A DNA stretch of 38,108 bases from a virus. Taxonomy: Duplodnaviria > Heunggongvirae > Uroviricota > Caudoviricetes. Positions 1 through 38,108 of the stretch are shown in pieces (the first letter of the stretch is position 1; each line of letters starts with the position of its first letter). The stretch lies in the IMG/VR virus record IMGVR_UViG_2563366933_000009, positions 1 through 38,108 of that record; one strand, 5' to 3'. The notes beneath the pieces are model-generated. The model made no database searches. It saw nothing but the letters and a program-made list of their open reading frames with translations, and was not told the origin of the DNA. The translations under genes and the position numbers were made by a program.

Positions 1-94
1 CTTGAGTCTTGAGTCTTGAGTCTTGAGTCTTGAGTCTTGAGTCTTGAGTCTTGAGTCTTGAGTCTTGAGTCTTGAGTCTTGAGTCTTGAGTCTT
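1..94. repeat. Tandem heptanucleotide repeat (CTTGAGT) x13 plus partial unit, running to the window edge
   Basis: Direct reading: 13 perfect CTTGAGT units at 1-91 followed by CTT; the array may continue upstream of the window. Confidence 0.95.
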
Positions 95-172
95 AACATA
101 TTAGTATCCTACGTTATTTTACCACTAGTTACTTTTCTTGTCATTAAAAAGCATTTAAATTTTTATATTTAA

Positions 173-250
173 TTTCGTTGACGTCAATGTTTTTTGCCAA
201 TGTACTTACTTCTTTATGTGATCAGTTCATATTTTTGACGCCAACGAAAC
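173..250. repeat. Imperfect inverted repeat (TTTCGTTGACGTCAA ... TTGACGCCAACGAAA) around an AT-rich spacer just 3' of the tailspike stop; possible terminator or att-arm element
   Basis: 15-bp arms with one mismatch at about 173-187 and 236-250; TTGACGTCAA is itself palindromic; AT-rich context at the prophage end. Confidence 0.35.
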
Positions 251-252
251 AT

Positions 253-3198
253 TTAGTGCTTCCCTTCTATTAAGTCTAACCTAGCTTTTATTCTTTCTAT
301 TTCTCTGCGCTGCCATGCTGCCTCGATATAGAATAAGAGATCAGGTCTGACCCCCCATCTAGATCCTGCTGGCGTTATTTCAACGCGCTCAATGATGTCT
401 TCCATTACCATCACTGGATTATCATCCTCATCAACAATGATGCTCCCGTCATTATCAGTCAGCGGCATTTCCCTTTGGCCAGTAATGACGTCATCATATA
501 CTGCGGGATAATCGTCATAGCAAAGAAAGGCATAGCGGCATGTTGTGCTTTCTTCTTCCATGAGTCCGTGAGAAATAAGAACATCACGAAGTTGCTGCGC
601 GATTACACCATGATGTATCCTCGCCCCTTCTTCCCCCTTTATAGCGACAGCGTTCAGCCATTTATAAGCGATATACCTGACGTCACCCCAGGCATCCAGC
701 AATGCTTCGTCAGGAGAGACCGGCTCTGTCTTTAATGTTCCGTCACTGGTAACCACAGGATTGGAGCCAAGATAAACTGTCGAGAACCTGTTTCCCGGAC
801 CACCAAGAGCATTTACATTATCAAGATAAGGTTTAACATCTCCGTTCTCAAAAAGATGTTCGAGTGCGTTATATACCGCGCGACGTGGAGTACTGCTTCC
901 GGAACCATGCAACGTTATCATTGCACCATCTGCTGAAGACGTTGTTTCACCGCCGCTAACGATTAATCTCTGAGCGGTAACATCATCAGACGGTACTTTC
1001 TTCGCAATAATGGCGTAATTACCCTCAAGTTTGACTTCCGCGCGAACTTGTCCTGATGTACCTGCATGGACAGTCAGTGACTGGACGGCAACATCATCTG
1101 TGAAATCAACGGGTACAGGAACCGTCCTCACGCCTGACGTCGACATAAAAGTAGGAAGCGTTCTGTTAGGAGTGGCTCCGTAGACAAAATCCCTTGAAAC
1201 AAATTCTTCCTGTTTAATTTTCACCCTGAAACAATACAAATCAGCCGGGTGACCATCGTGAAAATAAGGATATTTTCTGTTGTTATCCCCTATGCTCCAT
1301 GGGTTTAGAAAGTCTTCCCCACCGAAAATGTAGTACAGCCAGTTGTCTTTGATACAAACTGAACCAACACCAACCGCAGAGTTAACTATTCCGCCCTGAT
1401 AAATCTGATCAGTAACATTAACCCACTCTACATTATCCAGACTCCACTCATTGACGTTAACTCTGGTCATAAATGTTCTTGGATAGTTTCCTGCATAACG
1501 GTTATCAGGTTCTCCTCCTTCCCACTCACCAAATGCGCGCTCACTGCCAAAAATAATCAGCTCATCGCCAACTTTGGCAAAAGGAAGGTTTGAGTGATGA
1601 ACATTATTTGGGAAGCGAAGAGAATTCCATGATGTACCTAAATCAGAGCTTCTGTGCAATGAACTACCGGGTTGAGTACTTAATGTCCCCCTGGTCGTCA
1701 GATACAGAATGCCATCATAATATTTTACACATGGCTCAGATGCATTCGCCTCATATTCTGCAGGTATGCGTCTGCGAACAAAGCTACCAGGAGAACCGAA
1801 AGCATCAGAGAAATAGAGTATCCCAAGCTCGCGTGGACCAATATCACCATTATGGTAGCCAACAGCAAAACTGTTATCGCTAATCGTCGCAAAACTGTGA
1901 ATCTCAGTAACAGGAGTGCTTCCGTCAACAAAAGAAGGAATAGTTCCAAGACTGGTTTTTCTCCATGGTGACGAGTGAAATGATGTACCAAAACTCCAGT
2001 ATCTACCCTCGTTATTCTGATCCACATCCTGGGTATTTTGCGTCGTAACTGTAAAAGTATTTTTATCAATAACAGTAGTCACCGTCATATTCCCGGTAAC
2101 ACCTGTAACACCAGAGTTTGAGAAGTTGACAAAATCACCAGCAAATAATCCGTGATCAGTAATGCGAATATAAGCGACTTGCTGATTTGCTGCTTTCGTT
2201 ATACCACCATAAACGCGAAGGCTGCGACTCATTGGGCGATCCCACAACTCTGCAACCTGCAGTTTATTTCCGCTCACAGTCCGCGTCTCAATTACAGCAA
2301 AAAGGCGATTTCTGACAACCCCCATACTCATGCAGTGATAGTTAACTGTGGGATAGTTTTCATGTAAATCTGTAAGCCATTCCGGCGTTGTCCAGGTCTT
2401 CCCGTCATCTCCTGAGCGAACCCATGCAACATGGAGGTTATTTACACCATGACGGTCTCCAGCCATAAAAGGCGCATAGATGACATTGTCATATACAAAC
2501 GTTTTATCCTGCGTCCAGGCGTTGTACCACGGTGTATCTGTAATTTTAAATAACTCTCCCTGGATAAAATCTTCAGAAGCATAAAAAAGAGGCTGGCCCG
2601 GTATTCTCTCAAATAAAAAACGAGCATTTTTAAATCGACTGACATCTGGAAGAGTTGATACTTTAAAAGTAAGCCCTCGCCCATCTATCTTTTCACCACC
2701 TGTTGCAACAGAAAGTAATTCTGATAGAGCTGATGTATCATCATGAACACCATCACCAATAGCCCCCCAACCTCTTACATCATAACTGTCTCTCCATCTT
2801 GCTATCTGAAGTTTTGGGTATTTATTCGCTCCATCTGGGTCTTCTAATTGCTGCCGTAACTGATCAGGATCATACTTCAGCACATTAGGAAAATAGAACT
2901 GCTGTGTACCATACGCATCATAAACAGCCATAGAATGGCCTTGCACGGTTACGAATTTGGCAATCTGTCCGTTATATACCGGATATCCAGCAGCGTTAAT
3001 GATTATTGGTTGCGAAACAGGAATGTGAGAACCGTCTTCGTTCTCTACATAAACCTGAATCTGGTTTTCAGGATTTACAGGGTCAGTGTCAATTTTACCG
3101 ATATAAATTTTGCCATTGGCTACGGCTTTAAAAGAACGAGCCATAGTGAAGAGTTGCGAAGGCATACTTACTACAACATTGGCTGTAATGTCTGTCAT
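253..3198 (-). CDS. Tailspike protein: P22 gp9-type N-terminal head-binding domain fused to a different beta-helix receptor-binding/depolymerase domain and a C-terminal intramolecular-chaperone-like domain
   Basis: 981-aa ORF; N-terminus [11 protein letters not shown]...[12 protein letters not shown]...VLKYDPDQ matches the P22 tailspike head-binding domain; [14 protein letters not shown] motif typical of pectate-lyase-like tailspikes; Shine-Dalgarno TGGAG upstream. Confidence 0.9.
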
Positions 3199-3330
3199 TT
3201 AATTTGCTCCAGATACAAGGAATCGCCGCAGCATGGCTACGGTTGGCATTTATTACATACCGAAACGGTACGATTGTTGATTTGTACAGTAGGTTTTACG
3301 ATGCCATTCCACCCATTTGGTGAGGCATTG

Positions 3331-3588
3331 ATGATGTACAGCAAATACGATGAGGCGCAGTTCCACTTGAGGCTTACACACGAGTTGCACGCTAAGATTA
3401 AGCAGCGTGCAAAAATGAATAACAGGTCTATCAATTCCGAAATTGTGGCTACGATGGAAGAATCACTCTCCAAACCATCACCTGTAAGCGGGTATCGTGA
3501 TGAAGAAGAGAGGCTGGCCTCATTAATCTCGGAACGAGTAAAAGAAGTTGCGGCTGAAATTCTAAGGAAAGAAAAAACCCGCGATTAA
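3331..3588 (+). CDS. mnt: Mnt-like ribbon-helix-helix repressor (Arc/MetJ family)
   Basis: Internal ATG of track ORF 2935-3588 preceded by GGTGAGG; product (85 aa) has NNRSINSEIV RHH motif and an SKPSPVSGYRDEEERLA segment resembling P22 Mnt. The upstream part of the track ORF is antisense to the tailspike 5' end and was discarded. Confidence 0.75.
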   Translation: MMYSKYDEAQFHLRLTHELHAKIKQRAKMNNRSINSEIVATMEESLSKPSPVSGYRDEEERLASLISERVKEVAAEILRKEKTRD

Positions 3589-3603
3589 GCGGGTTTAGTT
3601 TTC
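3572..3603. terminator. Bidirectional intrinsic terminator between convergent mnt-like and antirepressor genes
   Basis: Stem AACCCGC/GCGGGTT with 6-nt loop, flanked by an A-run on one side and a T-rich tract on the other. Confidence 0.55.
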
Positions 3604-3614
3604 ATTATAAAATG

Positions 3615-4343
3615 TTACGCCACATTTGAGCCATGTAGCAGGTGTTGTAGTGCTTTAACGCCTTCAGAATTGTAACGGAACGCCTCTACCTGTTTGCTGG
3701 AATGCGCCGATTTATCCAGGAAGAACTTCCCGTACTGCTCAGTTTTGAGGTTGTTTGCGTTAGCAATGCGACCAATCTTGTTGGCCGTTACTCCAAGCTG
3801 CTCTGCAACCTCCCCTGCTGAGTAGTAATGCTCTTCTATTGCCGGAAGAGGTATTGCATTAAAACCAACAAGCGGGTTGATTATACTTGCTGCCGCTGTC
3901 TGCTTTGCCTCAGGCGCAAGATTTGGCATCAGATCGAACAGATTGGTAACAGCTTCAACCGTCATTTTCAATGTTCGCGCTTGACGATACTCAACAAGTC
4001 CACTCGCTGATTTACCGCTTTTAATGTGCGCTTCTTGCATACTTTCAAGTTGGTCTACCAGTGAGCGGCGAACGGCTTTTGACTCGCGAGCGGCAACTCG
4101 CAATGCTTGCTTGATTGACATCTCAATGATAACCATCGAAGTTTTGTTCGCTTTTTGCACTACACTTTTTGTGTAGTGCTCTCCATCCAATTCATCTTCA
4201 ATTTTCTCGATGAATTTGTTATTACGAACCTCCGGCTCACCGCACTGTCTACGAGCCTGATTTACCATCTCAAGCAGGCGCTGGCTGTCAATGGTTTTAT
4301 CCGTGACAACGGATCCGATGTTTGCTACATTCTTAAAAGTCAT
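3615..4343 (-). CDS. Antirepressor-like protein, KilAC-type C-terminal domain
   Basis: Start taken at internal Met (MTFKNVANIG) with AAGGAA Shine-Dalgarno; C-terminal region has the HTH-like motif seen in phage antirepressor KilAC domains; lies in the ant position of an immI-like cluster. Confidence 0.65.
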   Translation of the reverse strand: MTFKNVANIGSVVTDKTIDSQRLLEMVNQARRQCGEPEVRNNKFIEKIEDELDGEHYTKSVVQKANKTSMVIIEMSIKQALRVAARESKAVRRSLVDQLESMQEAHIKSGKSASGLVEYRQARTLKMTVEAVTNLFDLMPNLAPEAKQTAAASIINPLVGFNAIPLPAIEEHYYSAGEVAEQLGVTANKIGRIANANNLKTEQYGKFFLDKSAHSSKQVEAFRYNSEGVKALQHLLHGSNVA

Positions 4344-4412
4344 TAGGCATTCCTTATGTGGTAGTAAGGGTGTGACATAGGCCGCCAGCAGCACACTGGC
4401 GGTTTTCTTTTT
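4338..4412 (+). ncRNA. Putative sar-like antisense RNA covering the translation start of the KilAC antirepressor gene
   Basis: Plus-strand promoter-like GTGACA -17 bp- TACATT at about 4303-4331 inside the antirepressor 5' coding region, and a plus-strand intrinsic terminator about 75 nt downstream; no plus-strand gene is served by this terminator. Confidence 0.3.
4382..4412 (+). terminator. Intrinsic terminator on the plus strand (antisense to the ant genes)
   Basis: Stem CCGCCAG/CTGGCGG with 7-nt loop followed by TTTTCTTTTT. Confidence 0.55.
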
Positions 4413-4431
4413 GCGCCGTCCGGCGCACCAA

Positions 4432-5070
4432 TCAATGAATCCATTCCTCGCCGCGCAGTTTTGCCAGCATTGGCTGAGCGTTCTTTACGACAAAATTGTT
4501 GGTATCAAGATTCTTCATTTCACGAAGAAGTGATTTCTTGGTTTCTTCTGACATATAGCGAGTCTCATATGCGATATCGTAAATCCTTCCTGAAAGCTCA
4601 GAACAAATTTGCTTCATTCCTGGGTAGATGTGTTTGCACATTTGTTGACTCTTCTCCATCCACAATTGTAAGTAGCAGAGATTAACCAGTTCTTCGTCAG
4701 TAAACTGTTTTGCAATCGGTGAGCATTCTGCCTGCCGATCCAAAATATCCAGCACCCAGCGGCGGAACTCTTTGGCCTTGGGCGTAGAAGCAAACATCGC
4801 CACCAAGTGAGCGCCTCGGAGCGAGTAAACTCTGACCGATTTGTTACGTAAGCTATTGTTTATTCCGTTGACCTTCATATTGAGGGTCAATGACATTGAG
4901 TCGGAAAATTCGTCAGCATTACGGGCATAAATTTGGCTGATGGCATCAGTTTTTTTATAGCCGAGAGCCTTAGCTAGTTCGGCGGAGGTGAACCAGATAG
5001 ACCCGCCCTCTGTTACAGGGTTAAAAGTGAATCCTTGGAAGTTATAATCTGATTTTGCTACAATATTCAT
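4432..5070 (-). CDS. Bro-N domain antirepressor-like protein
   Basis: Start taken at MNIVAKSDYNFQGF with AAGGAAA Shine-Dalgarno 5 nt upstream; N-terminal motif FQGFTF...IWFTSAELAKALGY is typical of Bro-N domains; immediately downstream of the arc-like gene. Confidence 0.7.
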   Translation of the reverse strand: MNIVAKSDYNFQGFTFNPVTEGGSIWFTSAELAKALGYKKTDAISQIYARNADEFSDSMSLTLNMKVNGINNSLRNKSVRVYSLRGAHLVAMFASTPKAKEFRRWVLDILDRQAECSPIAKQFTDEELVNLCYLQLWMEKSQQMCKHIYPGMKQICSELSGRIYDIAYETRYMSEETKKSLLREMKNLDTNNFVVKNAQPMLAKLRGEEWIH

Positions 5071-5143
5071 GTTAGTTTCCTTGCATACGGTTACTGACAT
5101 AGAGGCCCGGTTTGTGTTCGCGCACTGCCGGGCTTCACTATTT

Positions 5144-5320
5144 TTACTGGGCATTAGCTCTTTCCTCTCTCAGGCTTTTAGCCAGTCGCTGCACAATCGC
5201 AGAGTTGATAGAAATTCCATCCATTTCAGCTACGCGTCTGATCTCCTCCTTCATTCGCGCTGGCAAACGAAGCTGGAAACTCTGACTTTTACGACCACTG
5301 TAAAGAACATCGCTCATCAT
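5144..5320 (-). CDS. arc: Arc-like ribbon-helix-helix repressor
   Basis: 58-aa product from internal Met with GGAGA Shine-Dalgarno; FQLRLPARMKEEIRRVAEMDGISINSAIVQRL matches the Arc/Mnt RHH fold pattern; divergent from an mnt-like gene as in P22 immI. Confidence 0.7.
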   Translation of the reverse strand: MMSDVLYSGRKSQSFQLRLPARMKEEIRRVAEMDGISINSAIVQRLAKSLREERANAQ

Positions 5321-5336
5321 CAATATCTCCGTCATA

Positions 5337-5357
5337 ATGACATCACCATGATGTCAT
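5337..5357. promoter_or_regulatory. 21-bp operator-like palindrome in the arc / mnt-like divergent intergenic region
   Basis: ATGACATCA-CCA-TGATGTCAT, perfect 9-bp inverted arms; a second inverted pair CATTATG ... CATAATG lies just downstream. Confidence 0.5.
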
Positions 5358-5440
5358 GACACCATTATGATGCCATTGCTCATAATGTCAATATGATGCT
5401 ACTGTGTTTTTTATTGCTCATATGCCTTGCGAATAAGAAA

Positions 5441-5692
5441 ATGTCAGAAAAAGACGAATCAAATTTCATAGAAAGATTTACGGTTAGAATGCCTGACGGC
5501 ATGCGTAGTGCTATTGCGGAAAGGGCTAAACGAAACGGTCGATCTATGAACTCAGAGATAGTTCAAATTCTTGAGGATGCGTTATCATATGACGTCTCAT
5601 CAGTAGACAAATCATTAGATCTTAAACAAATAAAATCTTTACTTGATAAAATTTCCAACGAGTTACTGGATAGAATCCCAAAAGACACATAA
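5441..5692 (+). CDS. Second Mnt/Arc-family RHH repressor paralog
   Basis: Internal Met start (MSEKDESNFIERFTVRMPDGMRSAIAERAKRNGRSMNSEIVQILEDAL) with RHH signature RxxNGRSMNSEIV; divergent from arc. Confidence 0.6.
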   Translation: MSEKDESNFIERFTVRMPDGMRSAIAERAKRNGRSMNSEIVQILEDALSYDVSSVDKSLDLKQIKSLLDKISNELLDRIPKDT

Positions 5693-5738
5693 CAAAACAT
5701 TATCATCCGGTGTTCTGCTCAAAACTAAGGAGGTTGGT

Positions 5739-6059
5739 GTGTATATATCGCTATCTACCATTTTTTTCATCTGCTTAGCTATTTGGCTTTTAAGAATATG
5801 GCAGGATTGCTCTGTCAGCCATGCTGCTGCGGTGAGAAATAAAAACGCCCTCATAAAAGAAGCTGAAAACGTTGTTTTATCAATGGATCACCTTTCATGG
5901 ACCGAGATGACTACAGGGCAACAAGAGGTTTATGAGTGTGCGATTGAGCGGTTAAGGCTGCTTAAATCGTACAAAAAGAACCACGCACCCGACTCATTCC
6001 CATTCCTGAAAGAATGGCCGAGATGGTATGACCCGAGAAAAGCAACCATCAACCGCTAA
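5739..6059 (+). CDS. Small single-pass membrane protein, paralog of the cI-linked ORF at 30739-31053; function unknown
   Basis: GTG start 6 nt after AAGGAGG; hydrophobic N-terminus ISLSTIFFICLAIWLL; shares a YECAIERL-centred region and a W-P motif with the ORF at 30739-31053. Confidence 0.6.
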   Translation: MYISLSTIFFICLAIWLLRIWQDCSVSHAAAVRNKNALIKEAENVVLSMDHLSWTEMTTGQQEVYECAIERLRLLKSYKKNHAPDSFPFLKEWPRWYDPRKATINR

Positions 6060-6067
6060 CCAACTTT

Positions 6068-8074
6068 TTACTGCCGGGCTTTCTCACTTGAAGCCTGAAT
6101 TAGAGGTGTAAGAGTTTCAGATACCCGTCTGATCGCTCTATCATAAGCAGTACTTCCTTTTGGTGTGTTTGCTAACTTTAGTAATGCGTTCCTCATCGCG
6201 CGTGACTCATAGCCCCTGCCAGCCATACCGATACCAGCTCCAACTGCCGCAACTTTTGCAAACATTGGATTTGTAACAGACGCAAGAGCTGTTATCAGCG
6301 CTGCTGGACCAGCTACCATTTGCCCTGTTAGTGGGCTTGCGGCAGCAGTAGCTGCCTGTCTAGTGGAATCAAGATATTTCATTATCCCATCAAGCTGTTT
6401 CCCATGCTCTCCTCTGAAGAACGTCTCAGCCTGCTTCCGATTCCTTTTCATTTCATTAATAAACTTCTCAACGCTAAGCTTTCCTGAATCGCTTGTCGCC
6501 TTATCCATTGCACGCTGAACAAGTGCTGCTCTAGCATTTTGACGCCCACTATCATCAAGCAATCGATAAAGTTGCGCCCTTTCCGCTGGGCTTTGGCTGA
6601 ATACTAGTTTAGTGACATCTTCTGGCGTTGTTTTACCACTCTGAATAGCTTTTTGGACACGTGTATTGCTCATCATGTCGTTGAACTTTGCCCAAGAACG
6701 ATCAACACGCGACATGTTTTGCGCTTCCTTCGCACCTAGTTTTGCGCCAACCGCTTTTTTCATGTCTGTTGTGTATGCGTTATAAACAGACTGCGCAGCT
6801 TTCTCCAGCGTATCTCTATCGACCTCGTCAGGTGCTGCCATAAAGCGCTTACGTAAGTTTGTACGGTTTTCTCTAGCTAATTGCAGGTTATTTGGACCGC
6901 TGGTGATGTCATTTCTAAACTGTTGAAGGACAGAAACAGCTGAGCGGTCTTGCGATACTCCTGGGCGAGTTAACTTGGAAATCTGCTCATCAATTGCTTT
7001 CACTGTTCCAGTGATGTCAACAGGAGTATCCCCCATCAAACTGATGATCCTGTCGTACCGCTTGCCAGCAGCCTGAATAAATTGCTGCTGACCACGAGTA
7101 GCTGATTGGTAAAGTTGTGCGTCAGATATTCCACCAACATTATCGCTAAATGTTCTAACTAAATCTTCCCTGGCCTTTTGCTGTGCATTTCTTATCCCAC
7201 CTGTTCCGGCTATTGGGATTCGCTCAGCCATAGCTCGTGCTTGCTTACCAATATTTGTTCCCGGTTCCACAAGATCTGTTGTCATCAGTGGCAAGTTGTT
7301 CTGCTTGGCAAAGTCAATCTGAGCTTGTTTTTCAGGAGCTATCTTACCCATAGCAGAACGAGACACTGCGCTTGCGGTGTTTTCTACACCCTTCAGTACC
7401 CCACCAAGACCAGCAGAAATTGCAGTTTGAACTGGATTAACATTCTCACCGCCAGCGATCTTAGTGGCCCCCTGTAAAGCTAAATCAGTAGCGCCTGATT
7501 TTAGTGTTGCACCTACAACAGACGCAGCTCTACCTGCTGGAGTGAATGCAAGAGCATTTGCCAAGAATGACGTTATATCCTGCGGTGACAAACCAGGCTT
7601 GTTAAGTGCATATTCCCCTGAAGGAAGGGTGACTATGGAATTTCCCTTCTCATCCTTCCGGATTTTCCCGCCAATACTTTGCAGTATTTTCTCCTGTGAA
7701 GCGTCGGAACCAAATAGCTGCCCCAATCCAGCACGCAGCGCATCAGTGCTTAAGCTATTAAGCTCTGGAGCAGACCCAACATTTTGCAGTCTCTCCATTT
7801 CTGGTGTCATTCGGCTTTCACCGGTAACGGCATCGCGCATTGCAGCACCTAAAACAGCCCCTTGCTCAGCAGAGCGATCTAGTCCTTCCTTCTGCTGAGT
7901 GGCAAGCTGTGCATATCCTGATGCAAGTGAGTTGTCTGCTGGCGATTGCTGAACACCTTGTTGTGTTGGTGCTGACTGACCAGCAAAATACTCATCAATG
8001 GCGGTGCCAATATCTTCGGTGCTCGTACCATCAGGGAAGGTAAATGTCTTACCGTTTGCAGTAACTTTCATCAT
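6068..8074 (-). CDS. Ejection (injection) protein, P22 gp16-like
   Basis: 668-aa ORF at the gp16 position in a P22-type gene order; Gly/Ala-rich composition; overlaps the upstream gene stop. Confidence 0.8.
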
Positions 8075-9537
8075 TCCACCGTAAATTGAATGCCTGATTT
8101 TGAGGTATATGATCCGGATTGACTCTGCTGCTGTTGGGTATTTGTCGGTTGTTGGCTATTGCTCTGTTGTTGACTATTTGCAGCACTTGAAACCACCAAA
8201 GCATCATAAACGCGACCAGACTGACCACGTAATGAGTTATATTGGCCCTGCATTTTTCGCATTTTTGTTTCAGTAGCAGCCTTGGAATCACCGGGCTGAG
8301 GCAGGTACATTTTGGAATACTCCTGCATCTCTGGCAGAGTAATTGCTGCACCTGTTTCTGGGCGCAAAATTGCATACAAGGCGTCTCTCGCATTTACCAT
8401 ATATTGCTGCTCCGCTGGTGATAGGCTTAAATTTGCAATAGTCCCATCACCAAGAGAGCGATTTATTAATGCAACTCGCTTAGGGTCAATGCTTTTACTA
8501 AGCTGATTCATTGAGTCCATTGAATCTTTTAATCGCAAAGCAAATCCTGCCGCCTTCTTGGAACCCTCATTAGCCTTATCTATGATGCTTTGCGCTTGTG
8601 GCAAGCTAATTGGTTTAATGCCATCACCAGATATAGGTTGGTTTAGTTTTCCTGCTTCCTCGCTGCCATCGGTGTAATACTTAGTTACCGAGCCATCAGG
8701 ATTGGTTTCAACCTTAAGTAATTTCTTAGCATTGGGATTAATTCCCGCCGCTGCCGCAAATGCCGCTGCACCATCTGGATCCGCCTTTAACATTTGCGCG
8801 TACTGATTGTAATTCTGCATTGCGGCTGTTGGTGCATATGCTGACGTTAACGCATTTGCTCGGCTAATATCCTGCCCTCTCGCCTGAAGTGCCTCTCCTG
8901 CCTGATTGCTGCGGATTGTCTCTGCCAGTCTGCCTCGGTCAATCTCACGACCAGCCATCTTGTCCTGAACATTGAAGTAATCAATCGGACCAAGCGCAGC
9001 CATTCCAAGGTGATCAACAAACTCACCAAATCCTGAAGGATTCTGCTGATACATCTGAGCAACGTTATTAGGGTCAACACCGACGCGCGCCAGCTCATTG
9101 GCGTTGTTTTGCAGCCATGATTGCATTGCTTCTGGAGAAGATGACGCAAGACGTGCGCCAGCCGCTAATGTACCGATAGAATTACGCTGTTCTTCATCAA
9201 TGAATCCCATGCCTTTACGAACGGATTCAATCTGGTCTGGATATTGAGTAGCCAACTGACGCAAAGCACCGCGATCACCAGAAGCATAAGCATTAGCGTA
9301 TGCCTGCTGAAATTCTTTCTGCCGCTGAGCCTGCTTTTCCTGCTGAAACACCCCCGCAATACCTGAAAGGCCTTGCAAAGCAGTCAGCCCAACATTGTTA
9401 GCGCCTGAACGCTCAATATCATTGTTCTGCCTGATAAGCTGAAGCGTATTGCCGATGTCATTTACGCTCGGAGCGTTTGAGTTGACGCCGCCGATACCAG
9501 CCAACAATCCGCCATTTGATCCTTGCCAAGTAGCCAT
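8071..9537 (-). CDS. Ejection protein, P22 gp20-like
   Basis: 488-aa ORF in syntenic position between gp7-like and gp16-like genes; ATGA coupling to downstream gene. Confidence 0.8.
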
Positions 9538-9546
9538 GATTACCCC

Positions 9547-10239
9547 TTAAAACAACGAGCCAAGCAATCCGATACCAGCACCAATGCCAGCGCCCCAAGG
9601 TGTTGATGTTCCCAAAAGGCTGGCAAGACCTGCACCTGCAATCGCACCAGACGTGCCACCGCTAATTGCAGTCTGAAGACTTGATGGTTTATTGGCATTA
9701 GCAGCGGCAAGTGCTGCGCTTTGCTGTGCAATGCTGCTCATGTTGTTGGCGTATGTCTGCCCAGCGTTTGCCTGACCTTGCAGCGCGCCAAGCCCAACGT
9801 TTGCCAGATTGTTGTAATTGCTCATCTGATTTGATAACCAAGACTGACCGAGTGTCGGCGCGATCGTAGCCAGTTGATTGCTTGTAGCTGTCGAACCAAG
9901 TCCACCAGTCGCCTCCGCAGCAGCAAGACTCTGGTAACGCGCCTGACCTGCAAGGTCTTTATACTGCTGAGAGTTGTAATACTGATTAAGTGCCTGCCCC
10001 TGACCTTCTAAACTGGAAAGATTCTGAAGCTGGTTAACATACTGCTCCGCAAGCGGCGTGAACGGAGCAAGGTTTTTCATGATCGTCTGCCACTGCTGAT
10101 TTTGCAGGTCTGCGGCATACTTCTGAGCTTCTGCTGCATACTTTGCGCTTTTATCAGAGCTGCCACCTTTCCCGCCTTTTTCAGGGCAATAAGGTTCCTC
10201 GCCGCGCAGTTTTCTGCCCAGCTTAAATGCATATAACAT
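9547..10239 (-). CDS. Ejection protein, P22 gp7-like
   Basis: 230-aa ORF with Gly/Ala/Gln-rich low-complexity sequence and hydrophobic C-terminus, in the gp7 position. Confidence 0.75.
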   Translation of the reverse strand: MLYAFKLGRKLRGEEPYCPEKGGKGGSSDKSAKYAAEAQKYAADLQNQQWQTIMKNLAPFTPLAEQYVNQLQNLSSLEGQGQALNQYYNSQQYKDLAGQARYQSLAAAEATGGLGSTATSNQLATIAPTLGQSWLSNQMSNYNNLANVGLGALQGQANAGQTYANNMSSIAQQSAALAAANANKPSSLQTAISGGTSGAIAGAGLASLLGTSTPWGAGIGAGIGLLGSLF

Positions 10240-10241
10240 AG

Positions 10242-10697
10242 CTATCTCCCGTGATTCAGGAAGTCGATTAGTTCTTCGCGTGTGGCGCTGTAAAACGTCA
10301 CGTCATCCACGCCTTTGAAGTATTTCTTGATGGTTCCTACACGATTAAGGCCAATCATTGCGCAATACATCTGACCGTGGCGGAATTTGCGTGCAGCGAA
10401 CGATGTGACGCACTGAACGGTGGTGTTAGTCAGAATGTATCGCCAGAACGCCAGCCCGATTTCCTTGCTGAATCCGCGAACCTCTGGCAGGTACATGGCG
10501 TGGCAATCGAATGTAAGCGGCTGAATCTCCTGGTAGTAAACAATGCCGCCAAACTGACCGTGCACGTTAACCTCAAAGTAACGGCATTCAGGCTTGTAGT
10601 CGTATCCATCACCGTTGTTGCTTCCAGCAATAATGTCAGGGTGATTTCCTACTGCTTCTATCAGGTCGATGTTTCGCGTTGGTTTGAATGTAATCAT
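10242..10697 (-). CDS. Head/DNA stabilisation protein, P22 gp14-like
   Basis: 151-aa ORF in syntenic position between tail needle and gp7-like genes. Confidence 0.75.
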   Translation of the reverse strand: MITFKPTRNIDLIEAVGNHPDIIAGSNNGDGYDYKPECRYFEVNVHGQFGGIVYYQEIQPLTFDCHAMYLPEVRGFSKEIGLAFWRYILTNTTVQCVTSFAARKFRHGQMYCAMIGLNRVGTIKKYFKGVDDVTFYSATREELIDFLNHGR

Positions 10698-11398
10698 CAG
10701 TCAATCAGCCCATGTAATCTAAGTGCTGTTTCAAGCGCCAGAATACGCTGCCGCGCCTGCTGCAAACCTGTAGCGAGAGCTGCGACTTCGGATTGTGTGT
10801 ACGTAGCGCCGACTGTGTATGACTGGTTAGCGTTGAATGAGCCAAGAAGTGGCGTACCTGTGGCTGCAGTCCATCCGGTATTTCTTGCTCCAACAACCTG
10901 AATTCCATCAACTGAATATGATGTTTTTACATCCAGCGGTGACTCAAGAGACTGCAATTCGGTTACGGTTTTCGATACGTAATCACTCTTAATGCCAGAG
11001 ACATCGTTTTCTACGTCATCCAGTCTTTGGTCAACAGTGACCAGATGCCCCTGAATATCGATAACCTCATCCAGCAAGTAATCAACATCGCTACGCAGTA
11101 CGACTATCTTCCCTTCGGCGGTTGTTAACCTGACCTCAAGGAGATTTATCGCTTTTGTGTTTGCGGTGATTCTTGCGTCGTGATCAGCCAGTTCTACGTC
11201 CTGTTCATCGTTTTTTACCTGGGCATCGTAAGCGCCCTGACCAGCCTGATTTGCCTTCCCGGCAATTGCGCCGACATCAGCTCCCTGATTTATGACATAC
11301 AGCAGGTAAGACTGGCTGAATATATTGCGTGGCAAAATCGAAGCATCAAGGCGCGTAGCCTGAACCACGACAGGATCATTCAGTGATGAATCAACCAT
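10697..11398 (-). CDS. Tail needle protein, P22 gp26-like
   Basis: 233 aa; N-terminus [27 protein letters not shown]...[21 protein letters not shown] and C-terminal RLHGLID closely resemble P22 gp26. Confidence 0.9.
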
Positions 11399-12816
11399 TA
11401 CTCAATCCTTATCTGGCAGCCAGACAGAGTGACAGGTGACTTCGTGATAACGCGCAATTTGAAGCCGACATTTTTCCTTATTCGCCCGACGCGCTTCCAC
11501 AAAACGCGTTTGTCGTAAACGAACGGTTCATTCTGCTCAATCATCTGCTCACGTCCGTAATTGATGCCGTCAGTGGTTGCAGAGAGAAAAAGGCGGTCAG
11601 CATACTGCGCAACGCCAGTTGAAGATTCAACTTCAAGGTCGAAAACTCTGGCGTTATCTGCTTTGAACAACGGAGTAAACAGCAGGTGTTCCTGTTGCTT
11701 GTCGTACTGGCTGCTGATATCGAACTGCAATTTGCCGGTAACCGATTCCAGCTTATCGCCGCACGTTATCTGATTGCCTTCATAAATGAAGTCGATAGCG
11801 CGGTACACATCGTCATACAGGCCTGTTTTCAGTACACACCATTGCGGACCATTGGCGCTTGAAGATGCGTCGTACACAAGTACGTGGCGCGGAAGGTGGA
11901 TAATCAGCAACTCATGCGCATCAAATCGCAGAGACTCCATCACGCCATCAGCCAGTTCATCAGCAGTGTAGGAGCGTAGTATTTTCTCAATGCTCGCGCT
12001 GGCGATTGGTGATACCTGACCGGAACCGATGATGTACACAGACGGCGCACCTGTTGCCGGATTGCTGATAAACGCATACGAATCAGCGAATGGCGTTTTG
12101 CAGTAAGTTCCGGCAATGCCTTTCTGCACCATCAGCGATGGTTGTGCAACATACAAAGCGGCACCAACGGTTGTTGCACCTGTCAGGGAAAAATATTCAA
12201 TCGTCGATGAACCAAAGCAGACAATGAAGTCTCGCCATGTTCCGATTCCGATGATTCCGTCCGGCTGCGATTCTGCCCGATATTGTGCGCTGTAGCGGTC
12301 AGGATGCGATTCGTCTTCAAGGTCAGTGATAAACCATGAATCAGTTCCGTCTTTTGACCACGCATAACGCCCACGTAAGCGCGTAATGTCGCGAACCGAA
12401 CCTAACTCATACTGCGTGAATCCGCTGTCTGTAGGCCAGTTTGAGACGGTTTTAACCGTGCCATCATAGCGATACTCGACCAGTTGACCATTAACGCCTA
12501 CTGCCTGTGATGTCCTACCGTGCGCCATTGATACGCGGCCACTTCCGGCGACGTCACCGACTTCACTTTCGCCTTTGTAGAGCTTTCCACCACACACACG
12601 ATAAACAGCATTCTGCGCCATGTTGTACTCGACGCCGCGCGATATACCGTTCACATCAGAACGTTTGGCAATGCCCGGGAATGAGCGAAGATATCCGCTG
12701 CTGTTCAGGATTTCTTTGGGTGTAGCCAGCATATTCACTGGCAGATAGTCGATATAGTCGGCGTTTCTAAAGTCTTTGCCGACACCTTTCATAAGCGGAA
12801 GTTGCTGAATCGGCAT
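11398..12816 (-). CDS. Tail accessory/hub protein, P22 gp10-like
   Basis: 472 aa, same length and position as P22 gp10; start overlaps upstream stop. Confidence 0.85.
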
Positions 12817-12825
12817 TTATTCACC

Positions 12826-13287
12826 TCACGTACTCGGATCATCTTTCTCGATGTAAAACCGATTCCACGTAAACGCGCTTTTGTTACCACTACCGCGAGG
12901 CATGTCATTTCGCCGCTCAAGTGGTGGTATTTTGGTTAAAGCGATACAGATTGTCTGGTATGCGCTGTCAGCAGCGGTAAGGAGAGCATCTGACGGCTGA
13001 ATGACGTTATCCATGCACACTTGCACAGCGAGTTTCAAAGCGACGCCATCATTTGCCCATGCAGGGATACCTGAATCATCGTCAGGTAACGGCATGATGC
13101 CGTTTTCTGTATCCGCAAACTGATATCCAAGCTCGATACCTTTCGCCTGCCATGCTGCCATCATGTCTTCGAGGTCATTAATGGCATCTTCAATTGCCTG
13201 AGGGTCGGCATCTGTCAACGTGGCATTGGAATACAGCCCGGCTTTTCGTAAAGCCTTAAGAACGAGATCACCCTTCGTTTTCGCCAT
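12826..13287 (-). CDS. Head completion / tail adaptor protein, P22 gp4-like
   Basis: 153-aa ORF directly downstream of coat and upstream of the gp10-like gene. Confidence 0.8.
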   Translation of the reverse strand: MAKTKGDLVLKALRKAGLYSNATLTDADPQAIEDAINDLEDMMAAWQAKGIELGYQFADTENGIMPLPDDDSGIPAWANDGVALKLAVQVCMDNVIQPSDALLTAADSAYQTICIALTKIPPLERRNDMPRGSGNKSAFTWNRFYIEKDDPST

Positions 13288-13456
13288 CTTCTTCCGCCTT
13301 AGCCACTTTTTGCTTCGTTGCGGTTTCTTCAGGAGTTTTTACCCAGCCTTTTTTCAGGTGAGATTTAACTTCTTCGTCATCAACAATGATGTAATCGACA
13401 GCAAACTGACCACAGGTGATCATGTTGCCCGGCTTATAGAGCATTGTTCGTGCCAT
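13268..13456 (-). CDS. Small hypothetical protein between coat and gp4-like genes
   Basis: Internal Met (MARTMLYKPG) preceded by AGGGAGAA Shine-Dalgarno; 62 aa with acidic C-terminus. Confidence 0.45.
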   Translation of the reverse strand: MARTMLYKPGNMITCGQFAVDYIIVDDEEVKSHLKKGWVKTPEETATKQKVAKAEEDGENEG

Positions 13457-13470
13457 TGTCTTCTCCCTAT

Positions 13471-13490
13471 AAAAATGGGGCCGAAGCCCC
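13471..13490 (-). terminator. Intrinsic terminator after the coat gene
   Basis: Minus strand: stem GGGGC/GCCCC with TTCG loop followed by ATTTTTAT, 8 nt past the coat stop. Confidence 0.5.
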
Positions 13491-13497
13491 ACCAAAA

Positions 13498-14751
13498 TTA
13501 CTGCCCGGTAATAACGATGCCCGTATATTCAGGAACAAGTACAGAGCAACCATACAGAGTGGTGAAACGAGCAGTGGTTACACCTTTGATGTGGTCGAAG
13601 GCGTAAGACATGATCAGCGTAGCGCCCTGCTCGGTGGTTGCTGTCATTACCTGTGGACCCTGACCAGTCGGGAACGCCAGTTTGCCGTACATCAGCTCAA
13701 CAGAACCATCAGCCCAGAACAGGTTAGCAGGTGCTGCGTTCTTGTTGAGAATGGTGATTGCTGCTGATGCTGCCGGTTTGGCATCGACGTTTGCATATGG
13801 ACGACTCGCAACATCGGCATTTTCAACAGGGAGAATCTTTGGAGAGATTGTTACGGTAGTTCCGCTAACAGCCAGAACACGGAATACCTGCGGTTGCCCG
13901 GTGGTATCTTTTGTGATCTGGTGTACGGAATTCACACCGGCAATGGTGAACGCATCACCAACCTGCAAGCCAGATGCAGATACCGTAATAGTCCCCTGTC
14001 GGTTATCAACTGGCATACCATTTGAATCTTTCGCTTCAACCTTGTGTTCAGGTTGGCCTGATACTGTCAAGGATTCAGCGCTTCCTTTCGGTAATCGACC
14101 AGAAATATCGGTCTTGTAGCTATCAAAGGAAGCAACCGGAGGGATCTGCGCTTTTTCGTATGCTGTCAGGGTTGCGCCCTGAGCATAGGCACGGTGACCA
14201 AGCTCGCCAGCAAGATCTTTGTAGTTGAAGGGGTTCCAGAAAGAGCGACGGTTGATACCCTGAGGTACACCAATCGCCGTCATGGTGGCATCAATGCCTG
14301 CCGCACAGTTCCACAAATCACGGCCCTGTGTACCTGTGGTTGAGTCAGCCATCGTGATCACGTTAGTAGCACGCTGCGTGACCATGGAAATCAGGTCAGA
14401 GTCAATCTGTGCAGCAAGGCGCATACCTGCGGCGCGACCAGCTTCAGTTTTATGTTCCGGGTCACGCATTTCACGCGCATCCAGAGTGTACAGAATGTTT
14501 TTCGGCTCCTTGAACACAGAAGGAACAAGGCGCTGAACCAGTGCTGTTGGCGTTTTGCTGCTGAGGTCGAGGCCTTCCTCAATGTTCATGTGGTAATGCT
14601 GCGGACGATACAGAACATCACCTGCTCGCTGCATTGCTGTATCACCGGGACGGAATTTTTTAGCGTTACGGGAAACTACGCAGGCAGCCTCAAAGCCTTC
14701 AACGTAGTTTTCGAACATGATTTCAAGGTCTTTTGCTAATTGGTTAGCCAT
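13498..14751 (-). CDS. Major coat protein, P22 gp5-like
   Basis: 417-aa ORF following the scaffold gene, followed by a terminator; size and position match the P22-type coat protein. Confidence 0.85.
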   Translation of the reverse strand: MANQLAKDLEIMFENYVEGFEAACVVSRNAKKFRPGDTAMQRAGDVLYRPQHYHMNIEEGLDLSSKTPTALVQRLVPSVFKEPKNILYTLDAREMRDPEHKTEAGRAAGMRLAAQIDSDLISMVTQRATNVITMADSTTGTQGRDLWNCAAGIDATMTAIGVPQGINRRSFWNPFNYKDLAGELGHRAYAQGATLTAYEKAQIPPVASFDSYKTDISGRLPKGSAESLTVSGQPEHKVEAKDSNGMPVDNRQGTITVSASGLQVGDAFTIAGVNSVHQITKDTTGQPQVFRVLAVSGTTVTISPKILPVENADVASRPYANVDAKPAASAAITILNKNAAPANLFWADGSVELMYGKLAFPTGQGPQVMTATTEQGATLIMSYAFDHIKGVTTARFTTLYGCSVLVPEYTGIVITGQ

Positions 14752-14769
14752 GATTAATGCTCCGATAGG

Positions 14770-15663
14770 TTATTTTTTTGCCTTTTTAGCGGCGAAATAC
14801 GGCGTCCAGTCACCAGTTTCCAGCGCCTTGGCTTTCAGTTTGTCGAGGTTATTGATTACTGCGCCGTTGCTCCCCTTAACTGTCGGGGTTGTGGCTGCCG
14901 TGGTTTTTGCTTTTGGCATGATTCTGGCCTTCGATTCGATACGTTCCAGCAGACGACCAATTACTACGGGGTTGGTAGCTTCTGCCAGTTGCTTGCGCAG
15001 TTCAGCGTTGCGACCGAGCGCCAGAACAACGATTTCCGGCTTCTCTGACTCAAACAGGATCGCGTTTTGTGTCTCGATGGGGATTTCCTCGAGTACGGCC
15101 TGTTCAGCTTCCTGATAGCCAGGAACCTTGAGAGCCTTAACACGTTGCTGATATTTGGATAATCGCTCTTGATAGGCAGCCTGAAGCTCCTGCTCCTTCT
15201 GCTTGCGAGCCATCTCCTGTTGCTGGTATTTGCCGTTGTCCTCCGCCCACTTAGCCATGCGTTGCTGGTAGATTTCTTCATCGAAACCGATGTCCTCATC
15301 ATCCAGTTTTGGCATTCGCGGTGGTTGAGTGATTACCGGCTGCTGCTCGACGGGTTTCTGAGACTGACGCATCAGCTCTTTCAGCTCGCGGTCTTTCTCT
15401 TTAATCGTCTTGCGCAGGTGTTTTACCAGTCCATGCTCTGCGCCATCTTCGCTGGTTGGCGAATCCAGCTTTTCGTCACCAAAGTAGAATTCCTGTTCTG
15501 ATTCGTCGTCATCAGTTTCAGTAGCTTCCTCTGCATCATTGCCGGAGGACTCACTGCCATCTTCTGTTTCGACTTCTTCAGCCAGTTCGACATCATCAGG
15601 AATCTGCTCTGACGCGTCGGTTTCGATTTCAACTTCTGGTGTGTTTTCTGCCATCTGGTCCAT
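14770..15663 (-). CDS. Scaffolding protein
   Basis: 297 aa, highly acidic N-terminus, charged coiled-coil-like middle, basic C-terminal tail; between portal and coat genes. Confidence 0.8.
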   Translation of the reverse strand: MDQMAENTPEVEIETDASEQIPDDVELAEEVETEDGSESSGNDAEEATETDDDESEQEFYFGDEKLDSPTSEDGAEHGLVKHLRKTIKEKDRELKELMRQSQKPVEQQPVITQPPRMPKLDDEDIGFDEEIYQQRMAKWAEDNGKYQQQEMARKQKEQELQAAYQERLSKYQQRVKALKVPGYQEAEQAVLEEIPIETQNAILFESEKPEIVVLALGRNAELRKQLAEATNPVVIGRLLERIESKARIMPKAKTTAATTPTVKGSNGAVINNLDKLKAKALETGDWTPYFAAKKAKK

Positions 15664-15753
15664 TTGTTACCCCTGTTTACTCGATGTTCAGCCCATCGGA
15701 AGGCAATAGGGTGCCAGGCCTCATAAAGACAGCCATTGCACGTTATGGGTTAA

Positions 15754-17952
15754 TTACTGCTGTGGTTGTTGCTGAGTTGATTTTTGCAGGATGCTGCTGA
15801 TGTCCATGCGCTGCGCATGGCCCTGAGCCTGACTTTTCAGGACAAGCTCTGCATCAGCACGGGCATTATCTCCTTGCTGTTGCTGGAACTGTCCGAGCAG
15901 TTTCAGAGCCTCGCGGATATCAGATTTCTGCTGGCTATCGGCAGATGCGAGGATTTTCACAACATTTGCCGCTGCAACCTGAGCATCAGTCTGTGCCTGG
16001 AATGCTTTAACCTGAATGGCTGCCTGTTCGTTCTGCGCTTTCTGCAATTCAGCCTGACCAGCAAGAAGCTGACCTTGCGCAGCAACCATAGCCGGATCTG
16101 GCTGACTGGCCTGTTGTTGTTTCGCCTGTTCAACCATCTGCTGTTCTTCAGGCGTTCTCGGCTTGATAACGCCAGACAGAAGCAACTGATTGCGGTTGTA
16201 TTCTTTAAGGTCGTCCATCCCTTCGCCGTCCATATTGTCGAGAATCATCGACGATACAAGGTCGTGCTTCGGCGTTCCTGGTTGGATAAGTGCCAGCATG
16301 GAAAGTAACGACTTAACCGTTGCATCACGGCGAGTAGCGAACGACTGACCGACATCGACAGTCACTTCATAGTTACCCTGCGAAAGGTCGTTAAGCGCGA
16401 TAACCTGCCCTGTCTGACGGTCAACCACTTCACCAGTCATCAGCGCCACGTCATCGCTGCCGTCCTCATTAACGATGCGCATTGGCGTATCGCTGCCATA
16501 GACTTCACGCGCCATAGAAAGCCACACGACGCCAGCGCGGCGCATGGATTTAGCCATGTTGTCCATGTAGATATAGGACTGCGTGTCCATCCGGTTAAAG
16601 ATGCTATCAACGGTATCGGTAGCGACGTTGCTCGGCATGTTCTCAAGCTGCGACGCACCTGTAATTTGCTGAATAGCCGTTCCGGTGTACTGCAATAGCC
16701 CGGCAAGAGCTGGCGGCATTTGTGTCGGAGGTGTATAACTGCTGACCTGAGCCTGCGCAGTAATATCTCCGTTTTTGTTTTTCAGACTGACCATCGGCAG
16801 GAACGCCGGGCGCTTTTTGTTGCGCTCCGCCCAATGAGTGGCAAGAGGACCAGGAATCATGTCAACATCAACTACAGGAATGCCATCACCGCCAGCCTGA
16901 GTAGCGTTATCTGCAATCATGGAAACCATCAGGTTCTCAAGACGCTGTGCATCCATCGCTTTTGCTGCGTGGCCTTCGATTCGCTCCTGATTATCAACAA
17001 ATGAGCGACGCCCATATACCGGGATGAGAGGAATATGTTCGCCCGGAATACGCTTCGGCTCTTCCAGCCATTCAGCACCAGACAGAAGACCGCAATAAAC
17101 TCGGCGTTTCTTCACTGTCCGCTCACCAATCAGTTCGAATGCGCCATCGGTCAGCTCGTCAACAACATCTTTGATTTGCTCTTCATCATAGATTGCCGTT
17201 TCTCCGCTAACAGGGTTGCGCCACGCCGTGAGCTTCACCTTCTCTATGCGAACTTCGTAGTAGCGTCCAACATAGATGGCATCTGGCGTTGACCAGTCAT
17301 ATTGAGTGCCAGTGTCATCTCGAGAAAGGCTTGCCGCGATGGAATCAGGGTATTCAGCCTCGAACGCTTTAGGCGTCATGGAGAACATTTCCATAGCCCA
17401 CATAGCATCAGAGCGGTCATATTGCTTGCTGTCCTGATCAAAGAAGACGCATGTCGCTGGGTCGTAAACAGGGAGAAGGCTTATACGGCGTTGCTCGTTA
17501 CTCGGATCCATTTCATCTTCATAATCGGCACACATGCGGAAACAACCGAATCCGCCCGTTACGGCATCATCAAATGCGTTATCACACGCTTCGCCACCGG
17601 ATGTTTCCTGATAGTCAGCGCGGAATTTGCCGTTCATTTTTTCGGCTAACGCTTCCGATGCCTTGTCATCCTTCGGCCTGAATTTAACGCTGATGCGATT
17701 CTGTCGATACTCGCCAATGATGCGATCACATTCACGGGCAATCTTATTCAGTTCAAAGCGCGGGTAATGCTCAAACCTGCCTTCATCAAATGAGTAACCA
17801 GCGTTTGTGCTGCCTTCCCACTGTGCGCCGGACACCCGGACGAAACGCTGAGCCTCAATAATCTGCTCACGCATATCCTGCGTTGCTGACCAGGCATTAT
17901 CAAAGTTGCACAGCACCTTGCGATGCCAGTCAGTCATCTTTTTTTCTGCCAT
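15754..17952 (-). CDS. Portal protein, P22 gp1-like
   Basis: 732 aa; C-terminal region (KPRTPEEQQMVEQAKQ...PDPAMVAAQGQLLAGQAELQKAQ...RMDI) closely parallels the P22 portal barrel region. Confidence 0.95.
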   Translation of the reverse strand: MAEKKMTDWHRKVLCNFDNAWSATQDMREQIIEAQRFVRVSGAQWEGSTNAGYSFDEGRFEHYPRFELNKIARECDRIIGEYRQNRISVKFRPKDDKASEALAEKMNGKFRADYQETSGGEACDNAFDDAVTGGFGCFRMCADYEDEMDPSNEQRRISLLPVYDPATCVFFDQDSKQYDRSDAMWAMEMFSMTPKAFEAEYPDSIAASLSRDDTGTQYDWSTPDAIYVGRYYEVRIEKVKLTAWRNPVSGETAIYDEEQIKDVVDELTDGAFELIGERTVKKRRVYCGLLSGAEWLEEPKRIPGEHIPLIPVYGRRSFVDNQERIEGHAAKAMDAQRLENLMVSMIADNATQAGGDGIPVVDVDMIPGPLATHWAERNKKRPAFLPMVSLKNKNGDITAQAQVSSYTPPTQMPPALAGLLQYTGTAIQQITGASQLENMPSNVATDTVDSIFNRMDTQSYIYMDNMAKSMRRAGVVWLSMAREVYGSDTPMRIVNEDGSDDVALMTGEVVDRQTGQVIALNDLSQGNYEVTVDVGQSFATRRDATVKSLLSMLALIQPGTPKHDLVSSMILDNMDGEGMDDLKEYNRNQLLLSGVIKPRTPEEQQMVEQAKQQQASQPDPAMVAAQGQLLAGQAELQKAQNEQAAIQVKAFQAQTDAQVAAANVVKILASADSQQKSDIREALKLLGQFQQQQGDNARADAELVLKSQAQGHAQRMDISSILQKSTQQQPQQ

Positions 17953-17953
17953 A

Positions 17954-19369
17954 TCAACCTACACCACAAGGAATTGAGTAACTGGAATAGTCGGGTTGCG
18001 CAGCCGACTCCGGGCAATGCATACACATCATCAACGCATCAGCCAGGTTAGGAGATGGAATACCGAGCTTCTGCTTCATTTCGACCTTAGTCATAAGCTC
18101 CAGCTTCCCGTTGTTATTGAATTTGCGCTGAATCTGCGTCAGTTCTGCAAACAGCTTCTCCAGCATCTTCTCGCCTATCGCTTCTTTGTCAAAGCTCAGC
18201 ATGTCGTCGGGGTCTGCATACTCACCGTGAACAACCGCCCGATATGTCAGATACAGCCTGTCAGCCAGCGCGTAATAGAATTGCGCTCGCTTATTGCGGA
18301 ATACATCGCCAATAGTGCGAACGTTGTCGCCCTGCACGACTTCATCAGCCCATGCCCCGGCCTGATAAGGCGCATCTTCATCGAATGGCGATTCGCTGCC
18401 CTTGAACATCGTGGCGGTGATTTTCTTACCGGAGAACGCTTCCGTTGTCTGTCTGCGTAGCCCAGCACCGACACCATCACCATCCCACAGGTAATGGTCA
18501 GCGCCGTCTTCAATCGCCAGCGAAGTAGCCCAGTCAGCACCATCGTTGATGTCCATCAGCAGACCTTCGGCAATGCGCTTAACCACCGAACCGTGACGCG
18601 ATGCGTAACCTTTAGCATCTGGCCCTGTATCTGACGGGTCATGCGCAGAGACAACCGCGCCTTTCGCTTTCCATCCGAGTTTCTTGTGCGCATCGGTTGC
18701 GGCTTCAAGCCATTCACGTTTGATGATTGCCATATCACTTGCGCTTACTGGCTCACCAAGCCAGATGTGACGATACAGTGTCGGATTTCTGCGTTTGCAC
18801 TCTTCCATCTCCAGGCGGAGGACTTCAGGAAAGTGCGGGTTGTCGGTGTAGTTCACCGTCAGCAGGCAAATATCATCAGGAGGGTTTACGACGAATCGCT
18901 GATAGGTATCGTCGAGGATGTTTTTCGGGTTGAAGCTCACCCATATTTCAGAGAACGGCTTACGGATGGTTGGTATCAGGATATCCCATGATTCCTTCGT
19001 TACCGCTTCCGCTTCTTCCACCCAGCAGATATCAATGCCTTCGAGCGATTTAATCTTCGTCGGGTTGTTTTTGATGCCGTAGAACATGAACTCAGCATTC
19101 GTTCCGAGATGACGAATCATTGAACGCTGAATTTCAAACTCAGCCGAATACCCTTCACGCTCGATGGTGTCTTCAAGCAACCGGATTACCGAATCGCTGA
19201 TACTGTTTTGCAGTTCACGAGCGCAAAGAATACGCACAGGCTGCCGACGCGCCGCTTCAACAAGCAGCCTCGCAATTGCCCATGACTTACCGCTACCTCG
19301 ACCGCCTTTGGCGACTTTGTAGCGATGCGCCTCAATGAACGGTTCAAAGATAGGATTAATCGAGGTCAT
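17954..19369 (-). CDS. Terminase large subunit
   Basis: 471 aa with Walker A-like GGRGSGKS near the N-terminus; overlaps the small-subunit gene. Confidence 0.95.
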   Translation of the reverse strand: MTSINPIFEPFIEAHRYKVAKGGRGSGKSWAIARLLVEAARRQPVRILCARELQNSISDSVIRLLEDTIEREGYSAEFEIQRSMIRHLGTNAEFMFYGIKNNPTKIKSLEGIDICWVEEAEAVTKESWDILIPTIRKPFSEIWVSFNPKNILDDTYQRFVVNPPDDICLLTVNYTDNPHFPEVLRLEMEECKRRNPTLYRHIWLGEPVSASDMAIIKREWLEAATDAHKKLGWKAKGAVVSAHDPSDTGPDAKGYASRHGSVVKRIAEGLLMDINDGADWATSLAIEDGADHYLWDGDGVGAGLRRQTTEAFSGKKITATMFKGSESPFDEDAPYQAGAWADEVVQGDNVRTIGDVFRNKRAQFYYALADRLYLTYRAVVHGEYADPDDMLSFDKEAIGEKMLEKLFAELTQIQRKFNNNGKLELMTKVEMKQKLGIPSPNLADALMMCMHCPESAAQPDYSSYSIPCGVG

Positions 19370-19791
19370 TTTCCGAATAGAGTGCTCATCGGTGATGTTT
19401 CAATCTGAATTGCGCCGCCGTCCTTACCGACAAGCTCGTTAGTTACCTTGTCGCCATACTTACGGGGATTCATTCGGGCCAGCGCCCATTTGCGGGTATC
19501 AACGCGAAGTCTTGCCTTTGCCACCTCGGCGGCATCAGGGATTACGTCGTCAGCAATTTCGAATATCTCTTCGAAAATAGAGTCGGCCCGAGTCTCTGTT
19601 GCCTTCGCGTACTGGTCACGAAACTCCTGATGTTCAGCCAGCCAGCGAAAAACTGATGTTTTGCTCGGCATTCCTGGGCGTTCGCAAACTTTGCGCAGAC
19701 TCTCGCCGGAGGAAAGCAATGCGCAAATGTCATTAGCCACCTCCGGCATATAATCAGAGGGGCGACCACCTTTCTTTTTCTCAGTCGCCAT
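19366..19791 (-). CDS. Terminase small subunit (Sf6 gp1-like)
   Basis: 141 aa; GRPSDYMPEVA...LSSGESL...RMNPRKYGDKV matches the Sf6-type small terminase. Confidence 0.9.
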   Translation of the reverse strand: MATEKKKGGRPSDYMPEVANDICALLSSGESLRKVCERPGMPSKTSVFRWLAEHQEFRDQYAKATETRADSIFEEIFEIADDVIPDAAEVAKARLRVDTRKWALARMNPRKYGDKVTNELVGKDGGAIQIETSPMSTLFGK

Positions 19792-19870
19792 ATTGATTAT
19801 TTCCCTTCTGCTTGCTTATCCCATTCATCGCGGAATTTGGATGGGTTGTCGAAACCTTGAGTTGCCATGT

Positions 19871-20113
19871 TTATGCTCCGGTAGTAAACAGGTCTAACGC
19901 TTCCTTCGATTTACGTACCGCTTCGATTGTGCGGGTCGTGATATCTGAATTAGCGCCGCCTGACTGGAAGTGAATTTTAAATAGCTCAAGCTTCAGCTCG
20001 TCAGTACCAATGAACTGAAATGCTTCTTCTGCGGCTGCGTTCTGGTTCATGACCAGTTTGTAAATCTCTAACTGGAATTTCTGTTCTTCAGTCATGGGAA
20101 TAATCTCTGCCAT
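19871..20113 (-). CDS. Hypothetical protein
   Basis: 80-aa ORF upstream of the terminase genes, co-oriented with the late operon. Confidence 0.5.
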   Translation of the reverse strand: MAEIIPMTEEQKFQLEIYKLVMNQNAAAEEAFQFIGTDELKLELFKIHFQSGGANSDITTRTIEAVRKSKEALDLFTTGA

Positions 20114-20216
20114 TGTTGGCTCCGTTTATCCGTTAAAAGGGATATCAGTTAAGTTATCCCGTGTAGGGTATAAGCCATTATCAAAGCCACTCTGTAGGGA
20201 ATGGCTTTTGTAATAA

Positions 20217-20597
20217 CTACTGTTCGCTTAGCTTCTGCTTCAGCAAGTAACCTTCGAGCATCCAGATTTTGTTTACAGCATTTTGCCGGGCAATCTTCCG
20301 ACCAATTTCTGCATCAAAGTTTTCGGGGCTTGCACAGGCACTCTCTCCGGTGATGGTGAAGCCATTCTTCAGCACCAGTACGCAGAAAGTGAGCAACTTC
20401 AATGGTGATAAATCACGATCGCCTTCTTCTGGTTTTTCCCTGCCACAATATTCGTTGCTGGAAATGGCACCATTTCGTCCATCATAAGCAGTAAAGTAAT
20501 GCTCGCTTTTAATCACGTCTTCGATGTGCTGCGGGGTAACTCGCGGAGCGGTTTTGCCTTTCTCAACGATTTCTTTTTCGATTTGCTGGTCGTTCAT
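20217..20597 (-). CDS. Hypothetical protein
   Basis: 126-aa ORF co-oriented with late genes; no recognisable motif. Confidence 0.5.
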   Translation of the reverse strand: MNDQQIEKEIVEKGKTAPRVTPQHIEDVIKSEHYFTAYDGRNGAISSNEYCGREKPEEGDRDLSPLKLLTFCVLVLKNGFTITGESACASPENFDAEIGRKIARQNAVNKIWMLEGYLLKQKLSEQ

Positions 20598-20673
20598 AAT
20601 TATGACCTTGTTGGTTGTTAAAGATGTTTTTGTGATGGCGATAAAAAGGCCGCCTGAGCGACCTGTTAGTTGT

Positions 20674-20862
20674 TCACAACTTCCATTGCTGAAGGTTCAG
20701 CATGTCGAAAAATGAGCCGCATTTAGGGATATTTTCCATTCTTGCCCTCTCTTCAGCCGCTTTGTAATAAGCCATTGGCCTTTTCACACCATCAGCACCA
20801 GTGATGTATTCAACGCCTTCCTTCTGGTCTTTGTTTACGGAAACCATCGCAACATCTTCCAC
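20674..20862 (-). CDS. Hypothetical small protein, possibly a remnant of a larger gene
   Basis: 62-aa ORF followed upstream by about 270 bp with no long ORF. Confidence 0.3.
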   Translation of the reverse strand: MEDVAMVSVNKDQKEGVEYITGADGVKRPMAYYKAAEERARMENIPKCGSFFDMLNLQQWKL

Positions 20863-21133
20863 TTGTTCGTTATCGATTCAGCGGATGTCTTTCCATCAGT
20901 CCGCCACCACAAAGAATCTTTTTTGCCATAAGGCTGGAGGTTCATCTTTCAGTGGCTGCCAGTGTTATTTCCCCACTTACTGGCTTGGGTTGTTTCGCTG
21001 TACTGCTGTAACTGGCGGTGCACAGATTTAGTTAAATCTGTTCTCGCCTGAACTATCTTTTACATACCCGGATTGTGGGGATGTAAATCACGGTTTCATT
21101 ATCAAGCCCACCAGTAGATGGGCTTTGGAATGG

Positions 21134-21652
21134 TCACTTTGGCAGTCCGGGGATCGATATTTGCGCCTGCTGCTCAAGCCTTTCGATTCTTGCTATGAGT
21201 TGCGGTTTTTTGATCCTGCCCCAGCGGTTCAGCAAGCGTCCTGACATACTGGCAACATCCTTTTCCTTCATGAACTCCAGCATTAACTCGTTGTGCTCTC
21301 TTTGGTATGAGTGAGCCATCTCCATCAGCCTGTCACGCATCCAATTAAATGCTTTGATAAACGCCTCTTTGATGGCGGCAGCTTTTTTGCCGGTAAACGA
21401 CATGATGATGTACATCGCACCGTCTTTGGAAATTTCATATTCAACATACTGATTACCCTTGTGTTCATAGGTAACCCGCGAAAAGTTGCTGGTTAGAAAT
21501 TCATCCGAACAGTCTAGCTTTTCGATTTTCTGAATGATGTGGTGATGCTGCTTGTCGAAGTAAGCTGCTACCTTGCGGGAGGTTGTGATCACGCGATCAC
21601 CAGAAACAACCACCATGTCCCGGAAATCGAGATTAGCCAATTGATGATTCAT
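21134..21652 (-). CDS. rha: Rha-family phage regulatory protein
   Basis: Start taken at internal Met (MNHQLANLDFRDMVVVSGDRVITTSRKVAAYFDKQHHHIIQKIEKL), a typical Rha N-terminal domain. Confidence 0.75.
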   Translation of the reverse strand: MNHQLANLDFRDMVVVSGDRVITTSRKVAAYFDKQHHHIIQKIEKLDCSDEFLTSNFSRVTYEHKGNQYVEYEISKDGAMYIIMSFTGKKAAAIKEAFIKAFNWMRDRLMEMAHSYQREHNELMLEFMKEKDVASMSGRLLNRWGRIKKPQLIARIERLEQQAQISIPGLPK

Positions 21653-21794
21653 AGCGTCTTTACCTTTTAGAAAGTGAGCCTGTCTCACAGAAAAGCCGCC
21701 CGAGAGAGGTCGCCACCTATAACGGCATTTCTCAGGCTCGCTTACTGAAAGGCTCTCGTTAATATGCGCGTGAGATGCGCTGTGAAATTCAGAT

Positions 21795-21820
21795 ATAAAA
21801 AGCCCCGCGAATGCGAGGCT
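21795..21820 (-). terminator. Intrinsic terminator downstream of the lysis cassette
   Basis: Minus strand: stem AGCCTCGC/GCGGGGCT (one G-U) with 4-nt loop followed by TTTTTATATC. Confidence 0.5.
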
Positions 21821-21993
21821 AAATCCTGGTGTTTGTGATGACTGGCTCTTATCTCAACGCAGCCCCTTACCGCGCGCCAGATGCTCAATATCAAGCATCA
21901 GCAATGAGATATTTAATCTGGATTCACTCCAGAAGTGATCATCACCCTGTCTACAGAGCCAGATGTGAAGGATGATGAGTAAAATTATCGCTA

Positions 21994-22431
21994 TCATCGA
22001 AGGCATTGCGTCCTGATGTATTCCTGCAGGTAGTTAACCTGCGCGGTTATCCTGTCGATTCCGCTTCGGAGACGGTAATAATTGAGTTCAGCATCTGCTG
22101 TAAGTCTTGGGCTTTCTCCATCGCCCATGCTGCTGGCTCCGGTCGTTGACTTTGCACAGGTGGCGGCGACTTGCAGGCGCTTACGCCCAGCAGAAACATC
22201 AGCACGGAGACTTTCGATAGTCGCGTTAGCATCAGCAAGCTCCTTTGTATATCTGGCATCGAGTTCTGCTACGTCACGTTGACGCTTCTGCATGTCAGCG
22301 ATTGTGGATGTGGCCTTATCGCGCTGCTCTTTGTAGGCGATGGCGTTATCACGGTAATGATTAACAGCCCATGACAGGCAGACGATGATGCAGATAACCA
22401 GAGCGGAGATAATCGCGGTTACTCTGCTCAT
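21994..22431 (-). CDS. Rz: Rz i-spanin
   Basis: 145 aa with N-terminal TM segment and coiled-coil body; directly downstream of a lambda-R-like endolysin; contains the embedded Rz1 frame. Confidence 0.9.
22047..22232 (-). CDS. Rz1: Rz1 o-spanin (lipoprotein), embedded in the +1 frame of Rz
   Basis: Lipobox LLGVSAC followed by a proline-rich stretch; start taken at the internal Met ([15 protein letters not shown]). Confidence 0.7.
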
Positions 22432-22904
22432 ACCTCAATCTCTCTGACCGTTCCGCCTGCTTCTTTGAATTTTGCAATCAGGCTGTCAGCCTTATGCTCG
22501 AACTGACCATAACCAGCGCCCGGCAGTGAAGCCCAGATATTACTGCAACGGTCGATAGCCTGACGAATATCACCGCGATCAATCATCGGTAAAGCTCCAC
22601 GCTCTTTAATCTGTTGCAGTGCCACAGCGTCCTGGCTTTTCGGAGAGAAGTCTTTCAGGCCAAGCTGCTTACGATAGGCATCCCACCAACGGGAAAGAAG
22701 CTGGTAACGTCCGGCGGCTGTTGATTTGAGTTTGGGGTTTAGCGTGACAAGTTTGCGAGGGTGATCGGAGTAATCAGTGAATAGCTCTCCGCCAACAATG
22801 ACGTCATAACCATGATTTCTGGTTTTCTGACGTCCGTTATCTGTTCCCTCTGACCACGCCAGCATATCGAGGAACGCCTTACGTTGATTATTGATTTCCA
22901 CCAT
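22428..22904 (-). CDS. R: Endolysin, lambda R-type lytic transglycosylase
   Basis: 158 aa, near-identical over its length to lambda R ([28 protein letters not shown]...). Confidence 0.95.
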
Positions 22905-23211
22905 CTTCTACTCCGGCTTTTTTAGCAGCGAAGCGTTTGATAAGCGAACCAATCGAGTCAGTACCGATGTAGCCGATGAACACGCTTGTTATATAAGCGA
23001 GATTGCTACTTAGTCCGGCGAAGTCGAGAAGGTCACGAATGAACCAGGCGATAATGGCGCACATCGTTGCGTCGATTACTGTTTTTGTAAACGCACCGCC
23101 ATTATATCTGCCGCGAAGGTACGCCATTGCAAACGCAAGGATTGCCCCGATGCCTTGTTCCTTTGCCGCGAGAATGGCGGCTAACAGGTCATGTTTTTCT
23201 GGCATCTTCAT
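22888..23211 (-). CDS. S: Holin, lambda S-type class I with dual start
   Basis: 107 aa starting [14 protein letters not shown], essentially identical to lambda S107/S105. Confidence 0.95.
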
Positions 23212-23456
23212 GTCTTACCCCCAATAAGGGGATTTGCTCTATTTAATTAGGAATAAGGTCGATTACTGATAGAACAAATCCAGGCTACTGTGTTTAGCAA
23301 TCAGATTTGTTCGTGACCGATATGCACGGGCAAAACGGCAGGAGGTTGTTAGCGCGACCTCCTGCCACCCGCTTTCACGAAGATCATGTGTAGAAGGCAG
23401 CAGCGTAACTATCACTGATGAATTCAGGATAGCCAGTGGCTACGGCTCAGTTTGGG

Positions 23457-23583
23457 TTGTGGCGGCCGGAATCGAACCGGCTTCCATCGGTGCGCTGCCG
23501 ATTGCAGTACGCGCGGCGGTCAGCTACATGACTAGTATTTTCACTGTCGCCTATCTGCTAGCTCGCCATTGAGCTTCACCACA
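23457..23583 (-). ncRNA. Degenerate tRNA-like element (possible tRNA pseudogene or tRNA-derived structured RNA)
   Basis: Minus strand: 7-bp acceptor TGTGGTG/CGCCACA, D-arm GCTC-AATGGC-GAGC, anticodon-like arm ATCGG-CAGCGCA-CCGAT, T-arm GCCGG-TTCGATT-CCGGC, but about 50 nt inserted between D and anticodon arms and a non-canonical anticodon loop. Confidence 0.3.
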
Positions 23584-23703
23584 ACGATAAGAGCACTCGG
23601 TGCATTTAAGCCAAGCCCCATAAGGGAGAATGCTCTTACCTGTTGTGCAAACAAAAAAGCCACCGTCGCAACTTAAGAGTCACTAACGGCAGCTTATGCG
23701 AAT

Positions 23704-23733
23704 AGTGTTGCTCATTTGCTCAATGATGTCAAC
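23704..23733 (-). promoter_or_regulatory. Candidate Q-dependent late promoter (PR'-like) just downstream of the Q-like gene
   Basis: Perfect -35 TTGACA on the minus strand a few nt past the Q stop, with only a weak -10 (AACACT); position matches lambdoid PR'. Confidence 0.3.
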
Positions 23734-23738
23734 ACGTT

Positions 23739-24227
23739 CTATGCCACATGTTTAATTTTCTCTACACGTTTCCGGTTTTTAAACGCACTATCCAGAACCG
23801 GGTAAATCATAAACAACGAGGCATTGAGGATTTCGTCAACTTCCCGGCGACAGGTTGCGAGCGATGGTTTTTGAATGCGCCCGCCGCCCCGGCATAACAT
23901 CTTGCGAGGTCTTGCGACGCGATGATAGTAAGATGCAATGGCGTGTTTGGAAGATCCATGGGCGTAGTAGCTGAGGAGGATGCCAAAGGCTTTCTTGTCA
24001 ATGCACATGACGGAATCGACGACCTGAGAAATCAACATTCCATCATCATCATTACACATTGGCCTTGTCATAACTCTTCCCGGCTCTACGCTCTCCATGA
24101 ACTTCGCTATTACGCTGCTCATGCGCTTTTCCAGGCGGCCTGAATAAACCCATGCGCCCCACAGTTCAAGCCAGCCATTCAGCCACTCGTGCTGTTCTTT
24201 GGTGAGGTTTAGTTCTCTTATGCTCAT
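23739..24227 (-). CDS. Late-gene antiterminator Q-like protein (phage 82 / QuuD type)
   Basis: 162 aa; LELWGAWVYSG...RPMCNDDDGMLI resembles the QuuD-type Q signature; sits between the nin region and the lysis cassette. Confidence 0.75.
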   Translation of the reverse strand: MSIRELNLTKEQHEWLNGWLELWGAWVYSGRLEKRMSSVIAKFMESVEPGRVMTRPMCNDDDGMLISQVVDSVMCIDKKAFGILLSYYAHGSSKHAIASYYHRVARPRKMLCRGGGRIQKPSLATCRREVDEILNASLFMIYPVLDSAFKNRKRVEKIKHVA

Positions 24228-24412
24228 CGTCTTCCCCTTTTGCCCTGTTTGACCATCAGGACGCCGTTAACTATTACGTGACGCTCGCCTTTGCTGTCTC
24301 GGTTGTACTTGAGCACTGTTCCTCTTGCGCAGGAAAGCATCCTCGCCACTTCGGTCTGATTGCCTCGTGTCTGAATAAGAAGCTCTGGTATCGTTTGAAT
24401 TGTGGCGTTCAT
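24224..24412 (-). CDS. ninH: NinH-like small DNA-binding protein
   Basis: 62 aa, HTH-like QTEVARMLSCARGTVLKY; position upstream of Q as in lambda. Confidence 0.65.
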   Translation of the reverse strand: MNATIQTIPELLIQTRGNQTEVARMLSCARGTVLKYNRDSKGERHVIVNGVLMVKQGKRGRR

Positions 24413-24771
24413 GCGTTCTCCAGTTCGGTGATTTTTATTCCAAGCCTTCCACCTGGTACTTTCACGCCACGAATTACGCGAATGTCATCGAATTGCTCGT
24501 CGTCTTCCGCAAATCCGGCGTGGATAAGGGAGTCGAGTAAACCTTTCAGGATGTTGTCGAGGTCGCGGCGGCGGGAGTCTGGAACGTCTGCGATGACTTT
24601 GATACGGAGTCGTGATTTGGTGAAAATGTCTAACTTGAGTTGGCGAATGATTTGCTGAACGTCTTTTCGGTATTTCTGGCCTTTATCGCTGATGTAGTAT
24701 TGGCTTCCCCGTCTTCGCCAGTAGGTGTTCACCGACGGCGGGTATGGAAGCACAAACTGATATTCGTTCAT
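24409..24771 (-). CDS. rusA: RusA-type Holliday junction resolvase
   Basis: 120 aa; YPPSVNTYWRRRG...RRDLDNILKGLLDSL matches the RusA family. Confidence 0.9.
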   Translation of the reverse strand: MNEYQFVLPYPPSVNTYWRRRGSQYYISDKGQKYRKDVQQIIRQLKLDIFTKSRLRIKVIADVPDSRRRDLDNILKGLLDSLIHAGFAEDDEQFDDIRVIRGVKVPGGRLGIKITELENA

Positions 24772-25058
24772 GGCTTAATCTTCCCCTCCTTCAGCAGTAT
24801 CGCCTGCGTCCTGATCACGCCTTCCAGGTGGTAAAGTCTGGCGTCTTTGTTGTCGAGGTTATGGGTGCGTCGGTCGATTTCATCGTGACACGCGCTACAA
24901 GCCCATGCTCCGATCAGGTCGTCAGGTTTCATTCCCGTTCCGCAAATTCCAGCCATCCGGTAATGTGCCAGAACTGTAGTTTCAGGGTTGCCATTGCATA
25001 CGCCGTAAATACGTACCTGGCATTCTCTGCCGCGTGCTTCTTTGCGTAGGTTAGCCAT
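24768..25058 (-). CDS. YbcO-like protein (DUF1364, putative nuclease)
   Basis: 96 aa; RGRECQVRIYGVCNGNPETTVLAHY...CSACHDEIDRRTH resembles DLP12 YbcO. Confidence 0.7.
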   Translation of the reverse strand: MANLRKEARGRECQVRIYGVCNGNPETTVLAHYRMAGICGTGMKPDDLIGAWACSACHDEIDRRTHNLDNKDARLYHLEGVIRTQAILLKEGKIKP

Positions 25059-25263
25059 TTACCTTCCCTCGCAATTGAAGAATTGACTGAAGGTCTTTTT
25101 TAATAAATATGCGAGTGCGAATTGAGCAGTAGTTTTCCTTCATTCTGGCGTAGTAATAGTCCTTTCGTTGTTTAAGCTTGTTGGCATCCGCTGTCATCCA
25201 GTCTTTTACAGCAAACTTAATTAACCAGCGGTGGCAGAGATACCATTTCAGGTAATCACTCAT
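25051..25263 (-). CDS. Hypothetical nin-region protein
   Basis: 70-aa ORF with ATGA-type overlaps to neighbours in the nin operon. Confidence 0.45.
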   Translation of the reverse strand: MSDYLKWYLCHRWLIKFAVKDWMTADANKLKQRKDYYYARMKENYCSIRTRIFIKKDLQSILQLRGKVNG

Positions 25264-25468
25264 CGTCTTCTTCCTCGTACATTGAGCTATTCGGATCGCT
25301 CATCAGTTCTGCGCAGCAGTGCTCACACACATGAACTTCCAGCACATGCAGCCTCTGACCGCAGTTAGCGCACGTTAAAGCCCGCTCGACGCTTTCTTGT
25401 TCGTAACTTCGATTTGGGTCAATCACCTTGTATTCCTCGCGCGATGTCTTAGCCACCGGATATCCCAC
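25256..25468 (-). CDS. ninF: NinF-like protein
   Basis: [46 protein letters not shown] matches lambda NinF; true start may be internal. Confidence 0.7.
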
Positions 25469-25605
25469 AGGTGAGCCGTGTAGTTGAAGGTTTTTACGTC
25501 AGATTCTTTTGGGATTGGCTTGGGTTTATTTCTGGAGCGTTTCGTTGGAAGGTATTTGCAGTTTTCGCAGATGATGTCGGTGAAACTTCGTCGCTGTCGT
25601 CTCAT
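25423..25605 (-). CDS. ninE: NinE-like protein
   Basis: Internal Met start; [27 protein letters not shown]...[14 protein letters not shown] closely matches lambda NinE. Confidence 0.75.
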
Positions 25606-26012
25606 TCGTACCTCCTGTCGGTAAATCTGACACCCTGACCAACAGCCCATGCTGTCGTGTACTCAATCAGGCTTGCCATGCGCTTCACGCTCATCTGTGC
25701 GCTGCTTTCGCGAATGTTGACGTATTCACCTTCAAGGCCGGGCAAAACATCAGCTTCCTGTTTTGTTGCCACTGCATGACCGCTGATCAACAAAACCTTC
25801 CATTGTTCCGGTTTTAACCATTTGCCGCACCATTGAACCTGACGAGCGATATCCGCCAGCATCGCGTGAAATTTTGCGTTCTGGTCAAGGTTGCGCTTGT
25901 AGTCAATAATGCGGATGGTGACTGGCTTGTCTTTATCGAGTGGTGTTGCTAGGATGGCGTTGATTGCGGCTTGCTGTTGTTGCTTAGTTCGGAGGAATAT
26001 TGTTTGCTTCAC
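25602..26012 (-). CDS. ninB: NinB (Orf) recombination mediator
   Basis: 136 aa, lambda NinB-like sequence and position. Confidence 0.85.
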
Positions 26013-26023
26013 TGAACACTCCT

Positions 26024-26215
26024 TTATTTTTTATGCCTGTAACCCCATTCTTCCAGCAACCTTGCGGCGTACCACCCAAGAAACAAAGGAAAGAACATTA
26101 CAATGAGATATTCCCCGCCACGGTCAATGTTCGAAATTGACCAGATTACGATGTAACCAGTGCAGGACAGGAATATTACAAACCCCAAAAAGCTACTTCG
26201 TCGACTCATGCTCAC
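26024..26215 (-). CDS. Small hydrophobic protein
   Basis: 63 aa, two predicted hydrophobic segments; nin-region position. Confidence 0.45.
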   Translation of the reverse strand: MSMSRRSSFLGFVIFLSCTGYIVIWSISNIDRGGEYLIVMFFPLFLGWYAARLLEEWGYRHKK

Positions 26216-26520
26216 TCCTTCACTTTGATTCCAGCGGCGCGGATAGCCTCTACATCGCTTTCGTATTGCGATTCTGCACCTGAGTCATAGCCAATGTGAT
26301 AATCACCGGGAAGTGGGCCTTTCTTTGGCTTTTGCAGCTCAATCTCGATAACTGCTCGCGATGCCTGCCATAAAGTCCACCACTCATTTAAGGAGTGACG
26401 AATATCCATGCTTGAAAATGCGAAGTACCTATCACCATTTCTTGCCTCGGTTATCATCTCGAATTGTAATCTCAATTTTTTGGCAACGTATTCCTCAAAC
26501 TGCTTTCTTGATTCGTCCAT
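26212..26520 (-). CDS. Hypothetical protein
   Basis: 102-aa ORF overlapping the downstream gene start; co-oriented with early-right operon. Confidence 0.5.
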   Translation of the reverse strand: MDESRKQFEEYVAKKLRLQFEMITEARNGDRYFAFSSMDIRHSLNEWWTLWQASRAVIEIELQKPKKGPLPGDYHIGYDSGAESQYESDVEAIRAAGIKVKE

Positions 26521-26537
26521 CGATACTTACCCTCAGT

Positions 26538-26744
26538 TCAACTCACAAAACGCCACGCCACTTTTGCTATAGCGACAGGCGCAACACCGATAATCACCCA
26601 CAGGAGAATGCTACCGAACAGCACACCCACCAGGTCTTTACCTTCGCCTACCAACCGGACAAAACTTCCGACAACCACAATGAACGTCGCCACCATCCAC
26701 ATAGCACCGAGAAGCCTCAATGCAGAGAAAATTAACTCAGCCAC
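26538..26744 (-). CDS. Small hydrophobic membrane protein
   Basis: 68 aa, almost entirely hydrophobic (two TM-like segments). Confidence 0.45.
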   Translation of the reverse strand: MAELIFSALRLLGAMWMVATFIVVVGSFVRLVGEGKDLVGVLFGSILLWVIIGVAPVAIAKVAWRFVS

Positions 26745-26769
26745 GATTTACTCTCCCCCAAATAAAAAG

Positions 26770-26801
26770 GCCTGCGATTACCAGCAGGCCTGTTATTAGC
26801 T
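26770..26801 (-). terminator. Intrinsic terminator after the helicase gene (tR2-like position)
   Basis: Minus strand: stem AGGCCTGC/GCAGGCCT with 8-nt loop followed by TTTTTATTT. Confidence 0.5.
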
Positions 26802-26819
26802 CAGTGATGTAGATGGTCA

Positions 26820-28271
26820 TCAGAATCCTCCTTTCTTCTTGGATTGCGGTTCCTCGCGTTCACGGCGGCGCATTTCAGCAGACTGTTGGTCTGTGTCATA
26901 AATAGCGCCATTTGCCTGAATGCAATACACCGTGCCGGTATTGCCATGACGATTGAGACGAAGGATTAGTTCGGTTTCACCAGGTGGAACACTGTCATCA
27001 AAAGCGCCTTCACGATGGATCCCAACCCAATAATCGCAATCCTGTTCAATCTGCCCTGTATCTCGTGAGTCACTTGGTAATGGGCGTTTATTGGTTCGGC
27101 TTTCCAGTGCGCGGTTAAGCTGTGTCAGAAGCACAACAACGCAATCAAGCTCTTTGGCAAGGTTCTTCAGTCCTTTGGTGATCATGCCGTAAGCAAGGTC
27201 GTTGCGATCGGCCTTCTCAGCAGTCATTAGTGTCAGGTAATCGACCAGAATCATGCCAACACATCCTTTTTCTCGCTTGATTCGACGGCTTTCGCTGACG
27301 ATTTGAGCCAGAGATAATCCCGGCGTGTCGTCGATGTAAAGCATGTCGATTTCACTCAAGCGATTGGCTGTTTCGATCGCCCTGTTGAAGTCACCATCGT
27401 AATCACCCTGATAGCCGTCATCGGCGTCATTTGTCGCCGGAAGGTAAAAAATATTCGGGTTAACACCAGACTTCTGCCCTACCAGTTTTTCCAGTATCTG
27501 ATCACCTGGCATTTCAAGGCTGAACATCAGAGCGGGCTTTTTCTCATGCACTGCGCAATTGATTGCCATCTGGCTGTATAGCGTCGTTTTCCCCATCTTA
27601 GGGCGAGCGCCAATGACAAACAGAGAGCCTTTCACCAGACCTTTCGGTGACAGCATCCTGTCCAGCGATGGGATCCCTGTGCTCATTCCTCGCTGTTCGC
27701 CTGACGGGTCAAATCGCTTCTCAAGGTCGCTAACCCAGTCTTCCATGACCTCACCAAATGAGCGAAGGCCGCGACGCGATCCGGTTTTTGCATGGTCTGT
27801 CAGTTGCGTGAAAATCGCCTGAATAGCTTCGTACTTCTGCGTTGCAGTCATTCCGTTGCGGGAATAGAGCAATTCCGTCGCTTCAGTCATGCGGTTGATG
27901 GCGTAGCGTTCCATTGCGGTTTCACGAACCTGCATTGCATAGGCAACGATGTTTGCTGCGCTTGGCGTGTTCTTTGCGATCTCAGCGATATAAGCAAAAC
28001 CGCCAACAGACGCCGTTAACGATTTACGCTCCAGTTCATCGAAAAGCGTCAGGCCATCTACTGGCTTTTGCTCCCGGTGCATTCTGGTTATTTCTTCGAA
28101 AAGGATTTTGTGTGGTCGGCTGTAAAATGAGTCAGGCTTCAGCATCGCCAGAACCTTCTGGACGCGCTCACTGCTGTCATCATCCAGAAGCAATCCACCA
28201 ATCACCGCCTGCTCTGCCTCGATGCTATGGGGCGGCGCATAAAAATTATCGGTCATCGTGTTCACCCTCAC
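26820..28271 (-). CDS. Replicative DNA helicase, DnaB family (P22 gp12-like)
   Basis: 483 aa; Walker A GARPKMGKT and DnaB-type N- and C-terminal domain pattern. Confidence 0.95.
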   Translation of the reverse strand: MRVNTMTDNFYAPPHSIEAEQAVIGGLLLDDDSSERVQKVLAMLKPDSFYSRPHKILFEEITRMHREQKPVDGLTLFDELERKSLTASVGGFAYIAEIAKNTPSAANIVAYAMQVRETAMERYAINRMTEATELLYSRNGMTATQKYEAIQAIFTQLTDHAKTGSRRGLRSFGEVMEDWVSDLEKRFDPSGEQRGMSTGIPSLDRMLSPKGLVKGSLFVIGARPKMGKTTLYSQMAINCAVHEKKPALMFSLEMPGDQILEKLVGQKSGVNPNIFYLPATNDADDGYQGDYDGDFNRAIETANRLSEIDMLYIDDTPGLSLAQIVSESRRIKREKGCVGMILVDYLTLMTAEKADRNDLAYGMITKGLKNLAKELDCVVVLLTQLNRALESRTNKRPLPSDSRDTGQIEQDCDYWVGIHREGAFDDSVPPGETELILRLNRHGNTGTVYCIQANGAIYDTDQQSAEMRRREREEPQSKKKGGF

Positions 28272-29136
28272 GAACTTTCAGGTAGGTATTATCGTTAAGC
28301 AGGAAATCAAATCCCTTTTTGTGCCAGACAGTTCCGCGTTGATGGTTTGGGCGCTCTTCGAACATCCATCGGCAATTTTCGCCTACGTAGCTCAAATAAT
28401 TTCTCCAGTCCTGCATCGTGAAACCATGCCCGTCAAGCTGTCGGGTTATCACTCCGGCTTTGCGCCAGAACGTTCGGATCTGGTTTTTACGCTTGTCATT
28501 CAGTGCGCGGATTCTTGGCGCTTCAGGAAGGATTTCGTGGTAAGCATCGACAACATCCTGACAGCTAACGGAAGGTTTTTTCTTGTCAGACTTTTTGTCT
28601 GCTGTGGCACTCTCTAATACGTCAGTATTAGAGATATTATTTATATTATTGTTTATGGACAACCGTTGGACAACCGTTGGACAATCTCCGCTGAGAGCCG
28701 CGCCATTACTGGTGTTTGCGTTGGACAACCGTTGGACAACCGTTGGACAATTTTTTGCCTGAAAATCGTCATATTTAACGATTGTAAACAGGCTAAATTT
28801 CTTCCCCATCGAGCAAATATTAAGCATACCTTTCGACTCAAAAGTCCGTAATAAGCTCCGAACTTTGTTGTCGGGGATGAATGTTTCTCTGACCAGCGAC
28901 GGGCGTCCAGTTATCATCTGACCGCGATCAACAGTTATCGGACCGATATCCGTATTGACGACAGTAGATTCGTGATTAGCCTTGAGGATTAAGTGAAGCC
29001 AAAGATGTACTGCCTGAGAGTCCTTATAGAGCCTGCTGTCCATAAACTGGCGGTGTATAGAGACATACCCCATACTGGATGCCTCCTGATGTTGTACAGG
29101 GTTATGCCTGTAATCAGCTAACTTAACGACGCCCAT
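28246..29136 (-). CDS. Replication initiator (lambda O / P22 gp18 functional analogue) with ori iterons inside the gene
   Basis: 296-aa ORF upstream of the helicase; contains direct 11-bp iterons that translate to the repeated peptide PTVVQRLS. Confidence 0.8.
   Translation of the reverse strand: MGVVKLADYRHNPVQHQEASSMGYVSIHRQFMDSRLYKDSQAVHLWLHLILKANHESTVVNTDIGPITVDRGQMITGRPSLVRETFIPDNKVRSLLRTFESKGMLNICSMGKKFSLFTIVKYDDFQAKNCPTVVQRLSNANTSNGAALSGDCPTVVQRLSINNNINNISNTDVLESATADKKSDKKKPSVSCQDVVDAYHEILPEAPRIRALNDKRKNQIRTFWRKAGVITRQLDGHGFTMQDWRNYLSYVGENCRWMFEERPNHQRGTVWHKKGFDFLLNDNTYLKVREGEHDDR
28657..28750. repeat. Replication origin iterons: five direct copies of an 11-bp unit (CCGTTGGACAA) in two clusters, followed by an AT-rich tract
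   Basis: Two copies plus a partial copy at about 28657-28690 and three at about 28718-28750; AT-rich run at about 28751-28800. Confidence 0.8.
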
Positions 29137-29284
29137 GCTTCACTCCTGCTTTGGCTAGTCTGTAAACACCAACAAGGCGCTCTGCGAACGCCCTGTTATT
29201 TGCTGCGGCTACCACTAATCCCTCAGGTGAATCAGGGTGTCGAATCTCTTCTTTTTCCTGGTATTTCTTACGACGTTTTGTCAT
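29123..29284 (-). CDS. Small basic hypothetical protein between cII and the initiator gene
   Basis: 53-aa ORF (MTKRRKKYQEKEEIRH...) with AGGAG Shine-Dalgarno 6 nt upstream; overlaps the initiator start; below the ORF-track size cut-off. Confidence 0.35.
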   Translation of the reverse strand: MTKRRKKYQEKEEIRHPDSPEGLVVAAANNRAFAERLVGVYRLAKAGVKHGRR

Positions 29285-29318
29285 AATGACTCCTGTGGAT
29301 TGATCCAGTCTTTCTACA

Positions 29319-29600
29319 TCAGGCCTCGAAGAATTCGCCGTTCTTCGGGGCTTTTTCTTTTGTCAGGTAATTGGCAAGCCGCTTAGTCAGCTCAGCCATT
29401 TCATCGTCTTCGATTCCGTATTCCAGAACAGCCAGCATCATGCTTACCTGCGAGAAGAAACCATTCTTCCATCGGCTTACCTGATATTCAGGAACCCCCA
29501 TTGCTCGAGCGAATGTCTTCTGCCCCATCAGTGCCAGTTTGTTCAGCAAGGCTGACTCGATGCGAGCCGCTTTCTTGCTTTTAGTTGCAATAGTACCCAT
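29319..29600 (-). CDS. cII: CII-like lysogeny establishment activator
   Basis: 93 aa; RIESALLNKLA...SRWK...MLAVLEYG matches lambda CII. Confidence 0.9.
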   Translation of the reverse strand: MGTIATKSKKAARIESALLNKLALMGQKTFARAMGVPEYQVSRWKNGFFSQVSMMLAVLEYGIEDDEMAELTKRLANYLTKEKAPKNGEFFEA

Positions 29601-29676
29601 AGATAATTTCCTTAATTATTAGATAGAGTTGGCTTCGCAAAGAAACGCAAAACCATAGAGATTTGTTTCTGGTAAT

Positions 29677-29708
29677 GCCCTTTTTCAGGGCGGGGATGTG
29701 TAAGAGCG
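29677..29708 (-). promoter_or_regulatory. nutR-like site (boxA + boxB)
   Basis: Minus strand reads CGCTCTTACACA ... GCCCTGAAAAAGGGC, matching lambda nutR boxA and boxB, between cro and cII. Confidence 0.7.
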
Positions 29709-29716
29709 TTAATAAC

Positions 29717-29947
29717 TTAAGCGGCCATTAATTCAGGCCAGATGCTTTCCCAATCAACCGGATGAAGGTCTTTGCGAGTCACTTCACCATTGCTGAACTT
29801 CTCAATCAGAACACAAAGTGCTGCGCCCAATTCATGATTACGGCTAAGTGCTTTCCTCAAATAGCCGATAGAAGTTCCGCACTTGGTGGCAAATTCTCTC
29901 TGCTCTTCCAGTGAAAGGGAGTTCAGATACAAGCGGAGTTCTTCCAT
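29717..29947 (-). CDS. cro: Cro-like repressor
   Basis: 76-aa HTH protein (EQREFATKCGTSIGYLRKAL) divergent from the cI-like gene across an operator region. Confidence 0.8.
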   Translation of the reverse strand: MEELRLYLNSLSLEEQREFATKCGTSIGYLRKALSRNHELGAALCVLIEKFSNGEVTRKDLHPVDWESIWPELMAA

Positions 29948-29982
29948 TTGCTATCTCCTTCCCGTTGTTGAATAAGATGAGT

Positions 29983-30036
29983 TTACCTGTAGGTAAAAAG
30001 CAAATCAATACCCATAGGTTATTTACCGGCAGGTAA
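29983..30036. promoter_or_regulatory. OR operator region with divergent PR/PRM
   Basis: Two 14-bp dyad sites TTACCTGTAGGTAA and TTACCGGCAGGTAA in the 108-bp cro/cI intergenic region. Confidence 0.6.
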
Positions 30037-30055
30037 TCAAAGATAGAATTAAATC

Positions 30056-30742
30056 ATGGATAAATACGAACAAAGACGACTAAGGCTGATAGAGATAAGA
30101 GACCGATTCTGTAATGGAAAGGCCTCAGAGTTGGCTCGTCGAATAGAAAGGGAACCATCATACGTTTCCAGAATGCTGTATCCGGAAGGAAAAAGCGGAA
30201 AAAAACGCATTGCTGACGATATGATGGAGCTAATTGAAAAATCTTTTAATCTCCCACGCGGATGGATGGACATGCTTGCAGATGGTAAAGCTGGAGCTAC
30301 GGACCATCTTGAGTTTGCGGGTAACGTTCGTGCGGGTTTTGTTCCGGTAATTGGTGAAGCCGTTTTGGGAGTTGATGGCTCAGTGGATATGATTGAATTC
30401 AGATCCGGTTGGTTAAGCATCTACAGCGGCGATAAAGATGCTTACGGTCTGAAGGTTAAGGGTGACAGCATGTGGCCAAGGATTCAGTCAGGAGAATATG
30501 TTGTTATTGAACCAAATACGCCAGTACATCCAGGTGATGAAGTCTTTGTAAGGACCAAAGACGGTCACAACATGATAAAGATCATGAACAAAACAAGAGA
30601 CGGTGATTATCAGTTTAGTAGCATAAACAGTGATCACCGCCCAATCACTCTTCCTGTTGAAGAAGTTGATAAAATGCATTTTGTTTCAGCTATTGTGAAA
30701 CACACCAGGTACGTAGACCAGGACGATCTGCCAAAAGTTTGA
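30056..30742 (+). CDS. cI: CI-like prophage repressor (HTH plus S24 LexA-like autopeptidase domain)
   Basis: 228 aa; C-terminal GDSMWPRI...GEYVVIEP...GDEVFVR...KIM signature of S24 peptidase-type repressors. Confidence 0.9.
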   Translation: MDKYEQRRLRLIEIRDRFCNGKASELARRIEREPSYVSRMLYPEGKSGKKRIADDMMELIEKSFNLPRGWMDMLADGKAGATDHLEFAGNVRAGFVPVIGEAVLGVDGSVDMIEFRSGWLSIYSGDKDAYGLKVKGDSMWPRIQSGEYVVIEPNTPVHPGDEVFVRTKDGHNMIKIMNKTRDGDYQFSSINSDHRPITLPVEEVDKMHFVSAIVKHTRYVDQDDLPKV

Positions 30743-31053
30743 GGATAAAGCAGCAAATGTTTATACCCGGCATAGTAGTCGCTGTTGTAATCATCTGCTT
30801 CATATGGGCAAAGTTATCTCCTGTAAGCTCTAAGCATACAGCTGAACTCATGAGGAAGAAGCATCTTATACATGAGGCAGAATCGATAATTAAAAAGTTC
30901 AAAGGCATGTCATACGACGACATGTCATCAGAGCAGATTGCTATGTATAAATGCGCCATTGAGCGCCTTGACTACTTAAACGGACTCAAACCCAAACACA
31001 CCCCAGTAGAATCAAAATTGCCGCAATGGCCAAGCAATCCAAATAGCTTCTGA
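30739..31053 (+). CDS. Small single-pass membrane protein co-transcribed with cI (Rex-position gene), paralog of 5739-6059; function unknown
   Basis: ATGA-type overlap with the cI stop; hydrophobic N-terminus IPGIVVAVVIICFIWA; YKCAIERL motif shared with 5739-6059; followed by an intrinsic terminator. Confidence 0.6.
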   Translation: MRIKQQMFIPGIVVAVVIICFIWAKLSPVSSKHTAELMRKKHLIHEAESIIKKFKGMSYDDMSSEQIAMYKCAIERLDYLNGLKPKHTPVESKLPQWPSNPNSF

Positions 31054-31064
31054 CATCTCCTTTC

Positions 31065-31088
31065 AGCCCGCAAAGCGGGCTTTTTTAT
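31065..31088 (+). terminator. Intrinsic terminator ending the cI operon
   Basis: Stem AGCCCGC/GCGGGCT with AAA loop followed by TTTTTTAT. Confidence 0.6.
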
Positions 31089-31106
31089 ATCAATCCAAAA
31101 AATTAA

Positions 31107-31191
31107 TTACCTGAAAATTCAATCAGGTAAACTCTCACATCAATTTTATTTACCTACAGGTATAGACAGAGGTTTTACCTGTAGGTATATT
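31107..31191. promoter_or_regulatory. OL operator region and PL-like promoter
   Basis: Dyad sites TTACCTGA..TCAGGTAA, TTACCTACAGGTA and TTACCTGTAGGTA of the same family as OR; -35 TAGACA, 17-bp spacer, -10 TATATT reading toward N. Confidence 0.55.
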
Positions 31192-31232
31192 TTAAGCCAT
31201 CAGCAGGACGCACTGACCACCATTGAAGGTGA

Positions 31233-31263
31233 CGCTCTTAAAAATTAAGCCCTGAAGAAGGGC
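31233..31263 (+). promoter_or_regulatory. nutL (boxA CGCTCTTAA, boxB GCCCTGAAGAAGGGC)
   Basis: Matches lambda nutL boxA and boxB, upstream of the N gene. Confidence 0.8.
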
Positions 31264-31461
31264 AGCATTCAAAGCAGAAGGCTTTGGGATTGGATGAATG
31301 AGCAGGCTGATGCTCGACCAATGTATAAACAGCGCTCATGGCAAGCAGTAACCAATCTGCGCCTCAAGACAGCGTCACTGGTAGTGCGGGCGCTCTAACC
31401 AGTAAGCCGGGGTTCAGCGCCGGCCATCCAATCACCAAAGCTAACTGACAGGAGAATCCAG

Positions 31462-31788
31462 ATGGATGCACAAACACGCCGCCGCGAACGTCGCGCAGAG
31501 AAACAGGCTCAATGGAAAGCAGCAAATCCCCTGTTGGTTGGGGTAAGCGCAAAACCAGTTAACCGCCCTATTCTCTCGCTGAATCGCAAACCGAAATCAC
31601 GAGTAGAAAGCGCACTGAATCCGATAGACCTTACGGTGCTGGCTGAATACCACGAACAGATTGAAAGCAACCTGCAGCGTATTGAGCGCAAGAATCAGCG
31701 CACATGGTACAGCAAGCCACGCAGTGAAATGGGTGTGACTTGTGTTGGTCGCCAGAAAATGAAATTAGGCAGCAAACCACTTATTTGA
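31462..31788 (+). CDS. N: Antitermination protein N (lambda-type)
   Basis: MDAQTRRRERRAEKQAQWKAANPLLVGVSAKPVNRPILSLNRKPKSRVESALNPIDLTVLAEY... is near-identical to lambda N. Confidence 0.95.
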   Translation: MDAQTRRRERRAEKQAQWKAANPLLVGVSAKPVNRPILSLNRKPKSRVESALNPIDLTVLAEYHEQIESNLQRIERKNQRTWYSKPRSEMGVTCVGRQKMKLGSKPLI

Positions 31789-31796
31789 GGTGAGAT

Positions 31797-32060
31797 ATGG
31801 ACAAGAAAATTAAATCATTGAAGCCAGGAATTGTTATCAGAGACATAAGTGGTGATTACGATACAGAGACATATGATATTTTATATGTGCATGCAGATGG
31901 AAAATGTCAGTATTCGAACGACATTTTTAATAATAAAGGTGGTGCCGAAATTGCTGCCACCACAGTTAATAAAGAGTTAGTAGCTAACGAGTCGTGGGAT
32001 TATTTTATGCCATCATCCACTTCTATGAACTGGAAAGTGGTTTTGTACATTCCATCATAA
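31797..32060 (+). CDS. Hypothetical protein (AT-rich accessory gene after N)
   Basis: 87-aa ORF with markedly AT-rich codon usage relative to flanking genes; occupies the ral/ea-like position. Confidence 0.5.
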   Translation: MDKKIKSLKPGIVIRDISGDYDTETYDILYVHADGKCQYSNDIFNNKGGAEIAATTVNKELVANESWDYFMPSSTSMNWKVVLYIPS

Positions 32061-32244
32061 TTGTAGCTGCCGTTCAAAAATGAAAGTAAATCTAACATCA
32101 CAGGCCGCATACTCAGCCTTTATTTTTGGCATAAACAAGAGAATAAACACTGCACTGTGTATTCATTCCAACGAGTGAATACACGGAGCAATGTCGCTCG
32201 TAACTAAACAGGAGCCGACTTGTTCTGATTATTGGAAATCTTCT

Positions 32245-32272
32245 TTGCCCTCCGATGTGAGGGCAATTTTTT
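32245..32272 (+). terminator. Intrinsic terminator (tL1-like)
   Basis: Perfect 8-bp stem TTGCCCTC/GAGGGCAA with 6-nt loop followed by TTTTTT. Confidence 0.6.
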
Positions 32273-32292
32273 ATCTATGAGGATATGAATAG

Positions 32293-32661
32293 ATGTCAAA
32301 CATCAAAAAATACATCATTGATTACGACTGGAAAGCATCAATAGAAATTGAAATCGACCATGACGTAATGACAGAGGAAAAACTTCATCAGATTAATAAT
32401 TTCTGGTCAGGCTCTGAATACCGACTCAATAAACACGGCTCTGTATTAAATGCTGTATTAATCATGCTGGCGCAACATGCTCTGCTTATAGCAATTTCAA
32501 GCGACTTAAATGCATATGGTGTTGTGTGTGAGTTCGACTGGAATGATGGAAATGGTCAGGAAGGATGGCCTCCAATGGATGGTAGCGAAGGAATAAGAAT
32601 TACCGATATCGATACATCAGGAATATTTGATTCAGATGATATGGCTATCAAGGCCGCCTGA
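32293..32661 (+). CDS. Hypothetical acidic protein (moron-like ORF)
   Basis: 122-aa Asp/Glu-rich ORF, AT-rich, with a terminator upstream and a weaker hairpin plus T-run downstream; GAGGA Shine-Dalgarno. Confidence 0.55.
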   Translation: MSNIKKYIIDYDWKASIEIEIDHDVMTEEKLHQINNFWSGSEYRLNKHGSVLNAVLIMLAQHALLIAISSDLNAYGVVCEFDWNDGNGQEGWPPMDGSEGIRITDIDTSGIFDSDDMAIKAA

Positions 32662-32737
32662 GTGCGGCTTTACCGCATACCAATAACGCTTCACTCGAGG
32701 CGTTTTTCGTTATGCAATCAAATATAAGGAGTTACCC

Positions 32738-32872
32738 ATGATGCACTTTCAGCTCGCGGGTAGCGGCGTCATGTCCGCTTTCTACCCGCACGAATCTGAA
32801 TTATCACGCCGAGTTAAACAATTAATCAGAGCAGCAAAGAAACAACTGGAGGCGTTATGCGCAATGAAATAG
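32738..32872 (+). CDS. cIII: cIII-like FtsH inhibitor peptide
   Basis: 44 aa (MMHFQLAGSGVMSAFYPHESELSRRVKQLIRAAKKQL...) with TAAGGAG Shine-Dalgarno; pattern resembles lambda CIII; below the ORF-track size cut-off. Confidence 0.55.
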   Translation: MMHFQLAGSGVMSAFYPHESELSRRVKQLIRAAKKQLEALCAMK

Positions 32873-33009
32873 CCATCAATCACCAGATGCTTCGTGCTGC
32901 ACAGAACAAAGCAGTAATAGCCAGATTTATTGGTGATTCCAAAATGTGGCTTGAAGCAAATAAAGCGATGAAATCAGCTATCAACCTTCCGTGGTATCGC
33001 AGGAAATGA
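32857..33009 (+). CDS. Kil-like small protein (tentative)
   Basis: 50 aa with IARFIGDSKMW...EA motif reminiscent of lambda Kil; TGGAGG Shine-Dalgarno; overlaps the cIII-like stop. Confidence 0.4.
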   Translation: MRNEIAINHQMLRAAQNKAVIARFIGDSKMWLEANKAMKSAINLPWYRRK

Positions 33010-33090
33010 GTTTTACAGATAACTGGTCAGACGAAGAATTCATTCGTCAGATGAACAAAATGCTCAATCAGCACAAAGAACAGGAGAAAG

Positions 33091-33402
33091 ATGATGATTC
33101 TGACTCTGAATGATAAGCGTGAAATATCGCAAATAATCGCAAGTTTTACTGATGAAGATTACGAGCGAATCAACAGTGAAGTTGATCGCCTCTGCAAACG
33201 TTGCGACCCAATAAGCGAAATGCTTCGCTCATATAAACCAGATGAACACACTAAGGACGCTATCGACTGGCTGGAAGATGATGACTGTAACTATCAGGAA
33301 AAAGCCGCTGAATGGTTCTGGGATGCAATAACCGAAAGAGTTAAGGCTGAATATGCCTTCGCAATATTCAAACGCAGACATATTTATGGAGAAGCTGCAT
33401 GA
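33091..33402 (+). CDS. Hypothetical acidic protein upstream of recT
   Basis: 103-aa ORF, ATGA-coupled to recT. Confidence 0.55.
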   Translation: MMILTLNDKREISQIIASFTDEDYERINSEVDRLCKRCDPISEMLRSYKPDEHTKDAIDWLEDDDCNYQEKAAEWFWDAITERVKAEYAFAIFKRRHIYGEAA

Positions 33403-34301
33403 GCAATATCGTTGAATTCGTTAAACAGCAAGAGCAGTTATTCTGCGGAGCATTGACTGAACAGACGGTGACATGGGCTAAGGAAAGCCAGTTTGCAATT
33501 CAGTATTTCCAGAAAAACGATTACCTGGCTAAAACAGCACTGGCAAATCCAACCAGCGCACAGAACGCCATCATCAATGTTGCGGCGATCGGCATCACCT
33601 TAAACCCGGCCAGCAAACTGGCTTATCTGGTTCCTCGCGACGGCATGGTGTGCCTTGATATCAGTTACATGGGATTACTTCATCTTGCGCAATCGACAGG
33701 ATCAATTAAGTGGGGGCAATGCAAACTGGTGTACTCAAACGACACCTATGAATCAAATGGCCTTGATTCAGCACCAACTCACAAATACAACGCATTTGGT
33801 GAACGAGGCTCTATTGTTGGTGGTTATTGCACGGTTAAAACAGCAGATGGTGACTACCTGACTGAAGAAATGAGTCTGGCAGAAATTAAAGCTGTGGAGG
33901 CAACGAGCAAGGCAAAGAATGGACCGTGGAAGACATTCTGGGAAGAGATGGCGCGTAAAACCATAGTTAAACGCGCCAGCAAATACTGGCCTAAAGCCCA
34001 GCGACTGGATAATGCCATTCACCTGCTTAACGAAGATGAAGGTATGCATCAGGAACCAGTTATGCCGCACAAATCAGAGGAAGATATCCGCGAAGATGAA
34101 CGAAAACGCCAGCAGGAAATAACGGATAAAGCACAACTTCTTTGTGATGAAATGGCTCAGGCAGAAAACATGGATGATTTGAAGCGATATTTTGCAGAAG
34201 CATATCGCCTGACATCTGGAATGAAATTGCAGCAGAACGTACAAGCCATTTACGCAGAATGCAAAGCTAAACTGGAGGTTGCCAGTGAGCAAACTGTATG
34301 A
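33399..34301 (+). CDS. recT: RecT-family single-strand annealing recombinase
   Basis: 300 aa; conserved RecT-like core recognised from the translation (recall of Rac-type RecT). Confidence 0.85.
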   Translation: MSNIVEFVKQQEQLFCGALTEQTVTWAKESQFAIQYFQKNDYLAKTALANPTSAQNAIINVAAIGITLNPASKLAYLVPRDGMVCLDISYMGLLHLAQSTGSIKWGQCKLVYSNDTYESNGLDSAPTHKYNAFGERGSIVGGYCTVKTADGDYLTEEMSLAEIKAVEATSKAKNGPWKTFWEEMARKTIVKRASKYWPKAQRLDNAIHLLNEDEGMHQEPVMPHKSEEDIREDERKRQQEITDKAQLLCDEMAQAENMDDLKRYFAEAYRLTSGMKLQQNVQAIYAECKAKLEVASEQTV

Positions 34302-34767
34302 AATTGCCAATGAATACGCAAAATTGATGGATTCAGATTTAGAACCAGAGATGATTGCTGACACAATAGAAGGCATGGAAGGAGAATTTACCGATAAAAT
34401 AGAGCAACTTCTTGCCATTATTAAAAATGAGTCTGGTTATGCTGAACGCCTCAAGAAAGAGGCAAAGTCACTGAATGAAAGAGCAGCAGTAATTCAAAAT
34501 AAGATTGATAGCATTATGACGTATATAGCGTCATCGCTTGAAATGGTTGGAAAGAAAAAGATTCGAGCAGGTATTCACCAGGTAACAATCCGCAAACCGT
34601 CAGAAACTGTAGAAATCATCGACTCAAGCGCCCTTCCTCCTGAATACGTTGAGTTCGAAACGACAATTAAAGCCGACAAACTGGCAATCAAACACCAACT
34701 AAAAGCAGGAATAAATATCCCCGGTGCTCAACTCAAAGTTGGGAAACCTTCACTTCTTATCAAATAA
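34285..34767 (+). CDS. Hypothetical protein downstream of recT (possibly Gp157-like)
   Basis: GTG start 6 nt after GGAGG; coiled-coil-rich 160-aa product; family assignment is tentative. Confidence 0.5.
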   Translation: MSKLYEIANEYAKLMDSDLEPEMIADTIEGMEGEFTDKIEQLLAIIKNESGYAERLKKEAKSLNERAAVIQNKIDSIMTYIASSLEMVGKKKIRAGIHQVTIRKPSETVEIIDSSALPPEYVEFETTIKADKLAIKHQLKAGINIPGAQLKVGKPSLLIK

Positions 34768-34778
34768 CGGTATCGCCT

Positions 34779-35093
34779 ATGAAAAAGACTCCTTGGGAGA
34801 AATGGGAAGTCGATTTCTTACGCGAAGTAGCGGCGACAATGCCAGTTGAAGTTATCGCTGAAAAACTGGAAAGGACTGAAAAAGCAGTTATGGCGAAAGC
34901 AACAAGGATTGGCGCTGACATTGTTAGCCGACTTCGTGGAAGACGCTGGACAAGAGCCGAAGTATCACTTTTCGGTAAGTTCTCCGCAGAAGAAATAGCA
35001 ATTGCAACCTGCCGCTCAATTTATTCAGTAAGAGCTATGCGATACAAGCTAAAAAAACTCGATGAAGAAAGAGCAGGCATACGAATAAATTAA
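34779..35093 (+). CDS. Hypothetical protein
   Basis: 104-aa ORF with two Trp-containing repeats ([10 protein letters not shown]..., [11 protein letters not shown]...) suggestive of a SANT/Myb-like fold. Confidence 0.45.
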
Positions 35094-35109
35094 CAAAGAG
35101 GAATTAATC

Positions 35110-35274
35110 ATGAGAGGACTTGCATACAATCCCGGCATTCTTCCGGCAGAAATGATTATTCGCCAACGCGTAAAGCCAATGCCATCGAGAGAGGAATTGC
35201 TTAAGAGAAATAGTTTCGGTTCTGTTAATGACAACAAATATCTGAATGCGATGTGGCGGAGTGGGAAGAAATGA
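35110..35274 (+). CDS. Small hypothetical protein
   Basis: 54-aa ORF with AAAGAGGAA Shine-Dalgarno; stop overlaps the next gene's ATG; coordinates approximate to about 1 nt. Confidence 0.3.
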
Positions 35275-35789
35275 AACAAATTTCACTAATTGAGATGGAT
35301 GGATTTCTGAAAGGTAAATGCATCCCAAGTGATTTAAAGGTTAACGAAACAAACGCTGAATATCTGGTGCGTAAATTTGCTGAAGCGGAGGCCAAGTGCG
35401 CGGCGCTGGCAGCGGAGAATGCGTGGCTGAAGTCTGGCGCTATGGACGAAATCAAGGTTATCAACCGTGGAGGTCAGGCATATTGCGTAAAAGATGGAGT
35501 GCAAGTTAATCCCATGTATGCAAGAGGGTGGAATGACTATCGCGCAAAGTCTCTGCAATCAGACACCCCAGCCACCGATGCTTTCCTGGCTGAAGTACGG
35601 GCGCAGGGGGTGGATGCTGCTATAGAAGCTGCAAAAAATCTGGTGGCCCAAGAATATGAGTGTAAGGATTTCAAAGCGGCGCAGAGTGATTGCTGTATGC
35701 ACCCTGGTTCAGACCTGGTAGGGAAGGTTGAAATGACTGAGTGGTTAGTTGACTTTGCTGCCCAGCTTCGCAAAGGAGGCAACCAGTGA
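35271..35789 (+). CDS. Ea22-like family protein (first of tandem pair)
   Basis: Internal ATG coupled to the upstream stop; coiled-coil region with ENAWLKSG motif shared with the next ORF. Confidence 0.55.
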
Positions 35790-36202
35790 GCAAGATTGAC
35801 TATCAGGTACTGCGTGAGGCAGCAGTAGCAATTGAAACAGTAGCAACGCCTCAAAAATTGCTGGCATTTCGTATGAAAGTCACACCTCAGGTTGTGCTGG
35901 CACTGCTGGATGAACGGGAAAGAAACCAGCAATACATCAAACGCCGCGACCAGGAGAACGAGGATATTGCGTTAACGGTAGGGAAGTTGCGCGTTGAGCT
36001 TGAGGCAGAAAAACAGCGGGCAAAGGATCTGTTTATGGAAAATGCTCGGCTTAAGTCAGGTATAGCCGGTCTGATACACCTCGGTATTCGATATGCAGAT
36101 GTTGAGGTCATGAGAATTGCTGGAGATGCCCAGCTTTCTACCCCATGCACTGACAGCATCATAAACAGCATTGCAACAGGCATTCGCATCAAAGGAGAGT
36201 GA
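35786..36202 (+). CDS. Ea22-like family protein (second of tandem pair)
   Basis: N-terminus [18 protein letters not shown] typical of the Ead/Ea22-like family; ENARLKSG motif. Confidence 0.6.
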   Translation: MSKIDYQVLREAAVAIETVATPQKLLAFRMKVTPQVVLALLDERERNQQYIKRRDQENEDIALTVGKLRVELEAEKQRAKDLFMENARLKSGIAGLIHLGIRYADVEVMRIAGDAQLSTPCTDSIINSIATGIRIKGE

Positions 36203-36203
36203 T

Positions 36204-36353
36204 ATGGCTAAGTACATCGTGACTATCGAAGGATTTAATGATTGCAAGGTTGTTGAGTTTGAAGCAGACACGCCAGAGGATGCCGAAGAAATAGGCAGAG
36301 ACATATTCTATGAAGAATGCAACTACGGCGTATCACCTGCTACAGAGGACTAA
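36204..36353 (+). CDS. Small hypothetical acidic protein
   Basis: Internal Met (MAKYIVTIEGF) 4 nt after AAAGGAGAG; 49 aa. Confidence 0.4.
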   Translation: MAKYIVTIEGFNDCKVVEFEADTPEDAEEIGRDIFYEECNYGVSPATED

Positions 36354-36356
36354 CAC

Positions 36357-37049
36357 ATGATCACTATTACCAAAGAGCGACTACTGACAATCAAGCAGTG
36401 GCGCGAAACATACGGACCTGGTAGCAACGTTGTACTGCCAGCAGAAGAAGCGGAAGAACTGGCACGAATTGCACTGGCATCGCTGGAAGCAGAACCAGTT
36501 GCTTATATTTTCAAACATCCGGCCGGGAAATTATTCTGGGCTTTAACGGATGAAAGCAATAAAGAGCAAGCGGACGTTATTCCTGTTTATGCTGCCGCGC
36601 CTGCGTCGATTGTGCCGGATAATGCATCAGAGCCTCTCGCTTATGCTTACAAAGAGCTTACGCCTGAGATTATGCGCAACCATTTAGCTGTATTCGAGCG
36701 ATATGGAATAGCCCCAAACGATAGCTCTACCACAATTCAGGCACTGCGAATCGCGCTGGATGGCATAGAGCGGAGCGACGCCATGCTTCATGGTGCCGAA
36801 CCTGTAAGCCAGACTTACAAGTTGAACGAGCTGTCGGGCAACTATCCGGTAACTCCGGATGGTTGGATAAGCTGTAGTGAGCGAATGCCCGCTCAAGATG
36901 ATTGGATTTTAATTTATTCAAAGCACGGCGAGTATATGGCAGGACAGGTACAAGGGGAATACGTGGAGTTGAGCGACGGCACTTTATCGTGGTTAGGGAA
37001 CGCCTTGTACTGGATGCCTCTACCGGAACCGCCGCAGGAGGTTAATTGA
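36357..37049 (+). CDS. Hypothetical protein with DUF551-like C-terminal domain
   Basis: 230 aa; C-terminal W...SERMP...W...Y region resembles DUF551 found in enterobacterial prophage early regions. Confidence 0.55.
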   Translation: MITITKERLLTIKQWRETYGPGSNVVLPAEEAEELARIALASLEAEPVAYIFKHPAGKLFWALTDESNKEQADVIPVYAAAPASIVPDNASEPLAYAYKELTPEIMRNHLAVFERYGIAPNDSSTTIQALRIALDGIERSDAMLHGAEPVSQTYKLNELSGNYPVTPDGWISCSERMPAQDDWILIYSKHGEYMAGQVQGEYVELSDGTLSWLGNALYWMPLPEPPQEVN

Positions 37050-37333
37050 TGGTCTCCTTCGCGAAATATACGATTATTGACTGGATAGCATTCATTCAGG
37101 TTTTGCTCATCTGGTTTTATATGGCTTACAGGAGTGGACAGTGGATTGTCAGTGTAGCCTGTAGCAATGGATGGCGTTGGTGGAACCGAAAGAATAAAAA
37201 AGCGCTGGCCTTGGCTTCGTTTTACGAAGCATTCAATCTTAACAGTCTTCAGCCTGGTTCTGTCGTTGTAGTCACCACTCAAAGCGGCATGACGATACAA
37301 ATTCACAAGCCAAAGGAGGAAGGTCGTGGCTAA
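37046..37333 (+). CDS. Hypothetical protein with hydrophobic N-terminus
   Basis: 95-aa ORF; ATGA overlap with the upstream gene; predicted TM segment IDWIAFIQVLLIWFYMAY. Confidence 0.45.
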   Translation: MMVSFAKYTIIDWIAFIQVLLIWFYMAYRSGQWIVSVACSNGWRWWNRKNKKALALASFYEAFNLNSLQPGSVVVVTTQSGMTIQIHKPKEEGRG

Positions 37334-37610
37334 CCTGCAACTTGCCGTTAAAGGTGAATACTTCGATGCCATGATTCGCGGAGAGAAAACGGAAGAGTAT
37401 CGCCTGTGTAATGACTACTGGAATAAGCGAATTATGTTCCGCGAGTATGACCGCCTGATTATCACAAAGGGATATCCGAAGCGCGACGATTCCAGTCGCA
37501 GAATAGACGTCCCGTATAACGGATATGAAGTGAAAACAATCACACATCCGCACTTCGGCGATAAGCCGGTAAAGGTGTTCGCGATAAAGGTAAATATCGG
37601 AAATGAATAA
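37326..37610 (+). CDS. Hypothetical protein
   Basis: 94-aa ORF overlapping the upstream stop; no recognisable motif. Confidence 0.5.
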   Translation: MANLQLAVKGEYFDAMIRGEKTEEYRLCNDYWNKRIMFREYDRLIITKGYPKRDDSSRRIDVPYNGYEVKTITHPHFGDKPVKVFAIKVNIGNE

Positions 37611-37682
37611 CAATCCTCGCACTCGCGGGGATTTCTTTTATCTGAACTCGCTACGGCGAGTTTTGTTTTATGGAGATGATAA

Positions 37683-37850
37683 ATGCACTTCCGAGTCACA
37701 GGAGAATGGAATGGAGAGCCATTCAACAGGGTTATCGAAGCCGAGAACATCAACGACTGCTATGACCACTGGATGCTGTGGGCGCAGATAGCACATGCAG
37801 ACGTAACCAATATTCGAATTGAAGAACTGAAAGAACACCAAGCCGCCTGA
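37683..37850 (+). CDS. Small hypothetical protein
   Basis: 55-aa ORF with TGGAG Shine-Dalgarno 7 nt upstream, followed immediately by a terminator hairpin. Confidence 0.35.
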   Translation: MHFRVTGEWNGEPFNRVIEAENINDCYDHWMLWAQIAHADVTNIRIEELKEHQAA

Positions 37851-37865
37851 TGGCGGTTTTTTATT
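37843..37865 (+). terminator. Intrinsic terminator upstream of xis
   Basis: Stem GCCGCC/GGCGGT with 4-nt loop followed by TTTTTTATT. Confidence 0.5.
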
Positions 37866-37907
37866 GCCTGATTTGCAGGTTCGATTCCCTATTCGGAGAT
37901 AGCACTC

Positions 37908-38108
37908 ATGCAACACGAACTACAGCCTGATTCACTGGTTGATTTGAAATTCATCATGGCCGATACTGGCTTCGGTAAAACCTTCATCTACGACCGGATT
38001 AAGTCCGGCGACCTGCCAAAAGCCAAAGTTATCCACGGACGAGCAAGATGGTTATATCGTGACCATTGTGAATTCAAAAATAAGCTCTTAAGCCGCGCTA
38101 ATGGGTAA
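37908..38108 (+). CDS. xis: Excisionase-like (AlpA/Xis family) DNA-binding protein
   Basis: 66 aa; LVDLKFIMADTGFGKTFIYDRIKSGDLP...RWLYRDH fits the winged-helix excisionase/AlpA pattern; last gene before the expected integrase, which lies beyond the window. Confidence 0.6.
   Translation: MQHELQPDSLVDLKFIMADTGFGKTFIYDRIKSGDLPKAKVIHGRARWLYRDHCEFKNKLLSRANG

What the first reader, a model, noticed from the sequence alone, without database searches (positions are those of the whole stretch)
31797..32680. AT-rich accessory ORFs after N, one acidic and terminator-flanked: candidate anti-restriction or defence moron
The 87-aa and 122-aa ORFs are strikingly AT-rich compared with flanking lambda-like genes. 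The 122-aa ORF is Asp/Glu-rich and is bracketed by a strong terminator upstream and a hairpin with a T-run downstream, the classic moron signature. It occupies the PL-operon slot where lambda encodes ral; acidic small proteins here are often DNA mimics.
Basis: partly seen in the sequence, partly recalled or inferred. Interest (0 to 1): 0.6.

Follow-up and report, generated by a model that had tools for sequence, protein, structure and literature searches.

The report
Lambda ea10, PreS sRNA, orphan early gene
The acidic, terminator-flanked ORF is bacteriophage lambda's own long-known early gene ea10, and its upstream terminator is the end of the described sRNA PreS. Only the 87-aa ORF just after N is unusual: it is a rare early gene of unknown function that sits where lambda has sieB and ral.

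Summary
The sequence features are real, but most are already known. ORF122 (32293-32661) is lambda Ea10: 120/122 aa identical, Pfam DUF2528. Window 32116-32714 is 98.2% identical to lambda DNA and starts just past lambda's ral stop.

The "strong terminator" (32245-32272) is lambda tL2a. A 2024 preprint shows that tL2a is the 3' end of the Hfq-dependent sRNA LPR1/PreS, which raises host dnaN translation. PreS is conserved here.

No promoter-like site lies between PL and ea10, so neither ORF is an autonomous moron. ORF87 sits upstream of the first intrinsic terminator, so I infer it is made together with N. Ea10 needs N-dependent read-through of tL2a.

ea10 is still a discrete optional cassette: relatives lack exactly 32275-32674. 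It is not in the ral slot; ORF87 is.

ORF87 (phrog_33140) is rare: 8 of 5426 complete E. coli genomes. It has no Pfam, NCBIfam or PADLOC match and no fold match. Its distant homologues are in enterobacterial prophage early regions and in virulent Klebsiella myophages.

Verdict: mostly known, low interest.

The parts
31163..31191 (+). PL-like promoter (TAGACA-17-TATATT) of this phage's immunity region. The inferred transcript start is about 31199.
   Evidence: Promoter scan. Homology to lambda starts at 31198, which matches lambda's PL start region (L001 1307). Assignment is inferred.
31249..31263 (+). nutL boxB (GCCCTGAAGAAGGGC), the N-utilisation site
   Evidence: Window 31198-31288 is 98.9% identical to lambda L001 1307-1396, which contains the annotated nutL. 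The scan mis-flagged it as a minus-strand terminator.
31462..31788 (+). N antitermination protein (108 aa)
   Evidence: Pfam N36 1.5e-26 and phrog_271. It is 93.7% nt identical to lambda N up to 31763.
31797..32060 (+). ORF87, an orphan early gene (phrog_33140). It starts 8 nt after the N stop, and its SD-like GAGGTGAG overlaps that stop. It replaces lambda sieB-orf28-ral.
31764..32115 (+). The non-lambda mosaic module that carries ORF87. Its right joint is a conserved ~45-bp sequence shared with the lambda sequence just past the ral stop.
   Evidence: BLAST breakpoints against lambda and against E. coli SCU-124; alignment A3; IMG/VR loci
32185..32272 (+). PreS/LPR1 Hfq-dependent sRNA. The 5' end is approximate: it is placed by counting the ~88 nt reported for lambda back from the terminator.
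   Evidence: Alignment columns 101-200 are identical to the lambda ral-ea10 intergenic region. The fold gives a stem, a single-stranded stretch, the terminator hairpin and a U-tail, z = -4.2. The lambda sRNA is described in bioRxiv 10.1101/2024.10.31.621285.
32245..32272 (+). Intrinsic terminator tL2a (8-bp GC-rich stem, 6-nt loop, T6). It is the first intrinsic terminator downstream of PL in this window.
   Evidence: It is named tL2a in the preprint.
32293..32661 (+). ea10 (Ea10, DUF2528; 122 aa, pI 4.3). SD GAGGA at 32279-32283.
   Evidence: 120/122 aa identical to lambda Ea10. Pfam PF10800 8.4e-47 and phrog_646. AF2 model pLDDT 95.2.
32275..32674 (+). The ea10 cassette as defined by presence or absence in relatives
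   Evidence: IMG/VR loci L018, L021 and L022 join window 32274 directly to 32675.
32685..32712 (+). Hairpin with a T-rich tail, between ea10 and cIII. It is a weak terminator-like element shared with lambda and is retained in relatives that lack ea10.
32738..32872 (+). cIII (44 aa, a non-lambda allele)
   Evidence: Pfam cIII 2e-30
32857..33009 (+). kil
   Evidence: Pfam Lambda_Kil 1.7e-20 and phrog_2055

Best explanation
The finding covers a mosaic stretch of the early-left (PL) operon of a lambdoid prophage. The order is PL, nutL, N, ORF87, PreS sRNA/tL2a, ea10, hairpin, cIII, kil.

Shown:
- ORF122 is lambda's Ea10 (DUF2528).
- The upstream terminator is lambda's tL2a, embedded in a conserved copy of the PreS/LPR1 sRNA.
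- ORF87 is an orphan gene that replaces sieB-orf28-ral.
- ea10 is an optional cassette bounded by the two hairpins.
- There is no promoter-like site inside the stretch.

Inferred expression logic. All of it is transcribed from PL, in the lytic programme only. ORF87 lies 8 nt after N and upstream of the first intrinsic terminator, so it should be made together with N as an immediate-early product. Transcripts that stop at tL2a would supply the PreS 3' end, which binds Hfq. In lambda, PreS raises host dnaN translation and helps phage DNA replication. N-modified polymerase would read through tL2a and make Ea10 as a delayed-early protein. Ea10 is reported as abundant in lambda.

Inferred functions, low certainty. 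I think ORF87 is most likely a lytic-cycle, host-directed protein, acting in counter-defence or host take-over. It is expressed first, it sits in the slot that holds ral and sieB in lambda, and it has homologues among the small early genes of obligately lytic Klebsiella myophages. I think Ea10 is most likely a soluble acidic protein that binds a specific host partner through its invariant EGWPxxDGSxG loop. It is less likely to be a generic DNA mimic. Its recurrence in the early regions of both lambdoid and Mu-like phages suggests the target is a widely conserved host function.
For: Identity of ea10: 120/122 aa identical to lambda Ea10, and window 32116-32714 is 98.2% identical to lambda. Pfam DUF2528 scores 158 bits against a cut-off of 22. 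The gene is found in 1479 of 5426 E. coli genomes, all at 95% identity or more.

tL2a and PreS: the preprint places LPR1 between ral and ea10 with its 3' end at tL2a. It reports that the sRNA is made only in the lytic cycle, binds Hfq and up-regulates dnaN. The window sequence is identical to lambda over alignment columns 101-200, differing only in the terminator loop and one closing base. The fold has z = -4.2.

No autonomous transcription: on the + strand the only promoter-like sites are at 31163 (PL) and at 33012 or beyond, and the only terminators are at 31065, 32245 and 32685. The N stop is 8 nt from the ORF87 ATG, and the tL2a T-run is 20 nt from the ea10 ATG.

Ea10 in lambda is an abundant early protein (PMC3961180). 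It is non-essential (PMC10695390; the ea10::IS10 phage is viable).

Cassette behaviour.

ORF87:
- It is the first gene after N in all four E. coli loci examined (of the 8 genomes that carry it), behind three different N alleles.
- The family has about 34 clusters among 5.8 billion proteins, all enterobacterial or from phages.
- Homologues lie in prophage early-left regions and in the virulent Klebsiella myophages KB57 and KpS8.
- The alignment has a conserved core and the AF2 model has pLDDT 90.

Distant DUF2528 members lie directly after MuA/MuB-like genes and close to Mu Gam in Mu-like prophages.
Against: No biochemical function is established for either protein, so the functional parts are inference from position and timing.

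Rho-dependent termination within or after ORF87 cannot be excluded by sequence, so the immediate-early status is not proven.

The PreS 5' end and its expression in this phage are not measured. PreS is documented only in a preprint that I could read.

ORF87 homologues are not always the first gene after N in more distant prophages.

Ea10 is consistently acidic across the family (net -9 to -20). That would also fit nucleic-acid mimicry.
Confidence: 0.85

Rival explanations
1. The acidic 122-aa protein is a DNA-mimic anti-restriction protein, carried as a terminator-insulated moron.
For: It is acidic in every family member examined (net -9 to -20, acidic fraction 15-22%). It is a discrete AT-rich cassette. 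It is an early, non-essential gene next to the ral slot. Its function is unknown.
Confidence: 0.1
2. ORF87 is a lysogen-protective exclusion or defence gene, a functional stand-in for sieB, rather than a lytic-cycle gene.
For: It replaces the segment that carries sieB in lambda. The N-cIII interval is a hypervariable accessory hotspot in which different orphan genes replace one another.
Against: There is no promoter-like site of its own, and it starts 8 nt after N on the repressed PL transcript. It has no PADLOC hit. It is a small soluble 87-aa protein, not a membrane protein like SieB. Homologues occur in obligately lytic Klebsiella myophages.
Confidence: 0.08
3. Ea10 is a free SPFH-like domain that engages the host HflK/C-FtsH complex. 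In that way it would tune cII/cIII stability alongside its neighbour cIII.
Confidence: 0.07
4. Ea10 is a single-stranded-DNA-binding protein, as the legacy GenBank label 'ssb' says.
For: The label 'ea10 (ssb;122)' is in J02459, and several database names repeat it. The gene lies in the recombination/replication arm of the PL operon, and near Gam in Mu-like phages.
Confidence: 0.05

Closest known systems
Bacteriophage lambda Ea10 (lambdap45; Pfam PF10800 DUF2528; phrog_646)
   Same: It is 120/122 aa identical, with 98.2% identical DNA that includes both flanking hairpins. Its position between tL2a and cIII and its length are the same.
   Different: There are two substitutions (G40 for D, A118 for T). 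Here the downstream cIII is a different allele, and the upstream neighbour is ORF87 instead of ral.
Lambda PreS/LPR1 sRNA with terminator tL2a (Silverman et al., bioRxiv 10.1101/2024.10.31.621285)
   Same: Same location immediately upstream of ea10. The sequence is identical over alignment columns 101-200, upstream of the terminator hairpin. It has the same terminator hairpin with a U-tail.
   Different: There are two base changes in the terminator loop and one at the closing pair. Upstream context is ORF87 rather than ral. Expression and dnaN regulation were not tested for this phage.
Lambda Ral / SieB (the genes normally found between N and tL2a)
   Same: ORF87 occupies the same slot in the PL operon. 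ORF87 and Ral are both small early proteins (87 and 66 aa).
   Different: There is no sequence relationship. The hhalign comparison of the ORF87 family profile with lambda Ral gives probability 0.3%, and ORF87 has no Pfam hit. Unlike ral in lambda, ORF87 lies upstream of every intrinsic terminator, directly coupled to N.
Morons of lambdoid phages (autonomous promoter-gene-terminator insertions, as defined for HK97/HK022; from memory)
   Same: Deviant AT-rich composition. Presence/absence polymorphism between otherwise collinear relatives. A hairpin at the 3' side.
   Different: It has no promoter of its own. The 5' terminator belongs to a separate conserved element, PreS/tL2a. Expression is expected only from PL in the lytic programme.
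Uncharacterised protein KB57_201 of Klebsiella phage vB_KpnM_KB57 (Mydovirus) and phrog_33140
   Same: It is the only viral structural or sequence relative of ORF87: 42% identity, Foldseek E 1.2e-6, TM 0.77-0.80.
   Different: It belongs to a virulent 143-kb myophage, where it lies within a run of small hypothetical genes. Its function is also unknown.

Membership tests
Ea10 / DUF2528 (PF10800) | Full-length match to the family HMM above the curated cut-off | tested here: met
   158.4 bits against a cut-off of 22; residues 16-119 match profile positions 1-104 of 104. phrog_646 9e-70.
Ea10 / DUF2528 (PF10800) | Orthology to lambda ea10: near-identity and conserved position between tL2a and cIII | tested here: met
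   120/122 aa identical; 98.2% nt identity across 32116-32714.
PreS/LPR1 sRNA | Sequence of the lambda ral-ea10 intergenic sRNA, including the unpaired seed region | tested here: met
   Alignment A3 columns 101-200 are identical to lambda.
PreS/LPR1 sRNA | Rho-independent terminator hairpin with a U-tail (the Hfq-binding 3' end, tL2a) | tested here: met
   8-bp stem at 32245-32266 followed by T6. Fold z = -4.2.
PreS/LPR1 sRNA | Lytic-cycle expression, Hfq binding and dnaN up-regulation | not testable with these tools
   Known for lambda only, from the preprint.
Moron (autonomous accessory transcription unit) | Its own promoter upstream of the gene | tested here: not met
   No sigma-70-like site on the + strand between 31191 and 33012. 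The gaps before the ORFs are 20 nt and 8 nt.
Moron (autonomous accessory transcription unit) | Terminator immediately downstream | tested here: inconclusive
   The hairpin at 32685-32704 with tail TTTCGTTATG passes the scan but is weak (z = -2.5). ORF87 has no terminator before tL2a.
Moron (autonomous accessory transcription unit) | Deviant composition, and insertion between genes that are adjacent in relatives | tested here: met
   GC 35-39% against 47%. The ea10 cassette is absent in L018, L021 and L022.
Ral restriction-alleviation family | Sequence homology to lambda Ral | tested here: not met
   hhalign of the ORF87 family profile against lambda Ral gives probability 0.3%. ORF87 has no Pfam hit and Ea10 hits only DUF2528.
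DNA-mimic anti-restriction proteins (Ocr, ArdA type) | Sequence or fold similarity to a known mimic | tested here: not met
DNA-mimic anti-restriction proteins (Ocr, ArdA type) | Dense surface array of carboxylates that imitates the DNA backbone | tested here: inconclusive
   Net charge is -13 (family -9 to -20), and only 8 acidic positions are conserved at 80% or more.
DNA-mimic anti-restriction proteins (Ocr, ArdA type) | Binding and inhibition of type I R-M enzymes | not testable with these tools
   Needs an experiment.
Known anti-phage defence systems (PADLOC-DB v2) | HMM match to any defence protein model | tested here: not met
   No hits at E <= 0.1 for ORF87, Ea10 or ORF104.
SSB / OB-fold ssDNA-binding proteins | OB-fold, or homology to an SSB family | tested here: not met
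SPFH / band-7 domain | Significant fold match to SPFH domains | tested here: inconclusive

The most novel reading that the evidence does not exclude
Ea10 is an abundant lambda early protein that has had no assigned function since the genome was sequenced. In the most novel reading, it is a free-standing SPFH-like domain that docks onto or disrupts the host HflK/C cage around FtsH. It would then act with its neighbour cIII to control cII and cIII turnover.

A second reading is less exotic and more probable, about 0.3. ORF87 would found a new family of immediate-early counter-defence proteins, shared by lambdoid prophages and virulent Klebsiella myophages.
Probability: 0.06. Interest if true: 0.65.

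Novelty: already known. Interest (0 to 1): 0.2.

Why it matters
As read by the first stage, it matters little. The eye-catching acidic, terminator-bracketed ORF is a textbook lambda gene. Its terminator is a described sRNA terminator, so this is not a new defence or anti-restriction moron.

Three smaller points remain useful:
- Ea10 is carried by about a quarter of complete E. coli genomes, and diverged copies occur in Mu-like prophages. Its function is still unknown. The confident model and the invariant EGWPxxDGSxG loop give a handle for partner screens.
- PreS/tL2a is kept even where ea10 or ral are swapped out. That supports the idea that the sRNA is the selected element at this spot.
- ORF87 is a very rare orphan placed where it should be made together with N. 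That position makes it a reasonable candidate for an anti-defence screen.

Tried and rejected
- Rfam (E <= 1) over 30900-33200 gave only sub-threshold chance hits. PreS is not in Rfam 15.
- PADLOC and NCBIfam gave nothing for ORF87 or Ea10.
- PDB sequence searches with single sequences and with family profiles found nothing below E 0.08.
- Foldseek against BFVD for ORF87 found only the KB57 homologue.
- The afdb50 library was not available.
- The exhaustive HMMER search gave ORF87 hits to long repetitive proteins (P0124, P0130-P0132). I rejected them. P0124 gives many 27-bit matches to a 'GTYDVTVTDANGC' repeat, so the total score is inflated by the repeats. P0130 and P0131 are low-complexity tandem repeats.
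- An exact search for the ORF87/lambda joint in species-representative genomes found nothing. A family search there found one relative, in Kosakonia.
- Literature searches for a function of Ea10 or DUF2528 found none. The lambda interactome supplement, as far as I read it, gave only the legacy 'putative ssDNA-binding' label and no partner. The lambda-host interactome paper is not in the library.
- The accessory genes next to ORF87 in other E. coli prophages (83, 67, 138, 156 and 322 aa) have no Pfam or PADLOC hits either.

Full report
OBSERVATION. They are AT-rich. ORF87 is 35.2% GC and ORF122 is 39.0%; the whole finding is 38.5%. The window is 47.1% and the preceding N gene is 50.2%. Among same-size sliding windows, ORF87 lies in the lowest 0.4%, ORF122 in the lowest 3% and the whole finding in the lowest 0.2%. 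ORF122 is acidic: 21 D+E against 8 K+R, pI 4.3. A strong intrinsic terminator lies upstream: stem 32245-32266 followed by T6, and the region folds with z = -4.2. A weaker hairpin with a T-rich tail lies downstream at 32685-32704 (z = -2.5).

WHAT THE REGION IS. The + strand here is the early-left (PL) operon of a lambdoid prophage.
- A cI-like LexA-family repressor gene (30056-30742) and a 104-aa ORF end at a terminator at 31065.
- Then come a PL-like promoter (31163-31191), nutL boxB (31249-31263) and N (31462-31788, Pfam N36).
- Then ORF87, an intergenic stretch, ORF122, cIII (32738-32872), kil (32857-33009), a 103-aa ORF, RecT and a Gp157-family gene.

ORF122 IS LAMBDA Ea10. BLAST against lambda shows three homologous blocks: the PL/nutL region, N up to 31763, and 32116-32714 at 98.2% identity. 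The last block starts six bases after the ral stop codon of lambda and runs to just before cIII. ORF122 is 120/122 aa identical to lambda Ea10. It matches Pfam DUF2528 (PF10800) at 158 bits (cut-off 22) and phrog_646. The gene is common. At 95% nucleotide identity or more it occurs in 1479 of 5426 complete E. coli genomes. The family has more than 100 clusters in Enterobacterales. In lambda it is non-essential (PMC10695390; the ea10::IS10 phage is viable, PMC2327257). It was historically seen as an abundant early protein that was first mistaken for Kil (PMC3961180). Its role is 'not fully understood'. The old GenBank label 'ssb' has no experimental support that I could find.

THE 'STRONG TERMINATOR' IS tL2a, THE END OF THE PreS sRNA. 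A 2024 preprint (bioRxiv 10.1101/2024.10.31.621285) maps an Hfq-bound sRNA, LPR1, renamed PreS, between ral and ea10 of lambda. It is about 88 nt long and is processed to about 68 nt. Its 3' end is the GC-rich hairpin and poly-U of terminator tL2a. The sRNA is made only in the lytic cycle, base-pairs with host mRNAs, raises dnaN translation and helps phage DNA replication. The window sequence is identical to lambda across alignment columns 101-200, upstream of the terminator hairpin. It differs only by two loop bases and one closing-pair base in the terminator. It folds into a stem, a single-stranded stretch and the terminator. Rfam 15 has no model for this sRNA. So the upstream 'bracket' of ORF122 is a separate, functional and already described element.

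NOT AN AUTONOMOUS MORON, BUT A CASSETTE. The tL2a T-run ends at 32272 and the ea10 ATG is at 32293. The 20 nt in between carry a GAGGA Shine-Dalgarno sequence and leave no room for a promoter. The consensus scan finds no + strand promoter-like site between PL (31163-31191) and 33012. Ea10 must therefore be made from PL by read-through of tL2a. That read-through is what N/nutL provide, and both are intact here. This expression logic is inferred, and it agrees with N-dependent early synthesis in lambda.

In three IMG/VR relatives (L018, L021, L022) the sequence runs from the tL2a T-run (window 32274) straight into window 32675. They lack exactly the ea10 cassette and keep both hairpins. PreS/tL2a is retained in every near-identical relative that extends that far, whether or not ea10 or the upstream genes are present.

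ORF87 IS THE REAL SUBSTITUTION. Window 31764-32115 has no counterpart in lambda. It replaces sieB, orf28 and ral. ORF87 starts 8 nt after the N stop codon, with an SD-like GAGGTGAG overlapping that stop. No intrinsic terminator lies between PL and tL2a. I therefore infer that ORF87 is co-transcribed with N before antitermination is established, which would make it an immediate-early gene.

ORF87 is rare:
- It occurs in 8 of 5426 complete E. coli genomes. In the four loci I examined it is the first gene after N, behind three different N alleles.
- It is absent from deposited lambdoid phage genomes.
- It has 11 near-identical and 17 diverged loci in IMG/VR.
- One relative appears among 185,579 species-representative genomes.
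- There are about 10 genuine clusters at 50% identity among 1.84 billion representatives, and 34 clusters in the profile search, all enterobacterial.

The right joint of the module is a ~45-bp sequence (GCCTTTATTTTTGGCATAAACAA.AGAATAAACACTGCACTG). It also follows the ral stop in lambda, and it is duplicated around an extra 156-aa gene in E. coli SCU-124. This is the kind of short shared joint expected where lambdoid modules are exchanged.

My best guess is a soluble early protein that binds a conserved host partner. I put a DNA-mimic anti-restriction role at about 0.1, an SPFH-type interaction with HflKC/FtsH at about 0.07 and ssDNA binding at about 0.05.

WHAT ORF87 MIGHT DO. The evidence is its position (the ral/sieB slot), its timing (with N, inferred), the lack of its own promoter, and its presence in obligately lytic phages. 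Together these favour a lytic-cycle, host-directed role, in counter-defence or host take-over, over a lysogen-protective defence role. This is inference only.

COMPARISON AND NOVELTY. ORF122, its flanking hairpins and the intergenic sRNA are known lambda elements, so membership is met for Ea10/DUF2528 and for PreS/tL2a. The moron definition fails on its key feature, an own promoter. The Ral, PADLOC-defence and SSB tests are not met. The DNA-mimic test is not met on homology and fold, inconclusive on charge pattern, and untested on R-M enzyme binding. SPFH is inconclusive. ORF87 is an uncharacterised orphan already clustered as phrog_33140. Overall the finding is already known and of low interest. 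What remains open is modest: the still-unknown function of Ea10 and the rare immediate-early ORF87.

Noticed in passing
window 30739-31053 (+), terminator 31065-31081: A 104-aa basic ORF (phrog_10450, unknown function, no Pfam or PADLOC hit) overlaps the end of the cI-like repressor gene, in the position of lambda rexA/rexB. A strong terminator follows it. Unlike ORF87 and ea10, it could be expressed in the lysogen together with the repressor, so it is a better candidate for a prophage exclusion gene.
   Followed up: partly
window 31249-31263: The consensus scan reports a minus-strand 'terminator' here. It is actually nutL boxB (GCCCTGAAGAAGGGC), inside a block 98.9% identical to lambda's PL-nutL region.
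   Followed up: yes
loci L011-L015 (Salmonella, Oceanobacter, Serratia): Diverged DUF2528/Ea10 homologues (about 40-50% identity) sit directly downstream of MuA-like (rve) and MuB-like (AAA_22) genes. In the Salmonella and Serratia loci they lie a few genes upstream of Mu Gam, in Mu-like transposable prophages. Ea10 is therefore not restricted to lambdoid PL operons.
   Followed up: partly
window 32108-32152; L001 about 2801-2845; L002 about 3874-3918 and 4413-4430: A conserved ~45-bp joint (GCCTTTATTTTTGGCATAAACAA.AGAATAAACACTGCACTG) follows the ral stop in lambda and follows ORF87 here. In E. coli SCU-124 it is partly duplicated on both sides of an extra 156-aa orphan gene. It looks like a recombination joint for swapping accessory genes upstream of PreS.
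   Followed up: partly
window 32158-32186: A perfect 9-bp inverted repeat (GTGTATTCA N10 TGAATACAC) lies just upstream of the inferred PreS 5' end and is shared with lambda. It may be a processing or structural element. I found no description of it in the text I read.
   Followed up: no
window 33091-33402 and 32991-33113: An acidic 103-aa ORF (phrog_3486, no Pfam or PADLOC hit) sits where lambda has gam, immediately upstream of RecT (33399-34301) and a Gp157-family gene (34279-34767). A 40-aa ORF with a very acidic C-terminus (…KDDDSDSE) lies between kil and this ORF.
   Followed up: no
loci L005, L006, L007, L002: The N-to-cIII interval of E. coli lambdoid prophages is a hypervariable set of orphan genes (83, 67, 138, 156 and 322 aa) with no Pfam or PADLOC matches. 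In two of the prophages examined, other genes replace ea10.
   Followed up: partly
protein P0124 (5511 aa): ORF87 residues 11-54 match, weakly and 21 times, a 74-residue repeat containing 'DLSGLSAGTYDVTVTDANGC' in a giant protein. Each match is only about 27 bits. I treated it as a repeat-inflated beta-hairpin resemblance and not as homology.
   Followed up: partly

What the first reader, a model, noticed from the sequence alone, without database searches (positions are those of the whole stretch)
33091..34767. RecT recombinase without a recognisable partner exonuclease
RecT-type annealases normally pair with an exonuclease (RecE or lambda-Exo-like). Here recT is flanked by a 103-aa acidic ORF upstream and a coiled-coil ORF of about 160 aa downstream, neither of which looks like a nuclease. 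These may be novel recombination accessory or anti-RecBCD factors (Abc/Gam analogues).
Basis: inference. Interest (0 to 1): 0.4.

Follow-up and report, generated by a model that had tools for sequence, protein, structure and literature searches.

The report
Exonuclease-free RecT module with two Gam-like genes
This is the recombination module of a P22-like E. coli prophage: RecT really has no partner nuclease, which is a common and already catalogued arrangement, and both flanking genes look like protectors against the host RecBCD nuclease; only the upstream one is new, a previously unnamed distant relative of lambda Gam.

Summary
33091-34767 carries three translationally coupled genes: an acidic 103-aa ORF, RecT, and a 160-aa coiled-coil ORF. 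No Exo/YqaJ or RecE-type nuclease was found anywhere in the 38-kb window.

The window is a P22-like lambdoid prophage, and the genes lie in the pL operon after cIII and kil. The same module occurs in phages HK140, mEpX1, Kapi1 and Gally, and in 160 complete E. coli genomes.

The downstream ORF is not novel. It belongs to Pfam Sipho_Gp157, labelled 'Mu Gam-like end protection' in PHROGs. Zheng et al. 2025 already list HK140 as RecT-type annealase with MuGam and no nuclease; 84 of their 246 lambdoid Rec modules lack a nuclease.

Verdict: an ordinary, known module type plus one modestly new family assignment.

The parts
32738..32872 (+). cIII gene; context marker. Lambda's order is cIII-kil-gam-bet-exo.
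   Evidence: PF08134 cIII, E 2e-30. Lambda gene order.
32857..33009 (+). kil gene; context marker just upstream of the Rec module.
   Evidence: PF06301 Lambda_Kil, E 1.7e-20.
32991..33113 (+). 40-aa ORF with a very acidic C-terminus, between kil and the Gam-like gene. Function unknown.
   Evidence: phrog_17766 at 7.6e-16 and phrog_2123 at 5.3e-10. Detected in 75 of 80 related viral contigs.
33091..33402 (+). Acidic 103-aa (or 102-aa) all-helical protein of phrog_3486. Proposed to be a divergent lambda-Gam-fold RecBCD inhibitor, translationally coupled to recT.
   Evidence: - No Pfam or NCBIfam hit.
- AF2 model has pLDDT 81.
- It occupies the gam slot.
- The family HMM scores real Gam at a median of 12.2 bits, against a maximum of 9.6 bits for 2400 shuffles.
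- pI is 4.65.
33399..34301 (+). RecT-family single-strand annealing protein, the same type as phi80 Rec (SAP-4 of Zheng et al.). Its last ~75 aa form a tail found only with Gp157 partners.
   Evidence: PF03837, E 1.9e-33. phrog_148, E 5.7e-92. 57% identical to phi80 Rec over residues 4-217 only. Tail analysis.
34285..34767 (+). Sipho_Gp157 family protein of 160 aa, MuGam-type. Presumed to bind and protect dsDNA ends. It sits in the slot that Exo holds in lambda and phi80.
   Evidence: - PF05565, E 1.9e-36 over the full length.
- phrog_253 'Mu Gam-like end protection', E 2.2e-53.
- Weak collinear match to PF07352 Mu Gam, E 0.0065, below the cut-off.
- AF2 model shows a coiled coil plus a beta domain.
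- HK140's copy is classed as MuGam in PMC12315714.
34779..35093 (+). Basic 104-aa protein (pI 10) with two helix-turn-helix-like repeats, Abc1-like. An accessory protein of unknown molecular role.
   Evidence: phrog_323 at 2.8e-20. P22 Abc1 (1.3e-23) and Mu gp9 (5.2e-29) hit the same PHROG. BLASTP to Mu gp9 gives 5e-5; BLASTP to P22 Abc1 finds nothing. Annotated 'similar to P22 Abc1' in phage Gally.
25602..26012 (-). NinB/Orf recombination mediator in the nin region; another recombination function of the same phage.
   Evidence: PF05772, E 4.8e-55.
24409..25058 (-). YbcO putative nuclease (24768-25058) and RusA Holliday-junction resolvase (24409-24771). These are junction-processing proteins, not end-resection exonucleases.
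   Evidence: PF07102, E 1.8e-44, and PF05866, E 1.1e-16.

Best explanation
This is a four-gene, nuclease-free homologous-recombination (Rec) module in the early-left (pL) operon of a P22-like, headful-packaging lambdoid prophage of E. coli. The gene order is Gam-like (103 aa), RecT, Gp157 (MuGam-type), Abc1-like.

Proposed mechanism; every functional step is inferred from family membership, none was tested here:
1. After injection or induction, N-antiterminated pL transcription expresses the four coupled genes.
2. The acidic 103-aa protein has the lambda GamS fold. Like Gam, it probably binds RecBCD as a DNA mimic and blocks DNA entry.
3. Gp157, a coiled-coil dimer related to Mu Gam/Ku, binds the linear genome ends and shields them from RecBCD and other exonucleases.
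4. RecT anneals complementary single strands. This would circularise the terminally redundant genome, feed recombination-dependent replication, and allow exchange with related prophages.
5. The single strands would come from host functions (replication forks, RecQ/RecJ-type resection), not from a phage exonuclease.
6. RecT's partner-specific C-terminal tail may tether it to Gp157 at ends, as other annealases are tethered to Exo or RecE.

What is shown: gene identities, order, coupling, absence of a nuclease, conservation, and fold and slot equivalence to Gam. What is inferred: RecBCD inhibition, end binding, the RecT-Gp157 contact and the source of ssDNA.
For: Module identity and recurrence:
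- Phages Kapi1, mEpX1, HK140, Louie and Gally carry the same module at about 93% DNA identity. 160 complete E. coli genomes hold at least 80% of it.
- 77 of 80 IMG/VR contigs anchored on Gp157 carry the 103-aa ORF, RecT, Gp157 and the Abc1-like gene. None carries Exo, RecE, Abc2, Gam, GamL, Erf or Bet.

Literature:
- PMC12315714 names HK140 as SAP-4 with no nuclease, no SSB, and MuGam as its anti-RecBCD protein.
- It reports that 84 of 246 Rec modules lack a nuclease, and that phages with Rec modules mostly lack Chi sites.
- The window has no Chi site on either strand.

The 103-aa ORF as Gam-like:
- It lies in lambda's gam position after cIII and kil.
- In sister RecT-Gp157 modules, a genuine PF06064 Gam fills the same coupled slot (Dewey; L106).
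- The family also precedes RecT plus YqaJ exonuclease, the lambda-style layout. It also precedes RecE-like nucleases. It therefore does not depend on one annealase type.
- It never co-occurs with Gam, GamL or Abc2 in the sampled loci.
- The family HMM scores 120 real Gam proteins at a median of 12.2 bits (best 16.5). The maximum for 2400 shuffled Gam sequences is 9.6 bits. The five best non-family ORFs in a background of 1,767 ORFs all occupy the same slot: three Gam proteins (L106, Dewey, lambda) and two variants of a Serratia 117-aa protein.
- The whole family is acidic, with median pI 4.65.

The RecT tail:
- An Exo-type tail is shared by phi80, L012 and a Klebsiella phage whose annealase core is unrelated.
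- The window, Dewey and L015, all partnered with Gp157, share a different tail.
Against: - No biochemical data exist for this 103-aa family.
- Standard sequence searches do not link it to Gam. There is no Pfam PF06064 hit at E <= 0.1. The best 54 hits of the 1.84-billion-protein profile search are dominated by ~100-aa family members; their identities were not individually checked, so this is only indirect. hhalign gives only 12-17% probability.
- Foldseek against the PDB did not return Gam.
- The N-terminal motif MNAY..DR.E..W, shared by Gam and GamL and forming the helix that plugs RecB, is not conserved.
- Zheng et al. did not count this gene as an anti-RecBCD protein. Two anti-RecBCD proteins in one module is rare in their panel (only HK639).
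- Gp157's link to Mu Gam is below Pfam's cut-off (16.9 against 28.3 bits). No Ku/Gam fold match was obtained.
- If Gp157 blocks ends, how ssDNA is produced for RecT is unexplained.
- One Gp157-partnered annealase (L007) lacks the Gp157-type tail.
Confidence: 0.6

Rival explanations
1. The 103-aa protein is not a host-nuclease inhibitor. Instead it is a cofactor or regulator of the phage recombinase, like P22 Arf for Erf, and its similarity to the Gam fold is coincidental for a small helical protein.
For: - It occupies the arf position of P22 (c3-kil-arf-erf).
- It is always translationally coupled to the first gene of the Rec module.
- The sequence link to Gam is sub-threshold.
- Foldseek missed Gam.
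- The Gam N-terminal motif is absent.
Against: - It precedes unrelated partners: RecT cores, a non-RecT annealase (L007) and RecE-like nucleases (L013, SEN22). That fits a host-directed role better than a partner-specific one.
- A genuine Gam replaces it in the same slot.
- There is no similarity to Arf.
- The HMM signal is specific to Gam.
Confidence: 0.2
2. The module is a decayed remnant that has lost its exonuclease, so RecT here is non-functional or only marginally functional.
For: Close relatives of this RecT core are paired with Exo in phi80, ENT47670 and Midgardsormr38. Zheng et al. caution that some small modules may be suspect.
Against: - The four ORFs are intact and overlapping.
- They are conserved in isolated, plaque-forming phages (Kapi1, HK140, mEpX1, Gally, Louie) and in 77 of 80 viral contigs.
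- The trio is kept at 29-46% protein identity in distant contigs.
- RecT carries a distinct, conserved tail instead of the Exo-type tail. That pattern indicates replacement, not loss.
Confidence: 0.05
3. Gp157 is not mainly an anti-RecBCD end protector. It is the functional substitute for the exonuclease: an end-recognition and loading factor that recruits RecT, or host nucleases or ligase, to DNA ends, in a Ku-like, NHEJ- or SSA-like pathway.
For: - It sits exactly in the Exo slot, overlapping the 3' end of recT.
- Exo and Gp157 alternate downstream of similar RecT cores.
- The RecT tail changes with the partner.
- The module already has a Gam-like gene, so a second pure RecBCD blocker would be redundant.
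- From my own knowledge of the paper, not read here: Mu Gam promotes end joining with E. coli ligase (Bhattacharyya 2018; only its citation was seen, in PMC12315714).
Against: - No interaction data exist.
- L007's annealase with a Gp157 partner lacks the tail.
- In Firmicutes phages, gp157-like and Mu-gam-like genes lie upstream of erf/sak4-ssb modules rather than in an Exo slot (PMC8093625).
- This reading overlaps with the best explanation rather than excluding it.
Confidence: 0.3

Closest known systems
HK140-type Rec module (SAP-4 + MuGam, no nuclease, no SSB) of Zheng, Casjens, Davidson, Amundsen & Smith 2025, Genome Res (PMC12315714)
   Same: The RecT, Gp157 and Abc1-like genes are the same, at about 93% DNA identity. 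The 103-aa ORF is 100% identical in HK140. The pL-operon position is the same.
   Different: Nothing substantive differs. This window is another copy of that module. What is added here is the reading of the upstream 103-aa gene as Gam-like. On the main text (the supplementary tables were not held), that paper does not appear to count it among anti-RecBCD genes.
Lambda Red module (gam-bet-exo) and phi80 module (gamL-rec-exo)
   Same: - The operon position after cIII and kil is the same.
- A small acidic ~100-aa protein comes first and an annealase second, with coupled genes.
- The RecT core is 57% identical to phi80 Rec.
- The 103-aa protein's predicted fold best matches lambda GamS.
   Different: - The third gene is Gp157/MuGam-type, not a 5'-3' exonuclease.
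- The 103-aa protein fails the Pfam Gam model.
- It lacks the Gam/GamL N-terminal motif.
- RecT has a different C-terminal tail.
P22 recombination region (arf-erf-abc1-abc2)
   Same: The virus type (Lederbergvirus) and operon position are the same. There is no phage exonuclease. An Abc1-like gene (phrog_323) lies downstream of the annealase.
   Different: The annealase is RecT, not Erf. There is no Abc2, the protein that binds RecC, and no Arf. Gp157 is absent from P22 (note 'absent in P22').
Phage Mu Gam (PF07352; Ku-like dsDNA end binder)
   Same: Size is similar (160 against 174 aa). Both have a coiled coil plus a C-terminal beta region. There is a collinear weak HMM match. PHROGs gives both the same functional label. 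A phrog_323 gene is adjacent in both: Mu gp9 next to gam.
   Different: They are different Pfam and PHROG families (PF05565/phrog_253 against PF07352/phrog_491). The match to PF07352 is below the cut-off. End binding has not been tested for this protein.

Membership tests
RecT family (PF03837 / TIGR00616) | Profile match above the curated cut-off over the annealase core | tested here: met
   PF03837 scores 116.2 bits (cut-off 24) over residues 31-214. TIGR00616 scores 76.8 bits (cut-off 52.65). The Rac RecT equivalog NF007351 is not reached (91 against 296 bits), so this is a family member, not a Rac RecT orthologue.
Sipho_Gp157 (PF05565) | Full-length profile match above the gathering score | tested here: met
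   126 bits (cut-off 28.6), residues 5-162 against profile positions 1-162 of 162. The listed homologues all carry PF05565.
Mu Gam / Ku-like end-binding proteins (PF07352) | Profile match above the gathering score | tested here: not met
   16.9 bits against a cut-off of 28.3, E 0.0065, though collinear (41-161 against 29-147 of 149). hhalign against Mu Gam alone gives E 0.062. Mu Gam falls in phrog_491, not phrog_253.
Mu Gam / Ku-like end-binding proteins (PF07352) | Dimeric coiled coil plus beta domain with a Ku-core-like fold | tested here: inconclusive
   The AF2 monomer (pLDDT 77) shows a long helix at 23-90 followed by beta strands. Foldseek against the PDB gave no significant hit. No Mu Gam chain was returned by the PDB sequence or Foldseek searches.
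Mu Gam / Ku-like end-binding proteins (PF07352) | Binds dsDNA ends and blocks exonucleases | not testable with these tools
   Needs EMSA or exonuclease-protection assays.
Lambda Gam (PF06064) | Profile match above the gathering score | tested here: not met
   No PF06064 hit at E <= 0.1. PDB sequence searches do not return Gam.
Lambda Gam (PF06064) | GamS fold | tested here: met
Lambda Gam (PF06064) | Detectable residual sequence similarity specific to Gam | tested here: inconclusive
   - The HMM of the 103-aa family scores real Gam at a median of 12.2 bits (best 16.5), against a maximum of 9.6 bits for 2400 shuffles.
- The two families share the motif D-D-x-x-[FY]-Q-E.
- The alignment is collinear over the full length, but hhalign gives only 12-17% probability.
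Lambda Gam (PF06064) | N-terminal helix motif (MNAY..DR.E..W) shared by Gam and GamL, which enters the RecB ssDNA channel | tested here: not met
   The motif is conserved between Gam and GamL (hhalign 91%; alignment). In the 103-aa family only D8 and E11 line up.
Lambda Gam (PF06064) | Small acidic protein encoded immediately upstream of the annealase, after cIII and kil | tested here: met
   pI 4.65. Gene order. A genuine Gam occupies the same slot in Dewey and L106.
Lambda Gam (PF06064) | Dimer that binds RecBCD and inhibits it | not testable with these tools
   Needs pull-down, nuclease or helicase assays, or a complex prediction.
Lambda Exo / YqaJ (PF09588) or RecE / DUF3799 partner exonuclease | A PD-(D/E)XK 5'-3' exonuclease gene in or next to the Rec module | tested here: not met
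   No such family turned up in the Pfam or PHROGs scans of the window. tblastn with five nucleases gave nothing better than E = 0.39. The same queries or families are detected in other loci.
P22 Abc1 (phrog_323) | Membership of the same profile family as P22 Abc1 | tested here: met
   Window 34779-35093 hits phrog_323 at 2.8e-20, P22 Abc1 at 1.3e-23 and Mu gp9 at 5.2e-29. Pairwise BLASTP to P22 Abc1 finds nothing, so the relationship is distant.
P22 Abc2 (phrog_656) | Presence of an Abc2 homologue | tested here: not met
   tblastn of Abc2 against the window gave nothing better than E = 2.1. The 103-aa ORF against Abc2 gives E 2.9.

The most novel reading that the evidence does not exclude
The unnamed 103-aa family (phrog_3486; 54 representatives at 50% identity) is a third, previously unrecognised sequence type of lambda-Gam-fold RecBCD inhibitor, alongside Gam and GamL.

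If so, HK140-type modules carry two different anti-RecBCD strategies at once: a DNA mimic and an end binder. RecT would then work with a Ku-like end binder, docked through its swapped C-terminal tail, instead of with an exonuclease. That would be a nuclease-free two-component end-recombination machine.
Probability: 0.3. Interest if true: 0.55.

Novelty: new member of a known kind. Interest (0 to 1): 0.33.

Why it matters
The module itself is ordinary, so 'RecT without an exonuclease' should not be read as an anomaly. Two points have some value.

1. Naming the 103-aa family as Gam-like would change the catalogue. Modules such as ENT47670 or Midgardsormr38 (RecT + Exo) carry no recognised RecBCD inhibitor in the stretches examined here. 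They would become lambda-style three-gene modules. It would also add a new sequence type of RecBCD inhibitor. RecBCD inhibitors are of practical interest as recombineering helpers, as quinolone potentiators (PMC5218532), and because they are linked to the activity of defence systems such as Gabija and OLD (abstracts).

2. The partner-specific RecT tail gives a simple testable handle on how annealases are matched to Exo or to Gp157.

Tried and rejected
- Foldseek against the PDB gave no hit with E < 0.7 for either AF2 model.
- PDB sequence and profile searches returned only noise.
- The 103-aa ORF against P22 Arf, P22 Abc2 and phi80 GamL gave nothing. This holds for BLASTP and for hhalign against a 6-sequence GamL alignment (E 0.3).
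- hhalign of the 103-aa family against phi80 GamL alone gave a collinear 85-column alignment, but only 4% probability. I did not use it as evidence.
- BLASTP of the 104-aa ORF against P22 Abc1 gave nothing. The relationship appears only at PHROG level.
- The search for related loci with the Gp157 alignment returned only near-identical copies, 96-99%. It says little about distant Gp157 contexts.
- The supplementary tables of PMC12315714 are not held. I could not check how HK140's upstream gene is listed there.
- T4 UvsY appeared among the Foldseek noise (E > 3, probability <= 0.07) and was dismissed.
- I considered and rejected the idea that Gp157 is a hidden nuclease. Pfam, PHROGs and NCBIfam found no nuclease family in it, and Foldseek found no significant structural match.
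Full report
**What is in the sequence**

The + strand from 30 to 38 kb is the early-left (pL) operon of a lambdoid prophage. In order it carries:
- an S24 repressor (30056-30742);
- N (31462-31788);
- a DUF2528 gene;
- cIII (32738-32872);
- kil (32857-33009);
- a 40-aa ORF;
- the three ORFs of the finding;
- a 104-aa ORF (34779-35093);
- DUF2737, EaE-like, Ead/Ea22, DUF551 and ASCH-like genes;
- an excisionase that starts at 37908 and runs to the window end.

The rest of the window encodes P22-type virion proteins, an ant/arc/mnt immunity region, lysis genes, and a Q gene. It also carries a nin region with NinB, YbcO, RusA and NinH, and O-like and DnaB-like replication genes. The closest phage records are Lederbergvirus members and relatives: Kapi1, mEpX1, HK140, Louie and Gally.

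**The observation**

The three ORFs exist as described.
- The upstream ORF (33091-33402) is acidic: pI 4.65, 24 D/E against 15 K/R.
- RecT (33399-34301) is a solid RecT-family member.
- The downstream ORF most likely starts at the GTG at 34285, 6 nt after a GGAGG. That gives 160 aa, the length of all homologues. Its AF2 model is one long helix followed by a small beta domain.

The genes are translationally coupled. The first pair has a GCATGA stop/start overlap behind a GGAG. The second pair overlaps by 17 nt.

No Exo/YqaJ, RecE/DUF3799 or Abc2 gene was found in the window. This holds for profile scans of the pL operon, the nin region and the accessory and larger structural ORFs. It also holds for tblastn with five nucleases against all six frames.

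**The downstream ORF is a known family**

It matches Pfam Sipho_Gp157 over its full length at 126 bits. It also matches PHROG 253, labelled 'Mu Gam-like end protection'.

Its link to Mu Gam proper is weak:
- PF07352 scores 16.9 bits against a cut-off of 28.3, although the match is collinear.
- Mu Gam itself falls in a different PHROG.
- hhalign against the single Mu Gam sequence and Foldseek against the PDB gave nothing useful.

I therefore file it as a Gp157-family protein that probably works like Mu Gam, not as a proven Mu Gam member.

**This module type is already described**

Zheng, Casjens, Davidson, Amundsen and Smith (Genome Res 2025, PMC12315714) analysed 325 lambdoid phages.
- They name four anti-RecBCD protein types: Gam, GamL, Abc2 and MuGam.
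- They report that 84 of 246 Rec modules have no nuclease gene.
- They use HK140 as their example of annealase type SAP-4 working with no SSB, no nuclease and a MuGam-type protein.

HK140 shares this module at about 93% DNA identity, and its 103-aa ORF is 100% identical. The module also occurs in 160 of 5,426 complete E. coli genomes.

In 80 IMG/VR contigs anchored on Gp157, 77 carry the 103-aa ORF, RecT, Gp157 and the Abc1-like gene. None carries Exo, RecE, Abc2, Gam, GamL, Erf or Bet. The three exceptions are truncated.

As that paper predicts for phages with a Rec module and a RecBCD inhibitor, the window has no Chi site on either strand. So 'RecT without an exonuclease' is real but ordinary.

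**The upstream ORF is the one new point**

It has no Pfam or NCBIfam family and only an unannotated PHROG. An exhaustive profile search of 1.84 billion proteins finds a small family of 54 representatives. Most are about 100 aa, all 35 aligned members are acidic, and most of them end in E-[AV]-A. That ending is what a Shine-Dalgarno sequence plus an ATGA overlap with the next gene would encode.

Four independent lines tie the family to lambda Gam.

1. *Position.*
   - Lambda has cIII-kil-gam-bet-exo. Here the order is cIII-kil-(40 aa)-103 aa-recT.
   - In sister RecT-Gp157 modules, a genuine PF06064 Gam fills the same coupled slot (Dewey; L106).
   - In Cronobacter L107 the slot holds a family member.

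2. *Context.*
   - The family also precedes RecT plus a YqaJ exonuclease, which is the lambda layout. This is seen in L014, ENT47670 and Midgardsormr38.
   - It precedes RecE-like DUF3799 nucleases in L013 and SEN22.
   - It precedes a non-RecT annealase plus Gp157 in L007.
   - It is therefore not tied to one recombinase.
   - It never co-occurs with Gam, GamL or Abc2 in the loci sampled.

4. *Sequence.*
   - The family HMM scores 120 real Gam proteins at a median of 12.2 bits (best 16.5).
   - 2,400 composition-matched shuffles reach at most 9.6 bits, and Gp157 proteins reach 5.5.
   - Among 1,767 background ORFs, the five best non-family hits all occupy the same slot: three are Gam proteins (L106, Dewey, lambda) and two are variants of a Serratia 117-aa protein.
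   - The shared signal is a D-D-x-x-[FY]-Q-E motif within a collinear full-length alignment.

Against this:
- hhalign probabilities are only 12-17%.
- Pfam's Gam model does not hit, and Foldseek missed Gam.
- The N-terminal motif that Gam and GamL share is absent. That motif forms the helix plugging RecB's ssDNA channel (PMC5218532).

I put homology to, or a shared fold with, Gam at about 0.7. I put RecBCD inhibition as the function at about 0.55-0.6.

**A fourth gene belongs to the module**

The basic 104-aa ORF at 34779-35093 falls in PHROG 323 together with P22 Abc1 and Mu gp9. It is annotated as Abc1-like in phage Gally. It is retained next to Gp157 in L106, and next to an exoVIII-type module in SEN22. 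Its molecular role is unknown, as is that of Abc1 itself (PMC12315714).

**How the module probably works**

Shown: gene identities, order, coupling, conservation and the absence of a nuclease.

Inferred:
- The Gam-like protein disables RecBCD.
- Gp157 caps linear ends.
- RecT anneals single strands supplied by host functions. This would circularise the terminally redundant headful genome and feed recombination-dependent replication.

One further observation suggests that RecT and Gp157 interact physically. The last 75 residues of RecT vary with the partner, not with the core. The cores of the window and L012 are 74% identical, yet their tails are unrelated. L012's tail is 53-54% identical to the tails of phi80 Rec and of a Klebsiella phage annealase with an unrelated core, and both of those are followed by Exo. 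The window, Dewey and L015, all followed by Gp157, share another tail. This fits the 'shuffling of partner interaction domains' suggested by Zheng et al.. It remains unproven, and L007 is an exception.

**Verdict**

The only novelty is the proposed assignment of the 103-aa family as a divergent lambda-Gam-fold protein, a new member of a known kind. Interest is modest.

Noticed in passing
window 34075-34301 (RecT residues ~226-300); compare L012, L017 (phi80), L023, L015, L002: The last ~75 aa of RecT follow the partner gene, not the core. An 'Exo-type' tail is shared by phi80 Rec, L012 and a Klebsiella annealase with an unrelated core. Gp157-partnered RecTs share a different tail. This suggests a swappable partner-docking domain.
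   Followed up: partly
window 34779-35093; Mu gp9 (L005 5482-5781); P22 abc1 (L004 26970-27254): The Abc1-like gene, Mu gp9 and P22 Abc1 all hit phrog_323. A phrog_323 gene lies next to the Gam-type gene both in Mu (gp9-gam) and here (Gp157-Abc1-like). This may be a conserved two-gene unit.
   Followed up: partly
window 1-38108: There is no Chi site (GCTGGTGG) on either strand. About 0.44 per strand would be expected from base composition. This fits the rule in PMC12315714 that phages with a Rec module and a RecBCD inhibitor lack Chi.
   Followed up: yes
window 32991-33113: A 40-aa ORF with a highly acidic tail (…KEQEKDDDSDSE) lies between kil and the Gam-like gene. It is detected in 75 of 80 related viral contigs. 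It hits phrog_17766 and phrog_2123, the latter oddly labelled 'recombinase'. Function unknown.
   Followed up: partly
window 33388-33402 and alignment A4: Most members of the 103-aa family end in E-[AV]-A. In the window, the codons for the final residues GEAA carry the GGAG and the ATGA overlap with recT. The conserved ending probably reflects translational coupling rather than protein function.
   Followed up: partly
L018 (Salmonella phage SEN22) 4001-6013: Between the same 103-aa gene (96% identical) and the same Abc1-like gene, the RecT-Gp157 pair is replaced by a DUF3799 PD-(D/E)XK nuclease and a 189-aa protein with no Pfam family. This is a clean cassette swap; the 189-aa protein may be an unrecognised annealase.
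   Followed up: partly
L108/L109 (Serratia symbiotica) 1755-2108: A 117-aa protein occupies the slot upstream of RecT-Gp157 and ends in …EEVA. It is the best non-Gam background hit of the 103-aa family HMM, at about 10 bits. It may be a still more divergent family member.
   Followed up: no
L020 (Enterobacter phage BHUENT3) 1456-1782: Lambda Gam hits the GamL region of L020 at 36% identity, E 1.7e-6, through a tblastn segment that starts 45 nt upstream of the GamL ORF. Gam and GamL also share the N-terminal MNAY..DR.E..W motif. The two 'non-homologous sequence types' therefore appear to be homologous.
   Followed up: partly
window 34279-34287: The mechanical ORF start for Gp157 (TTG at 34279) is probably wrong. 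The GTG at 34285 sits 6 nt after a GGAGG and gives the 160-aa length of all homologues.
   Followed up: yes
proteins P0009, P0022, P0024: Some database relatives of the 103-aa ORF are chimeras: the N-terminal half is joined to EaE-like sequence (P0022, seen in the alignment) or to a protein carrying a DUF551 (P0009) or PF02447 (P0024) domain. They were excluded from the alignments.
   Followed up: no
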